Source of the DNA: Phycisphaerae bacterium
GTDB taxonomy: Bacteria > Planctomycetota > Phycisphaerae > UBA1845
Assembly: GCA_028282665.1 (NCBI GenBank)
Contig: JANQHN010000102.1
Coordinates: 1-50,219 of the forward strand
DNA length: 50,219 bases
Direction: 5' to 3'
Shown here: piece by piece, positions 1 to 50,219 of the stretch
How positions within the stretch are numbered: the stretch's first letter is position 1
Layout of the letters: the number at the start of each line of letters is the position of its first letter
Notes under the pieces: generated by a model
Database searches by the model: none
Told to the model about the DNA's origin: nothing
The model's input: the letters and a program-made list of their open reading frames with translations, nothing else
Made by a program: the position numbers and the translations under genes

Positions 1-684
1 CGTTGTCGATGCGGTGCGAGACAGGTCGAAATCCTGATAGTACCCCACCGTCCGCCCCGCAAGTCCGGTCAGATGAATATCCTCGTAAGAGAGCGTAAGT
101 GAAACGTGGTCCAGCGGCGCAGCCAAGGCGTATCCGGTACCAAACTGCACAAGATCCCGCCCCGCGCTTACCTTGACGCCGACCGGAGAAGAATGGCCCG
201 CCGCACTTAACGCGCGATTCAAGTTGAATCGGTAATACCCTCTTTCGAGTCGCGGTCCTTCGATCTTATTGTCATCGCCGTCGTAAGCGTCTTCCGTATT
301 GAAATCGAGCACGCTGAACAAACCGCGTGCGTAAAATTCATGCCCCCCGTTCTCGAAGGACAGCCGCCCCCAAGTCCGAAAGTCGTGCCTTCGCAGGGTG
401 CGTGATTCGTTTCCACCATCGTCATAGCGGAAAAAATAGAACGTGTACCACCCACCGTAATCGTAATCAAACTTGCTCGATAGCCCCAAAAGACTGCCTT
501 GGCGTGCGCGAATTTCTTCCTGAACGATGCGTTGCTGATTGGTGAAAGAGGCGGGCTCTGTGTAAGGACTGACCGCGTAACTGCTGGGCAGTGCCATTGG
601 GAAAAGAGCCATAACAAGACAAAACGTCCAACGGCAACCGAGCGCCGGTATGAAGATTCGCTGATAGCAACGACGTTGGTCCAC
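1..684 (-). CDS. Partial secreted/outer-membrane beta-barrel-like protein (alginate-export-family-like), runs off the left edge; not in the ORF track
   Basis: Manual translation is open from GTG 684 (alternatives ATG 612 or 750) to position 1: ...WTFCLVMALFPMALPSSYAVS...KFDYDYGGWYTFYFFRYDDGGNESRTLRRHDFRTWGRLSFENGGHEFYARGLFSVLDFNTEDAYDGDDNKIEGPRLERGYYRFNLNR...VSAGRDLVQFGTGYALAAPLD. Signal-like N-terminus and alternating aromatic beta-strand pattern. The family assignment is from memory. Confidence 0.65.
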   Translation of the reverse strand, partial: MDQRRCYQRIFIPALGCRWTFCLVMALFPMALPSSYAVSPYTEPASFTNQQRIVQEEIRARQGSLLGLSSKFDYDYGGWYTFYFFRYDDGGNESRTLRRHDFRTWGRLSFENGGHEFYARGLFSVLDFNTEDAYDGDDNKIEGPRLERGYYRFNLNRALSAAGHSSPVGVKVSAGRDLVQFGTGYALAAPLDHVSLTLSYEDIHLTGLAGRTVGYYQDFDLSRTASTT

Positions 685-800
685 GGCGGCGTCCCAAAAG
701 GGCCATGCAAGGTACCCGCTCAAGCACCGGCCTTCCCCAGTGACCGGCATTCTCGTTCCACTGGGTACGATGGTATGCTCACAGGCCTCCGACGCAAGCA

Positions 801-1940
801 CTATCGGCCTATCAACAAGACCTGCCGCGTAGAACGCTTCTTTGAAAGTACGTACTGATAACGCACGTTGTCCACCACCTGAACGGTCCGCTTGACTGAA
901 GTGAGCATTTCTCGCAGACGATCGATTGAGGGAATGCCGTCGCTACGGTAGGAAACGGCAAGAATCGAATTGGAAAAATGGCGAAACAGTTGCCCGAACA
1001 TCTGTTCGCAGGTCCTCGGGTCCGACCAGAGATCGGGTTCCCTTCTTAACCTTCTGTGTTTGGAATGGCAATCAATCATGGCCGGCCAATCGTCATACCG
1101 TACCAGACCTTCCAGAAAATGATAATAATCCCGGTAATCTACAGCCGAACGCGATTGACTGATGTATGGCGGATCGATGTAGACCAACTCGAAACCTGTC
1201 GGATCAATCGCCATGACGTCCGAGCGGATTGACCGGCATCTCCCCCCGGAATCAATGATTGCACGGTTAGCCTGCGCGGTGAAATTGCGGAAATGTTCTT
1301 CGAACGGTTTGTCCCACGTAACTTTGTTTCCGAACGAACGTTTCACATCCGCGGTACGCAAGTACAAGTTCTTTCGATGAAATAGATTGAAAGGCCTCTT
1401 CGCGATACACGCCTGGAACAGTGCAAACCAGGCGATGGCTTGAAAATATCTACCTTTGATAGCTCGAATGTTCGCGACAGCGCGGTCGATCCACTGATTT
1501 TCGCAATCGTGGAAGTAGATACCGGCGAAATTTTTATCGACGACATCATCGTAAAATACACCGCTATGCTCTGTACAAACGAAGTCAATCATCTCCTCAG
1601 AAAACAACTGCCGATCGTTTTCGATCAGCGCGAGACCGATTTGGTGGTTGAACGCAAGCAAATCGTTGTAGGTCACGGCCTTATCAAGACACTTGAAGGC
1701 ATAGGCCATTGCACCCGTGCCGCCGAATGCGTCCAGCGCGGTTTCATATTCAACGTCAGCAAGAAGCTCGATGATCGAACCTGCGAGCTTTCGTTTGCTG
1801 CCTTGGTAGCGCGTGGTCGGAAATCGCCTAAAATCGTGACGTGTAGTCCGAGAGGTTGATTGAACTGGAGATAATTGACCGTCTCTCGCTTGGGATCGCC
1901 CCTCCGCACATTCCCTACCTTTTCGCACACTTACCGGCAT
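801..1940 (-). CDS. N6-adenine DNA methyltransferase (D12/Dam-like, alpha class), orphan
   Basis: RYQGSKRKL (motif X), DAFGGTG (SAM-binding motif I), NDL, and VYIDPPY (catalytic motif IV) in alpha-class order. The start overlaps the pyrG stop; true start uncertain. Confidence 0.88.
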   Translation of the reverse strand: MPVSVRKGRECAEGRSQARDGQLSPVQSTSRTTRHDFRRFPTTRYQGSKRKLAGSIIELLADVEYETALDAFGGTGAMAYAFKCLDKAVTYNDLLAFNHQIGLALIENDRQLFSEEMIDFVCTEHSGVFYDDVVDKNFAGIYFHDCENQWIDRAVANIRAIKGRYFQAIAWFALFQACIAKRPFNLFHRKNLYLRTADVKRSFGNKVTWDKPFEEHFRNFTAQANRAIIDSGGRCRSIRSDVMAIDPTGFELVYIDPPYISQSRSAVDYRDYYHFLEGLVRYDDWPAMIDCHSKHRRLRREPDLWSDPRTCEQMFGQLFRHFSNSILAVSYRSDGIPSIDRLREMLTSVKRTVQVVDNVRYQYVLSKKRSTRQVLLIGR

Positions 1941-3775
1941 GAATCAGCACCGCATCCGGCTTCGCTAATGTGGCTGGAGTCATTGTTTGGAGAGTGGGAC
2001 GATTGACTGTGAGGTATATCCGGCATCGCTGGCCAGGGTTTGATTAGCTCGGCGGGCGCGTTGGCGAAACGCATCGCCGCATTGACCAAACCCATAAAAA
2101 AAGGTTGGGGGCAAAGTGGCCTGCTGGTAAGTTCCGGATGCGCCTGAGTCGCCAGGAAATAAGGGTGCACAGTCTCGGGAAGCTCCAATACTTGCATGAT
2201 CGGATGATCGGGTGCCTTCCCCGAAAAAATCAGCCCCGCGGCCTCAAGTTGTTCAACGTAAACAGGATCAACCTCATAACGATGACGGAAGCGCATTCGA
2301 ATCAATTCCGCGCTATCACAAAGCCGAGACGCCAAAGAGCCCTCCTTAAGCACCACATCGAATCCGCCAAGACGCATGTTCCCACCCAAACCCTCAATCT
2401 TCTTCTGCTCGGGAAGAATGTCGACCACAGGATGTGAGCTATCCGGATCGATCTCAGTGCTGCTCGCGTGCTCCAGACCACATAGATGACGCGCGTACTC
2501 AATCACCGCGATCTGCATCCCATAACAAATACCCAAATATGGTATCTTGTTCTCACGGACATATTTCACACAGGCGATCTTGCCATCCACGCCACGCAAA
2601 CCGAAACCACCTGGCACGATCACCCCGTGAATTCCCTCTAGCTTGGCCTTCTTGGTCGCCTCGCTGAGATCCGAGCTGTCTACCCACTTGAGTTGCACTT
2701 TCGCCCCTAGATGCGTACCAGCGTGTTCCAGGGCGTGAATGATGCTTGCGTAGCTATCCCGAACCGTCGTGTACTTGCCGATGATCCCAATCGTGATCGG
2801 AAACTTCGCATTGCGAAAACGCTTGATGTACTCGTTCCACGTGGCCCGCTCCCGCTCTTCAGAACGGCTATCCACGCGATCGACAACCCCCAGCAAGTCC
2901 ATGACAGCCGTATCAATGCCCGCACCGCGCAGCATCTCCGGAATAACGTACGTACTATCGCAATCGTGCATTGAAAAGACGCGATCCATAGGAACGTTAG
3001 CGAATAGCGCTACTTTTTCCCGAACCTTCTTGTTCACTGGCTGAGATGCACGACAAGCAATGATATGAGGATGAATACCCGCCGCGTTGAGCAGCCTGAG
3101 GTTTAGTTGAGCGGGTTTGGACTTCTGCTCTCCGAGAGTTGGCGGTTCCACAATGTAGGTCAACGCAACAAAACAGAAATTGCCCGCCCCTTCTTCATGG
3201 GCCATCTCACGGACCGCCTCGATAAGATAAGCGTTTTCAACATCCCCTGCGGTCCCACCCATCTCAACGAAAATGACATCGGCCTCGGAAGTCACCGCGA
3301 GATTTCGTAAACGCAGTTTCACTTCGCCGGTTACGTGCGGGATCATCTGTACGTCACGACCGAGATAAGCGCCTTTCCGTTCTCGCTCGAGTACTGCCGA
3401 GAGAATCCGGCCGCTGGTAACAAAATTCTGCCGCGTCAGGTCCGTATTGAGCATGCGCTCGTACGTACCCAGGTCCATGTCACACTCCATCCCGTCATCC
3501 AGGACAAACACCTCGCCGTGGCGATAAGGATTAAGCGTGCCGCTGTCGTGATTGAGGTAACCTTCGAGTTTGATAGGTGAAACCGTGAACCCCTTATCCT
3601 GCAATACCTTTGCAAGCGAACTGGAGAAAATCCCCTTGCCCAATCCACTCATCACCGTGCCGAAAACAATGACGTACTTGGTCTTGCCCGGCTTGTAACC
3701 CGACGGCATGGGCGTAAAAAATTCCGTCTCGTCGGAAATCTGACTTAAGGAAGCGAGAAGCTTTTCAGAACTCAT
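1931..3775 (-). CDS. pyrG: CTP synthase
   Basis: GTVMSGLGKG, YLNHDSGTLNPYRHGEVFVLDDGMECDMDLGTYERM, GEQKSKP, and glutaminase motifs VPGGFG, LGICYGMQ, RFRHRYEV, QAHPE. Confidence 0.97.
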   Translation of the reverse strand: MSSEKLLASLSQISDETEFFTPMPSGYKPGKTKYVIVFGTVMSGLGKGIFSSSLAKVLQDKGFTVSPIKLEGYLNHDSGTLNPYRHGEVFVLDDGMECDMDLGTYERMLNTDLTRQNFVTSGRILSAVLERERKGAYLGRDVQMIPHVTGEVKLRLRNLAVTSEADVIFVEMGGTAGDVENAYLIEAVREMAHEEGAGNFCFVALTYIVEPPTLGEQKSKPAQLNLRLLNAAGIHPHIIACRASQPVNKKVREKVALFANVPMDRVFSMHDCDSTYVIPEMLRGAGIDTAVMDLLGVVDRVDSRSEERERATWNEYIKRFRNAKFPITIGIIGKYTTVRDSYASIIHALEHAGTHLGAKVQLKWVDSSDLSEATKKAKLEGIHGVIVPGGFGLRGVDGKIACVKYVRENKIPYLGICYGMQIAVIEYARHLCGLEHASSTEIDPDSSHPVVDILPEQKKIEGLGGNMRLGGFDVVLKEGSLASRLCDSAELIRMRFRHRYEVDPVYVEQLEAAGLIFSGKAPDHPIMQVLELPETVHPYFLATQAHPELTSRPLCPQPFFMGLVNAAMRFANAPAELIKPWPAMPDIPHSQSSHSPNNDSSHISEAGCGADSCR

Positions 3776-3860
3776 AATCGTTGTCTATCGCTCGTTTCAG
3801 GTTCCTGCTCGATTCAGTCTTCCGCTTTCTTGAATGCTTCCCTCGTGAAACGCCGGTAAC

Positions 3861-4649
3861 TTACGCACTCACTTTGGCAACGTAACGAGTCACGAACGCT
3901 TCATAGTCCTCCGGTGTGTCGATCCCCTTGCAGCGATGTTCGACAACCACTACCGCGATCGGCAAGCCATGCTCCAACCAGCGGAGTTGCTCCAAAGACT
4001 CCGCCTCCTCAAGCACACTTTTCGCCCCTCCGCTGCGAAACACCATATGCTCGAAAACTTCCAAACGAAAGGCATACACACCCAAGTGCAAAAGCCATTG
4101 CGACGGCCGCAACACTTCCCCCTCTGAAGACCTGGGGTAAGGCAACAGCGATCTCGAAAAAAACAACGCCCGGCCCGATGAATCCAACACCACTTTCACC
4201 GCATTGGGATCGGCTGGTGATCCGGGACCGGACTTCGGACCGTCTTCGTCAAACCGTACCGCGAGCGTCCCAATGGACGTTTTCTCGTTACTAGCTAACA
4301 TCCGATCGACCAACCGATCCAGGTCGCCAGGATCGATCTCCGGTTCATCACCCTGAACGTTCAGCACAATGTCCGAAGCAGCAAGATCGAGTCCCGCAAC
4401 GACCTCGCCAATCCGATCCGTACCGCTACGATGATCTTCACGCGTCATGCACGCCTCTCCACCAAAGGACTGCACCGCGTCGAAGATACGTTGATCGTCA
4501 GTTGCCACGATGATCCGATCAACACGCGCGGACGCTCTCGCCCGATCGTACACATGCTCGATCAAATACTTTCCTGTCTTATTGGCGAGGGGTTTCCCGT
4601 TGAATCGTGTGGAGGCGTAGCGGGCCGGTATGACCGCCACAGTGGTCAC
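3861..4649 (-). CDS. kdsB: 3-deoxy-manno-octulosonate cytidylyltransferase (CMP-Kdo synthetase)
   Basis: VIPARYASTRFNGKPL, VATDDQRI, HRSGTDRI, NVQGDEP, ALFFSRS, HLGVYAFR, ESLEQLRWLE, GIDTPEDYE; AAGGAGG RBS before GTG. Confidence 0.97.
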   Translation of the reverse strand: MTTVAVIPARYASTRFNGKPLANKTGKYLIEHVYDRARASARVDRIIVATDDQRIFDAVQSFGGEACMTREDHRSGTDRIGEVVAGLDLAASDIVLNVQGDEPEIDPGDLDRLVDRMLASNEKTSIGTLAVRFDEDGPKSGPGSPADPNAVKVVLDSSGRALFFSRSLLPYPRSSEGEVLRPSQWLLHLGVYAFRLEVFEHMVFRSGGAKSVLEEAESLEQLRWLEHGLPIAVVVVEHRCKGIDTPEDYEAFVTRYVAKVSA

Positions 4650-4911
4650 CGTCCCACCTCCTTCATCGGATTGTAAAAAATCTTGTGCTGCACGGGCCGA
4701 TGTTACAGACGACCCTCGCGTCTGTCAAACGAATAACAGCCAATCTGCCTCGTCTTGCACGGTTTCACTTCACTAACGGATGCTCGCTTTTGTATTTGCA
4801 TCCAATCTGGCAACGCCTACCATAAAGCCTTGGACGGAGAGTTTCTGTTAATCACGTATCACGTCCGAACGACCTGGCCAACGCACTGACGAAAAAACAG
4901 CGGAGTAAATC

Positions 4912-6255
4912 ATGAGTTCCAAATGGTTGCTCACTTGGTTGATCATGGGCGGACTGGTACTCGGACTCATCGTGGGGCAGTTGCTTCACGACCCGGACTT
5001 CACCATCACCCAGCCCGATCGGGAACACGCGCATAACCAGGTCATCTCCGCCTTCTATTTCGTCGGTGATACAATCTTCCTCGGTTTGCTTAAGATGTTG
5101 GTCATCCCGCTGATCGCTACTAGTGTCATCGTGGGAGTAACGAGCATCGGTGACTTCCGCGAATTGGGCAAAATCGGCTCAGTTACGCTGGTCTATTACG
5201 TAGTGACCATGCTCATTGCAGCAGGAATCGGCCTGGTGCTGGTCACCACGATGGAACCCGGAAAGCAGATTTCCTCTGAGGAAGTCGCAAAGGGACAGGA
5301 AACGTATGAACGCAGTACGGGCATTCAAACCAACATCAAGCATCGCCCGGAAGGCGTGCTGGGCGCCTTGCACAGCCTTGTTAAACAGATCATTCCACGA
5401 AACATCGTGAAAGCGGCAGCTCAAGGGCAGGCACTACCGATTATTTTCTTTTCCATCATCCTGGGAATCGCAATCACCACGATGGGAGAGCGAGGGAAAA
5501 TCCTTTCGCAGGGGTTTTCCGCCCTCTTTGAAGCGATCATGATTCTGGTTCATGTGGTCATTTGGCTCACGCCGATCGGCGTATTTGCTCTGCTTGCGTG
5601 GACTGTCGCGCGAATCGGCCTGGGAGTGTTCACTTCGGCGATAGGTACCTACATGGCTGCAGTCCTGATCGGGCTCGCAATCCACGCCTTCATTGTCCTA
5701 CCGCTCTTTTGTGTCGTGTTCGCTCGAACGAATCCTTTCACGTACATGCATCAGATGCGCCAGGCATTGATGACGGCCTTTGGAACGGACTCGTCCTCAG
5801 CAACGCTGCCGGTGACGATAGAATGCGCCACGGAAAACGCGGAAGTCAGTAAGAAAGCGGCGGGGTTCGTGTTGCCCCTCGGCTCAACGATCAACATGGA
5901 CGGTACTGCCCTTTATGAGGCCGTCGCAGTGGTATTTCTGGCCCAAGCTTATGGCCTGGAATTGCCGACTAGCACACTGGTCCTAGTCGCGATCACCGCC
6001 ACTATGGCCGCTATCGGCGCAGCCGGCATCCCAAGCGCGGGTTTGGTCACTATGGTCATCGTCGTCGACACGGTCAATAGCACTTTAAGCGGTATGGGAG
6101 AAACAAATCTCTTACCAATCGCGGCAGTCGGGCTTGTCGTGGGGGTGGACCGAATCCTCGACATGGTACGCACAACCGTAAATGTTTGGGGCGATGCAGT
6201 TGGGGCAAAAATTGTCGATCGTCTCGACAAAAAACAAACCGCCACAATCAAATAG
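4912..6255 (+). CDS. Dicarboxylate/amino acid:cation symporter (DAACS, GltP/GltT family)
   Basis: FLGLLKMLVIPLI, AFGTDSSSATLP, PLGSTINMDGTALYE, AAIGAAGIPSAG, VDRILDMVRTTVNVWGD. Confidence 0.95.
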   Translation: MSSKWLLTWLIMGGLVLGLIVGQLLHDPDFTITQPDREHAHNQVISAFYFVGDTIFLGLLKMLVIPLIATSVIVGVTSIGDFRELGKIGSVTLVYYVVTMLIAAGIGLVLVTTMEPGKQISSEEVAKGQETYERSTGIQTNIKHRPEGVLGALHSLVKQIIPRNIVKAAAQGQALPIIFFSIILGIAITTMGERGKILSQGFSALFEAIMILVHVVIWLTPIGVFALLAWTVARIGLGVFTSAIGTYMAAVLIGLAIHAFIVLPLFCVVFARTNPFTYMHQMRQALMTAFGTDSSSATLPVTIECATENAEVSKKAAGFVLPLGSTINMDGTALYEAVAVVFLAQAYGLELPTSTLVLVAITATMAAIGAAGIPSAGLVTMVIVVDTVNSTLSGMGETNLLPIAAVGLVVGVDRILDMVRTTVNVWGDAVGAKIVDRLDKKQTATIK

Positions 6256-6702
6256 GCAAGCCATGTACGGCTGTTGTCGTCCTGGATCAGGCTCGAAATC
6301 AACTCCAGATGAACAAGTGCTTTCCAACAGCTTCACACTTCAGCTGCGATAGCTTGCAAGCCGCCATCTCAATACGAAGCTCCGATTTAGTGGGTAATTT
6401 GAATAGCCTGACATAGGCAAATCAGGCCTGATTCACGCCGATTTTCAGTGTGACATAATAGCAGGATGCGGCTTAGCGCAGACCAATACAGACGAGCACG
6501 TACGAACACGCGGCAAAGTAAGAACATAGCGCTCTGATTTCGAACGAATTGGCGAGTTACTTACGAACTGAGGTAGACTACCCATACCGCGAATCTTAAA
6601 ATGCAGTAAAGTCAATTTGTTTTAAACTGAGTCACTGTAAACCTCTATCCCACTGAGCGGTCCTCATTGCGCACCATAGCGGCCAATTGAGGGCCCTCGA
6701 TC

Positions 6703-6942
6703 GTGTATCGGATGATGACATTAGTCAGAATCGAATTCAACAACGGCCTTCCCCCGCGTGAATTGTACCTCGACAAGGAGCAGTTAATTAGGCTCGATCA
6801 AACTCGACGCACAACCGAAAAGCTTAACGGTGGAGCGCCGGATACGGTATTCGATCTTCCTTACCATCCTTCCACCGACAGCAATACGGAATGGCACCTC
6901 CTTTTCTCCCTCGAAACCGTCGCCGCGGTCACACCGATTTAA
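6703..6942 (+). CDS. Possible small hypothetical protein
   Basis: Only plausible-looking ORF (79 aa, globular composition) in a ~920 bp gap; no recognisable motif. Confidence 0.35.
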   Translation: MYRMMTLVRIEFNNGLPPRELYLDKEQLIRLDQTRRTTEKLNGGAPDTVFDLPYHPSTDSNTEWHLLFSLETVAAVTPI

Positions 6943-7196
6943 AGCCAAGACGGTCATTCAAGTCGATTCACATTTCGTACTCGATTTCTTTCGACAGTTA
7001 GGGCACCACACCCACGCACAACGTCTAACAGGGTGTGTTGAACAGCAGGCAATCCGCTTTTAGGCACTACACGCCGGATGAAACCGCTATAGTCAGATGC
7101 GTGCAAGTACCGTAACATCCATCAAGATCAATACCCGAAGCGTCCGGGTAAGTAGTCTGATGCAACGGTGGCCCCACTGTGATGGAGATGAAACAC

Positions 7197-7703
7197 ATGG
7201 CTAACTCGCGCGTTGCCGTGGTCTTTGGAAGTGATTCCGATTGGCCCGTTATGCAAAAATGCGTACAGCAACTCGAACAATTCGACATTTCAGTGCACGT
7301 CGAAGTGATGAGTGCTCACAGAACACCTGCCCGGGTCATGGAATACGCCGATACCGCCGCCAAAGAAGGCATTGAGGTCATTATTGCGGGAGCCGGCATG
7401 GCAGCGGCATTGCCGGGTGTGGTTGCCGCACACACCACGCTGCCAGTTATTGGTGTTCCTTTAGTCAGTGGAAGTTTGGGTGGCGTAGATGCTCTTTTAT
7501 CCATTGCTCAGATGCCGCCTGGCGTGCCGGTTGCCTGCGTTGGCGTCGATTCGGCAGGCGCCAAAAATGCCGCCTTGCTCGCGATCCAGTTTCTTGCGGT
7601 TAAAGATGAGAAACTGGCGAAAGCGTACGCGCATTTTCGTGCGAATCAGGCGGATGGCGTGCGAAAAAAGAACGAGAAACTGCAGCATCAGCTTGGTACG
7701 TAA
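7197..7703 (+). CDS. purE: N5-carboxyaminoimidazole ribonucleotide mutase
   Basis: VVFGSDSDWPVM, VMSAHRTP, IIAGAGMAAALPGVVAAHTTLPVIGVP, DALLSIAQMPPGVPVA; GGAG RBS before ATG 7197. Confidence 0.97.
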   Translation: MANSRVAVVFGSDSDWPVMQKCVQQLEQFDISVHVEVMSAHRTPARVMEYADTAAKEGIEVIIAGAGMAAALPGVVAAHTTLPVIGVPLVSGSLGGVDALLSIAQMPPGVPVACVGVDSAGAKNAALLAIQFLAVKDEKLAKAYAHFRANQADGVRKKNEKLQHQLGT

Positions 7704-7730
7704 CTTAGGCAAACTCGAGCGACTTTCACA

Positions 7731-8816
7731 ATGCAAGAGCCTACTCCAAAAAGCGTTGACTGGTACGGCGGGGTCGACGGGTACCTTGCGATGCTCGATC
7801 AAACCAAACTTCCCAACGAGCATATCGTCATCGAATGCCAGGATGTGGAAACGGTTTATGAAGGTATCAAAATGCTGCGCGTGCGCGGTGCTCCCGCCAT
7901 CGGAATCGCCGCAGCCATGGGACTGGTTCTAGGCGCCAGAGATTACGCCCGAGACACAACTGAACTCCTTGCACGGGTAGCTCACGTCGCGGATTACCTC
8001 GCAAGCTCACGCCCAACGGCGGTCAATCTGTTTTGGGCTCTCGATCGCATGCGTCAAAAGTCCAATGCCGTCTCAGATCACTCCCCAAAAAAAATTCTCG
8101 AAGCTCTGCTTGATGAGGCAAGGCGCATCCAAAGCGAGGATGCCGCAATGTGTCGAGGCATTGGCAAAACAGGCAGTTCGCTTATTAAACCGGGCATGGG
8201 CGTGATGACGATCTGTAACGCGGGAGGTCTCGCTACGGCAGAGTACGGTACCGCTACAGCGCCTATGTACACTGCTCACGAGCTTGGACGAAAATTCAAG
8301 GTGTATGCGTGCGAAACCAGGCCTTTGTTGCAAGGAGCGCGGCTTACCTCTTTTGAACTATCCCAAGCGGGAATCGATGCCACGGTCATTTGCGACAGTA
8401 TGGCTGGTACAATGATGAAACAGGGCAAAATAGGCATAGTAATCACGGGAGCGGATCGCATCGCTGCCAACGGCGATGTCGCCAACAAGATCGGAACATA
8501 CAGTCTGGCTGTCCTCGCCAAAGCGCACAACATCCCTTTTTACGTCGCAGCCCCGAGCAGCACATTCGACCCCGCTACTCCATACGGCGATGCGATCCCG
8601 ATCGAAGAGCGTGATCCCGACGAAATTCGCAGCGGATTTGGACAACAAACGGTTCCTGCGGGGGTTTCCTGCTACAACCCCGCTTTCGACGTAACTGAGG
8701 CGGATTTGATTGCAGGCCTCATTACTGAGAAGGGTCTCATTACGCCCGTTAACCGGCCCAGTATTGACAATACTTTACAACTATCGGCGGGTTGCCTAGA
8801 CACCTGCGATGGATGA
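7731..8816 (+). CDS. mtnA: S-methyl-5-thioribose-1-phosphate isomerase
   Basis: LDQTKLP, VRGAPAIGIAAA, SRPTAVNLFWAL, TICNAGGLAT, ETRPLLQGARLT, GADRIAANGDVANKIGTY, NPAFDVT. Confidence 0.96.
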   Translation: MQEPTPKSVDWYGGVDGYLAMLDQTKLPNEHIVIECQDVETVYEGIKMLRVRGAPAIGIAAAMGLVLGARDYARDTTELLARVAHVADYLASSRPTAVNLFWALDRMRQKSNAVSDHSPKKILEALLDEARRIQSEDAAMCRGIGKTGSSLIKPGMGVMTICNAGGLATAEYGTATAPMYTAHELGRKFKVYACETRPLLQGARLTSFELSQAGIDATVICDSMAGTMMKQGKIGIVITGADRIAANGDVANKIGTYSLAVLAKAHNIPFYVAAPSSTFDPATPYGDAIPIEERDPDEIRSGFGQQTVPAGVSCYNPAFDVTEADLIAGLITEKGLITPVNRPSIDNTLQLSAGCLDTCDG

Positions 8817-9049
8817 GAATCAGGTTGAGTAAGCGGGGATTGTACAGCCCCGCCGGAATCGAGTCAGCCCGAGCCCATGTGCTCTGGGTTGGGGCTTGCT
8901 ACCGCCGACTTGCCCCCCTATACTGCGTGTGCTTGAGGCATCGTAAGCTAAGTACGGCCCGGTGCCGATGATATACCCAGACCCGCCGTCGCTCGACCGT
9001 GGCGCGGTTGATCGACCAACGAGTTTCACCCCGCGTAGGAGTAATTAGA

Positions 9050-9307
9050 ATGCCTCGAAAATCTCGTCGAATGACAGCCGGCGCGATGATACTGGCCAGC
9101 GGCGCATTCCTGATGCAAAGCCCCAATTTTGGTTGCGAGTCCTTCATTGGCGAAACTGCGATGAGCGCCCTGGACTTCTGCTTCATCTTCGATTGCAACA
9201 GCGGTATCTTGGGCGGCACGGTTCAGCCTTGTCCCGAAGACGTGTCGAACGATGGAACGGCAACCGATAATTTCCTTTTCGTCGATTGTCCAGTGAACGA
9301 CGAGTAG
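9050..9307 (+). CDS. Small acidic Cys-rich putative lipopeptide 1 (85 aa)
   Basis: AGGAG RBS before ATG 9050. MPRKSRRMTAGAMILASGAFLMQSPNFG|C followed by four more Cys; the mature part has no Lys or Arg. Confidence 0.7.
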   Translation: MPRKSRRMTAGAMILASGAFLMQSPNFGCESFIGETAMSALDFCFIFDCNSGILGGTVQPCPEDVSNDGTATDNFLFVDCPVNDE

Positions 9308-9379
9308 ATGAGCGAAGGTCAAAGCGTACTTCGCTCCACCGAACGAGACGCCAGGAAACTTTGTTTCAGGAGATGGTTT

Positions 9380-9673
9380 ATGCGTTCCTCGAATACTGCT
9401 TCCCGCCGCAAGCACTACCTCGCCGCTGCGGTCATGATGACCGGTTGTTTGTTCTTCTCACTCGGCGGTGCATGTGAAATGGCCACGAACTATTTCGATC
9501 CCTGCGGAACGATTTTCGCCAATTGCGATCCCGGCTCATTTCAACTGCAGTTTGCCGACGTCCCCGACTGGAGCGTCGATCCGACATGCACGATCCCGGG
9601 CGGTTGCACTGACGGCGGCGAACCCTGGGAAGATCCCTACGATCAACTGGGTCCGGGCTTCGACGGCCCGTAA
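9380..9673 (+). CDS. Small acidic Cys-rich putative lipopeptide 2 (97 aa)
   Basis: AGGAG RBS before ATG 9380. MRSSNTASRRKHYLAAAVMMTGCLFFSLGGA|C followed by four more Cys; no Lys or Arg in the mature part; a terminator follows. Confidence 0.72.
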   Translation: MRSSNTASRRKHYLAAAVMMTGCLFFSLGGACEMATNYFDPCGTIFANCDPGSFQLQFADVPDWSVDPTCTIPGGCTDGGEPWEDPYDQLGPGFDGP

Positions 9674-9703
9674 TGCCGTTACCAGTATAGTCAACGATTT
9701 TCC

Positions 9704-9738
9704 AACCCGGATCGCTTAGAGTGCGATCCGGGTTTTTT
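9704..9738 (+). terminator. Rho-independent terminator after the lipopeptide pair
   Basis: AACCCGGATCGC-ttagagt-GCGATCCGGGTT, a perfect 12 bp stem running into a T tract. Confidence 0.85.
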
Positions 9739-9951
9739 GGTGCCCGCCAGCGGTCTATCAGTTAAGGTCGAACGCACTTTGGACGAACGGCGCTATCCGG
9801 TATACGCGGCAGGTTTAGACTCGGTGTTCTCAGCCGAAGGAGAAATCACAGCAGCGCCAGCCGCAAATCCGCTATAAATCGCGACGGTAAATGCCGACTT
9901 AATGGGAGAAGAATCGCGTCTTCAAGATCGCGACAACCTTTAGGTAAGGAC

Positions 9952-10134
9952 ATGTTTATGAAATCGAGTCGAGTCAATCAACGCCTAAAAAAGGCTATGA
10001 AAACAGTCGCACTTTGTGCCGGTGGCGCGATCATGTTGCAATTCGCAAGCTGCTTGACCAGTTTCTGGCCAAACGCTTTAACGTTCGGCGGATTGTTCGC
10101 TCTGCGTGAAGGCTTGGCACAACTCGGCGGATGA
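9952..10134 (+). CDS. Small putative lipopeptide 3 (~60 aa)
   Basis: AAGGA RBS. Basic N-region, hydrophobic core and GGAIMLQFAS|C. The stop overlaps the next ATG (ATGA). Confidence 0.6.
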   Translation: MFMKSSRVNQRLKKAMKTVALCAGGAIMLQFASCLTSFWPNALTFGGLFALREGLAQLGG

Positions 10135-11477
10135 AACCCATGCCCGGTCAAATCGACTCAGGCTCAAAGCTACTCATGTTGTCGGTGATGTGTCTTACGT
10201 GTATGGCAATCGGTTCGGCTTCAGCGTTACAGCCTGATTCATCTTTGACCTGTCCAGCAAAACCCGGTGAAATCGCCGAGTTGGTACGAGACCTTGAGAG
10301 CGAAGTCTACGACACTCGCACTTTCGCCACGCGGCGGTTATGCGCCATCGGGATTTCTGCCCGCGACGCACTGCGTAAAGCGGCCGATAGCGACAGCTTC
10401 GAGCTCGCCATGCGAGCGGAAGCCGTTTTGGCGATCCTGGACCAAATTCTCTTCTCAGGCGTCGATGTAGAATTGCAATTCAGTGCAGATAAAACCGCCT
10501 GGGATAAACCAGTCGATCTGATCGTGACATTTGCAAATCGATCAAAATACCCCGCCAGACTACCTTTTGCCACCAAATCAATTTCCGAAGAAGGGCAATC
10601 TCGGGAAACGCGGCAGGTGCTGACCATGTTGAACTTTGCTGATTGGCTCGTGGTGCAGCGGATGGGTTCGCAAGCCCCCATGTCGGTGACGGTGGAAGAC
10701 ATAGGCCTGGACAGTACCATTCAAACAGCCGTGGAAAAATCGATCGAATCGACAGAATTCTCCATATTGAAACCAGGAGAGCAGGCGGAAATGCGAATAA
10801 GTCCGTTTAACCGCGGGTTCGCCCGTTACCGCATGCTTGACGAGGGTGTGTATCAGGCGCGTTTCGTTTATCTGCCGGAATGGAATGACCCGGTTTTGTT
10901 GGAAGCGCGCGCAGGTTCAGTGGAAAGCAATGCAGTCCAGATCCAGCTGACAGCCGCAGCACCGCAAACCGTCGCACGACACAATTCGACGGCGAAGCTA
11001 GTGCTCCAGGAAGAAGAACAACAGGTCGTCGCGCGGATCATCAATCGCCATGATTTGCCGATCGTAGTGAATCTCAACGCAGGACCGGCGGTTCCGTTCG
11101 CCCAGATGCGATGGGTCGTCACAACCCAAACAGGCCACGAACGCATGGTTCCAGCATGGGGCGGTACGACGGATACATTGCGTGATTTTAAAGCGAAGCT
11201 GCTCAAGACCGTCCCGCCGGGGGAAGCGGTTATCCTTTTCCAACTACCTAAAAAAGAACTGAGCGAAACAATCGTCAAAGAATTGGGCAAGGATGCAGGC
11301 AAGCCCGTTGCAATCCGACTGCGGTATTCCAACATACTCAGTCGACGTTGGCAACAACTCCGTATCAAAGAAATCAAATCCACGAATCCGGACAATGCGT
11401 TGAACAAGCCAGTCCCTCGTGAATTAATTACGTTGGATCTCATTAGTGATGCGATTACCCTGCGGCATGAACCATAG
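10131..11477 (+). CDS. Secreted hypothetical protein with N-terminal HEAT-like helical segment
   Basis: Signal peptide (LLMLSVMCLTCMAIGSASA); ELVRDLESEVYDTRTFATRRLCAIGISARDALRKAADSDSFELAMRAEAVL is HEAT-like; beta-rich remainder. Confidence 0.7.
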   Translation: MKPMPGQIDSGSKLLMLSVMCLTCMAIGSASALQPDSSLTCPAKPGEIAELVRDLESEVYDTRTFATRRLCAIGISARDALRKAADSDSFELAMRAEAVLAILDQILFSGVDVELQFSADKTAWDKPVDLIVTFANRSKYPARLPFATKSISEEGQSRETRQVLTMLNFADWLVVQRMGSQAPMSVTVEDIGLDSTIQTAVEKSIESTEFSILKPGEQAEMRISPFNRGFARYRMLDEGVYQARFVYLPEWNDPVLLEARAGSVESNAVQIQLTAAAPQTVARHNSTAKLVLQEEEQQVVARIINRHDLPIVVNLNAGPAVPFAQMRWVVTTQTGHERMVPAWGGTTDTLRDFKAKLLKTVPPGEAVILFQLPKKELSETIVKELGKDAGKPVAIRLRYSNILSRRWQQLRIKEIKSTNPDNALNKPVPRELITLDLISDAITLRHEP

Positions 11478-11549
11478 CAACGAAAGAATGGAATCTTTGC
11501 GAGTGTCTCGGCCCGAACCGAGCACTCACGCCTATTCGATGGATCAGCG

Positions 11550-12545
11550 TTGAGCAACCACCCTCACCAGTCCGACCCCGCACGTATGTCGTTTGGGGAG
11601 CACCTCGATGAATTGAGGCAAACCCTGATTTGGGCACTCGCAGGCGTCGTTGTCGGTACTGTGATATGCCTGGCCATCGGCAGGCATATTCTGGCCGTGC
11701 TGTTTCAACCGTTGCTGATTGTGCAAAGCTACAACGGACTCCCTATGGAGTTGCAGGCGCTCGCTCCCGCAGCCGCATTTCTCGCTTATCTCAAAATTGG
11801 GTTTATGTCAGGACTGCTGTTGTCGATGCCCTGGGTGCTCTATCAAGCGTGGCGTTTTATTGCCAGCGGCTTGTATCCGCAGGAGCGCCGATTTGTTCGT
11901 AATCTGGTTCCTGTTTCGTTACTCCTCTTTGTGTTAGGTGTGTTGTTTTTATACTTCATCGTGTTGCCCATCGTTTTGCACTTCTTCATTTCATTCAATA
12001 AACAGTTCGCTCCACCTGAAGTGAAAAACGACGGCTTCTACAGTTGGCTATTGCCCGAAAAAGAGGAGGTCGAAAGCGACGTTTTACCCACACCACTGGA
12101 AATACCGATTCTAGAGGAAGATCCAAAAGAACTGACGGTCGATGCCGTTTGGTTCAACGGGCAGCAGCGTAAGCTGAAAGTGGCGGCGGATGGCAAGGTC
12201 TGGTCCGTCGCCATGCGGAAAGACGATCAATATTCCTCCGTGCAAAGCATGTTCGCGATCGACTTCTACATCAGTTTCGTGCTGTCACTCGCGCTGGCGT
12301 TCGGTATCGCGTTCGAACTACCTGTTGTGGTGTACTTTCTTGCGCGGTCGGGAATCGTGCCGGTGTCGGTCATGGCACGAGGCAGGCGTTACGTGCTGTT
12401 CGGTATCGTGGTGATTGCCGCACTCATGACTCCGCCGGACGTGATTAGTCAACTTTTGCTCGCCGGACCTATGTACCTGCTTTTTGAACTGGGCCTGTTT
12501 ATCGGACGTGGAAAGAAACGGAAACAGCAACGACCAACAGCCTGA
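11550..12545 (+). CDS. tatC: Twin-arginine translocase subunit TatC
   Basis: RMSFGEHLDELR, PWVLYQAWRFIASGLYPQERR, FGIAFELPVV, AALMTPPDVISQLLLAGPMYLLFELG. Confidence 0.95.
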   Translation: MSNHPHQSDPARMSFGEHLDELRQTLIWALAGVVVGTVICLAIGRHILAVLFQPLLIVQSYNGLPMELQALAPAAAFLAYLKIGFMSGLLLSMPWVLYQAWRFIASGLYPQERRFVRNLVPVSLLLFVLGVLFLYFIVLPIVLHFFISFNKQFAPPEVKNDGFYSWLLPEKEEVESDVLPTPLEIPILEEDPKELTVDAVWFNGQQRKLKVAADGKVWSVAMRKDDQYSSVQSMFAIDFYISFVLSLALAFGIAFELPVVVYFLARSGIVPVSVMARGRRYVLFGIVVIAALMTPPDVISQLLLAGPMYLLFELGLFIGRGKKRKQQRPTA

Positions 12546-12581
12546 TTATTCCATTTGTCAACCGGCCAACCGGCTGTCCGC

Positions 12582-13529
12582 CTATTCTAACGCGCCAGTG
12601 AGTTCACGAATGCTGTTTACCCGTTTTCGCTGGAGATAATCGGTAAGCCCTGCACAGATCCGGGTAGGCACGGTTGGATCAACGAAAAGCGACGTGCCCA
12701 CGGCCACTGCAGTCGCCCCAGCAAGCATGAACTCGACTGCATCCTGCCAGGTCGCAATCCCCCCCATTCCGATGATGGGTACGCCCGCGCTTTTGGCGAC
12801 GTTGTTGTAAATGCTGTTCACCATGAAGAGCGCCACCGGCTTGATTGCGGGACCGGAGAGCCCGCCGCAACGGTTGGCAATCATCGGCTTTCTGGTGTCG
12901 ACGTCGATCGCCATGGCCCGTAACGTATTGATGACGGAGAGCGCATCCGCACCTTGATCAACGGCAGCGGCGGCGATTTCATTCACGTCGGTCACGTTAG
13001 GCGACACTTTTACAATCAACTTGGCCCGCTTAACCTCCGATCTCACCTGAGCGACAAGTTCCCGCAACCGCTTCGCGTCGGTTCCGAATTCCAACCCGTC
13101 CGACACATTGGGGCAGGACACGTTCAACTCCAAACCCGCAATGCAATCGATTTTGTCCAATGCGACACATACGGTGAGGTAGTCGTCGACGCTATGGCCG
13201 GCCACGTTGACTATGACGGGTGCCTGCAACTTCGACAGGTACGGTACCTTTTCCGCAATAAAGCGTTCCATGCCTACATTCGCCAACCCGATCGCGTTGA
13301 TCATTCCTCCCGGCGTCTCCACAACTCGGGGCGGCTTATTACCTCTTCGCGGTAGCGGAGTCACTGCTTTGGTCACAAAAGCACCGAGTGAATCGATGCG
13401 AAGAACCGGTTCATACTCCGGACCATAGCCACTCGTTCCCGAGGCGGTCATAATCGGATTCTTCATCGCAAGTCCCGCCAGATCCACCGACAGGTCAGGT
13501 GATTTCGTGATTGGCTCGTTGGTTGTCAT
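12582..13529 (-). CDS. pyrD: Dihydroorotate dehydrogenase, class 1B catalytic subunit
   Basis: KNPIMTASGT, RRGNKPPRVVETPGGMINAIGLANVG, ELNVSCPNV, VKVSPNVTD, INTL, GGLSGPAIKPVAL, IIGMGGI; start placed at ATG 13529. Confidence 0.95.
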   Translation of the reverse strand: MTTNEPITKSPDLSVDLAGLAMKNPIMTASGTSGYGPEYEPVLRIDSLGAFVTKAVTPLPRRGNKPPRVVETPGGMINAIGLANVGMERFIAEKVPYLSKLQAPVIVNVAGHSVDDYLTVCVALDKIDCIAGLELNVSCPNVSDGLEFGTDAKRLRELVAQVRSEVKRAKLIVKVSPNVTDVNEIAAAAVDQGADALSVINTLRAMAIDVDTRKPMIANRCGGLSGPAIKPVALFMVNSIYNNVAKSAGVPIIGMGGIATWQDAVEFMLAGATAVAVGTSLFVDPTVPTRICAGLTDYLQRKRVNSIRELTGALE

Positions 13530-13654
13530 TGAGTGCAGGATGGACGTTTGCAGCCGCCGTGTCAACGACACTGGAAGAAGATGCATGGAACCCCAGTTGG
13601 CCTTGTGAGAACGTGGGCATACAATGAAGCCGATCACGAGTGAGAGGTTGTATC

Positions 13655-14173
13655 ATGACAGAGAAAGATTCACGAATCGCTCTATTCCCCGGAGCTTTCG
13701 ACCCAGTCACCCACGGTCATCTGGACATTATCGAGCGGGCGGCAAAGCTATACGACCGCTTGGTCGTTGCGATCGGCATCAACCCGCTCAAACAAACCAT
13801 CTTTACGCCCGAAGAGCGTGCCGAAATGCTGTCCGCCCATACGAGCCCGCTAAACAACGTCAAGGTTCGCACTTATGAAGACCTTACGGTTGAGTTTGCG
13901 AAGCAGGTCGGTGCGGGGGTCATTTTGCGTGGCATCCGCGACACCGTAGATCTCCACAATGAGCTGCAAATTGCCAATACCAACCTGATTATTGGCGGAA
14001 TCGAAACCATGTTCCTCATGACAAGCCACGAACATGTCTTGACTTCCAGTTCGCTGATCAAACAAATTGTGGAAATCGGAGGTTACGATTCAAATCGAAT
14101 TGCGAAACTTGTCCCTTTGGATGTAGCCACCAAGCTGGAAAAACGACTCCGCGCCGCGAAGTCGAACGACTAA
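13655..14173 (+). CDS. coaD: Phosphopantetheine adenylyltransferase
   Basis: ALFPGAFDPVTHGHLDII, ILRGIR, IETMFL, SSSLIKQI; GAGAGG RBS. Confidence 0.96.
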   Translation: MTEKDSRIALFPGAFDPVTHGHLDIIERAAKLYDRLVVAIGINPLKQTIFTPEERAEMLSAHTSPLNNVKVRTYEDLTVEFAKQVGAGVILRGIRDTVDLHNELQIANTNLIIGGIETMFLMTSHEHVLTSSSLIKQIVEIGGYDSNRIAKLVPLDVATKLEKRLRAAKSND

Positions 14174-14328
14174 GCAACGCGCCGTTTATGGCGCACATCC
14201 ATTCCAGCGCATCTCCAAGATGCATTCCAATCCCCCCACACCTCTAGAACACTCAACCGACAGCCGATAACCAAGATGGAGAATCCACGCACGGTGACGT
14301 ATCACTGCCGTCGCAGGAGGTCGGTAGA

Positions 14329-15231
14329 ATGCTTACAGGTAAATGCTTCGACAACCAGGGCGACAACAGCGTCTCAACGATGCAGCTACCGGATTCTAAT
14401 GTGAACCCTCGCACCTCACGGACGAACAACGTCCAGCCTGCAACGAAAACACTTGATCCGGCCAGCGACAGTTCGACTGAACCGACTTATTTCGATAAGG
14501 CTCGCGCAAAACTCGAAGCACATGCCCGCACGTGGGAGAACCGCCCGCTGGTCCGAGAGCTGTACGCCGGCTACCACCGTATGATCGAAGAGGCGCTAAG
14601 CGCCGTTGCGGGAGCGAACCTGGAGGTCGGTTCCGGCACGGGGCAGTTCGCCACCTATATGCCCAACACGCTGCTGTGCGACCTCGTGCCGTGTTCCTGG
14701 TTAGACCTCGCGGCTGATGCAACGCACCTGCCATTCAATAACGAAACGCTGGCTAATCTGATTCTGCTTGATGTCCTGCACCATATCGATGACGTACGCC
14801 GGTTTTTCGCAGAAACGCAACGCACACTCGCGCCAGGCGGACGAATCATCATGGTGGAGCCCTATTCGTCACCAATCAGTTGGCTGGCGTGGCGGTTCAT
14901 TCACGAAGAAGACATCGATCATAAGGCCAATCCTTTGGAAGGTCCCGCGTTGACTTGCCCCAACTCGGACGATCCCTGGACCGCGAACATCGCCATCCCC
15001 ACCCTTTTGTTTTGGCGCGACCTGACACGGTTCCATACTGAATACCCGGGTTTGCGCGTCGTGACTCGACACCGCTTCGACACAATCGTCATGCCGCTTA
15101 GCGGTGGATTCGAACAACGACCAATCCTCCCGCACTTCCTCGCACCATTCATGCGTGTTCTGGAACGTGCAATCTCGCCGCTGAATCCGATACTCGCGTA
15201 CCGCTGTTTCGTGGTTGTTGAGAAGAAGTAG
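14329..15231 (+). CDS. Class I SAM-dependent methyltransferase
   Basis: LEVGSGTG, ADATHLPFNNET, LDVLHHIDD, RTLAPGGRIIMVEP; start uncertain. Confidence 0.88.
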   Translation: MLTGKCFDNQGDNSVSTMQLPDSNVNPRTSRTNNVQPATKTLDPASDSSTEPTYFDKARAKLEAHARTWENRPLVRELYAGYHRMIEEALSAVAGANLEVGSGTGQFATYMPNTLLCDLVPCSWLDLAADATHLPFNNETLANLILLDVLHHIDDVRRFFAETQRTLAPGGRIIMVEPYSSPISWLAWRFIHEEDIDHKANPLEGPALTCPNSDDPWTANIAIPTLLFWRDLTRFHTEYPGLRVVTRHRFDTIVMPLSGGFEQRPILPHFLAPFMRVLERAISPLNPILAYRCFVVVEKK

Positions 15232-15248
15232 AGAATTCCCGGCTGCAC

Positions 15249-17147
15249 TTACGGCACCGTAAACGTCGAAGCAAGGGACTCACGTTCACTGGTTCGCAAG
15301 CCCTTGACACGAAAAACCGAAATGTCAATGTTCGACAATTCGTGGATTTCGAGCCTCTCCACCAACCATTCATCTCCCCAGACGCTCGTCGCTACGAAAT
15401 TGTTTCCATCAAGCGGCGTAAGCTTCGTACGAACTTCTCCGGATGTAATGTAGTAGGCGGGCGTAAGATCGGCTCCGCAAGCGTACCGAAGCGCCGGCGG
15501 TGTATCCGGAAGAGAGCGGTAGTTCTTTTCCGGCGTGTATTCACACCAGTCGCGAACCTGCATGAAGTAACCGGAATCCTCATTCTGGGCCCAGTAGTCG
15601 GTCATGATAAACTCGGAATCGCCCAAACGGGGCGTGTACCGTGCGGTGATGTCAGCCAATAGTTGGCACCGGGCATAATTGTACCATGCAGCCTGCAAGG
15701 CTGTGACAGTCGGAGTAGCGGCAACGACCACGACAACGAGGCTCGCGACGGCTTTCGGACCGACAAACGCGAATGAATCACGCTTAGATTGCTCGGCATG
15801 ACGTTCCGTAGGTCGCCGCAACACTTGCGAAAAGGCCATTAGCATAAGTGGGATGAGCAGTGCGACCGCGGAACCATAGTGATGCACCGACCCATGAACC
15901 GCTGCTCGCATTCCAGCCAGAGCAAACATCGTCGCTCCCGCAACTCCCCAGATAAGATACACATACCTGCGAGCCCGGAAACAACGGAACGCACCTACTG
16001 CCGCCAACAGGACAAGCGGCAATTGGAACAATAGACCAGGATTTTTCCATTGATTCCAAATGGCCGCGATTGCCTGAGCCGGGTCGAACCCGCTATTCAC
16101 CCCCCGCCCGGTCAAAGCATAGGAGATGAACCGGAGCATCATGACGATTTGATCCATCAGGAAGGCGTTAGGCAATACCATTCCGGCTAAGACCGCAAGC
16201 CAAACTACCGGCCACATGGGGTGAACGACAAATCGTATGACCGGGTGTTGCGGAGCGACTCGCGTAAACCACGCGACTCCAGGAATGCTGAAGACTATAG
16301 CAAACAAAACGACTGTTGCGCGGTGATCCCAACCAAGGGATGGGCGCCATCGATTCGTAACGATCACTACAACGCCATAAAAGACAATCGACAGCAATAC
16401 AAGCCGTCGCTTTGCAGTCCAAAATCTAACTGCGGCATCTTTCAACCGGCTTGTCCAATTTTCCGAGTACAAAAAGCCCACACCAAGCAGCAGCGCGGGT
16501 AACAAACCGACCGCATGGACTTTCGTCGTAATGGTCAGACCCGTAAGAAAGGCGGCACCGATCAAACGAACCACACACCTGCGATGCACCGCTTCTGTAA
16601 TGAGATAGACAACGAGAATGCTCAAACTCGCCAGGGGAAGATCGGGCCTGTACATGATCGCACGGCCCAGATGACCTATGCACGCCGCGTACAGCAGTGT
16701 CGCTAAGACGCCCCACTCCCAATGCCCGAAAATGCGGCGAGAAACCTCATGTACAGTAATGATTCCCAAGATGAAAAAGATCGCCGCCCACCCCCTAATC
16801 ATCCAGAGGTATTCACCCATGTTGGCCAGCAGGTTCTCCACATAGATCGTTCGCGAGATGGGGTGATACAAGCTCTGTACGGCGTGATCCGCAGCAATTG
16901 TAAAAGTCAGGAGAATTTGTAGGGGCATGCCCGGATGATCGAAATAGAGTGTAGGTCTGCCCGCGTAAAGATTGGCTGCACTTCCCAGATAAGAACCATC
17001 ACAATCAAGCGTAAGCCACCAAGGTGTAGCAGGCTGAATCAGAATCAAAATCACGGCAAACGAAACGCAAAACAGCAGCGAGAGCACGCGCGCTGTTCGG
17101 CCGCCCGATCGATCGCCATGCAGCCCGTGGGAGTCCAAATCACTCAT
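15249..17147 (-). CDS. Polytopic membrane protein, GT-C (ArnT/PMT-like) glycosyltransferase-like
   Basis: Acidic motif after TM1 (TLDCDGSY), FDHPG, YRPD, GLTITTKVHA, ~12 hydrophobic segments and a soluble C-terminal domain. Confidence 0.7.
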   Translation of the reverse strand: MSDLDSHGLHGDRSGGRTARVLSLLFCVSFAVILILIQPATPWWLTLDCDGSYLGSAANLYAGRPTLYFDHPGMPLQILLTFTIAADHAVQSLYHPISRTIYVENLLANMGEYLWMIRGWAAIFFILGIITVHEVSRRIFGHWEWGVLATLLYAACIGHLGRAIMYRPDLPLASLSILVVYLITEAVHRRCVVRLIGAAFLTGLTITTKVHAVGLLPALLLGVGFLYSENWTSRLKDAAVRFWTAKRRLVLLSIVFYGVVVIVTNRWRPSLGWDHRATVVLFAIVFSIPGVAWFTRVAPQHPVIRFVVHPMWPVVWLAVLAGMVLPNAFLMDQIVMMLRFISYALTGRGVNSGFDPAQAIAAIWNQWKNPGLLFQLPLVLLAAVGAFRCFRARRYVYLIWGVAGATMFALAGMRAAVHGSVHHYGSAVALLIPLMLMAFSQVLRRPTERHAEQSKRDSFAFVGPKAVASLVVVVVAATPTVTALQAAWYNYARCQLLADITARYTPRLGDSEFIMTDYWAQNEDSGYFMQVRDWCEYTPEKNYRSLPDTPPALRYACGADLTPAYYITSGEVRTKLTPLDGNNFVATSVWGDEWLVERLEIHELSNIDISVFRVKGLRTSERESLASTFTVP

Positions 17148-17309
17148 GTCAGATGCCTCTTCGATTCGCCGCGTGGATTGGTTCGCAGTGATCTACCTCG
17201 CACTTCTTATCGGACATCAATCGAATTCGATGAAGATTGGATCTTTGAGATGTTTAGGACACAAGGGCTGTATACGGTCGGCGATTATCCATACACAATG
17301 GATGGACCA

Positions 17310-20300
17310 CTAACCGCCCGCAAGCAAGTCGACGAAAAAGAGCAAATCGAGAAGGTCAATACTGATATCGCCATTGAAGTCGAACTGGTTACAACCAATA
17401 CCCATCACGGCATTCGGTCCGCTCAAACAGTCGTACATCAGTGCGAAGTCATCCAGATCCACATCGCCGTCGAAATCGCCATCGCCGTCGGATTTCACGA
17501 TTCGCACCACTCGGAAGCCGATTTCGTCGCTGGTAAATCCGGCCGGCGCGAATGTTCGAAATGACGCTTCACACCCAAGCCAGCCCGAACCGGGCCTGTT
17601 CCAACTTCCGCCGCGAATCGTTCGGTTCGCGATACTGTTGGGGTTGGTATTGAATCGCCCCTGCACCCACTCGTAGAGATTGCCGGACAGGTCGTAAAGA
17701 CCAAAGCTGTTTTCGTTGCCGGCGGTGGCGAATGTTCCGCCGTGGTCACTGCCGTCATAGTACGCGACCGGTGCCGGACCGTTGTCATACGGATCGCCGC
17801 TGTTGATATAGTTGGCATCTTCTGCGGAAATGGTATTGCGACCGAAGCCAAAAACAGTGTTCGCTCCCAAGTCCTCGCTCCAGGCCGCCGCCTTGTACCA
17901 TTCATTGTAATCATCTGCGCTGTCGGTATTCACGGAAATATTGTTGTAGCCCTCATCCATCGGTAAGCGATACCCGCGATAACCAGCGATAAGCGAAGCC
18001 CGCTCGATGTCATTCAAATCGCGCAAGGCCCAGTTAGCTTCGCTAATGGAACTCGGTCGCCAATCGGTCAGCGTCGTTTCCGTCGCTTCGTGGTAACAGC
18101 GCTCGCCCGGCAGCATGCCTTGATCCAACGTCAGCCAATTGCAGTATTTCACCGCTCCGTACCAACTCACACCGGCAACCGGCAAATCGGCGACCGAACC
18201 GTTAAGCAAAGCATACGCGCCATCCTGAAAATAAATGTGACCCGTTTCGTTCGGATCAAACATCACCGCGGTCAGCACATCCTCCCCGGACGCCCCTTCC
18301 CGCGTCGCCCCGACATACACGACTCCGGAGCTTGTGTTGAAATACATAAACTCCCCGCGCTCGTTGGCGGGATTCGCGAGAGCGTCGTTGAGAAACACAT
18401 GAAATTCCGCATTCGTGACCTCTGTCGGAACCATGACAAATGAATAGGCAGGACCAAGCGGCTGAACCTTACTGCGCGGGACCGCGTTTTCCTCCTGTAC
18501 GAACTGCGGTGTAACAACATGCAGCGTTACATCGCGCGTGCTGACATCGCCGTTTTCTCCATCCCAGCTCACTTCGACCGCGACTTGGTACTCTCCTTCC
18601 GCAAGTGCCGCAGCGGCTATAGGATCGATAGCTACCCAAAGCGTCGTCGACTCACCCGAATTTAAGTTCCCCCCTGCAACATTCGCACCATTTAGCATGA
18701 GCCAATTGACCGACGGATTCGTCTGCGCTGTCCAATTCAGCGCGGTGCCGCCTTCGCGATTGATTAGTTCATACGCTTTCGACGCGGGATAGAAAGGCCC
18801 CACACCGGCAGGTCCGGATGCTTCCAAGGATTCCGCGGGGAATACGGATATCGTTCCACTCGCACCAACGGTAAGTTCCACGGAACGCTCAATCGCCACA
18901 TTGGTCAACGTGTCTAGAAAGGTAATCGTACCCGTGTAGCTATCCGGATAGAGCGTGTCCGCGATCTCATTCACGGATACGTTCACATCCGTTTGTTCGT
19001 TCGCAAGAAGCAGTTCCTCGCTGCTGCCCAAGTCAAGCCAATCCACGTCCGTAGTGATCTGCACGGTAATCGCCACTGAGGCGTGCCGATTGGTGAGGGT
19101 GTAAATCTGCTGATCGCCCGGTGTGGCGGACCATGATCCATCCTCATCTTCCTCAGGAACCACTTCGACCGGTTCCTTGACCTCCAACGATAGAGGCGTA
19201 TCGATGGTACGACTCAAGTCGCCGTTCGCCGTATCCGTCCATTGGAAACTCAGATTGATGTCGTATTCGCCTACTGCGAAGCTGTCGGCCTCTCCTGCGA
19301 TACTGACATCGAACGGGCCGATCACTTCGGTCGATGCGATGCTGCCATTGATGGGATCATCGCCGTCGAGGTCCATCCATGTCGCAGTCAATGACACCTC
19401 GTAGTCGAGCGTCATGAAAGAGACGTTTGTATATTCGAACGCACGGCTTGCCGTTTGATCGAACGCATAAAACGGTCCGCCGAAGTAACCTGTGAACTTC
19501 TGCGGATCGGCATCGAGTTTGTTTACTTCGATGGGCTCGCCGATATCTGCGCGAAGTTCACGCGTCTGCGTCACCGAGTGGGTGCTATCTTCGATCGTAA
19601 CCGTTGAGGTGTATTCACCTGGAGCGAGTGTTTGTGCATCTGCGTTCGTTTGAACATCAAATTCCATCGACTCACCGCCGGCCAGAGTTCCTTCCAGGAA
19701 CTGTGAAGCCGGCTCCTGTGAACCCACCTCAATAAGATCGATCCAGATTTCCGCCACACTTACCGCAAAATCCACCGAATTCTCGGAGAGATTCTCCACC
19801 AAATATCGTTTGGCGGGTTCAGGATGCCCTATCATACCTTCTCCGTAAACGACACTTAGCGCAGGTAAATCGTTCTGCGGACCGGCAGCCAGCGCGGGGT
19901 GAAGGTCGAGAATCACGAACCGTTCATAAGTTTTTTTTGATTGAGCATCCGTAATCGTGATCTTCGCGATATGCCCTGTCCCGCGGACCGTACGGAAACC
20001 GGTGTGGTCATTTGAATCTTCGGGAAGTACAGGATCACGGGCATTGTTGCGTAACGAGTCACCGGCCGCGGGGTCAAGGAAGCTCCCACCACGTATCGTG
20101 AAAGGTGCGGCGATGTCGGGCGTGAACAACTCGCTCGTCCACTCCGCGACGTTGCCACACAGGTCATACAGGCCAAATACGTTGTCAGTGTCGAACGTCA
20201 GCGTTTGACCATCAGCGAGTGAGTTCTCGCCATCGAAGAAGGCGATCGAGGTCGTGCCGTCCTCTTCGGTATCGCCACTCGAGAGGAAATTCGCATCGGG

Positions 20301-23300
20301 AGCGGCCGGCTCGGCTTGATCCCGGCCGAAGCCGAAATCGCGATTGGTGAGTTCTTTGTAATCCCACGCGGCGGCTTTGTACCATTCGTTGTAGTCAGCG
20401 GCCGCGAGACTCAAGTCGTCCATAGGCAACCGATAGCCCATCGTCCCGCGTACCCAAGCTTGACGCTCGGCCGCGCTGAACAGGCCGCTCTCCCAACTCA
20501 TCGCGTCAACGGGCCTCCAACCCGGCAAATCGTTAACTGTGCTTTCCGCGTAGGCAAGCAACAATTCGGGAGTACCAATCGTCAGTGAAAGCCAATTGCA
20601 GTACTTCACCGCCCCATACCACGACACTCCAACCACCGGATGGTCCGCGTAGCCCGCCTCTACGCTGTACGCGCCGCTATCGAAGTCGATGCGTCCGACG
20701 GCAACGTCGAAAATGGGAATTGTCGGCGCAGGAGGAACTTCACCTGTACCGGGTGTTTTCGAATCGTTGACGAAAAAGCTTCCCGTTGCCGTGTCCACAT
20801 AGAGGTAAGCAGCGCGGGCATGGTCGCTACCCGCTTGAGCCAAGGACAGCACATCGGTCAAAAAACTGACAAACTCCGCATTGGTAATCTCTGTCTTGTT
20901 AATCCAAAAATCGTAAGTAGGTCCGCCGGGTTGCAAAAAATCGGAAAGCACCGGATGCACATCGCTCCCGTATCCGCGAACCAGTGCGTATCCACCCGGC
21001 GGAACAGACGATAAGCCAAGTGTGGAAACTTCCGCCGAAAACCGAAGCGTCACTTCAAGCGACTCGCCAGGTTCATGCGGCGGAATCTGCGTCGGTGATA
21101 CGCCGTCGATTTCCAGCCAGGGTACATCAATTGAGATGTCCAACTGATCCACCGCAACGTCGGAAGGGTTGTGGATCGTCAGTTGCAACGTTGTATCCTG
21201 CAAATCCTCGCCTAATAAAGCATCGACTCGCCAATGTCGTGCAGGCGTGATTTCCAATTCGACCGGCTCGAATGCTTGCGAAACGCGAAATCCCACGAAA
21301 TCGTATGCACCGGTTGCCGGCAGTGAGCTTCGGCGATCGGTACGGAGAAAGATCGAAGACTCAATGTTTTGAAAATGCCCGCCTCGAATACCTGCCTCAC
21401 CTGTCGGCATACTATGGTCGTGCGTCCATTCCGCGACATTCCCCGCCATGTCATACAGACCGTACCCGTTTCCCGTGTCCTCGGTGAATGCCTCCGGATC
21501 AGCGAGCGTGTTTAAGCCGTTGTAGTACCCAACCGGAGCGCATCCCGGCTCAAACGGATCGGCGCTATCCAGGTAGTTCGCGTCCGCGATGGATATGGTG
21601 TCCCTACCGAAACCGTAAACAACATTCGTACTCGACACATCAAGCCAGGCTGCCGCCTTGTACCACTCTCCCTGGGCAGACGCACCTTCCACCCCGTCAT
21701 CCATGGGCAACCGATACCCGCGTTTCTGTGCAACAACGTCTGCGTTGGAAAGCGTAACCTCCCAATCCGCCGCGACAGGCCCTTCGCCGTACACGCGTTG
21801 ATTGGACGACATCCCCTGCAACAACGTCAGCCAATTGCAGAATTTCGCCGCCCCGTACCAACTGACACCCACAACCGGGTAGTCCCAAAAACCAGGTTCA
21901 ACGGTATAGAATCCGTCTTCATACCGAATCGGACCCTCCCCCGCCGGATCGTACGAAAAAAGCGTCGTTCCATCTCCGGCTAGTTTCACACGGCCCGCAA
22001 CCGTGTCATGGGTTAAATTGTCATCAGGATTTATATCGTTAAGGAATCGCACAAACGCAGTGTTGGTAACTTCAAATTTGCCAATTCGATACAAGTAAGC
22101 AGGACCGTCGGGTTGTTCGTGATCAACAGGTATGTTGACCATATCGAGGGCAAAACCCTGTCCGCCGACCGTAAAAACCACCGATCGTGTCGCACGTGCC
22201 TGGGTCAGTACGTCCAGAAAAGTCAACGTGCCGGTGTAGGTGCCTGTCGGCAATGAATACGCTTCGGCCGTAAGGAAGATAGTTACATCAACCGAAGACT
22301 CCGGATCGAGCAGCGTCCCTTCGCTGGGATCGGCATCAATCCATACCACACCCGGCGGCTGATCGGTCGTATCCTCAAACATCACGCTCCAGAACATCTC
22401 AGGGCCGTGGTTTGTCAGCGTATAGACTTTCTCGACCGGACCGAACGGTCCTCCTTGTGGACCGGAAAAGGAAACATCGTCGGTTGGTGCAACGTCCAGT
22501 TCAGTCACGGTGAGTCGCACGACACGATCAATCTCGAACCCACTCGTTGGCTCGGCAAATCGAAGCGTTGCAACGTATTCCCCGACACCGAGCAAGTCCG
22601 CGGCGGACGTGAGGTTTATATCGACATTCACAAATTGGCTCGGCGCGATCACTTGGCCTGTACTCGACAAGTCAAGCCAATCCACCTCCGGTTCAATAAC
22701 GGACAATGCAAACTCAACGTCGGAATCCGCTTCATTGGTGATCGTATAAGTATGCGAGGCAGGTTCGAACGGGCCGCCGAAAGGCCCGGAAAATTCCTGT
22801 TCTTCCGCAGGTTCTACGCTGAAAGGTGAAATCACTTCGAGCGAAACCGTCCTGACGAATGCAGTACCCGTGCAGGAATCCGTAAAGGTCACGGCCGCCT
22901 GATACGTTCCCGCCGTCAAATTCGCGACCTCGGACGCATCGAAAGCGATCGCCACATCGAAAGTGCCACCAACCGGCACTTCACCATCCACCTGTTGTCC
23001 GCCATTGAGCGTAAGCCACAACAGACCGCTATCACCGGCGGTCTCCTCCCAGGTCGCAGTGAATGCGACGACCACATCCGACAGCGAGGTAAACGTATAT
23101 GTGCTGCTTTCGACGTCGGGCGTTCCACCGACCGGCATGGTTGCACTGAATCCGCCGGCGGGTGTGAGTTGAAGCGGCTCGCTTACGGTGAGGATGACGT
23201 CGCGCGTGGCGGCGAGGGTTTGACTCGTCAGGTTTTCAATCGTAATAATCGCGTTGTTCACTCCGACATGAAGCCCATCTTCGCAGAGTGGATCGATCGT

Positions 23301-24638
23301 CACCGTCAGCATTGCGCCTTCACCGGCTGGTATAACACCGTCAGGCCTGTCGTCCTCAAGCATCACCCAAGGTGCATCCGAAGACGTAGCGAATGAAATC
23401 GGCATTTCAGCAATGTTTGCAATTTCGTAGACTTTCACATCCGAATCAGGCACCGCATACGGTCCGCCCCACGGGCCGGACGCGGACAAGTCCTGGTATG
23501 GAGTGACGAGAAGTGCATCGATAACGCTCTGAACGATACGAAATCCGGTTGCATCGCTGGGTGAACCCGCCTCTCGATGAGCGGCAGTGTTGGCGCGTAG
23601 GGAGAATGTGCTGCTTCGCCACGACCCGCCGCGATTACGACGCCTTGCAGGATCGGTCGGTGATTGATCCTGCATCCACTCCCACACGTTGCCGGACATG
23701 TCATACAGGTTGTACCTGTTCTCCGTGTCACGTGTGACCGTGCTGCCATCGCCGAGCAGATTCACACCATCAAAGAAGCCGATCGGCGTAGTGCCCGCTT
23801 CGAATGGATCGTCGCTGCCAAAGAAGTTGGCGTCCGCGTTTTCGATGATGCTCCGACCAAATCCGTATAGCGTGTCTCCAACGCCATCGAACGCCGCAGC
23901 CTTGTACCACTCGTTGTACAACGATGCGCCGCTCGCTTGACCATCCATCGGCAATCGAAAACCAACGTATTCTAGCAGATTTTGGCGTTCCGTATCGTTT
24001 AAATCCCGCGTTGACCAGTCGGCAGCACTAATCGTCACCGGTCGCCAGCCTGACAAATTCGACGAAGGCGACTCCGCGTACGCACGATCATCGGGCGCGA
24101 GTCCAATGTCCAAAGTCAACCAGTTGCAAAACTTGATCGCACCGTACCACGTAACTCCCGCCACCGGATGATCGGCATATGCGGGATCGTCGAGAACAAA
24201 TTGATTGTCGCTGTAGATGATGTGACCGTTGGCAACTGTGTCAAACAACTTCGTGCCCGAGCCCTGGGTGCCGATTACGCCGTGGGTCGAGCTATGAATG
24301 TAAACGTCGCCCGAATCGACGTCGAAGTACATGTAATGACCCTTGGGGGCGGTAAGGTTCGATTTGGCGTCGTTGAGGAAAGCAACGAATTGCTCATTGG
24401 TAATTTCGTACGCGGTGATCCGAAAATCATGAACCGGACCAACCGGTTGATCGTCGACACCCGGTATGACTGAAAACGAAAGTGAATCAAGTTCGGTCGA
24501 TTCCACGTGTAAATAAGAAGTGCTCGCCTCATGAATGCCCTGCCGCATCGCCGGCCCGCCTGCTGATGCGGTCAGAATCAGACCAGCGCCGATCAAGCAC
24601 ACTACCAACGCTATCTTTCGCCTTCTTGCCATTTGCAT
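17310..24638 (-). CDS. Giant secreted surface protein: 4 FGE-sulfatase/C-type-lectin-fold domains, ~9 BACON-like repeats, C-terminal dockerin-like repeat
   Basis: GGAGG RBS then MQMARRRKIALVVCLIGAGLILTASA signal peptide. Four copies of E(I/V)TN..F, PV.GV(S/T)WYGA.K.CNWL, RLPMD, EWYKAAA, LYD(M/L).GN..EW, RGG, GFR. GP.GGPF..Y...N...W repeats. The C-terminus is DGDGDFDGDVDLDDFALMYDCLSGP...DFNGDISIDLLD. Confidence 0.9.
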   Translation of the reverse strand: MQMARRRKIALVVCLIGAGLILTASAGGPAMRQGIHEASTSYLHVESTELDSLSFSVIPGVDDQPVGPVHDFRITAYEITNEQFVAFLNDAKSNLTAPKGHYMYFDVDSGDVYIHSSTHGVIGTQGSGTKLFDTVANGHIIYSDNQFVLDDPAYADHPVAGVTWYGAIKFCNWLTLDIGLAPDDRAYAESPSSNLSGWRPVTISAADWSTRDLNDTERQNLLEYVGFRLPMDGQASGASLYNEWYKAAAFDGVGDTLYGFGRSIIENADANFFGSDDPFEAGTTPIGFFDGVNLLGDGSTVTRDTENRYNLYDMSGNVWEWMQDQSPTDPARRRNRGGSWRSSTFSLRANTAAHREAGSPSDATGFRIVQSVIDALLVTPYQDLSASGPWGGPYAVPDSDVKVYEIANIAEMPISFATSSDAPWVMLEDDRPDGVIPAGEGAMLTVTIDPLCEDGLHVGVNNAIITIENLTSQTLAATRDVILTVSEPLQLTPAGGFSATMPVGGTPDVESSTYTFTSLSDVVVAFTATWEETAGDSGLLWLTLNGGQQVDGEVPVGGTFDVAIAFDASEVANLTAGTYQAAVTFTDSCTGTAFVRTVSLEVISPFSVEPAEEQEFSGPFGGPFEPASHTYTITNEADSDVEFALSVIEPEVDWLDLSSTGQVIAPSQFVNVDINLTSAADLLGVGEYVATLRFAEPTSGFEIDRVVRLTVTELDVAPTDDVSFSGPQGGPFGPVEKVYTLTNHGPEMFWSVMFEDTTDQPPGVVWIDADPSEGTLLDPESSVDVTIFLTAEAYSLPTGTYTGTLTFLDVLTQARATRSVVFTVGGQGFALDMVNIPVDHEQPDGPAYLYRIGKFEVTNTAFVRFLNDINPDDNLTHDTVAGRVKLAGDGTTLFSYDPAGEGPIRYEDGFYTVEPGFWDYPVVGVSWYGAAKFCNWLTLLQGMSSNQRVYGEGPVAADWEVTLSNADVVAQKRGYRLPMDDGVEGASAQGEWYKAAAWLDVSSTNVVYGFGRDTISIADANYLDSADPFEPGCAPVGYYNGLNTLADPEAFTEDTGNGYGLYDMAGNVAEWTHDHSMPTGEAGIRGGHFQNIESSIFLRTDRRSSLPATGAYDFVGFRVSQAFEPVELEITPARHWRVDALLGEDLQDTTLQLTIHNPSDVAVDQLDISIDVPWLEIDGVSPTQIPPHEPGESLEVTLRFSAEVSTLGLSSVPPGGYALVRGYGSDVHPVLSDFLQPGGPTYDFWINKTEITNAEFVSFLTDVLSLAQAGSDHARAAYLYVDTATGSFFVNDSKTPGTGEVPPAPTIPIFDVAVGRIDFDSGAYSVEAGYADHPVVGVSWYGAVKYCNWLSLTIGTPELLLAYAESTVNDLPGWRPVDAMSWESGLFSAAERQAWVRGTMGYRLPMDDLSLAAADYNEWYKAAAWDYKELTNRDFGFGRDQAEPAAPDANFLSSGDTEEDGTTSIAFFDGENSLADGQTLTFDTDNVFGLYDLCGNVAEWTSELFTPDIAAPFTIRGGSFLDPAAGDSLRNNARDPVLPEDSNDHTGFRTVRGTGHIAKITITDAQSKKTYERFVILDLHPALAAGPQNDLPALSVVYGEGMIGHPEPAKRYLVENLSENSVDFAVSVAEIWIDLIEVGSQEPASQFLEGTLAGGESMEFDVQTNADAQTLAPGEYTSTVTIEDSTHSVTQTRELRADIGEPIEVNKLDADPQKFTGYFGGPFYAFDQTASRAFEYTNVSFMTLDYEVSLTATWMDLDGDDPINGSIASTEVIGPFDVSIAGEADSFAVGEYDINLSFQWTDTANGDLSRTIDTPLSLEVKEPVEVVPEEDEDGSWSATPGDQQIYTLTNRHASVAITVQITTDVDWLDLGSSEELLLANEQTDVNVSVNEIADTLYPDSYTGTITFLDTLTNVAIERSVELTVGASGTISVFPAESLEASGPAGVGPFYPASKAYELINREGGTALNWTAQTNPSVNWLMLNGANVAGGNLNSGESTTLWVAIDPIAAAALAEGEYQVAVEVSWDGENGDVSTRDVTLHVVTPQFVQEENAVPRSKVQPLGPAYSFVMVPTEVTNAEFHVFLNDALANPANERGEFMYFNTSSGVVYVGATREGASGEDVLTAVMFDPNETGHIYFQDGAYALLNGSVADLPVAGVSWYGAVKYCNWLTLDQGMLPGERCYHEATETTLTDWRPSSISEANWALRDLNDIERASLIAGYRGYRLPMDEGYNNISVNTDSADDYNEWYKAAAWSEDLGANTVFGFGRNTISAEDANYINSGDPYDNGPAPVAYYDGSDHGGTFATAGNENSFGLYDLSGNLYEWVQGRFNTNPNSIANRTIRGGSWNRPGSGWLGCEASFRTFAPAGFTSDEIGFRVVRIVKSDGDGDFDGDVDLDDFALMYDCLSGPNAVMGIGCNQFDFNGDISIDLLDLLFFVDLLAGG

Positions 24639-24830
24639 CACGTTCGTGCCTCCATGCACCGTGAAGCCTCGTGCGAGTACACTCAGCTCAAAAGCTTCGG
24701 CGTACAAATATCCCGCTGCTCTCCATCTATGTTCTATCGGATGATGGCTAAACTCGAGCACACGATTTCAAGCGAGGGTGGTCGGCCGGTGTATGTCGCC
24801 GGCGCAACTGGCGCGTGGTGAAATTTGCGC

Positions 24831-24862
24831 AAGAAAACGGGCGCCGTTGAACATGGCGCCCG
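24831..24862 (-). terminator. Rho-independent terminator downstream of rpmB
   Basis: Minus strand CGGGCGCC-atgttcaac-GGCGCCCG-TTTTCTT. Confidence 0.75.
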
Positions 24863-24908
24863 GAAACAATCGCCTGGTGAAAAACGTACGTGCTATCGAC
24901 TGAAGCCT

Positions 24909-25172
24909 TTAGCCCTCAGACTCTTCAGGCTTCCAGTCGCGTTTGGGCGGTTTAACCACCAATCCCATGCGAATCGCCTTGGCGGAAACCTTGATGCGAC
25001 ACACCTTGCCATCAACCACCGCACGTACGCGCTGAATATTCGGCTTGAACTTACGCTTCGTGATGCCCGTGGTCTTGCGGCCTACACCACCCAGATACTT
25101 GGCTTTACCCCTGCGGGCAATGGATCGGCCTGATCGGGTCTTCTTACCTGTGAAAAAACATACGCGGGGCAT
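24909..25172 (-). CDS. rpmB: 50S ribosomal protein L28
   Basis: MPRVCFFTGKKTRSG...RRGKAKYLGGVGRKTTGITKRKFKPNIQRVR...IKVSAKAIR. Confidence 0.95.
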   Translation of the reverse strand: MPRVCFFTGKKTRSGRSIARRGKAKYLGGVGRKTTGITKRKFKPNIQRVRAVVDGKVCRIKVSAKAIRMGLVVKPPKRDWKPEESEG

Positions 25173-25346
25173 GGGTCACCTCATGTCACGCCATCAGAAT
25201 CCAAAGTCGTCAAAGACAGGTCAGTATAGCGGTCGATTGGCTATTAGCAAGTACTCAAAACTCGACCAACTACTCCAAACGCAGGCGATCGGAACGGTCC
25301 GGTAACGATTTCTCGACGTCTGAAGACTACCTTTTCCGACATATCC

Positions 25347-25374
25347 CGCAACAATGGCCCCCCGGCAGCGTTTT
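25347..25374 (+). promoter_or_regulatory. Candidate ECF-sigma autoregulatory promoter
   Basis: cgcAAC-N16-CGTttt, the AAC/CGT geometry typical of many ECF promoters, just upstream of the AGAGAGG RBS and ATG 25400. Confidence 0.45.
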
Positions 25375-25399
25375 TAAGGTAGAGAGGTCTGGAAAACGA

Positions 25400-25987
25400 A
25401 TGAGTGTGTTCACAAAACTGGACTCGCTGATCGAAAGAGCGCAGCGTAGGGATTCCACCGCTGTGGGCGAAATCGTAGACGTCTATGCAGTACGACTGTA
25501 TCGTTTTCTTTACCGTTTGACAGGCCAACGACAAGACGCCGAAGATCTCGTCCAGGAGGTATTCCTTCGCGTAGTGAGGACTATCGAAGCATACAAACAT
25601 GACGGGAAATTTGAAGCGTGGCTTTTCAGGATCGCCATGAACCTTGCGCGAGATCGGATACGAAAATTGGCACGAGTGCCAGGCATCCTATCCCTCGACG
25701 CCAAACCGGACAGTAATGATTGGATCGAATTGCCCACGCCTGTAGCAAGGATGCCCGAGCGCGAATCGGCAGTGAGCGATCTCGACAACGACGACATGAA
25801 TCGACTGCAGGCCGCTTTGATGACTCTACCTCAGCCGGAACGTGAGATCATCATTTTGCGACACTATTCGAATCTGACTTTCGCCGAGATTGCGGAAGCG
25901 TTCGAAGTTCCGCTGGGTACGGCTCTCGCCAGATCTCATCGAGGTTTGGCAAAGCTGAGGAAAGCGATGGGAGTGGATCAACCGTGA
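25400..25987 (+). CDS. ECF RNA polymerase sigma factor
   Basis: DAEDLVQEVFLR, FEAWLFRIAMNLARD (region 2); LPQPEREIIILRHYSNLTFAEIAEAFEVPLGTALARSHRG (region 4). Confidence 0.95.
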   Translation: MSVFTKLDSLIERAQRRDSTAVGEIVDVYAVRLYRFLYRLTGQRQDAEDLVQEVFLRVVRTIEAYKHDGKFEAWLFRIAMNLARDRIRKLARVPGILSLDAKPDSNDWIELPTPVARMPERESAVSDLDNDDMNRLQAALMTLPQPEREIIILRHYSNLTFAEIAEAFEVPLGTALARSHRGLAKLRKAMGVDQP

Positions 25988-26631
25988 TTTGGTGCATGAT
26001 GAGCGAACATTACGATAGACTAAAGCGCATCGAAGAAGATGAGCGTTGGCTCGCTGAGGTTCTTGGCGATGAAGGCGATACGCCAAACGTCGAGTCGATC
26101 AAATTGCGCACCCAGATTGAGATGAACGAGCATTGGTTCGCCGAACTGTGCAACCGAGACGAGATCAGCCCGCCGGAAAATCTAACTACTACGATCAAGA
26201 GTCGCCTCAATCGCGAGTTCGCTACCGAGGCAGATGCACAAGCAGCGCCGACGACATTTAGCCAACGCCGCACGTTCCGATTTGCCACGTCGGCATTATC
26301 ACTCGCCGCCGTCTTGGCGATGGCGGTTACGACTTCGCTCTATGTGCAATCGGAAAAACTCAAGCTGCCTTTCTCCGATGACTCATCCTCGCCCGATGCA
26401 ATCTATGGCTATGCAGAGGCATTTTTCGCCTACGAAGAGGACGATATGCTGATCAGGCTCGCCACGCTCGACGAGCGACTCGAGTCACTGGAAAAATCCT
26501 GCATCGAGCCTTTCCCCGACGATTGGGAAAACGATTACATTGAAGACATCCGGATACAACTCGACCGACTTGATAGCGAACCGGATTTTGAACTTCGTGA
26601 TGCTTGGTTCGAACCTGGGCAATCCGGATAA
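25984..26631 (+). CDS. Putative membrane-anchored anti-sigma factor
   Basis: Overlaps the sigma stop (GTGA); cytoplasmic N-domain, single TM (ALSLAAVLAMAVTTSLYV), acidic C-domain. Confidence 0.65.
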   Translation: MIWCMMSEHYDRLKRIEEDERWLAEVLGDEGDTPNVESIKLRTQIEMNEHWFAELCNRDEISPPENLTTTIKSRLNREFATEADAQAAPTTFSQRRTFRFATSALSLAAVLAMAVTTSLYVQSEKLKLPFSDDSSSPDAIYGYAEAFFAYEEDDMLIRLATLDERLESLEKSCIEPFPDDWENDYIEDIRIQLDRLDSEPDFELRDAWFEPGQSG

Positions 26632-26642
26632 GGAGATACACC

Positions 26643-27587
26643 ATGCGCGTTTCGTATCCTGCCCATTCAATCTACACGATGCCGCGCCTTGTTTTGTGTG
26701 CAATCGTAGGATCGTTGGTGTTACCGCCGGTTTGTCTCGCGCAAACATCGAATAAGCAAACCAAGCAGCAACAAAAGGTGAAAACACCCGGTGCTGAACA
26801 GGAACCGTCTACGTCGCCGTACATGCCTTCCCGTGTGGGGAATGCACAAAGGAAAGACCGACAGCGCGATCTGAATGAAGAAGGCCGAGGAAATCGAGCA
26901 AGCGGTCGGCGCTCAAGCCCCAAGTCCCTTTCGGAGGCGGAACGGGAGAAGCTTCAAGCCTTTATCGAAGAGCATTTCCCTTTCATGTATGAAGAACTGC
27001 GAGATTTCCATAATAAAAACCCGGAACGATTTGAACGCCGCCTGCGAAAACTCGCGCCGGAGATCTACCACCTGATGGAACTTATCGAGATCGATCCGCA
27101 GCGGGCTCGACTGATTATCCAGGAACGTCGGCTCGATATGCGTATCCGCTTCATGGTGCATCGCTACCGCCTGAGTCACGCTCCCGAAGACAGGAAACGC
27201 CTGCGAAAGAAAGTGCGCGAATTTCTTGAAAACGCGTTCGACATTCGACTTAAGCGACGCGAGTTGGAAATTCGCGATATGGAGGCTCGCATTGCTGAAC
27301 TACGCGATCGCCTCGAAACTCTCGAAACACTCCGTGAGGTGAAAATCGATCGACAACTGGCGGAATTGCTTTCCGACAAATCAACGCAAGACCGCCACGA
27401 ACGGCGAATGCAAACGAGTCCTCTCGATGTAAACGAACCTAACACGCGCGAGAAATCCCGAGGGCACCAAGATAACAAAACAAACAAAGCCAAAACATCC
27501 GAAAAGAAATCTAAGACCAACCGACAACGCAACACGCAACAACAACGCCGCGATAAACCGCCGCTCAAACCAACTACGAGACCATAA
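26643..27587 (+). CDS. Periplasmic highly charged helical/coiled-coil protein of the ECF operon
   Basis: AAGGAG RBS; signal peptide ending VCLA|Q; E/R/K-rich helices (FDIRLKRRELEIRDMEARIAELRDRL). Confidence 0.7.
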   Translation: MRVSYPAHSIYTMPRLVLCAIVGSLVLPPVCLAQTSNKQTKQQQKVKTPGAEQEPSTSPYMPSRVGNAQRKDRQRDLNEEGRGNRASGRRSSPKSLSEAEREKLQAFIEEHFPFMYEELRDFHNKNPERFERRLRKLAPEIYHLMELIEIDPQRARLIIQERRLDMRIRFMVHRYRLSHAPEDRKRLRKKVREFLENAFDIRLKRRELEIRDMEARIAELRDRLETLETLREVKIDRQLAELLSDKSTQDRHERRMQTSPLDVNEPNTREKSRGHQDNKTNKAKTSEKKSKTNRQRNTQQQRRDKPPLKPTTRP

Positions 27588-27632
27588 CGCGTCGAAACCA
27601 CGATAAAATGCGACTACAAAATCGCCCCCGCT

Positions 27633-27674
27633 AAAAAAAACCGGCACGGGCCAAGAAAACTGACCCAACGCCGG
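27633..27674 (-). terminator. Rho-independent terminator of the typA operon
   Basis: Minus strand CCGGCGTTGGGTCA-gttttct-TGGCCCGTGCCGG followed by T8. Confidence 0.75.
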
Positions 27675-27755
27675 CTGATTCATGTAGTGAGTTCGGCTGA
27701 TCTGATTGTGTAATAGCCACCGGTAAAGAGTAAAATTGTGCACCCGGGAATTAAG

Positions 27756-28484
27756 TTAATCCTCTTTATTCCCGCCACCCCGACCTCCTTGTGCGAATAC
27801 GATGGTTTTCTTCCGCCAAGGCAGCCAAAGAAACATCACTGCCAGCAGTTCCAACCCTACGAGCAGTATTACCCGCCAAGGCCAGGGACCAAGCCAGCCG
27901 ACGACCTTGCTCTCGGGACCGACGTAACCGTAATCCCACTGGAATGCCATATTTAGAGGCAACATGATCAGGTCATACAACAGAATGGCCATACCGGCGA
28001 ACCAAGCGTCCGCGAGCTTCGGCCGGTATCCCATGGCAAACGGAAGGTACAACGCTGATCCGACGATTTGACTATGTCCAACCCAGTAAAGCCAAAACCG
28101 CATCGAGTTCAGTCCATCTTCAAATGGCGGAAAAACAAACGCCATCAAACTCATGCCTAGTCCCCAGAAGTACACGATTGCCTGTGGCCAACGATAGGGC
28201 ATGAACAATGCAAACGGCGCAATCCATACCGTCAAATCGCAGATGTGCAGCGGCAGGCTGTAATCCCACGTGAATTGGGGCGGCAAGAACCACCAATATT
28301 GCGAATAGCCGTTGAAGATCACCAGTGCAACCACCCAGACAATTCTGAGTCGGTATTCGCGTTTCGGGTTGTTGGCTTTCCAATAATGCCCCAGCCAGCC
28401 AACACCAATAACCGCGCCTAGAAATGCCCCGGCAACGATAAGGTGCTGAAGGGAAAACGCGGTAAAGGTGGTCCACCAACTCAT
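27756..28484 (-). CDS. YwaF/TIGR02206-family integral membrane protein
   Basis: FTAFSLQHL, SLPLHICDL, YFWGL, YWVGH, YGYV, LGPWPW; coupled to typA (ATGA-type overlap). Confidence 0.85.
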   Translation of the reverse strand: MSWWTTFTAFSLQHLIVAGAFLGAVIGVGWLGHYWKANNPKREYRLRIVWVVALVIFNGYSQYWWFLPPQFTWDYSLPLHICDLTVWIAPFALFMPYRWPQAIVYFWGLGMSLMAFVFPPFEDGLNSMRFWLYWVGHSQIVGSALYLPFAMGYRPKLADAWFAGMAILLYDLIMLPLNMAFQWDYGYVGPESKVVGWLGPWPWRVILLVGLELLAVMFLWLPWRKKTIVFAQGGRGGGNKED

Positions 28485-30310
28485 GGGTAAACGCGGTACG
28501 ACTCACCACGCAACGCCCGTTTGCGGTCAGTCTCTTTGAGGAATCTTTTGCGTAATCGAATCTCCGCGGGAGTTACTTCCACGAGTTCATCATCAGCGAT
28601 GAACTCGAGGGCAATTTCCAGCGTAAGTTCGCGCGGAGGCCTGAGCACGACCGTTTTATCTGCCGCAGCCGCCCTGATATTGGTCATCTTTTTTGCTTTG
28701 CAGATGTTCACGGCCAAATCATTGTCACGGCAGTGTTCACCCACAATCTGCCCTTCGTATACTTGCACGCCAGGACCGACGAAGAACTCGCCACGGTCAG
28801 CCAGATTGTCCAACGCATACGCAGTCACTTGGCCCGGCTCGCTTGCGATCAGTACACCATTTTGCCGGCCGGGTATATCACCGCGAAAGAACTCATACTC
28901 ATAAAACACGTGGTGCATGATCCCCGTACCATTCGTCGCGGTTAGCATTCGATTGCGAAGCCCGACTAGCCCTCGCGCGGGAATAGTAAAATCCATCACA
29001 CTTGAATCGCCCCGCGACTCCATCGAATTACAAATGCCGCGACGCCCTCCCATCAACTCCATCACCGTTCCCACGTGCAAAGACGGTACCTCAACCATGC
29101 ATTGTTCGATGGGTTCGGTTTTTTTACCGTCCAACTCACGGTAAATCACCTTGGGCTTGCCAACAGCAAGCTCATAGCCTTCACGGCGCATGTTCTCAAT
29201 TAAGACGGATAAATGCAGCATACCCCGGCCTGATACGTGCAATTCTTCCGGCGTATGGCCTTGCTCTACGCGTAATGCGACGTTGTGTTGTGTTTCTGTT
29301 TCGAGGCGGTCGCGCAAGTGCCGGGAGGTCAGGTATTCGCCCGATCGACCGACAAAAGGCGAATCGTTAATGCGGAAGGTCATATGCAATGTCGGTTCGT
29401 CAACCCGGATGATCGCAAGAGGCTTGGGTTTTTCTAGGCAGGCAATGGTATTGCCGATATCCACAGTTTCCAGACCCACCACCGCGCAAACATCGCCGGC
29501 GTATACCGCGTCAACCTTTCTTCGCCCCAAACCCTCGAAAGCGAAAAGCTCACCGACTTTTTCCTTGCGCTGTGTACCGTCGCGATGCAGAACCATGACC
29601 TCCTCGCCCGCGCGGATTGTACCTGAAAATACCCGACCAATCCCGATAAGCCCAACGTACTCACTGTAGTCGAGCGTGGTGATGAGCATCTGAAGCGGAG
29701 CGTCTGGATCCACGTCAGGGGGAGGAACCTGCTGCAAGATGGTGTCGAAAAGAACCTGGATGCCGTCCGGGCGCTCGGTCGGGTTAAGTGATGCAAACCC
29801 CTGCACACCAGAAGCGTAAACAACCGGAAATTCGAGCGCCTCCTCGTCCGCATCCAATTCAATAAACAAATCGAATACCTCATCGAGTACCGCCTTGGGT
29901 CTTGCGTCAGGGCGATCGATTTTATTAATCACGACCACCGGTTTTAGGCCATGCTCAAACGCTTTGCGCAAAACAAACCGCGTTTGCGGCATGGGACCTT
30001 CAAAGGCATCCACCAACAGCAAACAGCCATCAGCCATTTTCAGCACTCGCTCGACCTCGCCACCGAAGTCTGCATGCCCCGGCGTATCGATCAGGTTGAT
30101 CTTCGTGTCTTTGTATTTGATCGCGATGTTCTTCGAGAGAATTGTAATGCCTCGCTCTCGCTCGAGATCGTGCGAGTCCAAGATGCGGTCACCCGATACT
30201 TGCGTATCGCGAAACTGACCACATTGACGAAGCATCTGGTCGACGAGCGTCGTCTTGCCATGATCGACATGGGCAATAATGGCAATATTGCGAATCGTGG
30301 CGTTCTTCAA
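28481..30310 (-). CDS. typA: Translational GTPase TypA/BipA
   Basis: [85 protein letters not shown]; start placed at TTG 30310. Confidence 0.97.
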
Positions 30311-30508
30311 AATCAGCCCTTTATTGTGATTCAAATTCTTGCGAAGCAAATCTCTGATGCACGACCAAGTTCGTAGCGTGCGGAAGTCTAGCATGATTTG
30401 TAAATAATGCGATATGCCGATCAGCGATCGAAAAGGAAGTGTCCGTGCGCGATATGCGTGCAGAAACAGTGAAGGCGGGTACCCAAAATTCGCACATCAT
30501 TTCCGGCA

Positions 30509-30859
30509 TCACAAAGAAGCGTTCACACGATCCAGAAACTCTTCAACCGGAAAGGGCTTTTCGATCAGGGCGAACGACTCACCCGCAGCCGCCTCAACTT
30601 CATCGGCCGCGTAGCCGGTCATGACAAGCACGGCAACGGCGTGACTGTATTCGCGCACTTTGCGGATGACATCCAATCCCGTCAACGCACCGGGAAGCTG
30701 CCAGTCAACTACGAGGACATCAGGCACGAATCGCTCAAGCAACCTCAATGCCTCCGATCCGTCGCAAGCTCGAAACACGCTGTATCCTTCAAGTTCAAGC
30801 GCTTTTCCTAAATGGATTCTGAAACTTTCTTCGTCATCAACCAGAAGTACGCTCGCCAT
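30509..30859 (-). CDS. Single-domain response regulator (receiver)
   Basis: VLLVDDEE, DVLVVDWQLPG, VMTGY, IEKPF. Confidence 0.92.
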   Translation of the reverse strand: MASVLLVDDEESFRIHLGKALELEGYSVFRACDGSEALRLLERFVPDVLVVDWQLPGALTGLDVIRKVREYSHAVAVLVMTGYAADEVEAAAGESFALIEKPFPVEEFLDRVNASL

Positions 30860-30875
30860 CCGAGACTTCCTTGTG

Positions 30876-33800
30876 TTACGTTCCCCCAACTGCCGGCAGT
30901 TCAACACGAATCACGGTTCCACCCTCCAAGGATTGCAGCGCTTCGATCGAACCTCCATGATCCCTGACGATGCCGTGGGCAATACTAAGACCAAGCCCCA
31001 TCCCACCATCGGACAACCTTGTAGTGTAGAACGGGTCGAAAAGTTTGCCCACCTGTTCTTCCTTTAATCCACCACCATCGTCGAGCACGTCGCAGCGCAG
31101 CCGTGTCGCCAAGTAGGTTACATCAACGGTAACAGTCTGCGCCCCGGCGTCGAGCGAGTTGCTTATCAGGTTAAAGAAAACCTGCTCCATACCGGTTTCA
31201 TTGAGCATGCACGAATAACGCCCGACGCCTCGCAGTTGGATGCGGACACCCTGTGCGGCGGCCCTACGCTCAAGTCGATAAATCGCTCTACGAATGCAAC
31301 TAATCAGCTCCCCTTGCGTTTTGGGCGTTTCCTCCGAGCGGGCGAAACGACGAATATTTTGAATAATTTTCTTGCAGCGATTCGCATGATTAATGATCTC
31401 ACCAATGGTTTGGCGTAAGGAAGTAGATAGGTCTTTCTCGATGCAGACCATTTGCGCGGACAAAAGTATGCCACCGATCGGGTTGTTGATTTCGTGCGCT
31501 ATTCCCGATGCCAAGGTACCCAACGAAGCCAACCGCTCACTGCGACGCAACTGTTCCTGAGAACGCTCGAGTTCCTGTGTGCGCTGTTCGACCAGTTCCT
31601 CCAAGTGAAGACGGTGCTTAGCCAACTCGAATTCAACTTGCTTGCGTTCGGTGACATCTTGCGCCGCACCGATTATTCGAACCGGCTTATCTTCTTCATC
31701 CCATTCAACAGCCTCTCCGTGGGCAACGATATGACGAACGGCCTTGTCTGTCTGTCGAATTATTCGGTACTCAAGTACGTACGGATCCCGGCCTGAGAAC
31801 ACGTGATCAAAAGCCGCCTGAACTGCCGGCAAATCATCGGGGTGGACAATGGGGAATAACTCCTGCATGCTTAACCGACTCTTGGACAGGCCGTAAATCC
31901 TGCAGTGCTCATCCGTCAATTCGAACATCTGGGCTTTGATGTCGAAGTCCCATCCGCCGAGGTGCGCCATCCGGCCCGCCTCCGCGAGAATACGCCGCCC
32001 TTTCAACAAATTCGCTTGCGCTTCTTTTCTTTCTGTTATGTCCCGCGCTATCGACAAGACTGCCGTTTGTCCCTCGTAGTCAATGATGCGTGCGTTAACC
32101 TCACAGTGGATCATCTTTCCCGATCGGGTCAGTAGTTCGCGATCAAATATCTGAGCACTGTTTTCGATTAGGCTCTTGCGTTCCCGAATACACAATTCTC
32201 TTTGCGGTTCACTCATCAAATCGCCGAGCGACAGCTGCAGAAATTCTTCCCGCGAATAACCGAAGATCTCTTGCGTTTTCTTGTTGACCTGCACGAACCG
32301 GCCGTCATCGTATGGCGAGGGCAGGGTATGGACGAAGACAAAATCACCAGCCACGTCAAACAATAATCGATACAATCTCTCGCTTTCGATAGTGGCGATC
32401 TCGGCCTCGATGCGACGCGTCACATCGTTATAGATAGCGACTATTTCTCCGGAAGGAAGGCGGTATACGTCATTCTCCACCCAAGCGACGACATTCTCAT
32501 CTTCGTACTTTCGTGCAGGCAGGTGATACTGCCCCCCGCTACGATAAACGCTGCGCAGTGTGTCAAGTAGACCAATGGTTGTCACGCCGGGAAATACCTG
32601 CAAAACCGTTTGACCGATCAAGTCCTGCCTGGATCGGCGAGCAATTTTGCAGCCCGCATCATTCACTTGTTTGATCATAAAATCCCTACCATCATCAACG
32701 GGTTCGTAAACAACTACGCCGTTGCTGATGTTTTCGAAAAGCTCACGGTATCGCGCTTCGCTCTCCCGCAACGCCGCCTCTACTCGTGTCTGAGCCGAAA
32801 TATCCTCAGCATGCAAAATCACCGTGTCGGGTGGTACGTAGCCATAGGTCAAGACAAATATGCCCCGCCAGCCAACCATTAATGTAGTATGCTCAGTCGT
32901 CTTCCTCACGCTCTCGCCTGTTCTCAAACAGCGTACGGCATCTTCGAACATATCCGGGCAATCCTTCCAGAACTCCGTGGCGGGCATACCGATTAGCTTC
33001 TCGATCCTTTCGCCCACAGAATCCGCTGCCGCCTTGTTGTACGCCCGACAAACAAGCTGATCCCCTTCCGACCGAAGCGCAAATGTAGGAATCGGATCCT
33101 GTTCGAACATCCGCCTCGCACGCCTCTCACTCTCTTTCAACGCTTCCTGAGCGGCGTATCGCTCGCGCATATCACGGAAGATGCCGAAATGGACCGGGCG
33201 ACCTCCGGCCATCACCACACCACCGGAACTGATCTCGACTGGAATGTGAGTGCCGTCCTTGTGTTGAACGAGAACGTCGCAAAATCGAGTTCCTTGTACC
33301 CGCGTGGCGGTGTCAAAGCTCGAGCGAACGTGCTGTTCCTGTTCTTTGGGGTGTAATTGGGATTGGTGCATTAAGCAGATCTCCGATTTGGTATAACCGA
33401 GGAGTTCTTCCGCTTTGCGATTGGCGTCTAGCATCATCCCAGTCTTTGGGTCAGCAACAAAAATTGCATCCGACGCAGTCTCCACCAAGGTGCGATAACG
33501 ATTCTCGCTTTCGACCAAAAGTCGCTGAGCTCGTTTGCGTTCCGTGATATCCCGCACAACGCCGACCGTAAAGCGGGGCTTGCCGTTCTCATCGCGCACA
33601 AGTGAGACGTTCAGTTCCCCCCAAACAATATCTCCATCGCGCGTCATGTAGCGTTTTTCCATCTGATAAGAATTGACTTCACTTCGCAGGAGTTCCTCAA
33701 ACTGCGCATGATCGATGACGTAGTCCTCAGGATGAGAGATATCCGCGACGCGCATACCAAGCAAATCAGCAGGCTCATACCCCACCATGCGAGCCATCGC

Positions 33801-34289
33801 CGGGTTCGCTTCACGAATCACGCCGTCCAATCCGACGCAAGTTACACCCACTCCCGCATGAAGAAACATGGAACCGAGACGCTGCTCATGCTCTAAATTG
33901 GAACGTTCGAGTTGCTTGCGGTGAGTTATATCAACCCAGTATGAAACATAGACTGGCAAGCCATCCAATATAATCCGCGCGGAACTGAGTTGCACCCAAA
34001 AGACCTGCCCATCCTTGTGGAGAAAACAAAGTTCCTCGTTTCTCGCACCGTTCTTTAAAGCGTTTTGAAAAGCGATGCTATAAGTTTCTCGCTCTCGCTT
34101 AGGCCACCATGGAAAAGGCGGCTTTGTTCCCTGGAGGATTTCAGCGCCGTAACCTGTTAACTTCTCAAGTGCGCTGTTCACACGGAGAATCCGGCCTGAT
34201 GAATCAGTGACGATGATGGGCGTAGGCGCTTCCTCGAACAAGCCAGGATACTGATTTTCAGATGATGATGTTCGTTCAGTTCGTACCAT
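30876..34289 (-). CDS. Cytoplasmic sensor histidine kinase with seven PAS/PAC domains
   Basis: Seven repeats ending in D(I/V/M)(T/S/R) motifs; H-box ERLASLGTLASGIAHEINNP; N-box QVFFNLISNS; DDGGG, LFDPFYTT, GMGLGLSI; no TM segment. Confidence 0.95.
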   Translation of the reverse strand: MVRTERTSSSENQYPGLFEEAPTPIIVTDSSGRILRVNSALEKLTGYGAEILQGTKPPFPWWPKRERETYSIAFQNALKNGARNEELCFLHKDGQVFWVQLSSARIILDGLPVYVSYWVDITHRKQLERSNLEHEQRLGSMFLHAGVGVTCVGLDGVIREANPAMARMVGYEPADLLGMRVADISHPEDYVIDHAQFEELLRSEVNSYQMEKRYMTRDGDIVWGELNVSLVRDENGKPRFTVGVVRDITERKRAQRLLVESENRYRTLVETASDAIFVADPKTGMMLDANRKAEELLGYTKSEICLMHQSQLHPKEQEQHVRSSFDTATRVQGTRFCDVLVQHKDGTHIPVEISSGGVVMAGGRPVHFGIFRDMRERYAAQEALKESERRARRMFEQDPIPTFALRSEGDQLVCRAYNKAAADSVGERIEKLIGMPATEFWKDCPDMFEDAVRCLRTGESVRKTTEHTTLMVGWRGIFVLTYGYVPPDTVILHAEDISAQTRVEAALRESEARYRELFENISNGVVVYEPVDDGRDFMIKQVNDAGCKIARRSRQDLIGQTVLQVFPGVTTIGLLDTLRSVYRSGGQYHLPARKYEDENVVAWVENDVYRLPSGEIVAIYNDVTRRIEAEIATIESERLYRLLFDVAGDFVFVHTLPSPYDDGRFVQVNKKTQEIFGYSREEFLQLSLGDLMSEPQRELCIRERKSLIENSAQIFDRELLTRSGKMIHCEVNARIIDYEGQTAVLSIARDITERKEAQANLLKGRRILAEAGRMAHLGGWDFDIKAQMFELTDEHCRIYGLSKSRLSMQELFPIVHPDDLPAVQAAFDHVFSGRDPYVLEYRIIRQTDKAVRHIVAHGEAVEWDEEDKPVRIIGAAQDVTERKQVEFELAKHRLHLEELVEQRTQELERSQEQLRRSERLASLGTLASGIAHEINNPIGGILLSAQMVCIEKDLSTSLRQTIGEIINHANRCKKIIQNIRRFARSEETPKTQGELISCIRRAIYRLERRAAAQGVRIQLRGVGRYSCMLNETGMEQVFFNLISNSLDAGAQTVTVDVTYLATRLRCDVLDDGGGLKEEQVGKLFDPFYTTRLSDGGMGLGLSIAHGIVRDHGGSIEALQSLEGGTVIRVELPAVGGT

Positions 34290-34809
34290 TGATGCTCTCG
34301 CCCTAGAGCCTGCGGATTGGATTTACCATAGACCGCCCGGATATGATTATTGTACGCCGACGACAAACAACGCAGGCGTTCAACCGCGATCCTCTATTTA
34401 CGTTATGCAAAAAGGATAGCGTCACCGAAACCATTGGCACACGCATCCGCACCTAGTTTCGCAGATTGGAAGGGTGACAGACCCCGGTCATGGGGCAGAG
34501 TAAAATACGATTCTACTTGGATAACGTTACATGGCCTTTGATGCCATCATCGCGTCACTGCAATTTACAGTCCTATTGCACCCTTCCAAAACACAACCCC
34601 GTTTTCAGATATCCGTCCAGCAAATAAAGCAACCCTTAGACGGTACTAACGTGGTGTGCGCTATTCTGTCGATGTGAGTATTTTAGGCATGCAAATAAGG
34701 CTAGCCTGCGCACTGTCTACACATTAGGATAGCTTGGCGTCTTTTGAATGTGCGTCCGATATTCGACTTGCCCGACCCAAAATCCGCCCGAGTGATTGGG
34801 AGTCTGAAA

Positions 34810-35280
34810 GTGACCGATGAATCGCGATTATTAGCCATGGCAGAGGAAATCTTCGATCTTAGCGTCCTAGCTTCGCTAAGGAGAAGTTCCACACGCTCTG
34901 CCAAAACACCCGACGTCTCCGAAACTGAATTTTTAACCTTGGACATCCTCGCGAAGCATGAGCCGATAACGATCGGCGAAATCCAGAAGAAGGTTGGAGT
35001 CGTACCTGCCCAGATGTCGCGCATCGTCAGGACTCTTGAGGACACCGGCGGAAAGGGTTTTGTGCACTGCTCCATCAATCCCGAAGATCGCCGCCGAGTC
35101 GATCTGACGCTAACAGACGACGGGAAAAAGATTTACGAGTCCTACAGAAGCGAACGACTCAAGTCGACCGTGGATGTTCTCAAAGCTCTCTCTGCCGATG
35201 ATCAGGAGCACTTTCTTCGTATCCTACGCAAGATTCGCGACCACGTGGCGAAGTCCATACGCCGTAAATCACCTAAATAA
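34810..35280 (+). CDS. MarR-family transcriptional regulator
   Basis: SETEFLTLDIL, ITIGEIQKKVGVVPAQMSRIVRTLE, NPEDRRRVDLTLTDDGK; GGGAG RBS before GTG 34810. Confidence 0.92.
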   Translation: MTDESRLLAMAEEIFDLSVLASLRRSSTRSAKTPDVSETEFLTLDILAKHEPITIGEIQKKVGVVPAQMSRIVRTLEDTGGKGFVHCSINPEDRRRVDLTLTDDGKKIYESYRSERLKSTVDVLKALSADDQEHFLRILRKIRDHVAKSIRRKSPK

Positions 35281-35311
35281 AAAGCTTTACGTTTTTCGGA
35301 TTTTTATTTAG
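35273..35311. repeat. AT-rich 11 bp perfect inverted repeat
   Basis: CTAAATAAAAA-N17-TTTTTATTTAG overlapping the marR stop codon. Confidence 0.7.
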
Positions 35312-35439
35312 CGCATGCTAACCTTTCCACGGCGCGCACTGTCTACATTTTCGTAACGAATGCAAACACGGCGACGGAACTCGCCGAATCAGGCGGTGGG
35401 TGCGTCTGTAAACGGCACTTCAAAAAAGGAGGTATAGAC

Positions 35440-36264
35440 ATGTTCGCACGAAAGCAACACGGGGTCACGCTCGCAGTCGGATTGGGCCTGTTGTTCACGA
35501 CTACGTTCGCGGAGCGAGCTTCCGGTCAATACCATTACGATGATCATCGCAGCTATCGGTCGTACTACGATGAAATCGACGCTCTTTCGACCGGCACCAG
35601 CTATATGCCGACGCAACGTATATCCTGCGACCGAGACCCGTATCATCCGAGCAAGGCGGTATACTACGATGAGTCGAGATACGCAAACCAAGTCTATGGC
35701 GAACCCGTTTACGTCAACAGCACTGCCTGCCAACCCGTAGTGAGAACTAACTATTGTTCGGAGCCGGTCCACCGCACTACGTATCGACGGCGCACTGTCA
35801 AACAGCATCGGGAGGTCCGACGAACGCGCGTTTACGCACCGCATCGCTCCTATGCAGTTACGCCGAGTGTTCACGTAACCTACAGAGGACCAAATGTGCG
35901 GATGATCAAGCCCCGTCGTGAAGTCAGAGTGGTTACTCCCAGGCGTTCTGCGCGACTTGTCGTTCCCAGCCATCGCAGAAGCCACTACAGGCCTTACGAA
36001 GAACTGGTTTTCTCGCCGAGGCATCGAGTGCCGGTCCGCGAGGTCAAGCATCGCCCGTACCGCTCCTTGCGACTCAAGACGCACGATCGGCCGCACTGGC
36101 GCAGCAATCAATATCGTGGGCACAAACATTGGCGTGTCGCCCCGTCCTACAAGGTACGCGTTAACCGTTACGAACCTCGACGAGGCGTCAGTGTGGGTGT
36201 GCACTACCACGATGGATCCGGACGTTACCGCAATGGAGGGATTTCGGTCCGCTACAGGCGATAG
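35440..36264 (+). CDS. Secreted Arg/His/Tyr/Val-rich low-complexity protein
   Basis: AAGGAGG RBS; signal peptide; strongly basic R/H/Y-rich C-terminal two-thirds. Confidence 0.75.
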   Translation: MFARKQHGVTLAVGLGLLFTTTFAERASGQYHYDDHRSYRSYYDEIDALSTGTSYMPTQRISCDRDPYHPSKAVYYDESRYANQVYGEPVYVNSTACQPVVRTNYCSEPVHRTTYRRRTVKQHREVRRTRVYAPHRSYAVTPSVHVTYRGPNVRMIKPRREVRVVTPRRSARLVVPSHRRSHYRPYEELVFSPRHRVPVREVKHRPYRSLRLKTHDRPHWRSNQYRGHKHWRVAPSYKVRVNRYEPRRGVSVGVHYHDGSGRYRNGGISVRYRR

Positions 36265-36325
36265 TGGTTGTCGAACATCATCCGAGAAAATTCCAGGCTT
36301 TTTGCAAATTCTCGAACCGACTTCG

Positions 36326-36360
36326 GGGCGATGGAGAAGCCTATGGGGCATCCATCGCCC
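36326..36360 (+). terminator. Hairpin, possible terminator
   Basis: GGGCGATGGA-N15-TCCATCGCCC, 10 bp stem; weak T tail (tccttgtt). Confidence 0.4.
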
Positions 36361-36425
36361 TCCTTGTTGGAGCGAATCTGATCTGAGGCGGTACGCAATT
36401 TCGAAAAAATCCCTAAAATGCGCGG

Positions 36426-38546
36426 ATGGAACAGCAAAACTCAAAAAAACCACTCAATGGGGAAGAAGTTGGCCGCCAGGATTTTTTACCTCCGCTGGGT
36501 AGTGGTACGGATTTAACGAACTATGAAGTGAATGTTTCGCCACGCCGCCTATCGGACCGCGGCCGGCCTACTTATTGGCGACATATCCTTCCATTCGCGA
36601 TATTTCTCCTTGTGCCCATTACGTTCATGGAGGCGATCGGCGGTGGCTTGGTGTACTGGGACGACAATGTTCTGATCCAAAATTTCCACCCCTACTACGA
36701 ATTGAGCGGTCAGAACATTGTCTGGATGTTCACGACATTCGAGATGGGCCACTATCAACCGCTGACTTGGCTCTCCTTCGCCTTAGATGACTATTTCTTT
36801 GACCGAGCAAACGAATATTACCACCTCACGAGCGTTCTTCTACATGGCTTGGCGGCGCTGGCGTTTTACTTTACGGCTCGATTGCTGCTGGTCGCAGGGT
36901 TCGCCCCTGACGAATTTTCCAGTCGCAGGAATGATCTTTTCGTCATGGGGGCGGGTGTGGCCGCGTTGGTCTTTGCGCTTCATCCGCTTCGGGTGGAATC
37001 TGTAGCGTGGCTGGCTGAGAGGCGGGATGTGCTGAGTGGCTTGTTTTTTCTGATTTCGCTTTGGGCATACTTGCGGTACGTCACGGCCCAGCGAATCAAC
37101 GCAATATTCTACATGACCGCCGTGCTTGCTTGTTTGTTATCACTGCTTTCCAAAGCAACCGCAGTAACCATGTTCGCAGTTCTGATCGTACTCGACGTTT
37201 ATCCGTTGAGGCGGTTTGCCCGGGAGAAGTCGGTCTTTCACCCGTTGATCGACAAGATTCCGTTTCTTCTCATGGCGATTGTGGGCGCTGTCCTTGCATT
37301 ACAAGCCCAGGCATACGCCGGAGCGCTTCATTCGCTTGAAGAATATGGAATGTTGTCCAGAATCGCCCAGGCGTGTTACGGGTTGACATTTTACATCGTC
37401 AAAACCGTCTGGCCAACGAACCTAAGCCCGATCTATGAGATTCCCGCACCATCCGTTCTCCTGGGCCGTATGCTATGGCTTAGCCTGCTGGGGTGCGTCA
37501 TTCTCATCGGAATAGGCATCAAATATCGAAAGAAATTCCCCGCGATTCCCGCCGCCCTGTTGATCTACGCCATCCTGCTATCACCGGTCTTGGGTTTCTT
37601 CCAGAGTGGACGACAACTCGTAGCCGATCGGTACAGCTATCTTTCTTGCGGCGGTTTGGCGATTCTCCTGGGGGCGGGACTCATCATGCTGCTAAAAACA
37701 CAGTGGTTTGGTGATCGCAAAAATCGCTTCGCGTTGCTTACGGTCAGTTCCGCGGTGATGATTGTGGCGCTCGCTCACGCTTCTTACGGGCAATCGCGCG
37801 TATGGGTATCGAGGCTCGATTTGTGGCAATACGCTGTCACCGTATCGCCGCAGAGTTCGATCGCGCACACCAATTACGCCGACGCACTGGCCGAAATGGC
37901 TTTCGGCATGCGAACTCTTGATTTGGAATTGTCCGCAGAAGCTTCACAAGTTGCCCACCAACACTATCTGGCTGCGTTGAATCTCAATCCGAACGATCCG
38001 ATCACTTGGCATCACCTCGGGAAATTGCTTTATACCGGGGGGGATCTACGTGCAGCGCGTTATGCCTATTTGCAGGCGTTGCGACGAGACCCGAACAGAC
38101 GGGGCGCTCATCTGGACTTCGCGCGAATTCTGATCCGCCTGGGAGAAACAGAGACAGGAATCAAAGTTTTGCGAGATGGTATGGAAAGAACACCGGGGGA
38201 ACTCGAACTGATAGGATTCGCCGCTGACGTTTTGGCGACGCACCCGGAAGAGATTTACCGCAAACCGGAGGAGGCGCTCGACCTCATCAGCCGTCTCAAT
38301 GAAGCGGTAGGAGGCATGAACGCCTGGATACTGATGATCAAGTCGAGTACAGAGGCTTCGGTCGGTCGATTTGAGAACGCAACCGCCACCGCGAACAAGG
38401 CACTCGCCATCGCCGAGAGTGCAAACAACCGTAGGCTCGCGACTCGTATCGAACGACGACTTTCGTATTATGTAAAAAACGAACCGTACATCATGCATAT
38501 TGAAATGATTGTACCCGCCGAGTTCGGCGAGGATGATAAACACTAA
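36426..38546 (+). CDS. TMTC-like GT-C membrane protein with C-terminal TPRs (putative protein O-glycosyltransferase)
   Basis: VYWDD, YQPLTWLSFALD, YHLTSVLLH, FALHPLRVESVAWLAERRDVLS, ADRYSYL, then TPR helices. Confidence 0.85.
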   Translation: MEQQNSKKPLNGEEVGRQDFLPPLGSGTDLTNYEVNVSPRRLSDRGRPTYWRHILPFAIFLLVPITFMEAIGGGLVYWDDNVLIQNFHPYYELSGQNIVWMFTTFEMGHYQPLTWLSFALDDYFFDRANEYYHLTSVLLHGLAALAFYFTARLLLVAGFAPDEFSSRRNDLFVMGAGVAALVFALHPLRVESVAWLAERRDVLSGLFFLISLWAYLRYVTAQRINAIFYMTAVLACLLSLLSKATAVTMFAVLIVLDVYPLRRFAREKSVFHPLIDKIPFLLMAIVGAVLALQAQAYAGALHSLEEYGMLSRIAQACYGLTFYIVKTVWPTNLSPIYEIPAPSVLLGRMLWLSLLGCVILIGIGIKYRKKFPAIPAALLIYAILLSPVLGFFQSGRQLVADRYSYLSCGGLAILLGAGLIMLLKTQWFGDRKNRFALLTVSSAVMIVALAHASYGQSRVWVSRLDLWQYAVTVSPQSSIAHTNYADALAEMAFGMRTLDLELSAEASQVAHQHYLAALNLNPNDPITWHHLGKLLYTGGDLRAARYAYLQALRRDPNRRGAHLDFARILIRLGETETGIKVLRDGMERTPGELELIGFAADVLATHPEEIYRKPEEALDLISRLNEAVGGMNAWILMIKSSTEASVGRFENATATANKALAIAESANNRRLATRIERRLSYYVKNEPYIMHIEMIVPAEFGEDDKH

Positions 38547-38695
38547 AAGCAAGCTCTAGCCAAGTGCAGCGTTGGACACCGTGTTTATACTGTATCAAAA
38601 AGTCGACTTTGAACGCTACGCTCAGATTGAAGCTGCCATAGTGCTGCTCGAACGGTAATACCTCTGTATGCCTGCGCATGCCGCCAAAATTGCAG

Positions 38696-39496
38696 TCACG
38701 GAATGTCTTCCAGATTGCTGTCGAGGGTGTCGGTGATGAGCATGTGTCCCGGCTCGTGAGTGATCGCGAAGTCCGGTTTTGCATTTACCAACGCGACCAT
38801 CGGCGTTACGCCACACGCCCAAAATACGCACACTTCATCCTGACGAATCTCTACCGGATCGCCGAAGTCCGGCCGATCGATGTCGCCGATACCGATTTCC
38901 GCAGGATCGCCAATGTGAATCGGCGCACCATGGGCAGCCTCGTAGCGGGCAGTGATTCGGCGGGCTACTTTAGCCTGATCCACAGTCATCGGACGCATCG
39001 ACACCACGAGCGGTCCGCCAAACCGCCCCCCCGCAGTCGTATCGATACCGGTCTTGTACATAGGAACGTTCTTGTGCTCTTCGACGTGACGAATCGGAAT
39101 CCCCTCGCGAAGTAAGGCTGATTCAAACGTAAAAGAACAACCAATCAGAAACGATACCAAATCTCCCCGCCACCATCGCTTTAAATCAGTGGGGCGATCG
39201 ACGCATTCGCCATCTTTCAACACACGGTAGCGAGGCAGGTCCGTTCGCAGATCAATGCCTGAGCCTAACTTCCGGAGTACGTAGGCCCCCGGTTCCGTTC
39301 GCTCGAGCAATGGGCATGGTTTTGAGTTTCGCTCGCAAAAGAGAGCAAAGTCGTTTGCGCAGGATTGCGGTAGAACAACGAGGTTCACCTGGACGAATCC
39401 AGGTGCCAACCCGGTGGTGTGACCTGTGTGCTGAGCATTGCGACAACTCAGCCGAAGCTCTGCGGCCGTCGCGGTCATCGCTGCTCCCTTTCCCAT
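38696..39496 (-). CDS. DUF1445/YcsI-family putative hydro-lyase (D-glutamate cyclase-related)
   Basis: TTGLAPGFVQVNL, DFALFCERNSKPCPLL, DLRTDLPRYRV, FLIGCSFTFE, NVPMYKT, GPLVVSMRP, HGAPIHIGDP, FWACGVTP, ITHEPGHMLITD. Confidence 0.93.
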   Translation of the reverse strand: MGKGAAMTATAAELRLSCRNAQHTGHTTGLAPGFVQVNLVVLPQSCANDFALFCERNSKPCPLLERTEPGAYVLRKLGSGIDLRTDLPRYRVLKDGECVDRPTDLKRWWRGDLVSFLIGCSFTFESALLREGIPIRHVEEHKNVPMYKTGIDTTAGGRFGGPLVVSMRPMTVDQAKVARRITARYEAAHGAPIHIGDPAEIGIGDIDRPDFGDPVEIRQDEVCVFWACGVTPMVALVNAKPDFAITHEPGHMLITDTLDSNLEDIP

Positions 39497-39512
39497 GCAA
39501 AAACTAACATCA

Positions 39513-41276
39513 CTATACCCATTCGCCCCGCCGTTCTATCATCAAGCGATCCAGGTTGGTTGAGATAGCCTGCGCGTCAATACCGCATAGTCGTGCAATT
39601 AACACCGCCGCAAGGAGATTCTCCGGAAACGCAGGGTCTGCGCTGCCGATGTGCTCCACCGTTCCCTGCAAGTTCGTAAATATTTCACCCCGTTCGAGCC
39701 ATGCCCCACGGCGCATCGGCAGTTCCTCGGAAACGAACATGGTACGACCACGGTGCTTCTCCGCGAGCGCACGCACACGGTGATCGTCATGGGAGAGAAT
39801 CAGGATGTCGTCCGGATGGTGATTCATGAATACGCGACTCTTGATTCGGGCGTATTCCTCCAGCGTCCGGTGTCGATCGAGATGGTGATCGAAGAGATTC
39901 AAAATGACTGCGATGTGCGTGCGAAACTGCACCACTGTCTCCAATTGAAAGCTCGATACCGCCAGCGCAATCGGGTCGTCGCTCGATTCGCTCAACAATA
40001 ACTCCGCGAAGGGTTTTCCTTTGTTCCCGCCTATCGTTAATGGTTTTTTGGACAGTTGAAAAAGAGATTCGAGCGCAAGGCACGTCGACCGCTTCCCAAC
40101 CGAACCGGTAATCCCAATCAAAGGCCTATCGCACAATTGAAAAGCCACTTCAAGTGCGCTGACGACGGGAATACCCAATCGGTGTAACTCAAATCGAACG
40201 GACGCGTCAGCCGGTACACCGGGCGACGCAATAACCAAGCAGCAGCCGGCAAGTCTTCCGATCGTATGCCCACCGACTTCGATGTCGGCGAATCGATCTG
40301 CATCGTAAATTTCAACAACCGCACTGTCCGAAATGACCACGCGATGGCCGAGATGCAACATCAACTCCGCCGTCGCTTGACCGGTTTCTCCGTAACCGAG
40401 AATTCCGACTTCGATGGTTGACGAATCTCGATCGCCTTGTTGCAGGAGATTTGGCAAAGGCGCAATTTGCCTGCGAATGCTTTCGAGCATGCGGATGCTT
40501 TGATCCAGCGACAGCCCATCGACGGTCGGCATCGCTCGACCGGTCACACCATCCACAGCCCCGCCGTCGCGCACAATCGTTTCGATGTCACGAGCAGCTT
40601 GATCTGCCGTCGGTAGCAGATCGCGGCCGACCAGGACAGAAAGCGCTCCCGCCAAGCCATACGCCCCCCAGTTGGATACGCCCGCGATGATACAGAAGTC
40701 TGTCTCGACCGCGCAAGCAATCTCCAGGCCGTGATCGATTCGATCCATCGCGGCGGAAAACATCTTACCCATACCGATCTCGTTTCCGCCGTCGCCGATT
40801 CCGATGGTGATCACGCCCTCATGCTCCGCCTGGATAAACAGCGCATCGAGCGGGCAGGTATGGCTCGATATGTCATCGCCGCGCATGTTGCGATAATGCC
40901 CGTCAGCGGATCGGCCGGCGCGTTCGATGGCAACTAAGTGCGTGGGTTGGCGTTGGGCAATGTAGTTTTCAGGCTCGATCAGCGGATCCAATCCGAGTGA
41001 GCGAAAAAGCGGAGCATTTTCTTCGTCGGTGATGTAGTCGACTTCGATCCCCAAGGCAGTGAGCGCGTCGCCTACAACTTTCGCACCGGGCGGACCATCG
41101 GTTTCTCCACGTTTAGCGCTTGCAATGTAATAACCACTGACAATGCCGACCCGTTTCGCAAGCCGTAGTGAAAGGGCGGCAAGCCTCAGCTGGTCTGATC
41201 GCAATAGCGCAAAAATGTTCCGCCTGCCTGGATCGCGCGCGATAGTATTCTCAATGGAGGCGATGCGCGTGTTCAT
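39513..41276 (-). CDS. Fusion of DUF4392 (glutamate-cyclase-type) domain and truncated, degenerate MurD-like ligase domains 1-2
   Basis: N-half: DPGRRNI, ETDGPPGA, VAIERAGRSADGHYRNMRG, TIGIGDGGNEIGMG, AGVSNWGAYGL, GAVDG. C-half: GILGYGETG, VIASPGVP, IGITGSVGKRST, GGNKG, AVSSFQLE, LNLFDHHLDRH, YARIKSRVF, ENLLAA. Confidence 0.88.
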   Translation of the reverse strand: MNTRIASIENTIARDPGRRNIFALLRSDQLRLAALSLRLAKRVGIVSGYYIASAKRGETDGPPGAKVVGDALTALGIEVDYITDEENAPLFRSLGLDPLIEPENYIAQRQPTHLVAIERAGRSADGHYRNMRGDDISSHTCPLDALFIQAEHEGVITIGIGDGGNEIGMGKMFSAAMDRIDHGLEIACAVETDFCIIAGVSNWGAYGLAGALSVLVGRDLLPTADQAARDIETIVRDGGAVDGVTGRAMPTVDGLSLDQSIRMLESIRRQIAPLPNLLQQGDRDSSTIEVGILGYGETGQATAELMLHLGHRVVISDSAVVEIYDADRFADIEVGGHTIGRLAGCCLVIASPGVPADASVRFELHRLGIPVVSALEVAFQLCDRPLIGITGSVGKRSTCLALESLFQLSKKPLTIGGNKGKPFAELLLSESSDDPIALAVSSFQLETVVQFRTHIAVILNLFDHHLDRHRTLEEYARIKSRVFMNHHPDDILILSHDDHRVRALAEKHRGRTMFVSEELPMRRGAWLERGEIFTNLQGTVEHIGSADPAFPENLLAAVLIARLCGIDAQAISTNLDRLMIERRGEWV

Positions 41277-44200
41277 GCGCGAGACTCCTCTCCATCGGAT
41301 AGTTTACCCCATCCTCCGCCGCCCGGCGTTTCAATTGTCAATACATCGCCGATTTGCACATCAACCGAGACGATCGGCGGAAGAATTTCGACTTTGCCCG
41401 TTAAATTGCGCACTAAAGTGTTTCTGCCAACTGATCCATCATTTCCACCGTGCAATCCGTACGGCCTCTTTAAACGGCGCTGACTCAAAATGGATACTTG
41501 CAGTGAACGCAGAAATTCGATCTCACGCACAACTCCATTTCCGCCACGAAAACGACCCGCGCCTCCCGAGCCTCGCCGAATCTCGAAACGCACAAGGCGA
41601 ACGGGATAGCGTGATTCGAACACTTCCGGATCAGTAAGACGCGTATTGGTCATGTGGGTATGGACAGCATCGGCGCCATCGAACCCGTCGCCCGCGCCCG
41701 CCCCGCCACAGATCGTCTCGTAGTACCCGAACTGCTCATCGCCCATCAGCAGGTTATTCATCGTCCCCTGACTTGCGGCGACAACACCCAGTGCACCGAA
41801 CACGGCGTCCACTATGCGTTGCGAGGTCTCCACGTTGCCACCCGCAACCGCAGGGCACTTTGCGGGATCGTTATCAGACAGCGGATTCAGGAAACAGGTT
41901 GGCAAAACGATTTCCACGGGAGCGAGTACGCCGCTGTTTAGCGGAATGTCCTCAGCAATCAGGCATCGCAGGCAATACAACACCGCGCTGGACACGATCG
42001 CGCGATTGGCGTTGAGGTTGCCGTGCAAGACTTCACCGGTTCCCGTGAAATCAACTCGCGCTTCGTCGTCGTGAATATCGACAGTCACACACAGCGGCGT
42101 GCCATCGTCGAGACGATCTTCAAACATCCGCACACCATCGGGCAAAATGCGCAGGGCGGCGCGCATCTTCGCCTCTGCCGCTCCGCGTATGTGACCCATG
42201 TATGCGAGAACCGCGTTCGATCCGTACCGCTCGACCATCCGCGTCAACTCACGAATACCCGTCTGATTCGCAGCGACTTGGGCAGCGATGTCGGCGATGT
42301 TCTCTTCGACCGACCGGGTTGGATGCGGCCCTGCCGTAAGCAAAGACCGCAACTCAGCCTCTCTCGGACGACCTTCGTGCAAATAGGGAAACGCACGAAT
42401 CACCACGCCTTCTTCGGCAAGCGATGTCGAATCAGGAGGCATGGAACCGGGCATCTTACCGCCGATCTCTGCGTGATGAGCGCGACTGGCGACAAAGAAC
42501 AACAACCTTCCGCCACCCTTCTCATACACGGGCGTCACGACAGTGACATCATTCAAGTGCGATCCGCCGCGGTAAGGGTCGTTCGTCACGTACACATCGC
42601 CGGGATGGAAGGACTCCACATCCTCAATGAGTGCTTTGACACAATCGCTCATGCTTCCCAAATGCACGGGAATGTGCGGCGCGTTGACCACCAGTTCGCC
42701 ATTGGGGGTAAAGATCGCGCAGGAAAAATCGAGGCGTTCTTTCACGTTGGTGGATAGGGCACTGCGGCGTAATGCGGAGCCCATTTGTTCGGCGATGGAA
42801 GCGAATTGATTGTTAAACAATTCCAACTGCACGGGATCAACCGACTCATCGATCCGCTCGCGATTCGCACTCGTAGACGTATCCTCCAATAGGAGATCGC
42901 CATTTTCCTGCACGGTCGCACACCAATCCGGTTCGATCACGACGGTTGAAGTGCCTTCGGTAATAACTGCGGGACCTGCAACTGTGTGATTCGCGTACAA
43001 TTCAGAACGGGCGTATATGGGCGTGGGAACCGCGTTTCCCGCAAACGTAACCTTCGCATGGTCTACAGGATGGGGTGGATTCTCGGATCGTGCGAGCACG
43101 AGAGTCGGCGCTTCATCCGCGGCGGCGACGAGTTCCACACGCAACATACGCACCTCTACCGCTCGTTTCTCGTGGATGTGGCCGAAGAACTGACGGTGTT
43201 TTGCTTCGAATTCCCGGCGGAGTTGTGAAACATCGCCCCAGTGCACCGCGATCAGCGACGATTGCCCTGCGTAACAAAGTTCCGCAAAGCGAACCGCGGG
43301 TTCGAGTCGCCCGTCCGACACACCCTGCTCAATCATCGATTGCGTAGCGTCCCGTTCGAGTTCGACAAAGATACCCTCAAGATCGGTCAATGACTCTACC
43401 GTTGGCTTATGCACCTTCGGTAATTCACATTGCACGCTACGCTCAACGACGCGTTTCACGGAGGCGGCACCAATCCCGAGGGCACTTAGAACGCCAGCGA
43501 ACGGGCTGAGCAGAACGCATTTTATGCCCAGCATACGCGCAATTGCGCAGGCGTGTTGCCCACCGGCTCCGCCGAAACTTGTCAGCACGTAATCACGAAG
43601 GTCATACCCTCTTGCAATGGAGATTTCCTTGATTGGTGCGGCCATGTTGGCATTGGCGATGCGCAAAAATCCTTTTGCAAGCTCCGTACGCGACAAAGCC
43701 TGGACACCTGCATCCTCCATTTCCGATCGAATCTCATCGAGCTTCCGGCCAATCACCATGGAATCAAGTGGAAAAGGAAACAACTTAGCCGGTACGCGGC
43801 CAAGAAATACGTTCATGTCCGTCACAGTCAACGGCCCGCCTCGCCCGTAGCAGGCGGGTCCGGGGTCCGCACCGGCACTTTCGGGACCCACTGCGAGCTT
43901 TTGGCCGTCGAATCGACACACGCTCCCACCACCCGCCGCAACAGTTTCGATTGCGAGCATCGGCGTCATGATTCGCACGCCCGCTTTCACCGTTTCATGT
44001 TGGTATTCAAATCCCCCACTGGAAGTTCCCTCAACTGACAGGTCGATGCGCGAGACGTCCGTGCTCGTTCCGCCCATGTCAAACCCGATCGCGCGATCGA
44101 AACCCGCTTCTTTCGTAACATGCGCACAGCCGACCACGCCGCCGGCCGGCCCGCTCAAGATCGTGTCCCTACCACACGCAACGCTTGCGTCGACAAGTCC

Positions 44201-45136
44201 GCCGTTGCTGGTCATCAAAAAGAACCGCGCTTCAGGCACCGATCGTCGGATCGATGCAACGTAAGATTGCAGCACGGGGCTCAAGTATGCGTCCGCCACC
44301 GTGGTATCACCGCGAGACACAATACGTTCCAACCGCAAGACTTGAGACGAGAGTGAGACCTGCGCGAAACTCACTTCTTTCGCAATCTGCCCCAATACTC
44401 GTTCGTGAGTCGGGTTCACATAACTGTGGAGTAATGCAATCGCGACGGCCTCGAAGCCCTCTTCACGCAAACGGGTTAATCCTTTGCGGGCTTCAGCTTC
44501 ATCCAATGCAACCAATACCGAACCGTCCGCCGCCAATCGCTCGTTGATCTCGAGCACGCCTGTCGCCAGTTCGTCTCGTTTCTTGATGTGCGAATCGAAC
44601 AGTCGCGGTCGATCTTGGTATCCAATGCGAAGCACGTCGGCAAAACCTCGCGTCGTGACAAACGCCGTTTTTGCACCTTTGCGTTCCAGCAGTGCGTTTG
44701 TCGCTCGCGTTGTCCCCAGTCGAATATCAACCTCGCCGATCGGATCCGTCAGTTTTAGTCCCATCAGATAGCGGATCGCGGTGATGGGGGCTTCCTCGCC
44801 ACTGACAAGTTCGTAACCCGAACCAGGTGTGATGGCGTGGGCAAACGGAGCTTCAAGTTCCAATACGCCCTCATCGGCATGGAACGCCGCCACACGTGCA
44901 AAGACCGAATCCGTACCAAGCAATCTGAAGGTATATCCTTGCCAGTGCCTAGCTGGATCGCCAACGCGCGTCGGATCGACAATACGCCGCTCACTCGATC
45001 CTTCCTCGACCACACCGCGAATCGCCCCGCTGCTAAGAAGTTTGTACGTCAATACCCGACCGCCAGGAGCCCGTGCGACCACGTCGGTAAACGTACCGCC
45101 CACGTCTATGAAGAATTGCCAGTTTGATTCACTCAT
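41273..45136 (-). CDS. oplA: ATP-dependent 5-oxoprolinase / hydantoinase, fused HyuA+HyuB type
   Basis: [149 protein letters not shown]. Confidence 0.92.
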
Positions 45137-45256
45137 AGCCCATGAGGATAACCGCTCGCCGGGGTGGTGAACAATCGCCCGAACCAACAGCAACGTTGAC
45201 TCATTGATAAAGTACTTACACTCCGAATCCTGGCAATTCACCATTCGCGAGGTAAC

Positions 45257-46669
45257 ATGGATTGCATGAGTAACGGACCCACCAATCAGGATGGTGTTGT
45301 GACCGGAATGGACACGGCAGTTCCTTGCCCCGCGCATGGATTCACGGCGGCATTGACCGCGCTGCGCCTAGGGCGGTTCGCTCCAAGAAAGGCTGGAATG
45401 ATAGCGCAGCATGCGCCGCTTGGGATCTGGCTCACTATCTCGCTTAGTATTGCCTTGCTCTGCGGCGTCACGATTCTTATTACAGCCATGTTATGTACCG
45501 CGCTGACCAAAACTGCGAGTGGTTACACGACCTACCACACTTTAGTGATAAGCTGGAATCTTGCTACCATCTCCGATATCTGGGCCGATTGGCACGCTGG
45601 CGGTCCAGTCGGTCCGGCCGAGTTCATTCTTGGCGGAACGACGCTTGGTATTTTAGCCGTTGTGATATGCGCAGCCTTGCTTCACGTCAGCACGACGCGA
45701 TCTGGTGGTAGCTTCATGGGGGCGTACGTCGCGAGTTTGAAAGCCTGCTGTGCCTGCCTGAGCCTCGCGACCGCTTTCATCTTCATCCTGTGCTTCGGAC
45801 ATGGCTGGATCTGGGCAATCGAAAGCTATTCCCATGTCGACGAGTTGTTAGGCTTCCTATTCGTGACTTTGCATATGCTGCTAACGGCGCTGTTGCTAAA
45901 TCAGTTTGCGCGGGCATGTTTCGGAGCGCGTCGTACTGTGCCAAGAACAGAAAATCCACCCTGGTGCGAGCGATGCGGGTACGACCTGACTCACCACGTG
46001 CAAGGGGGGCGCTGTTCGGAATGCGGCGAATCGATCGACTGGTCTCTCACAGAAAACCACAAAAGAATGGATTCGCCCTGGAAGCAACAACAGGGCATTA
46101 TGGAACTTGAGAACACCTCGCGGTTTGCAGTTACAGGCTTAAGCAATTTCTACTCGCGACTGCGGGTCTACGGGAAAGATCACGACTATCGCGTTTTACA
46201 GTTCAGCCTGTGGACCTACATTGCGATCGGGATCGGCTCCGCCATTTGGACGTTCGCCTTCCTGGTGTTTGTGGATCCCGGAGATCCGCCTGGTTGGGTA
46301 CTTGTCTGCCTGCCTACTATGGCGTCCTTTGCCTGCCCGCTTGCGGGATGGTGCATGCACAGGGCAACCGTTCTGGCCGTCATGTTCTTCAACTATATGC
46401 ATCATCGACTGCCTAATCCGGCGGTCGCGTGGCCCGTCATCGCGTACGAAACTTCGTACCTGTGGATGTACTGCTTGTTCAACGGCAGTTACCTGCTAAG
46501 TGTTGTAATCTTCGACGACACGGCGGAGTACTTCCTTGGCAAAATAGTGCCCGGATTAGGCATGCCTTGGGGCGTGTTAATATTTTTCGCCGGCAACGCT
46601 GCCCTGTATGCGACCGGCTGCTGGAGACTAAACAAGGCACTCGGCGAAGTCCGATGGGCGAATTTCTGA
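45257..46669 (+). CDS. Polytopic membrane protein with central zinc ribbon
   Basis: Two blocks of ~4 TM segments flanking CERCGYDLTHHVQGGRCSECG. Confidence 0.75.
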   Translation: MDCMSNGPTNQDGVVTGMDTAVPCPAHGFTAALTALRLGRFAPRKAGMIAQHAPLGIWLTISLSIALLCGVTILITAMLCTALTKTASGYTTYHTLVISWNLATISDIWADWHAGGPVGPAEFILGGTTLGILAVVICAALLHVSTTRSGGSFMGAYVASLKACCACLSLATAFIFILCFGHGWIWAIESYSHVDELLGFLFVTLHMLLTALLLNQFARACFGARRTVPRTENPPWCERCGYDLTHHVQGGRCSECGESIDWSLTENHKRMDSPWKQQQGIMELENTSRFAVTGLSNFYSRLRVYGKDHDYRVLQFSLWTYIAIGIGSAIWTFAFLVFVDPGDPPGWVLVCLPTMASFACPLAGWCMHRATVLAVMFFNYMHHRLPNPAVAWPVIAYETSYLWMYCLFNGSYLLSVVIFDDTAEYFLGKIVPGLGMPWGVLIFFAGNAALYATGCWRLNKALGEVRWANF

Positions 46670-46719
46670 CACCCCCCCGAACCGATCACACCCCGTCAAG
46701 CTGAATGCACGCCTTCGGA

Positions 46720-47463
46720 TCAACTTAATAAACTCATCGCAATCCGACCCGAAAGCACCAACATAATAATACCAACAATTATCGAGAAAGACCGTTCGCT
46801 GATGCGATCGTGCTGGCGATATCCAATGAAGAGCCCTATGACGACGGCCGGGGATGCCCATAGTGAAATCACCAACACTTGATTCGTCCACACACCCACC
46901 GTCCCATACGTTACCAGTCTAAACACACCGCCGATCAAGAAAAGCGCGACCAACAATCTGCGAAAATCGCCCTTGCCCGCTTTCGGTCGCAGTGCCATCA
47001 CAATGAACGGACCACTGATTCCCACAAGCCCGCTTGACAACCCACCAAGCAAACATCCACCAACGACAAGCTTCGAACCGCGCGCGACGATGTCGGTTGG
47101 TGCGGGTTCGTGAAAGAAGATCATCACCACGCCGAAAATCGCGACCACACAAGCCATGAGGATTAGCACGATTCGTTGCGGTACATACCCCGCAAGCACA
47201 GCACCGACAACCGTCCCTAACACAAGTGCGATCGCCATAGGCCCGACGATTTTCAGATCCACCCAGCGATATTTGAGCGTCACAATCATCAGACAGCCGA
47301 CCAGGAAATCCAAAAACGCCGAAGTCGATAACGCAATGTGCGGATCGAACAACACCGCAAGCCAAGGTACCATCACCAGCGCAGGACCAAACCCCGCGAC
47401 TCCTTTTACGAAATAGGCAATCACGCAGCACAGCGACAGCAACAGGATCGTTTCGGCGGTCAT
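46720..47463 (-). CDS. TSUP (TauE/SafE) family transporter
   Basis: YFVKGVAGFGPALV, GGLSSGLVGISGPFI, two-fold repeated TM pattern. Confidence 0.88.
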   Translation of the reverse strand: MTAETILLLSLCCVIAYFVKGVAGFGPALVMVPWLAVLFDPHIALSTSAFLDFLVGCLMIVTLKYRWVDLKIVGPMAIALVLGTVVGAVLAGYVPQRIVLILMACVVAIFGVVMIFFHEPAPTDIVARGSKLVVGGCLLGGLSSGLVGISGPFIVMALRPKAGKGDFRRLLVALFLIGGVFRLVTYGTVGVWTNQVLVISLWASPAVVIGLFIGYRQHDRISERSFSIIVGIIMLVLSGRIAMSLLS

Positions 47464-47895
47464 TTCGTGAAAGGTACACGCTCGCCCCGGCGATCCGCAA
47501 TGCGCCTTTTCAACTCAAGTAAGAATTTCACACCTCTTAACAGATTGATTCGATCGCCGGCCCGCAGATAGAAAAGCGAACCGTTGAAGTGCCTCCAAAC
47601 GCCATGTGCAATAATCGCAGCCAGGAAGACCGACATGCCGAAACCCGCAAAAGACAACGCGCCTATAACCCCCAGACAACCATTCTAAAATCAAAGGCGA
47701 ACCGCAATAGCACACAAAGCGCTATGAAGTCCATGACGGTCCGCTTGGTGATGCACGACAATCGACCCTTGAAGCGTGGGCCGACAGGGAACACCGTCTT
47801 GCCAGCGGTAGGGTTGAACACATACTTCGGGCAGGCGTGATCGACCGGGAGTTCTACCGTAAATAAATGCGGTTTGGACACTCGGCTATCTGCAC
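47460..47895 (-). pseudogene. Frameshifted, decayed paralog of the adjacent zinc-ribbon membrane genes
   Basis: Fragments in different frames: GTG 47895 gives MQIAECPNRIYLR*; then LPVDHACPKYVFNPTAGKTVFPV (cf. LPTDYACPECGFYYTSEMMVFPL); then FLLELKRRIADR (cf. FTREVKRRLAER). Confidence 0.65.
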
Positions 47896-47904
47896 GACCG
47901 CGAT

Positions 47905-48468
47905 TCAGCTGCTAATCGTCGTTTTCCGCTCCGCCAAACGGCGCTTCACTTCGCGCGTAAACTCGACCTGCTGCTTGGAGTAGTCCCAAGTGTCCAGCTT
48001 TAGGAATGCGAGTTTATCCCCGTTGGATGCAGTCAAAACCAATACGTTCAGATCGTGCTTAGCTTGCGCGATTTTCTCCCAGGGAATTCGCTTGAGGAAG
48101 CGTGTACCACACATCAGTTGGATGCCCTCATCGGTCAATGTCGCGAAAGATCTGAAGTACAGCCCTTGCCGCAATCGGTACGTTACCAGACCAATAACAA
48201 ACAGGCTGCCCGCGACGTTCATCAATGCGCCAGTATGCCCCCGCAGCACCCCGGCGAACACAACGAACGCCAGATACAAAGCAACGATCACAAGCACAGT
48301 CACATTCAACCAGAATCGCACGGTGTATCGTCCATCCTGCTTGTACGAGGCGGAGAGCGGAAAAACCATCATCTCCGACGTGTAGTAAAAGCCGCACTCC
48401 GGGCAAGCGTAATCCGTTGGCAGCCCCTTGCAGGGATAGTCGCAAGCTGGGCAAACGGACAATGCCAA
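47905..48468 (-). CDS. Zinc-ribbon + 2-TM hypothetical protein (paralog A)
   Basis: CPACDY...CPECGF, two TM helices, LTDEGI...IPWE...DTWDYSKQQVEFTREVKRRLAER. Confidence 0.8.
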   Translation of the reverse strand: MALSVCPACDYPCKGLPTDYACPECGFYYTSEMMVFPLSASYKQDGRYTVRFWLNVTVLVIVALYLAFVVFAGVLRGHTGALMNVAGSLFVIGLVTYRLRQGLYFRSFATLTDEGIQLMCGTRFLKRIPWEKIAQAKHDLNVLVLTASNGDKLAFLKLDTWDYSKQQVEFTREVKRRLAERKTTISS

Positions 48469-48525
48469 AAACGCACTCCCGACATACGGTAAAATAACCA
48501 GCCCTTCAAGGAACTCCAGGCGTAC

Positions 48526-49101
48526 TCAGCGGTGCCGGCAACTCGACTTTATCCCTCTGTCCCTTTCCGCCAACCGCCGCTTGACTTCGCGCATGAACCC
48601 GACTTGCTCCTTGCAATAATTCCACGTATCTATCGGCAGAATGGCGAGTCGTCGGCCTTTACGCGACTTCACCACGAATTGCCCCAGAAACTGCCGAGTC
48701 TGCCCGATCGTTTCCCAAAGGATTTTCTTCCGGCAACGCTGCCCACGCATAAGCATGATTCCCTCGTCCGTAAGCAACGCGTACGGCTTGACATACGTAT
48801 ACAACCATAATTTGTACATCACCACACCAAGTGGTATTAACGGTAAGAACAAGATAGCAATTGTCCCTACGCTTCCCTGGGTAATCCATGTGATGGCCGG
48901 AGGTATGCAAAAAGCCACCGTCATCACAACGGCAACCAAAACCAACCAGAATCGTCTGGTAGGTTCGCCTCTCCGCTCATGCAGTTGGGCAAGTGGAAAA
49001 ACCATCATCTCCGCACTGTAAGCGAACCCGCACTCCGGACAAAAATGATTTTCCGGTAGTCCTTCGAAAGAATAGTCACAGACGGGGCATTGCGTTAGCA
49101 T
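48526..49101 (-). CDS. Zinc-ribbon + 2-TM hypothetical protein (paralog B)
   Basis: CPVCDY...CPECGF, two TM helices, LTDEGI...ILWE...DTWNYCKEQVGFMREVKRRLAER. Confidence 0.8.
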   Translation of the reverse strand: MLTQCPVCDYSFEGLPENHFCPECGFAYSAEMMVFPLAQLHERRGEPTRRFWLVLVAVVMTVAFCIPPAITWITQGSVGTIAILFLPLIPLGVVMYKLWLYTYVKPYALLTDEGIMLMRGQRCRKKILWETIGQTRQFLGQFVVKSRKGRRLAILPIDTWNYCKEQVGFMREVKRRLAERDRGIKSSCRHR

Positions 49102-49627
49102 GATAGCACAGTTGGCGAATGGCTGCGGGCGCCTTCAAAACCCTCACACCCTTGAAGCGATTTTCTCTAAAACTGCAATTTGTTCACAAAACCGATGCGG
49201 GACTTCTTCATCTTTCGCCTGCGGTCGAAGTGGTTGCCGAGAACGGTTAGCACCTCCTGATCCGCGTCATCTACCGGAATCAGTTTTGTCCAATTCTTTT
49301 GCATCGATGCACTTGTCTTGGTTGAATGTCACGCGATGGCTCCCAGAACCAAAAATCCTGAAAGTAGGCCGGTGTAACAACATGAAACACTTTCCCCAGC
49401 CAAGGGCTTCGACGGCAATTCAACCAACATGCCCTAAATACCGAACAGAAAAAACCATCGATCGAATTCGGCTTTGTGTGCCCGGCACACCTTATCGACA
49501 CGGACAGGTGGTCAGACTTGCACCAATCGTTGTGAACATCGCGTCTTTCACTTCATGACTCAACCGATAGGATACTGCTGAAGTTGGGAAACCCCAAAGT
49601 GCATCACCCGCAACGGGAACGGATATC

Positions 49628-49768
49628 ATGAAATCATACCGTAAAGAATTGTGGTTCGAGACGGAAACGCGACGAGCGTTCATTAACATTACGCGCGACG
49701 TGCAGCAGGCCATTGCAAAAAGCGGTGTGCAAGAAGGACTTTGTTTGGTAAATACAACGCGGATTTAG
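49628..49768 (+). pseudogene. yjbQ: 5' fragment of yjbQ (UPF0047, secondary thiamine-phosphate synthase family), interrupted after codon 42; not in the ORF track
   Basis: [42 protein letters not shown] then TTRI*. The family normally continues ..H(I/T)TAS..IN(D/E). Confidence 0.85.
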
Positions 49769-50219
49769 TTAACCCATCTTGCAGCAACGGCTCGCCGCCA
49801 TCGTAGTGCCCCGCGAGGTACTCCTTTTCCGCGTCAACCAGCGGGGCCTGGTACTCCTCGCTGATGAGGTGGCCGCGTATGTAGTAGTCGAACCTCTTCT
49901 GGCGTTTATCCTCCTCGCCCGCGACCCAGCCGATATAAACGCCCATGCGTCGCTCGGTCGGCACTGGCTTCTCCCCGCGTGCTTTGGCTTCCTCCGCCTC
50001 CTGCTGCGTCACCATCGGCATCGTTCCGCCAAACACCATCTCGACCAACTTCCGCTTCTCGTCGTACGTCATGCTCTCGTAACCCGCGTGCCCGGCCACC
50101 ACGGCGGCCATCGCCTCGGCCCGGCGGCGGGTGGTGTCGGAGTCCGGGGCATCACGCAAGGCGGCATCCAGCCGGTCCCGCTCGTTGGTTAGGTGCTCAA
50201 CCTTCCGCTTGGATTTAGC
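49689..50219 (-). CDS. C-terminal part of a probable large serine recombinase/integrase (runs off the right edge)
   Basis: Frame is open to the window end: [25 protein letters not shown] (coiled coil) ... [16 protein letters not shown] ... GVYI, resembling LSR C-termini. It sits at the yjbQ break. The catalytic domain is not visible. Confidence 0.55.
49754..50219. mobile_element. Left end of an integrated element inserted in yjbQ
   Basis: YjbQ similarity stops abruptly at ~49753; the sequence becomes visibly more GC-rich; a recombinase-like ORF points at the junction. Confidence 0.65.

Follow-up and report, generated by a model that had tools for sequence, protein, structure and literature searches.

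Among the closest described counterparts of the proteins considered here is the mammalian mitochondrial D-glutamate cyclase (DGLUCY, also C14orf159 or 9030617O03Rik), which combines a DUF1445 and a DUF4392 domain in one polypeptide and which, in the cited part of Ariyoshi et al. (2017, PMC5339696), converted D-Glu to 5-oxo-D-proline in its mouse form, with no racemase activity detected and no L-Glu formed. TON_0340 of Thermococcus onnurineus, a stand-alone archaeal DUF4392 protein, is credited in the cited part of its description with a weak, generic phosphatase activity only, which was Mn-dependent and was abolished in E59Q and D157L mutants (PMC5132392). DUF1445 is represented in Bacillus subtilis by YcsI, the gene of which lies within the operon pxpA(ycsF)-ycsG-ycsI-pxpB(kipI)-pxpC(kipA) for the PxpABC 5-oxoprolinase (PMC10448178). 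The residue roles of MurD used below are contacts of UDP-MurNAc-L-Ala with Leu15, Thr16, Asp35, Thr36, Arg37, Gly73 and Asn138, of D-Glu with Thr321, Lys348, Ser415, Leu416 and Phe422, of magnesium with His183 and of ADP with Arg302 and Asp317 (PMC9780078). An alternative Xanthomonas route to peptidoglycan D-Glu runs through MurD2 and MurL, the latter an ATP-using one-way epimerase, and so exemplifies an ATP-driven inversion of glutamate that needs no racemase and is coupled to the MurD step (PMC8788868).

The locus examined here lies in a stretch of 50,219 nucleotides (contig JANQHN010000102.1, hereafter the window) from a marine member of the Phycisphaerae with a genome assembly that is 88% complete; the window also occurs in four DNA runs of coral metagenomes from two studies, and no RNA run was listed as containing it. 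Three tightly packed genes, all on the minus strand, encode in order a fused HyuA/HyuB protein, a DUF4392 protein extended by a truncated MurD (DUF4392-MurD') and a DUF1445 protein. The first of these (41273..45136, 1287 aa with the ATG taken at 45136) is an ATP-dependent lactam hydrolase of the OplA or 5-oxoprolinase type by its Pfam domains; a longer frame to 45337 would add 67 residues that match no family and would overlap a divergent plus-strand ORF. Its stop codon overlaps the ATG of the middle gene (39513..41276, 587 aa) within ATGA at 41273..41276, and 16 bp (39497-39512) separate the middle gene from the ATG of the DUF1445 gene (38696..39496, 266 aa). Thus, the tight three-gene operon of the original prediction was upheld, both by direct reading of the overlap and gap and by the co-conservation noted below. 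The divergent intergenic region 5' of the operon (45137..45256) is the presumed promoter region; a consensus scan gave one promoter-like site where 3.9 were expected and 7 terminator-like sites where 8.0 were, neither being above chance.

Both domains of D-glutamate cyclase were identified. The DUF1445 protein matched PF07286 (216.2 bits), exceeded the NCBIfam cut-off for PRK05463/NF003969 (388 bits versus 324) and matched PDB entries 3db9 and 2pif (E 1e-77). The DUF4392 (GLUCM-like_C) domain occupies residues 8-268 of the middle protein (40473..41255; PF14336, 252 bits) and matched TON_0340 structures (E 3e-41), with which it shares its fold family as well as acidic metal-site residues, E58 and D162 being aligned with Glu59 and Asp157 of TON_0340 and conserved in 97% or more of 120 relatives. 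These findings agree with the original prediction that the two cyclase domains are encoded by separate genes, except that the DUF4392 gene, with a product double the length of a lone DUF4392 protein, also carries a truncated MurD. By homology, the two proteins would convert D-Glu to 5-oxo-D-proline. The arrangement nevertheless differs from the mammalian enzyme in the division of the domains between two genes, in the truncated MurD and in the packing of both genes behind an ATP-dependent oxoprolinase. It resembles the B. subtilis operon in placing a DUF1445 gene among 5-oxoprolinase genes, but the B. subtilis oxoprolinase is of the non-homologous PxpABC type and that operon, as given in the cited part of the paper, includes neither DUF4392 nor a MurD part (PMC10448178). 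Compared with MurD2/MurL, the operon proteins are unrelated to MurL and no MurL-like protein (NF041275) was matched in the source genome by a model that does find the MurL-like proteins of L097 (200 bits) and G096 (483 bits). A search of the literature found no published account of an OplA/DUF4392-MurD'/DUF1445 operon.

Conservation of the arrangement was evident from other Phycisphaerae, in which it is kept at 51-63% protein identity. OplA was directly upstream of the DUF4392-MurD' fusion gene at 8 of 8 Phycisphaerae-type loci, a count that includes one locus with only the OplA tail, at a contig start (L040), and another where just the B half is seen, next to a stretch of N (L042). DUF1445 was directly downstream of the fusion gene at four of the six loci that could be judged, and was absent from the fetched downstream flank at two, while contig ends precluded a call at the remaining two loci; in the genome of L042, where DUF1445 is not adjacent, it lies about 380 kb away. 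ORF calls for L041 and L042 show a similar overlap, between the last part of the OplA frame and the start of the fusion gene. The co-conservation anticipated in the original prediction was therefore borne out by the neighbourhood survey.

Fusions of the same domains were also noted. PF14336 and PF08245 occurred together in each of the 120 best relatives of the middle protein, five of which had PF07286 in addition. The 120 longer relatives that best matched the DUF1445 protein included 57 single chains of DUF1445 and DUF4392, six that combined DUF4392, MurD' and DUF1445 (by Pfam content), 21 of OplA and DUF1445, one of HyuB and DUF1445 and seven of PxpC or PxpBC with DUF1445, together with 14 that carried PF01035 and 13 that carried other unrelated partners. 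Pfam confirmed the fusion in one OplA-DUF1445 frame (1598 aa). Thus, the association of DUF1445 with oxoprolinases, which the original prediction had drawn from gene clustering, is much stronger than gene order. That prediction had set the partnership with OplA seen here against the common clustering with PxpABC, but the partnership is no peculiarity of this locus: in a sample of 301 Planctomycetota genomes, 23 hold DUF1445, and in 11 of these OplA adjoins DUF1445 or is fused to it. In Fusibacter the gene order is DUF1445-PxpB-PxpC-DUF4392, so that the other oxoprolinase type occupies the same place. In Dehalococcoidia, flanks of DUF1445-DUF4392 pairs contained RecG, a response regulator and UvrB and no oxoprolinase, among the 119 ORFs nearest the DUF4392 gene, out of 200 from 25 loci (one contributing none). 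Conservation at 51-63% identity together with single-chain fusions elsewhere indicates that the arrangement is more than chance.

The oxoprolinase showed the domain content of the single-chain 5-oxoprolinase type, with Hydant_A_N, Hydantoinase_A (293.8 bits) and Hydantoinase_B (659.9 bits) on a chain of about 1290 aa. No NCBIfam model scored over its cut-off for this protein; sub-threshold matches were to caprolactamase and acetophenone carboxylase subunits, and the closest solved structure was a 1288-aa chain named N-methylhydantoinase (465 bits). Family and context make 5-oxoproline the probable substrate. HyuB had a single match in the source genome, namely the operon protein, and PxpA (PF03746) and PxpC (PF02626) had none in this 88% complete assembly, so that the operon oxoprolinase is the sole 5-oxoprolinase candidate there. 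HyuB was present in 178 of the 301 genomes, and in a HyuB tree of 47 rows partner-linked and partner-less OplAs were interspersed, eight changes being needed, with the operon protein nested among the partner-less ones. By this placement the operon oxoprolinase is a member of the generic lineage of the phylum, and a specialised paralogue was rejected. Its status as sole candidate and its nesting both favor an ordinary 5-oxo-L-proline activity, which would leave the DUF proteins as the seat of any inversion step. The original prediction had proposed either a hidden racemase or epimerase step of this kind in one DUF protein or an oxoprolinase of different specificity, and had suggested that the operon could scavenge D-Glu from peptidoglycan or poly-gamma-glutamate.

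The reading that we prefer, to which we assign a probability of about 45%, is that the operon handles D-glutamate and 5-oxoproline, pulled by ATP, while the MurD head binds a cell-wall precursor or nucleotide. The DUF1445 and DUF4392 proteins would jointly interconvert D-glutamate and 5-oxoproline, as homology suggests, and the fused HyuA/HyuB protein would spend ATP on ring opening and thereby pull flux to glutamate. A useful route would, as a guess, require one of the DUF proteins also to invert or scramble the alpha-carbon, which would give net ATP-driven conversion of D-Glu to L-Glu. A built-in inversion is not known for this type of enzyme, since the mouse enzyme, in the cited part of its description, gave 5-oxo-D-proline and no L-Glu (PMC5339696); a cyclase and an oxoprolinase with no inversion step between them would form a futile cycle. 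The MurD head, with its P-loop and several of the UDP-MurNAc-L-Ala contacts, would bind UDP-MurNAc-L-Ala or a nucleotide with no ligation, and the ligand-bound head might gate D-Glu turnover or tether it to cell-wall demand. Variable residues at two of those contacts (Thr36 and Arg37), the non-adjacent DUF1445 at two of six loci and the N-methylhydantoinase name of the closest solved chain count against this reading.

The head itself, by homology, ties the system to UDP-MurNAc-L-Ala or to D-Glu ligation chemistry. It comprises residues 290-576 of the middle protein, behind DUF4392 (39549..40409), and matched positions 2-299 of the 441 in TIGR01087 with 163 bits, which is below the cut-off of 211.95, as well as PDB MurD 3lk7 (E 5e-31). 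Mur_ligase_C (PF02875) had no match in the middle protein, so that the N-terminal and central domains of MurD are present and the C-terminal domain, and with it the D-Glu site, Arg302 and Asp317, is missing. The source genome also encodes a full MurD that exceeds its cut-off; a recent copying of the head from that gene was rejected at 28% identity. In a search for stand-alone MurD heads, 21 of the 24 best short matches were on contigs shorter than 5.2 kb, and these matches look like pieces of the DUF4392-MurD' fusion; below them came full MurDs with 41% identity or less.

Whether the head only binds its ligand or acts on it bears on the next reading. This holds that ATP at the head phosphorylates a carboxylate of a substrate of N-acyl-glutamate type (either 5-oxoproline or UDP-MurNAc-L-Ala-Glu, the latter at its terminal Glu), that DUF1445 epimerises the intermediate so activated and that its acyl phosphate is hydrolysed by DUF4392, a protein of the Mn-dependent phosphatase type, in a one-way reaction MurL-like in action yet unrelated. 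Conservation among 120 relatives speaks for such a reaction, as the equivalents of the P-loop Gly-Lys (Lys115, here K395), His183 (H465), Asn138, Lys198 and Arg186 were kept in all 120, and the invariance of the P-loop Lys and of the equivalents of His183 and Lys198 suggests that selection maintains chemistry at this site, not binding alone. Other contacts were kept to varying degrees: the Gly73 equivalent in 120 of 120 and Asp at the Asp35 equivalent in 111, with Thr, Ser or Ala for Thr16, mostly Glu for Leu15 and variable residues for Thr36 and Arg37. Set against this are the equivalent of Glu157 (E. coli MurD numbering), which we take to be a magnesium ligand and which was Ala in 119 of the 120 relatives and Ser in one, compared with Glu in all four full MurDs in the same alignment, the deletion of the segment with the Asn268 equivalent, and the loss of Arg302 and Asp317 with the missing domain. 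The retained TON_0340 phosphatase residues Glu59 and Asp157 (PMC5132392), the triple fusions, which by Pfam content join DUF1445 to DUF4392 and the MurD head in one chain, and the precedent of MurL (PMC8788868) are in its favor. So is the position of DUF4392 in L097 and G096, from two phyla, where it immediately precedes a MurL-like gene and a full MurD, but two of the four MurL-MurD loci examined had no adjoining DUF4392, and in most lineages the OplA, DUF1445 and DUF4392 module occurs without any MurD part. On balance we consider a catalytic head unlikely. Its fuller form, in which DUF4392-MurD' and DUF1445 would constitute a new type of ATP-dependent glutamate stereo-inverter (the head making the acyl phosphate, DUF1445 epimerising and the DUF4392 metal site hydrolysing) and would, with the oxoprolinase, provide a racemase-free, one-way D-/L-glutamate conversion that either supplies the MurD step of cell-wall synthesis or draws on it, is distinctly doubtful. 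A predicted complex of the middle protein with DUF1445, both entered as alignments, scored 0.00 with controls not run and is evidence neither way.

The supply of D-Glu in the phylum bears on a further reading, that the operon makes D-glutamate for peptidoglycan without glutamate racemase and is switched on by UDP-MurNAc-L-Ala at the MurD head, much as E. coli MurI is activated by UDP-MurNAc-L-Ala. Neither MurI nor a MurL-like protein was matched in the source genome (88% complete), MurI exceeded its cut-off in 45 of the 301 genomes and in none of the 19 that hold DUF4392, and the four f25 genomes had no MurI or MurL-like match and class IV aminotransferase matches of only 132-154 bits. The MurD-derived head, and the DUF4392 that adjoins MurL-MurD elsewhere, also fit this reading. 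However, the zero overlap between MurI and DUF4392 compares with about 2.8 expected by chance, a difference that falls short of significance, and genomes that are related do not count as independent. The class IV aminotransferase of the source genome, at 251 bits, approached the D-amino-acid transaminase cut-off of 277 on a model (TIGR01121) the scores of which form a continuum of 193-298 bits, with 2 of the 301 genomes over the cut-off. DUF4392 was found in 19 genomes and DUF1445 in 23, with both in 18 (17 of these also with HyuB), whereas 256 lack MurI over cut-off, from which it follows that most racemase-less members of the phylum manage without the system; a role as the general D-Glu source of the phylum was accordingly rejected. 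The full MurD of the source genome, the generic lineage of the operon OplA and the direction of ring closure of Glu, which runs downhill, also count against D-Glu synthesis by the operon, which we regard as distinctly improbable. Very improbable is that the substrate is some other lactam or cyclic amide, such as a hydantoin or a substituted pyrrolidone, whose precursor or product the DUF proteins process, as the N-methylhydantoinase name of the closest solved chain, the sub-threshold NCBIfam matches and the 27 DUF1445 fusions to PF01035 or other partners might suggest, because the two 5-oxoprolinase types to which DUF1445 is fused are non-homologous and have 5-oxoproline as their common substrate, and the protein is the sole oxoprolinase candidate in a genome that must, as cells do, clear 5-oxo-L-proline; the mouse homologue, moreover, acts on D-Glu (PMC5339696).

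Proteins with DUF1445 (YcsI) or DUF4392 occur widely, in organisms as far apart as bacteria and humans, and the fusions provide a concrete frame for their role. Thus, the fusion of DUF1445 to both unrelated types of 5-oxoprolinase and of DUF4392 to a MurD remnant suggests the glutamate and 5-oxoproline pair as their target, alongside ATP-driven ring opening and, in certain lineages, with a link to the stage of peptidoglycan synthesis that involves D-Glu. If the inversion step exists, it would represent a new, racemase-independent interconversion of D- and L-glutamate and, if true, would bear on how most Planctomycetota, with MurI over cut-off in only 45 of 301 genomes, obtain or dispose of D-Glu.

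The three genes at 38696-45136, originally predicted to form an operon combining a split D-glutamate cyclase with a fused 5-oxoprolinase, all lie on the minus strand, and both junctions were read in the sequence as described: the TGA of the oxoprolinase gene overlaps the ATG of the middle gene (ATGA, 41276-41273), and 16 bp separate the end of the middle gene from the start of the third, which encodes DUF1445 (YcsI, PF07286). The first gene product is a single-chain HyuA/HyuB oxoprolinase (OplA type) with Hydant_A_N, Hydantoinase_A (293.8 bits) and Hydantoinase_B (659.9 bits) domains. Its longest frame begins at 45337, and the first 67 residues of that frame, which gave no family match, overlap a divergent plus-strand ORF; from the ATG at 45136 the product is 1287 aa, consistent with the 1291-1308 aa of ORF calls at related loci. 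The divergent ORF (45257-46669, 470 aa) had no match in Pfam or NCBIfam and was not conserved upstream of the operon at two related loci (L039 and L041). Elsewhere in the window, a 2483-aa minus-strand ORF (17310-24761) matched only one family, with four domains of the FGE-sulfatase (sulfatase-modifying-factor-like) type. The only public runs holding the 38696-45136 stretch were DNA runs labelled coral metagenome (four runs from two studies); in two of them, over half of the words sampled from the stretch were present.

The middle protein (587 residues) was found to contain, besides DUF4392, a truncated MurD that was absent from the original description. Residues 8-268 matched DUF4392 (PF14336, 252 bits; crystal structures of TON_0340, E 3e-41), whereas residues 290-576 matched positions 2-299 of the 441-position MurD profile TIGR01087 at 163 bits, below the cut-off of 211.95, and also matched solved MurD chains (3lk7, E 5e-31). 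A Mur_ligase_C domain was not found in the protein by Pfam search. When positions were mapped by alignment on E. coli MurD and counted over 120 relatives, Gly73, Gly114, Lys115, Asn138, His183, Arg186 and Lys198 were kept in all 120, the Asp35 position was Asp in 111 and Glu in 9, and the Thr36 and Arg37 positions were variable. Glu157 of MurD, a magnesium ligand, was replaced by Ala in 119 relatives and by Ser in one; position 157 was Glu in all four full MurDs aligned alongside the fusion proteins, and a Gly-x-His-Asn segment present in these four was deleted in the fusion proteins. According to the passages of a review from which residue roles were taken (PMC9780078), the ADP contacts Arg302 and Asp317 and all D-Glu contacts lie in the domain that is missing from the MurD head. 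The head was 28% identical to the full MurD of its own genome, which scored 300.8 bits, and no free-standing MurD head was found, the 24 best short matches resembling fragments (21 on contigs shorter than 5.2 kb) and those below them being full MurDs of at most 41% identity. Together, the residue pattern, the missing domain, the low identity and the lack of a free-standing form show that the MurD head is an old derivative under strong constraint, not simply decaying, that cannot act as a canonical D-Glu ligase. That the head is nevertheless catalytic and makes an acyl phosphate appears unlikely.

The middle protein shared 51-63% identity with its best 120 relatives, all of which contained PF14336 and PF08245 (five also contained PF07286) and which, where named, came from Planctomycetota and Phycisphaerae metagenome bins. 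The fusion occurred at nine of 78 loci fetched from species-representative genomes. An oxoprolinase gene lay directly upstream at 8/8 Phycisphaerae-type loci, a count that includes L040, where the tail alone is present at a contig start, and L042, where the B half alone lies beside a run of N. DUF1445 lay directly downstream at four of these loci (L037-L040) and was absent from the fetched downstream flank at L041 and L042, and the remaining two of the eight stop at contig ends; in the L042 genome, DUF1445 was approximately 380 kb away. The operon thus recurs in Phycisphaerae. At L045 (Syntrophobacterales), the fusion stood alone. Among 68 loci with plain DUF4392, DUF1445 was within the fetched flank in 42 and an OplA match in none. 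Other settings of DUF4392 included a Rokubacteria bin (L046:5888-10213), where it lies between gamma-glutamyltranspeptidase and class III aminotransferase genes, another glutamyl-type context, and two Clostridia (L050:7472-8897 and L065:7466-8846), where a small DUF3870 gene directly precedes it; in L065, these are followed, on the opposite strand, by a putative amidase gene and an M15 D-Ala-D-Ala carboxypeptidase-type gene. Within the literature searched, the papers mentioning DUF4392 gave no description of a DUF4392-MurD fusion, relatives being named in databases only 'glutamate cyclase domain-containing protein' or 'DUF4392 domain-containing protein', and titles and abstracts on D-glutamate cyclase, DUF1445, YcsI with 5-oxoprolinase, 5-oxo-D-proline or UPF0317 described no comparable bacterial pathway.

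Relations to the cell wall were assessed in a phylum sample of 301 genomes, with completeness of 90% or more in all but the genome of the window (88%). A MurL-like gene and a full MurD came immediately after DUF4392 in one Planctomycetota genome of the sample (G096; L129:5246-8830, MurL-like gene 483 bits to NF041275) and in a bin labelled Omnitrophota (L097:7986-11724, 200 bits), both scores being below the cut-off of 700; ORF calls in the latter gave 4-base overlaps at both junctions. DUF4392 was not found beside MurL-MurD in G174 or G306. This neighbourhood is a second, independent tie of DUF4392 to the glutamate step of the muropeptide, besides the MurD fusion. Glutamate racemase had no match in the 88% complete own genome and was over cut-off in 0/19 DUF4392 holders as compared with 45/301 genomes overall; chance alone would give approximately 2.8 overlaps, and relatedness makes the genomes non-independent. 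MurL-like genes occurred in 3/301 genomes, the own genome having none, and D-amino-acid transaminase was over cut-off in 2/301, class IV aminotransferase scores forming a continuum (own genome's best 251 bits, cut-off 277); these three models did not reveal where most of the sampled Planctomycetota obtain D-Glu. D-Glu biosynthesis by the operon, to be set beside the lack of racemase among DUF4392 holders, is quite improbable, and as the general source of the phylum it was rejected because most racemase-less genomes also lack DUF4392.

Within the same sample, 19 genomes contained DUF4392, 23 contained DUF1445 and 18 contained both; HyuB was present in 178, including 17 of these 18. By coordinates, 11 of the 23 genomes with DUF1445 have OplA adjoining it or sharing its frame, and one 1598-aa frame in G062 (L121:3507-8303) comprises Hydant_A_N, Hydantoinase_A, Hydantoinase_B and D-Glu_cyclase by Pfam. 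In G062, G043 and G014, a complete HyuA/HyuB oxoprolinase and DUF1445 are encoded together in single open frames of approximately 1500-1600 aa; the DUF4392 gene of G062 is on a separate contig. Among the best 120 longer relatives of DUF1445, classified by precomputed Pfam content, the partner was DUF4392 in 57, OplA in 21, PF01035 in 14, PxpC or PxpBC in seven, DUF4392 with truncated MurD (DUF4392-MurD'-DUF1445) in six, truncated MurD in one, HyuB in one and other domains in 13. PF01035, the partner in P0172 and P0186 for example, is a methylated-DNA-protein-cysteine methyltransferase DNA-binding domain, and one of the 14 proteins is from the protist Cafeteria. The expected linkage of DUF1445/YcsI to the PxpABC-type oxoprolinase was evident from the PxpC and PxpBC fusions, a Fusibacter locus (DUF1445-PxpB-PxpC-DUF4392) and the B. 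subtilis pxp operon, within which ycsI lies (PMC10448178). The two enzymes to which DUF1445 is fused are unrelated and have nothing but their substrate in common; it therefore probably acts on or beside 5-oxoproline, for which these fusions are the strongest evidence.

The own genome (88% complete) gave one HyuB match and no match to PxpA or PxpC. When 47 HyuB domains were placed in a quick maximum-likelihood tree, the seven operon-type Phycisphaerae rows formed one group (SH-aLRT 91), and rows with and without DUF partners were interspersed (8 changes needed). These results indicate that the operon oxoprolinase belongs to the ordinary oxoprolinase lineage of the phylum with add-on partners and is no dedicated paralogue. 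Its substrate is presumably 5-oxoproline; that it is another lactam, in line with a best solved relative named N-methylhydantoinase and with no NCBIfam model at its cut-off, is the least likely of the alternatives given the fusion of DUF1445 to both unrelated oxoprolinase types, which have only the substrate in common.

Published work describes a mouse DUF1445-DUF4392 protein that converts D-Glu to 5-oxo-D-proline and shows no racemase activity (PMC5339696), TON_0340 as binding Mn or Mg via invariant acidic residues and having a weak phosphatase activity abolished in the E59Q and D157L mutants (PMC5132392), and MurL as a one-way epimerase using ATP (PMC8788868). In the reading we favor, to which we assign a probability of roughly 0.45, somewhat short of an even chance, the two DUF proteins would interconvert D-Glu and 5-oxoproline while the oxoprolinase would use ATP to pull flux toward glutamate. 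Inversion supplied by one DUF protein would make this a D-to-L route instead of a futile cycle, and the MurD head, by binding UDP-MurNAc-L-Ala or nucleotide, may couple the system to cell-wall demand.

Follow-up and report, generated by a model that had tools for sequence, protein, structure and literature searches.

The animal D-glutamate cyclase DGLUCY (9030617O03Rik in mouse, C14orf159 in human) combines the domains DUF1445 and DUF4392 (PMC5339696 and PMC5132392, excerpts), and the mouse enzyme converts D-glutamate into 5-oxo-D-proline (PMC5339696, excerpt). The structural type of DUF4392 is TON_0340 of Thermococcus onnurineus (4dwz, 5gkx, 5gl2-4), for which the excerpted report gives only a weak Mn-dependent phosphatase activity, on AMP (PMC5132392). 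A DUF1445 gene of Bacillus subtilis, ycsI, lies in the pxpA-ycsG-ycsI-pxpB-pxpC operon, where it is linked to an ATP-dependent 5-oxoprolinase (PMC10448178, excerpt). In the ligase MurD, UDP-MurNAc-L-Ala (UMA) is contacted by Leu15, Thr16, Asp35, Thr36, Arg37, Gly73, and Asn138, and ADP by Gly114-Thr117, Asn271, Arg302, and Asp317; the five D-glutamate contacts (Thr321, Lys348, Ser415, Leu416, and Phe422) all belong to domain 3, and a Glu and a His handle magnesium (PMC9780078, excerpts). The role of the carbamoylated Lys198 of MurD is treated in PMC4816537.

The window, i.e., the whole stretch of DNA analysed here, spans positions 1-50,219 of contig JANQHN010000102.1 of a Phycisphaerae bacterium (UBA1845; assembly GCA_028282665.1, genome 88% complete). 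It contains a gene in which DUF4392 is fused to a descendant of MurD, and this gene lies in a three-gene operon, between a gene for a HyuA/HyuB oxoprolinase-like ATPase and a DUF1445 gene. The features of the locus are as follows.

41273-45337, minus strand: fused HyuA/HyuB (hydantoinase/oxoprolinase family), predicted OPLAH-like ATP-dependent lactam hydrolase; PF05378, PF01968, PF02538 (660 bits)
39513-41276, minus strand: fusion protein of DUF4392 and MurD domains 1-2, 587 aa; Pfam, NCBIfam, AlphaFold2, Foldseek
40473-41255, minus strand: DUF4392/TON_0340-type di-metal domain, aa 8-268 of the fusion; PF14336, E 1.1e-74
40413-40472, minus strand: linker, aa 269-288, weakly conserved; pLDDT below 50 at aa 281-284
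39549-40412, minus strand: MurD-derived module, domains 1 and 2 only, aa 289-576; TIGR01087 profile
38696-39496, minus strand: DUF1445/UPF0317 'putative hydro-lyase' (D-glutamate cyclase family); PF07286, 216 bits

The window gave no Rfam or tRNA matches, and a promoter/terminator scan gave nothing above chance.

A conserved fusion of DUF4392 with MurD domains 1 and 2

A preliminary description of this DNA had assigned the N-terminal part of the 587-aa open reading frame to DUF4392 and the C-terminal part to MurD domains 1-2, and profile searches bore out both assignments. PF14336 (GLUCM-like_C, formerly DUF4392) matched aa 8-268 over its full length (profile 1-291 of 291) with 252 bits against a gathering cut-off of 27.9. 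PF08245 (Mur_ligase_M) matched aa 389-521 (E 3.2e-16), two MurD N-terminal Pfam models matched aa 290-372, both under their cut-offs, and Mur_ligase_C (PF02875) was absent from the protein in the Pfam search. The murD profile TIGR01087 aligned to aa 290-576 over positions 2-299 of 441, indicating that domain 3 was lost exactly at the domain boundary. Unlike MurD, the fusion scores under the cut-off of this family (163.1 bits versus 211.95) and carries DUF4392. The stop codon TAG lies at the boundary of domains 2 and 3 and is followed, after 16 nt, by the ATG of the DUF1445 gene; as had been proposed, there is no frameshifted remnant of domain 3 after the open reading frame.

The separate, intact murD that the preliminary description had advised looking for is present as a full-length gene on another contig (C147:4553-5860; 300.8 bits, over the cut-off, profile 2-440), and it is this gene, not the fusion, that encodes the cell's MurD. 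This gene is canonical (GKST, LEMS), and its product shares 28% identity with aa 320-479 of the fusion in a local alignment.

The AlphaFold2 model of the fusion, also among the checks advised, had a mean pLDDT of 90.9 and a pTM of 0.90, and its top Foldseek matches were MurD 3lk7 (E 4.9e-22, rmsd 2.5 Å over 307 columns) and TON_0340. The latter matched the DUF4392 part (4fc5/5gl2, TM 0.88 normalised to the chain and rmsd 2.0-2.5 Å), with 35-38% identity in the structural alignment; a separate search matched this part to 4dwz (E 3.4e-41). Unlike the fusion, TON_0340 (about 268 aa) stands alone. Residues E58, D60, E118, D162, E166, and D253 of the fusion align to E59, D61, E115, D157, E161, and D246, named as the metal-binding residues of TON_0340 (PMC5132392, excerpt). 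All of them are invariant among the relatives of the fusion defined below, except E166, which is kept in 119/120. By its full-profile score, its six metal carboxylates, and, judging from the model, the same fold as the solved structure, the N-terminal part is an intact member of DUF4392/TON_0340.

Residues kept and lost in the MurD-derived module

Residues were mapped by aligning the fusion to E. coli MurD (1e0d), and family counts refer to its best 120 database relatives (clusters), which are 51-63% identical to the window's protein. All 120 contain both PF14336 and PF08245, and none contains PF02875. The module shares with MurD the fold of domains 1 and 2 and the motifs GxGxxG...D, SPG, G-x-x-G-K, GGN-G, SSFQLE, HLDRH, and K-x-R-[IV]-F. 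It retains the P-loop Lys, the adenine-contacting Asn, His183, Lys198, and positions that contact UDP-MurNAc-L-Ala in E. coli MurD; the counterparts of Lys115, Asn138, His183, Lys198, and Asn271 are K395, N418, H465, K479, and N553. K395, N418, H465, K479, and S351-P352-G353 are invariant in 120/120 family members, in line with the earlier remark that the His of HLDRH and the Lys of YARIK are kept, and the SSFQLE motif is likewise invariant. D317 is Asp in 111 members and Glu in nine, and N553 is Asn in 105 and Asp in ten. Position 318 is variable: the family does not conserve Thr36/Arg37, which contact uracil in E. coli MurD, and true MurDs, e.g., 3lk7, also differ there.

Two replacements set the module apart from MurD. 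From Walker-A/B logic and the MurD structures, we take Ser116 and Glu157 to be the ligands of the first catalytic magnesium ion (Mg1). Where Walker-A of MurD has Ser/Thr next to the P-loop Lys, the fusion has Arg396 and 119/120 family members have Arg, so that the P-loop, whose Lys had been noted as kept, is not kept in full. Glu157 is replaced by Ala439, as had been noted, and this position is Ala in 119/120. Both presumed ligands of one catalytic magnesium ion are therefore gone. In contrast, among 119 MurD-length representatives taken as a control, Glu157 was Glu in 119/119, and the P-loop Lys was followed by Thr in 77, Ser in 38, and Gly in four (Ser/Thr in 115/119). Asp182, which was Asp in 107 of these controls, corresponds to His464; the reported change of the DH motif to HH is true of the window's sequence but peculiar to it, since position 464 is mostly Ala in the family (Ala 104, Glu 11, His 2 of 120). 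In addition, the absence of domain 3 removes all five D-glutamate contacts as well as the ADP contacts Arg302 and Asp317. These losses, shared by nearly the whole family, support and strengthen the earlier judgement that the module is probably not a ligase.

Conservation of the MurD module comes close to that of the DUF4392 part. At least 95% conservation was found at 89/287 positions of the MurD part and 105/261 of DUF4392, versus 1/20 in the linker (mean top-residue frequency 0.47), and the neutral evolution of the MurD part considered in the preliminary description is thus not what is seen. In a single highly divergent relative (G104/P0243), the module persists even though the P-loop Lys, His183, and Lys198 are gone as well. 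It should be noted that no relatives of this form were found, so its extra losses are not readable as a conserved state.

Operon, partner genes, and distribution

The stop of the HyuA/HyuB gene overlaps the start of the fusion gene by ATGA. Alignments of its product to relatives open at residue 68-72, and the true start is likely Met68 at 45136, for a protein of about 1287 aa, the size of an OPLAH-type fused HyuA-HyuB (about 1290 aa). The closest solved relative is 7hk5, a fused N-methylhydantoinase (E 4.5e-138, 1150 residues aligned), and the second is 6yra, labelled '5-oxoprolinase'. Homologues with 46-48% identity are fused to DUF1445 and are named 5-oxoprolinase by some sources; because the best solved relative is an N-methylhydantoinase, it is these fusions and names that point to 5-oxoproline as a putative substrate. 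The DUF1445 protein scored 388 bits with PRK05463 of NCBIfam (cut-off 324), and its solved relatives are 3db9 and 2pif (E about 1e-77). The preliminary description did not identify either of these two neighbours of the fusion.

The combination of DUF1445 and DUF4392 that characterises D-glutamate cyclase (DGLUCY, EC 4.2.1.48) is thus present as adjacent genes; the likeness is known here from the genes alone, and cyclase activity is predicted. The locus differs from DGLUCY in that the two domains are on separate genes, with the MurD-derived module (MurD') between them, and that it includes an ATP-dependent oxoprolinase-like gene. Among the best 120 multi-domain relatives of DUF1445, single chains of DUF1445 and DUF4392 made up 62/120, DUF1445 with HyuA/HyuB 20/120, and DUF1445 with PxpB/PxpC-type domains 7/120, and six clusters had DUF4392-MurD'-DUF1445 in a single chain, whereas DUF4392 is C-terminal in the animal enzyme (PMC5132392, excerpt). 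In these triple fusions, DUF1445 comes after the MurD module, across a linker of 30-70 aa, and the earlier suggestion that DUF4392 replaces the lost D-glutamate domain gains no support from this order. The AlphaFold2 model of one of them (P0055; pLDDT 92.8, pTM 0.74) has a disordered linker at 581-597 and no fixed docking of DUF1445. A complex prediction for the fusion and the DUF1445 protein, run without controls, scored 0.00, gave no answer, and is neutral as evidence. The B. subtilis control genome also scored for PF07286; however, its oxoprolinase PxpABC is non-homologous to HyuA/HyuB, and it has neither a MurD-derived module nor DUF4392, for which 0 control genomes scored.

The gene neighbourhood of the fusion was compared at 11 loci with flanks. 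At the loci from genomes of the same family, the oxoprolinase-like gene is directly upstream of the fusion in 5/5 with upstream sequence, and DUF1445 is directly downstream in 4/6. The three-gene order recurs on three metagenome contigs, and a fourth, truncated contig has the oxoprolinase-like gene upstream. The DUF4392, MurD', DUF1445, and HyuA/HyuB modules travel together, and they are fused in some relatives.

The fusion architecture was found in 7/24 other genomes of the same family. An alignment-based metagenome scan returned 80 loci, of which five contigs carried the full-length fusion and one more a truncated fusion, these low numbers being due to search patterns that were mostly those of DUF4392; a scan of genome contigs with the single fusion protein gave four loci, every one DUF4392-only. 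Among 41 relatives, DUF4392 occurs in exactly the eight fusion genomes, and DUF1445 in nine, namely these eight and one 76%-complete genome. At 48/80 metagenome DUF4392 loci, many of them short, DUF1445, the oxoprolinase-like gene, and MurD' were all missing from the fetched flanks, and a relative with 43-47% identity (L059) had neither partner within 6 kb. The many DUF4392 genes that stand without these partners imply that the function of DUF4392 extends beyond the operon.

Possible roles of the MurD-derived module

We infer that the operon is a bacterial, expanded form of the animal D-glutamate cyclase joined to an ATP-dependent 5-oxoprolinase, acting on the D-glutamate/5-oxoproline pair. 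Within this pathway module, the MurD derivative may well be a non-ligase, ligand-binding regulator or adaptor, a reading that we prefer to the others while stopping just short of calling it probable. A sensor role is plausible and would agree with which residues are kept and which are lost. The module would no longer ligate; it would bind UDP-MurNAc-L-Ala (or its D-glutamate product), a nucleotide, or both, Arg396 would substitute for magnesium so that no two-metal phosphoryl transfer takes place, and binding would control how active the attached DUF4392 domain and the DUF1445 partner are. In a wall-building bacterium, D-glutamate would then be spared from cyclisation while the precursor requiring it accumulates. 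E. coli MurI offers a precedent for this logic, as an enzyme of the D-glutamate pool controlled by the precursor that consumes D-glutamate: Doublet et al. (1994, cited in PMC7696421) reportedly described regulation of the E. coli glutamate racemase by UDP-MurNAc-L-Ala. However, MurI belongs to an unrelated protein family, and its effector binds the racemase itself. In its most complete form, the proposal is that a Mur ligase has become a metal-free receptor, in which UDP-MurNAc-L-Ala/ATP is bound and not turned over, and that this receptor switches a D-glutamate buffer composed of the DUF1445/DUF4392 cyclase, forming 5-oxo-D-proline, and a ring-reopening, ATP-driven oxoprolinase, so that the D-glutamate pool tracks wall demand in planctomycetes without glutamate racemase. 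Taken with all its parts, this scheme is unlikely.

The invariant His183 and Lys198, which serve the second catalytic magnesium in MurD, would also fit residual catalysis. The module might still use ATP and one magnesium at the His183/Lys198 site, with Arg396 in place of the other ion, and phosphorylate a carboxylate or lactam oxygen of D-glutamate, 5-oxo-D-proline, or UDP-MurNAc-peptide, domain 3 being replaced by DUF1445, which binds D-glutamate, or by DUF4392 with its phosphatase-like di-Mn site. Such an activity would account for the invariance of K395, H465, K479, N418, and SSFQLE and for the position of DUF1445 after the module in the six single-chain clusters; the operon partner is itself predicted to be an ATP-dependent enzyme, and the weak phosphatase activity of TON_0340 (PMC5132392, excerpt) makes a kinase-phosphatase pairing thinkable. 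However, the presumed Mg1 ligands are both replaced in 119/120 family members, domain 3 with its ADP contacts (PMC9780078, excerpts) is absent, D-glutamate cyclisation was ATP-free in the assay of the mouse enzyme (PMC5339696, excerpt), and the singleton G104/P0243 retains the module without P-loop Lys, His183, and Lys198. We therefore regard a persisting enzyme as possible, though doubtful.

The same diverged relative, in which the fold persists despite the loss of nearly all catalytic residues, would suit an inert scaffold, that is, a spacer or oligomerisation domain that binds no ligand and joins DUF4392, DUF1445, and the oxoprolinase-like enzyme; the pTM of the fusion model might likewise reflect rigid packing against DUF4392. 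A scaffold, however, would need neither the invariant P-loop Lys, Asn138, His183, Lys198, and SSFQLE nor replacements as specific as the Arg and Ala ones in relatives of 51-63% identity, and we consider it improbable.

It is very improbable that the operon provides peptidoglycan with D-glutamate independently of a racemase, from L-glutamate via 5-oxoproline to D-glutamate, which would be passed to UDP-MurNAc-L-Ala at the MurD-like module, and thereby replaces MurI. MurI (TIGR00067) was indeed not found in the window's genome or in the eight fusion-bearing genomes, and the six other family genomes that carry MurI never have the fusion. However, 11/25 genomes of the family have neither, and in a phylum sample of 301 genomes, MurI was not found in 249, DUF1445 was found in 26, and both in two; the 225 with neither show that there is no complementarity. 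A D-amino-acid-aminotransferase-like gene, another source of D-glutamate, is present in 41/41 relatives, although its score in most own-family genomes, about 250 bits, is below the cut-off of 277, and ligase chemistry appears to be disabled in the module. The operon was accordingly rejected as a substitute for glutamate racemase.

No support was found for an artefact, be it a chimeric assembly or read-through from a DUF4392 gene into a decaying murD pseudogene, and such an origin is refuted by the architecture in all of the best 120 clusters from many independent assemblies, in seven other family genomes, and on five metagenome contigs, by strong purifying selection, and by the confidently predicted fold, so that the fusion is neither a one-off nor a chimera, the two outcomes that the preliminary description had held against itself.

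The preliminary description knew of no account of a DUF4392-MurD fusion, and we likewise found none in the literature searched. Mur ligases are well known from textbooks and as drug targets. If a conserved derivative keeps the substrate pocket with both ligands of one catalytic metal exchanged, one of them for Arg, it would be a clear natural pseudo-ligase and a ready probe of ligand binding by MurD. DUF1445 owes the name D-glutamate cyclase solely to extrapolation from the mouse enzyme, and the fusions give DUF1445 and DUF4392 a concrete, testable pathway context: each other, two unrelated kinds of 5-oxoprolinase, and the MurD module. This context is also relevant to the question of how bacteria whose walls require D-glutamate escape its loss through cyclisation. 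If the MurD-derived module is indeed a metal-free receptor, the same data would give DUF4392 a first physiological role and link DUF1445 with 5-oxoprolinases in general.

A truncated MurD module fused to DUF4392

The fusion is the middle gene of an operon in which an oxoprolinase-like gene comes first and a DUF1445 gene last.

Genes of the operon in the window
38696-39496, minus strand: DUF1445/UPF0317 (PF07286 'D-glutamate cyclase', 216 bits; NCBIfam PRK05463, 388 bits, above cut-off)
39513-41276, minus strand: DUF4392-MurD' fusion, ORF of 587 aa
41273-45337, minus strand: fused HyuA/HyuB hydantoinase/oxoprolinase-family protein (Pfam), ORF of 1354 aa

The architecture proposed in the preliminary description, DUF4392 followed by MurD domains 1 and 2 without domain 3 (MurD'), was borne out by Pfam and the NCBIfam murD profile. 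PF14336 (DUF4392, now 'D-glutamate cyclase-like, C-terminal') spans aa 8-268 (E 1.1e-74) and Mur_ligase_M aa 389-521 (E 3.2e-16); two MurD N-terminal Pfam models match aa 290-372 below cut-off, and the Pfam scan of the 587 aa found no Mur_ligase_C. Positions 2-299 of the 441-position murD profile match aa 290-576 (163 bits, cut-off 212), the match stopping exactly at the MurD domain 2/3 boundary. Only 16 nt separate the TAG of the fusion from the ATG of the downstream gene, which excludes a frameshifted MurD remainder, as had been claimed. The expected separate murD was found full-length on a different contig of this genome (300.8 bits, profile 2-440); it carries the canonical GKST and LEMS motifs and is only 28% identical to fusion aa 320-479 in a local alignment.

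The AlphaFold2 model of the fusion (79 aligned relatives) showed a confident fold (mean pLDDT 90.9, pTM 0.90), with pLDDT below 50 only at aa 281-284. Foldseek matched the model to Streptococcus agalactiae MurD (3lk7; E 4.9e-22, rmsd 2.5 Å, 307 columns) and to TON_0340 (TM 0.88 relative to the chain). TON_0340, the solved type of DUF4392, is described in PMC5132392 as binding two Mn or Mg through six invariant carboxylates in a small cavity, and as a weak phosphatase of unknown physiological substrate. All six metal-site carboxylates are present in the fusion as well.

A search of 5.8 billion clustered proteins, with 8000 candidates scored, gave 5286 relatives at E <= 0.001. The best 120 are 51-63% identical to the query, and all 120 contain PF14336 and PF08245, while none contains PF02875. 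Those with a source name are called 'glutamate cyclase domain-containing protein' or 'DUF4392 domain-containing protein' and come from Planctomycetota and Phycisphaerae assemblies. After clustering at 50%, about ten representatives of the family remain, followed by true MurDs at ~35% identity. With one genome per species, the full fusion was present in 8/25 genomes of its own family, including that of the window (two of the eight copies are cut by contig ends), and in 0/16 genomes from the order's other families. Of 301 genomes sampled evenly across the phylum, two had matches across both modules, the window's genome and G104 (46% identity), and metagenome contigs yielded five more full-length copies and a truncated one. 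The fusion is thus an accessory gene of patchy distribution, and not the one-off or assembly chimera that the preliminary description had allowed for. Neutral evolution of the MurD part was likewise not observed, since domains 1 and 2 are strongly conserved compared with the linker; judged from the alignment, this part shows no decay.

Conservation along the fusion (MAFFT, best 120 of 5286 relatives): mean frequency of the commonest residue; positions conserved at >=95%
DUF4392: 0.79; 105/261
Linker: 0.47; 1/20
MurD domain 1: 0.75; 23/92
MurD domain 2: 0.73; 66/195

Kept and altered residues of the MurD pocket

Alignment to Escherichia coli MurD (1e0d, numbering in brackets) upheld the earlier residue assignments, with Ala439 at Glu157, His464 at Asp182, His465 at His183, Lys479 at Lys198 and Lys395 at the P-loop Lys. 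In the MAFFT alignment of the best 120 relatives, Lys395 (Lys115), Asn418 (Asn138), His465, Lys479 and Ser-Pro-Gly 351-353 (Gly73) are kept in 120/120. Within the SSFQLE motif, Ser441-Ser442 and Leu445 occur in all 120 and the remaining three positions in 118-119; Asp317 (Asp35) is Asp in 111 and Glu in 9, and Asn553 (Asn271) is Asn in 105 and Asp in 10. The altered positions also stand out: Arg follows the P-loop Lys in 119/120, Ala takes the place of Glu157 in 119/120, and at the Asp182 position 104 relatives have Ala, 11 have Glu and 2 have His. Both the Glu-to-Ala change and the loss of domain 3, whose conservation had been in question, are thus shared by these relatives.

True MurDs served as a control (representatives P0244-P0383, among the best 150 matches listed from a HMMER scan of 1.84 billion proteins), of which 119 of 400-520 aa were kept and shorter and longer ones excluded. 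Glu157, Lys115, Asn138, His183 and Lys198 were each present in 119/119 and Asp182 in 107/119, and the P-loop Lys was followed by Thr in 77, by Ser in 38 and by Gly in 4. From P-loop and MurD structural work, we take the Walker-A Ser/Thr and Glu157 to be the holders of the first Mg. The pattern of kept and changed residues thus indicates that one metal site has lost oxygen ligands and gained positive charge, with the other parts of the MurD pocket intact.

The MurD contacts named in PMC9780078 are Leu15, Thr16, Asp35, Thr36, Arg37, Gly73 and Asn138 for UDP-MurNAc-L-Ala; Gly114-Thr117, Asn271, Arg302 and Asp317 for ADP; and Thr321, Lys348, Ser415, Leu416 and Phe422 for D-Glu. The same source speaks of Mg ions managed by a Glu and a His, with nothing more specific, and PMC4816537 of Mg stabilised by carbamoylated Lys198. 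The missing domain carries every D-Glu contact and two of the ADP contacts so named.

GKRS and LAVSS also occur in a 43%-identity branch (P0239). The G104 protein (P0243), the one strongly diverged fusion, additionally lacks the P-loop Lys as well as His183 and Lys198; because it is a database singleton, these losses cannot be taken for a conserved state. Its gene and a divergently oriented one, which encodes an N-acetylmuramoyl-L-alanine amidase domain together with a lytic-transglycosylase-like DPBB domain, lie ~1 kb apart (locus L053, G104:C180; 5394-7175 and 8090-9880). The DUF1445 of G104 is on another contig, inside a 1515-aa open frame similar in length to HyuA/HyuB-DUF1445 fusions. On one long contig (L106, 6001-8053) a DUF4392 match is preceded by a weak MurD-like one (25% identity), which could represent the reverse module order.

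Operon partners and D-glutamate supply

The HyuA/HyuB stop and the fusion start overlap in ATGA. The top solved relative of the HyuA/HyuB protein is the fused N-methylhydantoinase 7hk5 (E 4.5e-138), followed by 6yra, whose chain is labelled '5-oxoprolinase'. Because all relatives align only from residue 68-72 on, the true start is probably Met68 (45136). The 67-aa extension (45136-45337) overlaps a divergent 470-aa ORF (45257-46669, plus strand) with no Pfam match. Another candidate ORF of 274 aa (35440-36264, plus strand), also without a Pfam match, has a very high content of Arg, Tyr, His and Val, contains short repeated motifs and is overlapped by long opposite-strand ORFs. Solved relatives of the DUF1445 protein are 3db9 and 2pif. 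Mammalian D-glutamate cyclase consists of DUF1445 and DUF4392 (as described in PMC5339696 and PMC5132392), and the window therefore encodes both halves; here, MurD' separates the two, and the gene for an ATP-dependent lactam hydrolase precedes them.

Within the family, the oxoprolinase-like gene is immediately upstream of the fusion at 5/5 loci having upstream sequence, and DUF1445 immediately downstream at 4/6, the other two genomes (G308, G315) carrying it elsewhere. In G308 (L054, G308:C82; 8021-9505 and 9502-10353) the DUF1445 gene overlaps by 4 nt a gene for a CitMHS_2 (putative citrate/carboxylate) transporter, which may take up the substrate. The three-gene order recurs on three metagenome contigs and the upstream gene on a fourth, truncated one; neither partner was found beside the fusion on the short contig L057 or at L059 (47% identity, 6 kb flanks). 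Among 41 relatives in the order, DUF4392 is confined to exactly the eight fusion genomes, and DUF1445 occurs in these eight and in one 76%-complete genome (9/41). In the phylum sample, DUF1445 is present in 19/19 genomes matching DUF4392.

DUF1445 architectures were surveyed in the best 120 multi-domain relatives (of 320 matches among 7860 candidates of 475-1512 aa; P0169-P0235 among them). DUF1445 was joined to DUF4392 in 62 clusters, to HyuA/HyuB in 20 (1403-1505 aa), to PxpB/PxpC-type domains (PF02626, PF02682) in 7, and to DUF4392-MurD' as one chain in 6. HyuA/HyuB precedes DUF1445 in some of these fusions and follows it in others; over the oxoprolinase parts, identity to the window's protein is 46-48%. 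Further partners include PALP (threonine dehydratase-like) and MGMT domains. The AlphaFold2 model of a natural triple fusion (pLDDT 92.8, pTM 0.74) has a disordered linker at 581-597 and leaves the DUF1445 position unfixed. At 25 metagenome loci (within L087-L135) a DUF4392-only gene adjoins DUF1445, which is directly upstream in 24, the animal order. The DUF4392-DUF1445 order was seen at L114 and in bacterial proteins P0123, P0132 and P0171, and both orders therefore exist.

Bacillus subtilis ycsI (DUF1445) is placed by PMC10448178 in the pxpABC 5-oxoprolinase operon. On gene and domain associations, DUF1445 is tied to two unrelated types of ATP-dependent 5-oxoprolinase, pointing to a general functional link. 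We know of no earlier description of this link. Since DUF1445 is tied to both types, 5-oxoproline, a predicted substrate in the case of HyuA/HyuB, is most likely the shared metabolite.

The operon was also considered as a substitute for glutamate racemase, and this was rejected. No MurI (TIGR00067) was detected in the eight fusion genomes, among them the window's own (88% complete); six other genomes of the family carry it. However, 11/25 family genomes have neither fusion nor MurI, and in the phylum sample (n = 301) MurI was not found in 249, whereas DUF1445 occurs in 26 and both in 2; the distributions are therefore not complementary. A D-amino-acid-aminotransferase-like gene is present in 41/41 relatives, scoring ~250 bits in most family genomes, just under the cut-off of 277 (251 bits in the window's genome, C236:3927-4742), and D-Glu in this group may come from transamination.

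Possible roles of the MurD module

The domain families are already known, and the fusion sequences are public under generic names. Our full-text literature search, with subscription journals and supplements outside its scope, found no paper describing the DUF4392-MurD' architecture or its altered active site, in agreement with the preliminary description. What is new is a conserved, metal-stripped MurD module placed between two D-glutamate cyclase halves beside an oxoprolinase.

Because MurD' lacks the D-Glu domain as well as the ligands for one of the catalytic metals, it probably cannot perform canonical ligation. In the main alternative, which we consider unlikely, some ATP-dependent activation chemistry would persist at the intact His183/Lys198 metal site, with Arg396 standing in for the other metal and DUF1445 or DUF4392 for domain 3. 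An inert scaffold fits poorly with the invariant pocket and is improbable.

We tentatively favour, as the leading reading, a ligand-binding regulatory or adaptor module, akin to the precursor or ATP sensor proposed earlier. MurD' would have kept the ability to bind UDP-MurNAc-L-Ala or its product, and/or a nucleotide, and through this binding would control how active the DUF4392/DUF1445 chemistry is. Glutamate cyclisation is thermodynamically favoured, which is why 5-oxoprolinases consume ATP. Left unregulated, a D-Glu cyclase would thus deplete a compound that the cell wall requires. E. coli glutamate racemase is reportedly regulated by UDP-MurNAc-L-Ala (Doublet et al. 1994, by its title), which may, by analogy, be a precedent for such control.

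Follow-up and report, generated by a model that had tools for sequence, protein, structure and literature searches.

A serine-integrase element very probably inserted into one codon of yjbQ at the end of a Phycisphaerae contig

The window, a stretch of 50,219 nucleotides, is the entire contig C326 of a Phycisphaerae metagenome-assembled genome (MAG) that comprises 446 contigs, is 88% complete and has 1839 bases as the length of its smallest contig kept. Close to the right end of the window, the gene yjbQ breaks off after 42 codons, and the DNA beyond the break contains an open reading frame (ORF) on the opposite strand that faces the break. We asked what interrupted the gene and whether the interruption could be reversed. 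A reading of the letters without database searches (the sequence-only reading) had proposed yjbQ as the target into which a serine-integrase element integrated, and excision as a possible switch that restores the gene. The first proposal was upheld by the analysis described here and the second was not. The window very probably ends at the integrase-proximal edge of a mobile element, which a large serine recombinase (LSR) inserted site-specifically into the coding sequence of the host yjbQ. We infer the integration from one junction in the window, read together with the loci of relatives.

The ORF at 49628..49768 (+) encodes 46 amino acids, the first 42 of which are YjbQ. In a gapless alignment, they show 74-76% identity to the 139-aa YjbQ of same-family genomes, including G002 and G014, and there is neither a stop codon nor a frameshift across codons 1-42. 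Over all 46 residues, the identity to the 139-aa YjbQ of three same-family genomes was 69.6-71.7% (tblastn). From Asn42 on, intact YjbQ reads NAMHITASV and the window reads NTTRI followed by a stop codon. The likeness of the yjbQ DNA to G014 and G002 ends at 49752, and the GC content rises from 0.49-0.52 left of the junction to 0.59-0.65 right of it. An undamaged yjbQ fragment, an unrelated TTRI ending and GC-richer DNA beyond it had all been noticed from the letters, and all three observations hold. The family models PF01894 (E 0.0039, profile positions 1-24 of 117) and TIGR00149 YjbQ (E 7.8e-5, profile positions 2-37 of 132) matched the fragment under their cut-offs, which is expected because the fragment has 42 residues. 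Full-length orthologues resembling it scored E about 1e-38 with the family model. The gene is present in 142 of the 151 genomes of this order (PF01894 sweep), and this genome has two further UPF0047 paralogues. With one of three UPF0047 genes broken, the impact on the host is minor. Just upstream of yjbQ are tandem paralogous genes at 47905-48468 (-) and 48526-49101 (-), whose products of 187 and 191 aa share an N-terminal zinc-ribbon-like motif, CPxCDY...CPECGF, followed by hydrophobic stretches.

The minus-strand ORF at 49689..50219 encodes 176 aa and is open at the contig end. Scans of this ORF against Pfam, NCBIfam and PHROGs gave no match (only noise of E>0.1 in PHROGs). A phmmer search of 1.84 billion representative proteins gave 25 matches at E<=1e-3, four at <=1e-10 and two at <=1e-30. 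The best full-length match, P0002 (561 aa), aligned over its residues 406-557 with an E-value of 3.2e-43 and 55% identity. Both P0002 and P0010 (568 aa) contain the domains Resolvase and Zn_ribbon_recom. Among the ten phmmer matches that were scanned for domains, six had Zn_ribbon_recom over the cut-off, P0019 was just below it, and three had neither domain. The closest relative was found on a metagenome contig (L010, 5967 bp), which carries a complete LSR of 566 aa; the window's integrase part is 82-83% identical to its residues 411-566. The LSRs of L010 and of two further loci, L013 and L014, also contain Resolvase and Zn_ribbon_recom. The ORF matches the C-terminal ~150 residues of full-length LSRs and therefore is, by homology, the C-terminal tail of an LSR, with the catalytic part beyond the contig end. 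The regions of PF00239, PF07508 and PF13408 lie upstream of the part in the window, where no catalytic domain is visible. The sequence-only reading had called the ORF recombinase-like and had pointed to domain models as a check; the identity was borne out by the homologues, which contain the domains, whereas the window ORF itself gave no Pfam match.

A search for this tail in 40 related genomes returned no relative, and 400 other genomes of the phylum gave only two weak matches (E 4e-7 and 5e-4). A profile search of genome contigs with a family alignment returned 432 pattern matches and no relative, and two scans of viral contigs, one with the L010 LSR and one with another family alignment, returned no relative either. 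The element may be a prophage or another kind of integrative element.

The same break was found in relatives. Related LSR ORFs end on an antisense 5' fragment of yjbQ broken at the Asn42 codon in four of the five other loci, which belong to different hosts. In L010, the yjbQ fragment stops after ...EGLCLVN, and ordinary host genes lie beyond it. When GTDB genomes were scanned with a small alignment that comprised more distant family members, four loci in Planctomycetota MAGs (L013-L016) came up. The integrases of L014, L015 and L016 show 36-41% identity, and an antisense yjbQ 5' fragment lies at the end of each. No yjbQ fragment was found at L013 within the ~670 bases available. Compared pairwise over 42 aa, the five yjbQ 5' fragments, from the window, L010, L014, L015 and L016, show 33-64% identity. 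Two of the relatives also show the far end of the element. In L015 (genome G442), the order on the yjbQ strand is apbE, the yjbQ 5' fragment, an insert of ~3 kb, the yjbQ 3' fragment from the Asn42 codon, and a glycosyltransferase gene. For genome G441, L014 contains the junction on the integrase side, and contig C200 contains the far one. G443, to which L016 belongs, yielded no far junction. The integrase ORF has 170 aa in L015 and 134 aa, beside ordinary host genes, in L016; both are remnants. The insertions in L015 and L016 are fixed because their integrases are truncated.

The two loci with both junctions allow the attachment site to be rebuilt. For centres from -12 to +12, we compared the element-side arms of the two junctions over 25 bases and counted the complementary matches in register. 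The rebuilt attP has a dyad centred on the dinucleotide AA, with 15 of 25 matches in G442 and 16 of 25 in G441; other centres gave at most 11, and 2000 shuffles gave a mean of about 6.5 (sd 2.2). In G442, the arms read GTAAC-N3-ATGTGC and GCACAT-N3-GTTAC. At the five integrase-side junctions, AA stands at the crossover place in every case, and the element arms of the window, L010, L014, L015 and L016 have ATTTAGTTAA in common and in register. The element arms of L015 and L016 look like the intact gene over ~13 bases right of the AA, so that identity alone does not place the crossover at these two loci. The window contains a single hybrid site, whose element arm is in register with the arms of the relatives. 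Judged from these dyads and from the end of similarity to the intact gene, recombination would have taken place at the AA of the Asn42 codon and would have joined the host B arm to the element P' arm, with the exact crossover base pair probably within this dinucleotide (Table 1). The candidate att site that the sequence-only reading had placed at ~49750-49755 agrees with this position.

Table 1. Location of the yjbQ fragment, the integrase gene, the putative attachment-site parts and the element-borne yjbQ copies (window coordinates unless a locus or contig is named)
Feature	Location	Strand	Basis or remark
Host yjbQ (UPF0047), codons 1-42 (Met1-Asn42)	49628..49753	+	identity to same-family YjbQ
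Read-through tail of the integrase ORF, 20 codons and stop, antisense of host yjbQ	49689..49751	-	ORF translation
B half-site, host arm of the hybrid att, encoding ...QEGLCLV; putative integrase-binding role	49726..49750	.	
Putative crossover dinucleotide AA (bases 1 and 2 of the Asn42 codon); att centre	49751..49752	.	inferred from attP dyads of relatives
LSR gene, C-terminal 156 codons, element-encoded; 5' end cut by the contig end	49752..50219	-	homology to P0002 and the L010 LSR
P' half-site, element arm with motif ATTTAGTTAA; reads as the foreign TTRI-stop in the yjbQ frame	49753..49777	.	in-register alignment
Element-borne yjbQ	L015 2515-2937; G441:C200 about 1627-2049	-; +	about 60-70 nt inside the far end

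The junction itself is real. Logan contigs from three runs of one coral-metagenome study span 49752 with no differing letters: X1 covers 48963-50219, X2 covers 48982-50003 and X3 covers 49480-49803. The depth is about 5, and X1 may be the source sample. The X1 contig stops 5 bases past the window end. No alternative join, loose end or empty-site form was seen at 49752 in these contigs, which as contigs drop rare variants. X1 and X2 have loose ends at 48995, probably from the repeat formed by the paralogous genes for the 187- and 191-aa proteins.

Two explanations would deny an integration into a host gene here. A chimera of assembly or binning could have joined a host contig to unrelated GC-rich DNA, as the fragmentation of the MAG, the position of the junction at 470 bases from a contig end and the GC step at that point would allow. 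It is scarcely credible, since the contigs of three runs bridge the junction without a difference, and four other records show related integrases against this same codon of yjbQ. Misassembly, which the sequence-only reading had named as a possible refutation, was thus not found. The yjbQ 5' fragment could also be a piece of gene that the element brought along, given that related elements bear a copy of yjbQ, although theirs is full-length and lies at the opposite end. This is very improbable, as the fragment follows the host phylogeny, has host-like GC content and is continuous with 49.6 kb of host contig. It is closest to the taxonomic relatives of the host and only 52% identical to the L010 fragment, although the integrases of the window and L010 are 82-83% identical. 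This comparison of identities marks the fragment as host DNA and the integrase as cargo. The LSR tail, the bridged junction and the break at the same codon in the other loci together support the proposal that yjbQ is the target of a serine integrase.

The displaced 3' part of yjbQ was not found in the MAG. Searches of the own genome (blastn and tblastn) with the tail and the fragment returned no 3' yjbQ, no integrase remainder and no second copy of the tail. YjbQ, Nfo and response-regulator queries from G002 and G014 returned no 3' yjbQ, and queries with the L010 LSR and the element-type yjbQ returned no integrase piece and no far junction. In G002 and G014, yjbQ is followed by nfo (endonuclease IV). 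The own genome (G000) has an nfo homologue on contig C11 at 11200-11839, which the contig end truncates at about codon 91, so that the first ~90 codons are missing. The end of C11 likely marks the other side of a gap in the assembly, in which the element, the 3' part of yjbQ and the beginning of nfo would lie. The sequence-only reading had expected the 3' half further right in the genome. That half did not turn up in a MAG of 88% completeness, but its expected neighbour did, cut off at a contig end. The assembly is fragmented because the depth is about 5, and short pieces below 1839 bases may have been dropped from the MAG.

The relatives with a visible far end show what may lie in this gap. 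In both of them (G442 and G441), the element contains a full-length yjbQ directly before the displaced host 3' fragment, and the host halves remain split. These copies encode 139-140 aa, contain no stops and match PF01894 with E-values of 1e-35 and 5e-35. Both have KLHLGPWEHIFY, whereas the host 3' fragments have RLDFGPWEQIFY at this place. Over the first 42 residues, a count on the translations gave ~64% identity between the two element copies, versus 40-43% between each copy and the host fragment in its genome. In these two relatives, the element looks like a replacement of its target gene, that is, compensation and not a switch, as far as can be judged from the sequences. The element of the window is probably whole; if its far end is like theirs, it may carry a spare yjbQ beside the displaced host 3' half.

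This layout bears on the question of reversibility. A regulatory switch, in which conditional excision restores a working yjbQ as in skin/sigK and SPbeta/spsM, would suit an insertion inside a coding sequence with an undamaged 5' fragment and a recombinase of the type that the skin and SPbeta switches use. We nevertheless consider it improbable. Neither an empty site nor an alternative join at 49752 was seen in the three runs (in contigs, where rare forms are missed), the full-length yjbQ that the element brings in two of two relatives with a visible far end makes a switch unnecessary, the insertions of two relatives are dead and unable to excise, and the genome has two more UPF0047 genes. To our knowledge, no developmental programme is tied to yjbQ. 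The proposal of excision as a gene-restoring switch was therefore not supported. The opposite explanation is a fixed scar: a decayed element with a truncated integrase, yjbQ as a permanent pseudogene and no excision. It is possible, on the doubtful side. Two of the four yjbQ-linked relatives are remnants (the ~3 kb insert of L015 and the 134-aa ORF of L016), and only 156 integrase codons are seen in the window before the contig ends. However, the visible part of the integrase is open and closely resembles the intact 566-aa LSR of L010, the yjbQ fragment shows no decay, and the contig end is most likely due to the depth of about 5. The preferred explanation remains the edge of an LSR element inserted into yjbQ.

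The integrase frame crosses the site. The integrase gene faces the junction, and the element contains no stop codon for it; the host supplies one at 49689-49691. Within the family, homology extends through ...L(V)TK(S)A and the next two residues (...TKSA(L)Y), beyond which the tails differ. The outer part of the P' arm encodes LTKSA in the window, and from there the frame continues for 20 codons into antisense yjbQ. In L010, L014 and L016, the host sequence supplies the integrase stop at once. We asked how far the tails of other homologues can be read as antisense yjbQ, taking in the phmmer matches with at least 7 further residues (n=11). Anchored tails were readable as the antisense of yjbQ [ED]-G-x-x-x-x-N in 7 of these 11 homologues, against 6 of 5000 random 8-mers, with a permissive pattern that was picked after seeing the sequences and with some anchors placed by eye. 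The other four decoded in part (P0003, 2 of 7 positions; P0011 and P0015, 5 of 7; P0005, 6 of 7). Decoding without an anchor was uninformative, as 7 of 7 was reached by 23 of 400 random sequences.

A wider hypothesis takes in both the spare copies and these tails. There may be an LSR lineage throughout the Planctomycetota in which a spare yjbQ replaces the destroyed gene and in which the integrase lacks a stop, so that its last ~20 residues are rewritten by integration and excision. We put this forward tentatively and regard it as unlikely. A precedent for the rewriting is the myxophage Mx8, whose attP lies within int and whose integration is reported to create a new 3' end and altered specificity (PMC6070905, PMC4383910). 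As in Mx8, the LSR ORF here spans attP, so integration would renew the 3' end of the gene. Mx8 Int, however, is a tyrosine recombinase that targets tRNA-linked sites, whereas the change here would affect a serine recombinase, and just its final ~20 residues. If the hypothesis is true, the rewriting of the integrase tail would be the serine-recombinase counterpart of Mx8 IntP/IntX; one may speculate that it could bias integration versus excision. A literature search for a serine integrase with attP inside its own gene returned nothing relevant, judged by titles.

Serine-integrase elements inside genes are already well known, and this event is of the ordinary kind. In Bacillus subtilis, SPbeta (with SprA) in spsM and skin (with SpoIVCA) in sigK excise in the mother cell and rebuild the gene. 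The element here is like these two in being an LSR element within a coding sequence with the integrase gene at its edge. It is unlike them in that no excision was seen, its far end is missing from the assembly, and the target gene is present as a spare copy in relatives. In Bacillus cereus ATCC10987, gin in gerE is a small, non-prophage gene-intervening element with a serine recombinase and is reported to give a sporulation-specific rearrangement (PMC5595907). The ~3-kb insert of L015 is similar to gin, but its integrase is truncated and the insert looks dead. Genomic islands in tRNA and tmRNA genes are reported to restore the gene that they split (Islander, PMC4383910). The elements of G441 and G442 are like these islands in making good the damage to their target. 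An island makes up the displaced tDNA end from shared sequence, whereas G441 and G442 have a complete second yjbQ inside the element end. For the target gene, yjbQ has been described as a recurrent hotspot of mobile-element insertion in Vibrio cholerae (bioRxiv 10.1101/2024.07.25.605194). The likeness is in the target gene; the available text of that source does not give the integrase type or the position within the gene. Searches of the literature for yjbQ with integrase, attB, prophage or serine recombinase found no serine integrase that targets yjbQ.

The features that deserve further attention are the spare-copy layout and the stop-less integrase gene. The locus also provides a precise natural landing site, one codon of yjbQ, for a little-known LSR branch, and there are enough junctions to write candidate attB and attP arms, which are raw material for genome-engineering tools. 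Moreover, it illustrates how a MAG can lose a mobile element, here reduced to 470 bases.

The loci of the relatives contain several other features. The broken 5' fragment of L016, at 4083-4220 (-), belongs to the type of the element copies, with 62% identity to the element copy of L015 versus 33-43% to the other host fragments. The integrase may have inserted into a yjbQ that another element had brought in before, or the host may possess this type natively; a full-length yjbQ of the L016-fragment type is found at G443:C792 606-968. At L013, with features at 5572-6375 (+) and 2004-2816 (+), the neighbours are a DUF2213 protein and a small resolvase with an HTH domain. The integrase tail of L013 ends in ...LLSKSQRSSTPR, which may reflect another target or an unintegrated form. 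Positions 1-276 (+) of L010 encode the C-terminal region of a tyrosine recombinase (Phage_integrase, E 1.5e-16), which ends 4 bases before the LSR gene starts. L014 has a second serine recombinase ORF at 4414-5118 (+), of 234 aa, with Resolvase (E 8e-30) and the start of a Recombinase domain. It is directly upstream of the 523-aa LSR, and the two may be a tandem pair, or the upstream ORF may be a broken second integrase.
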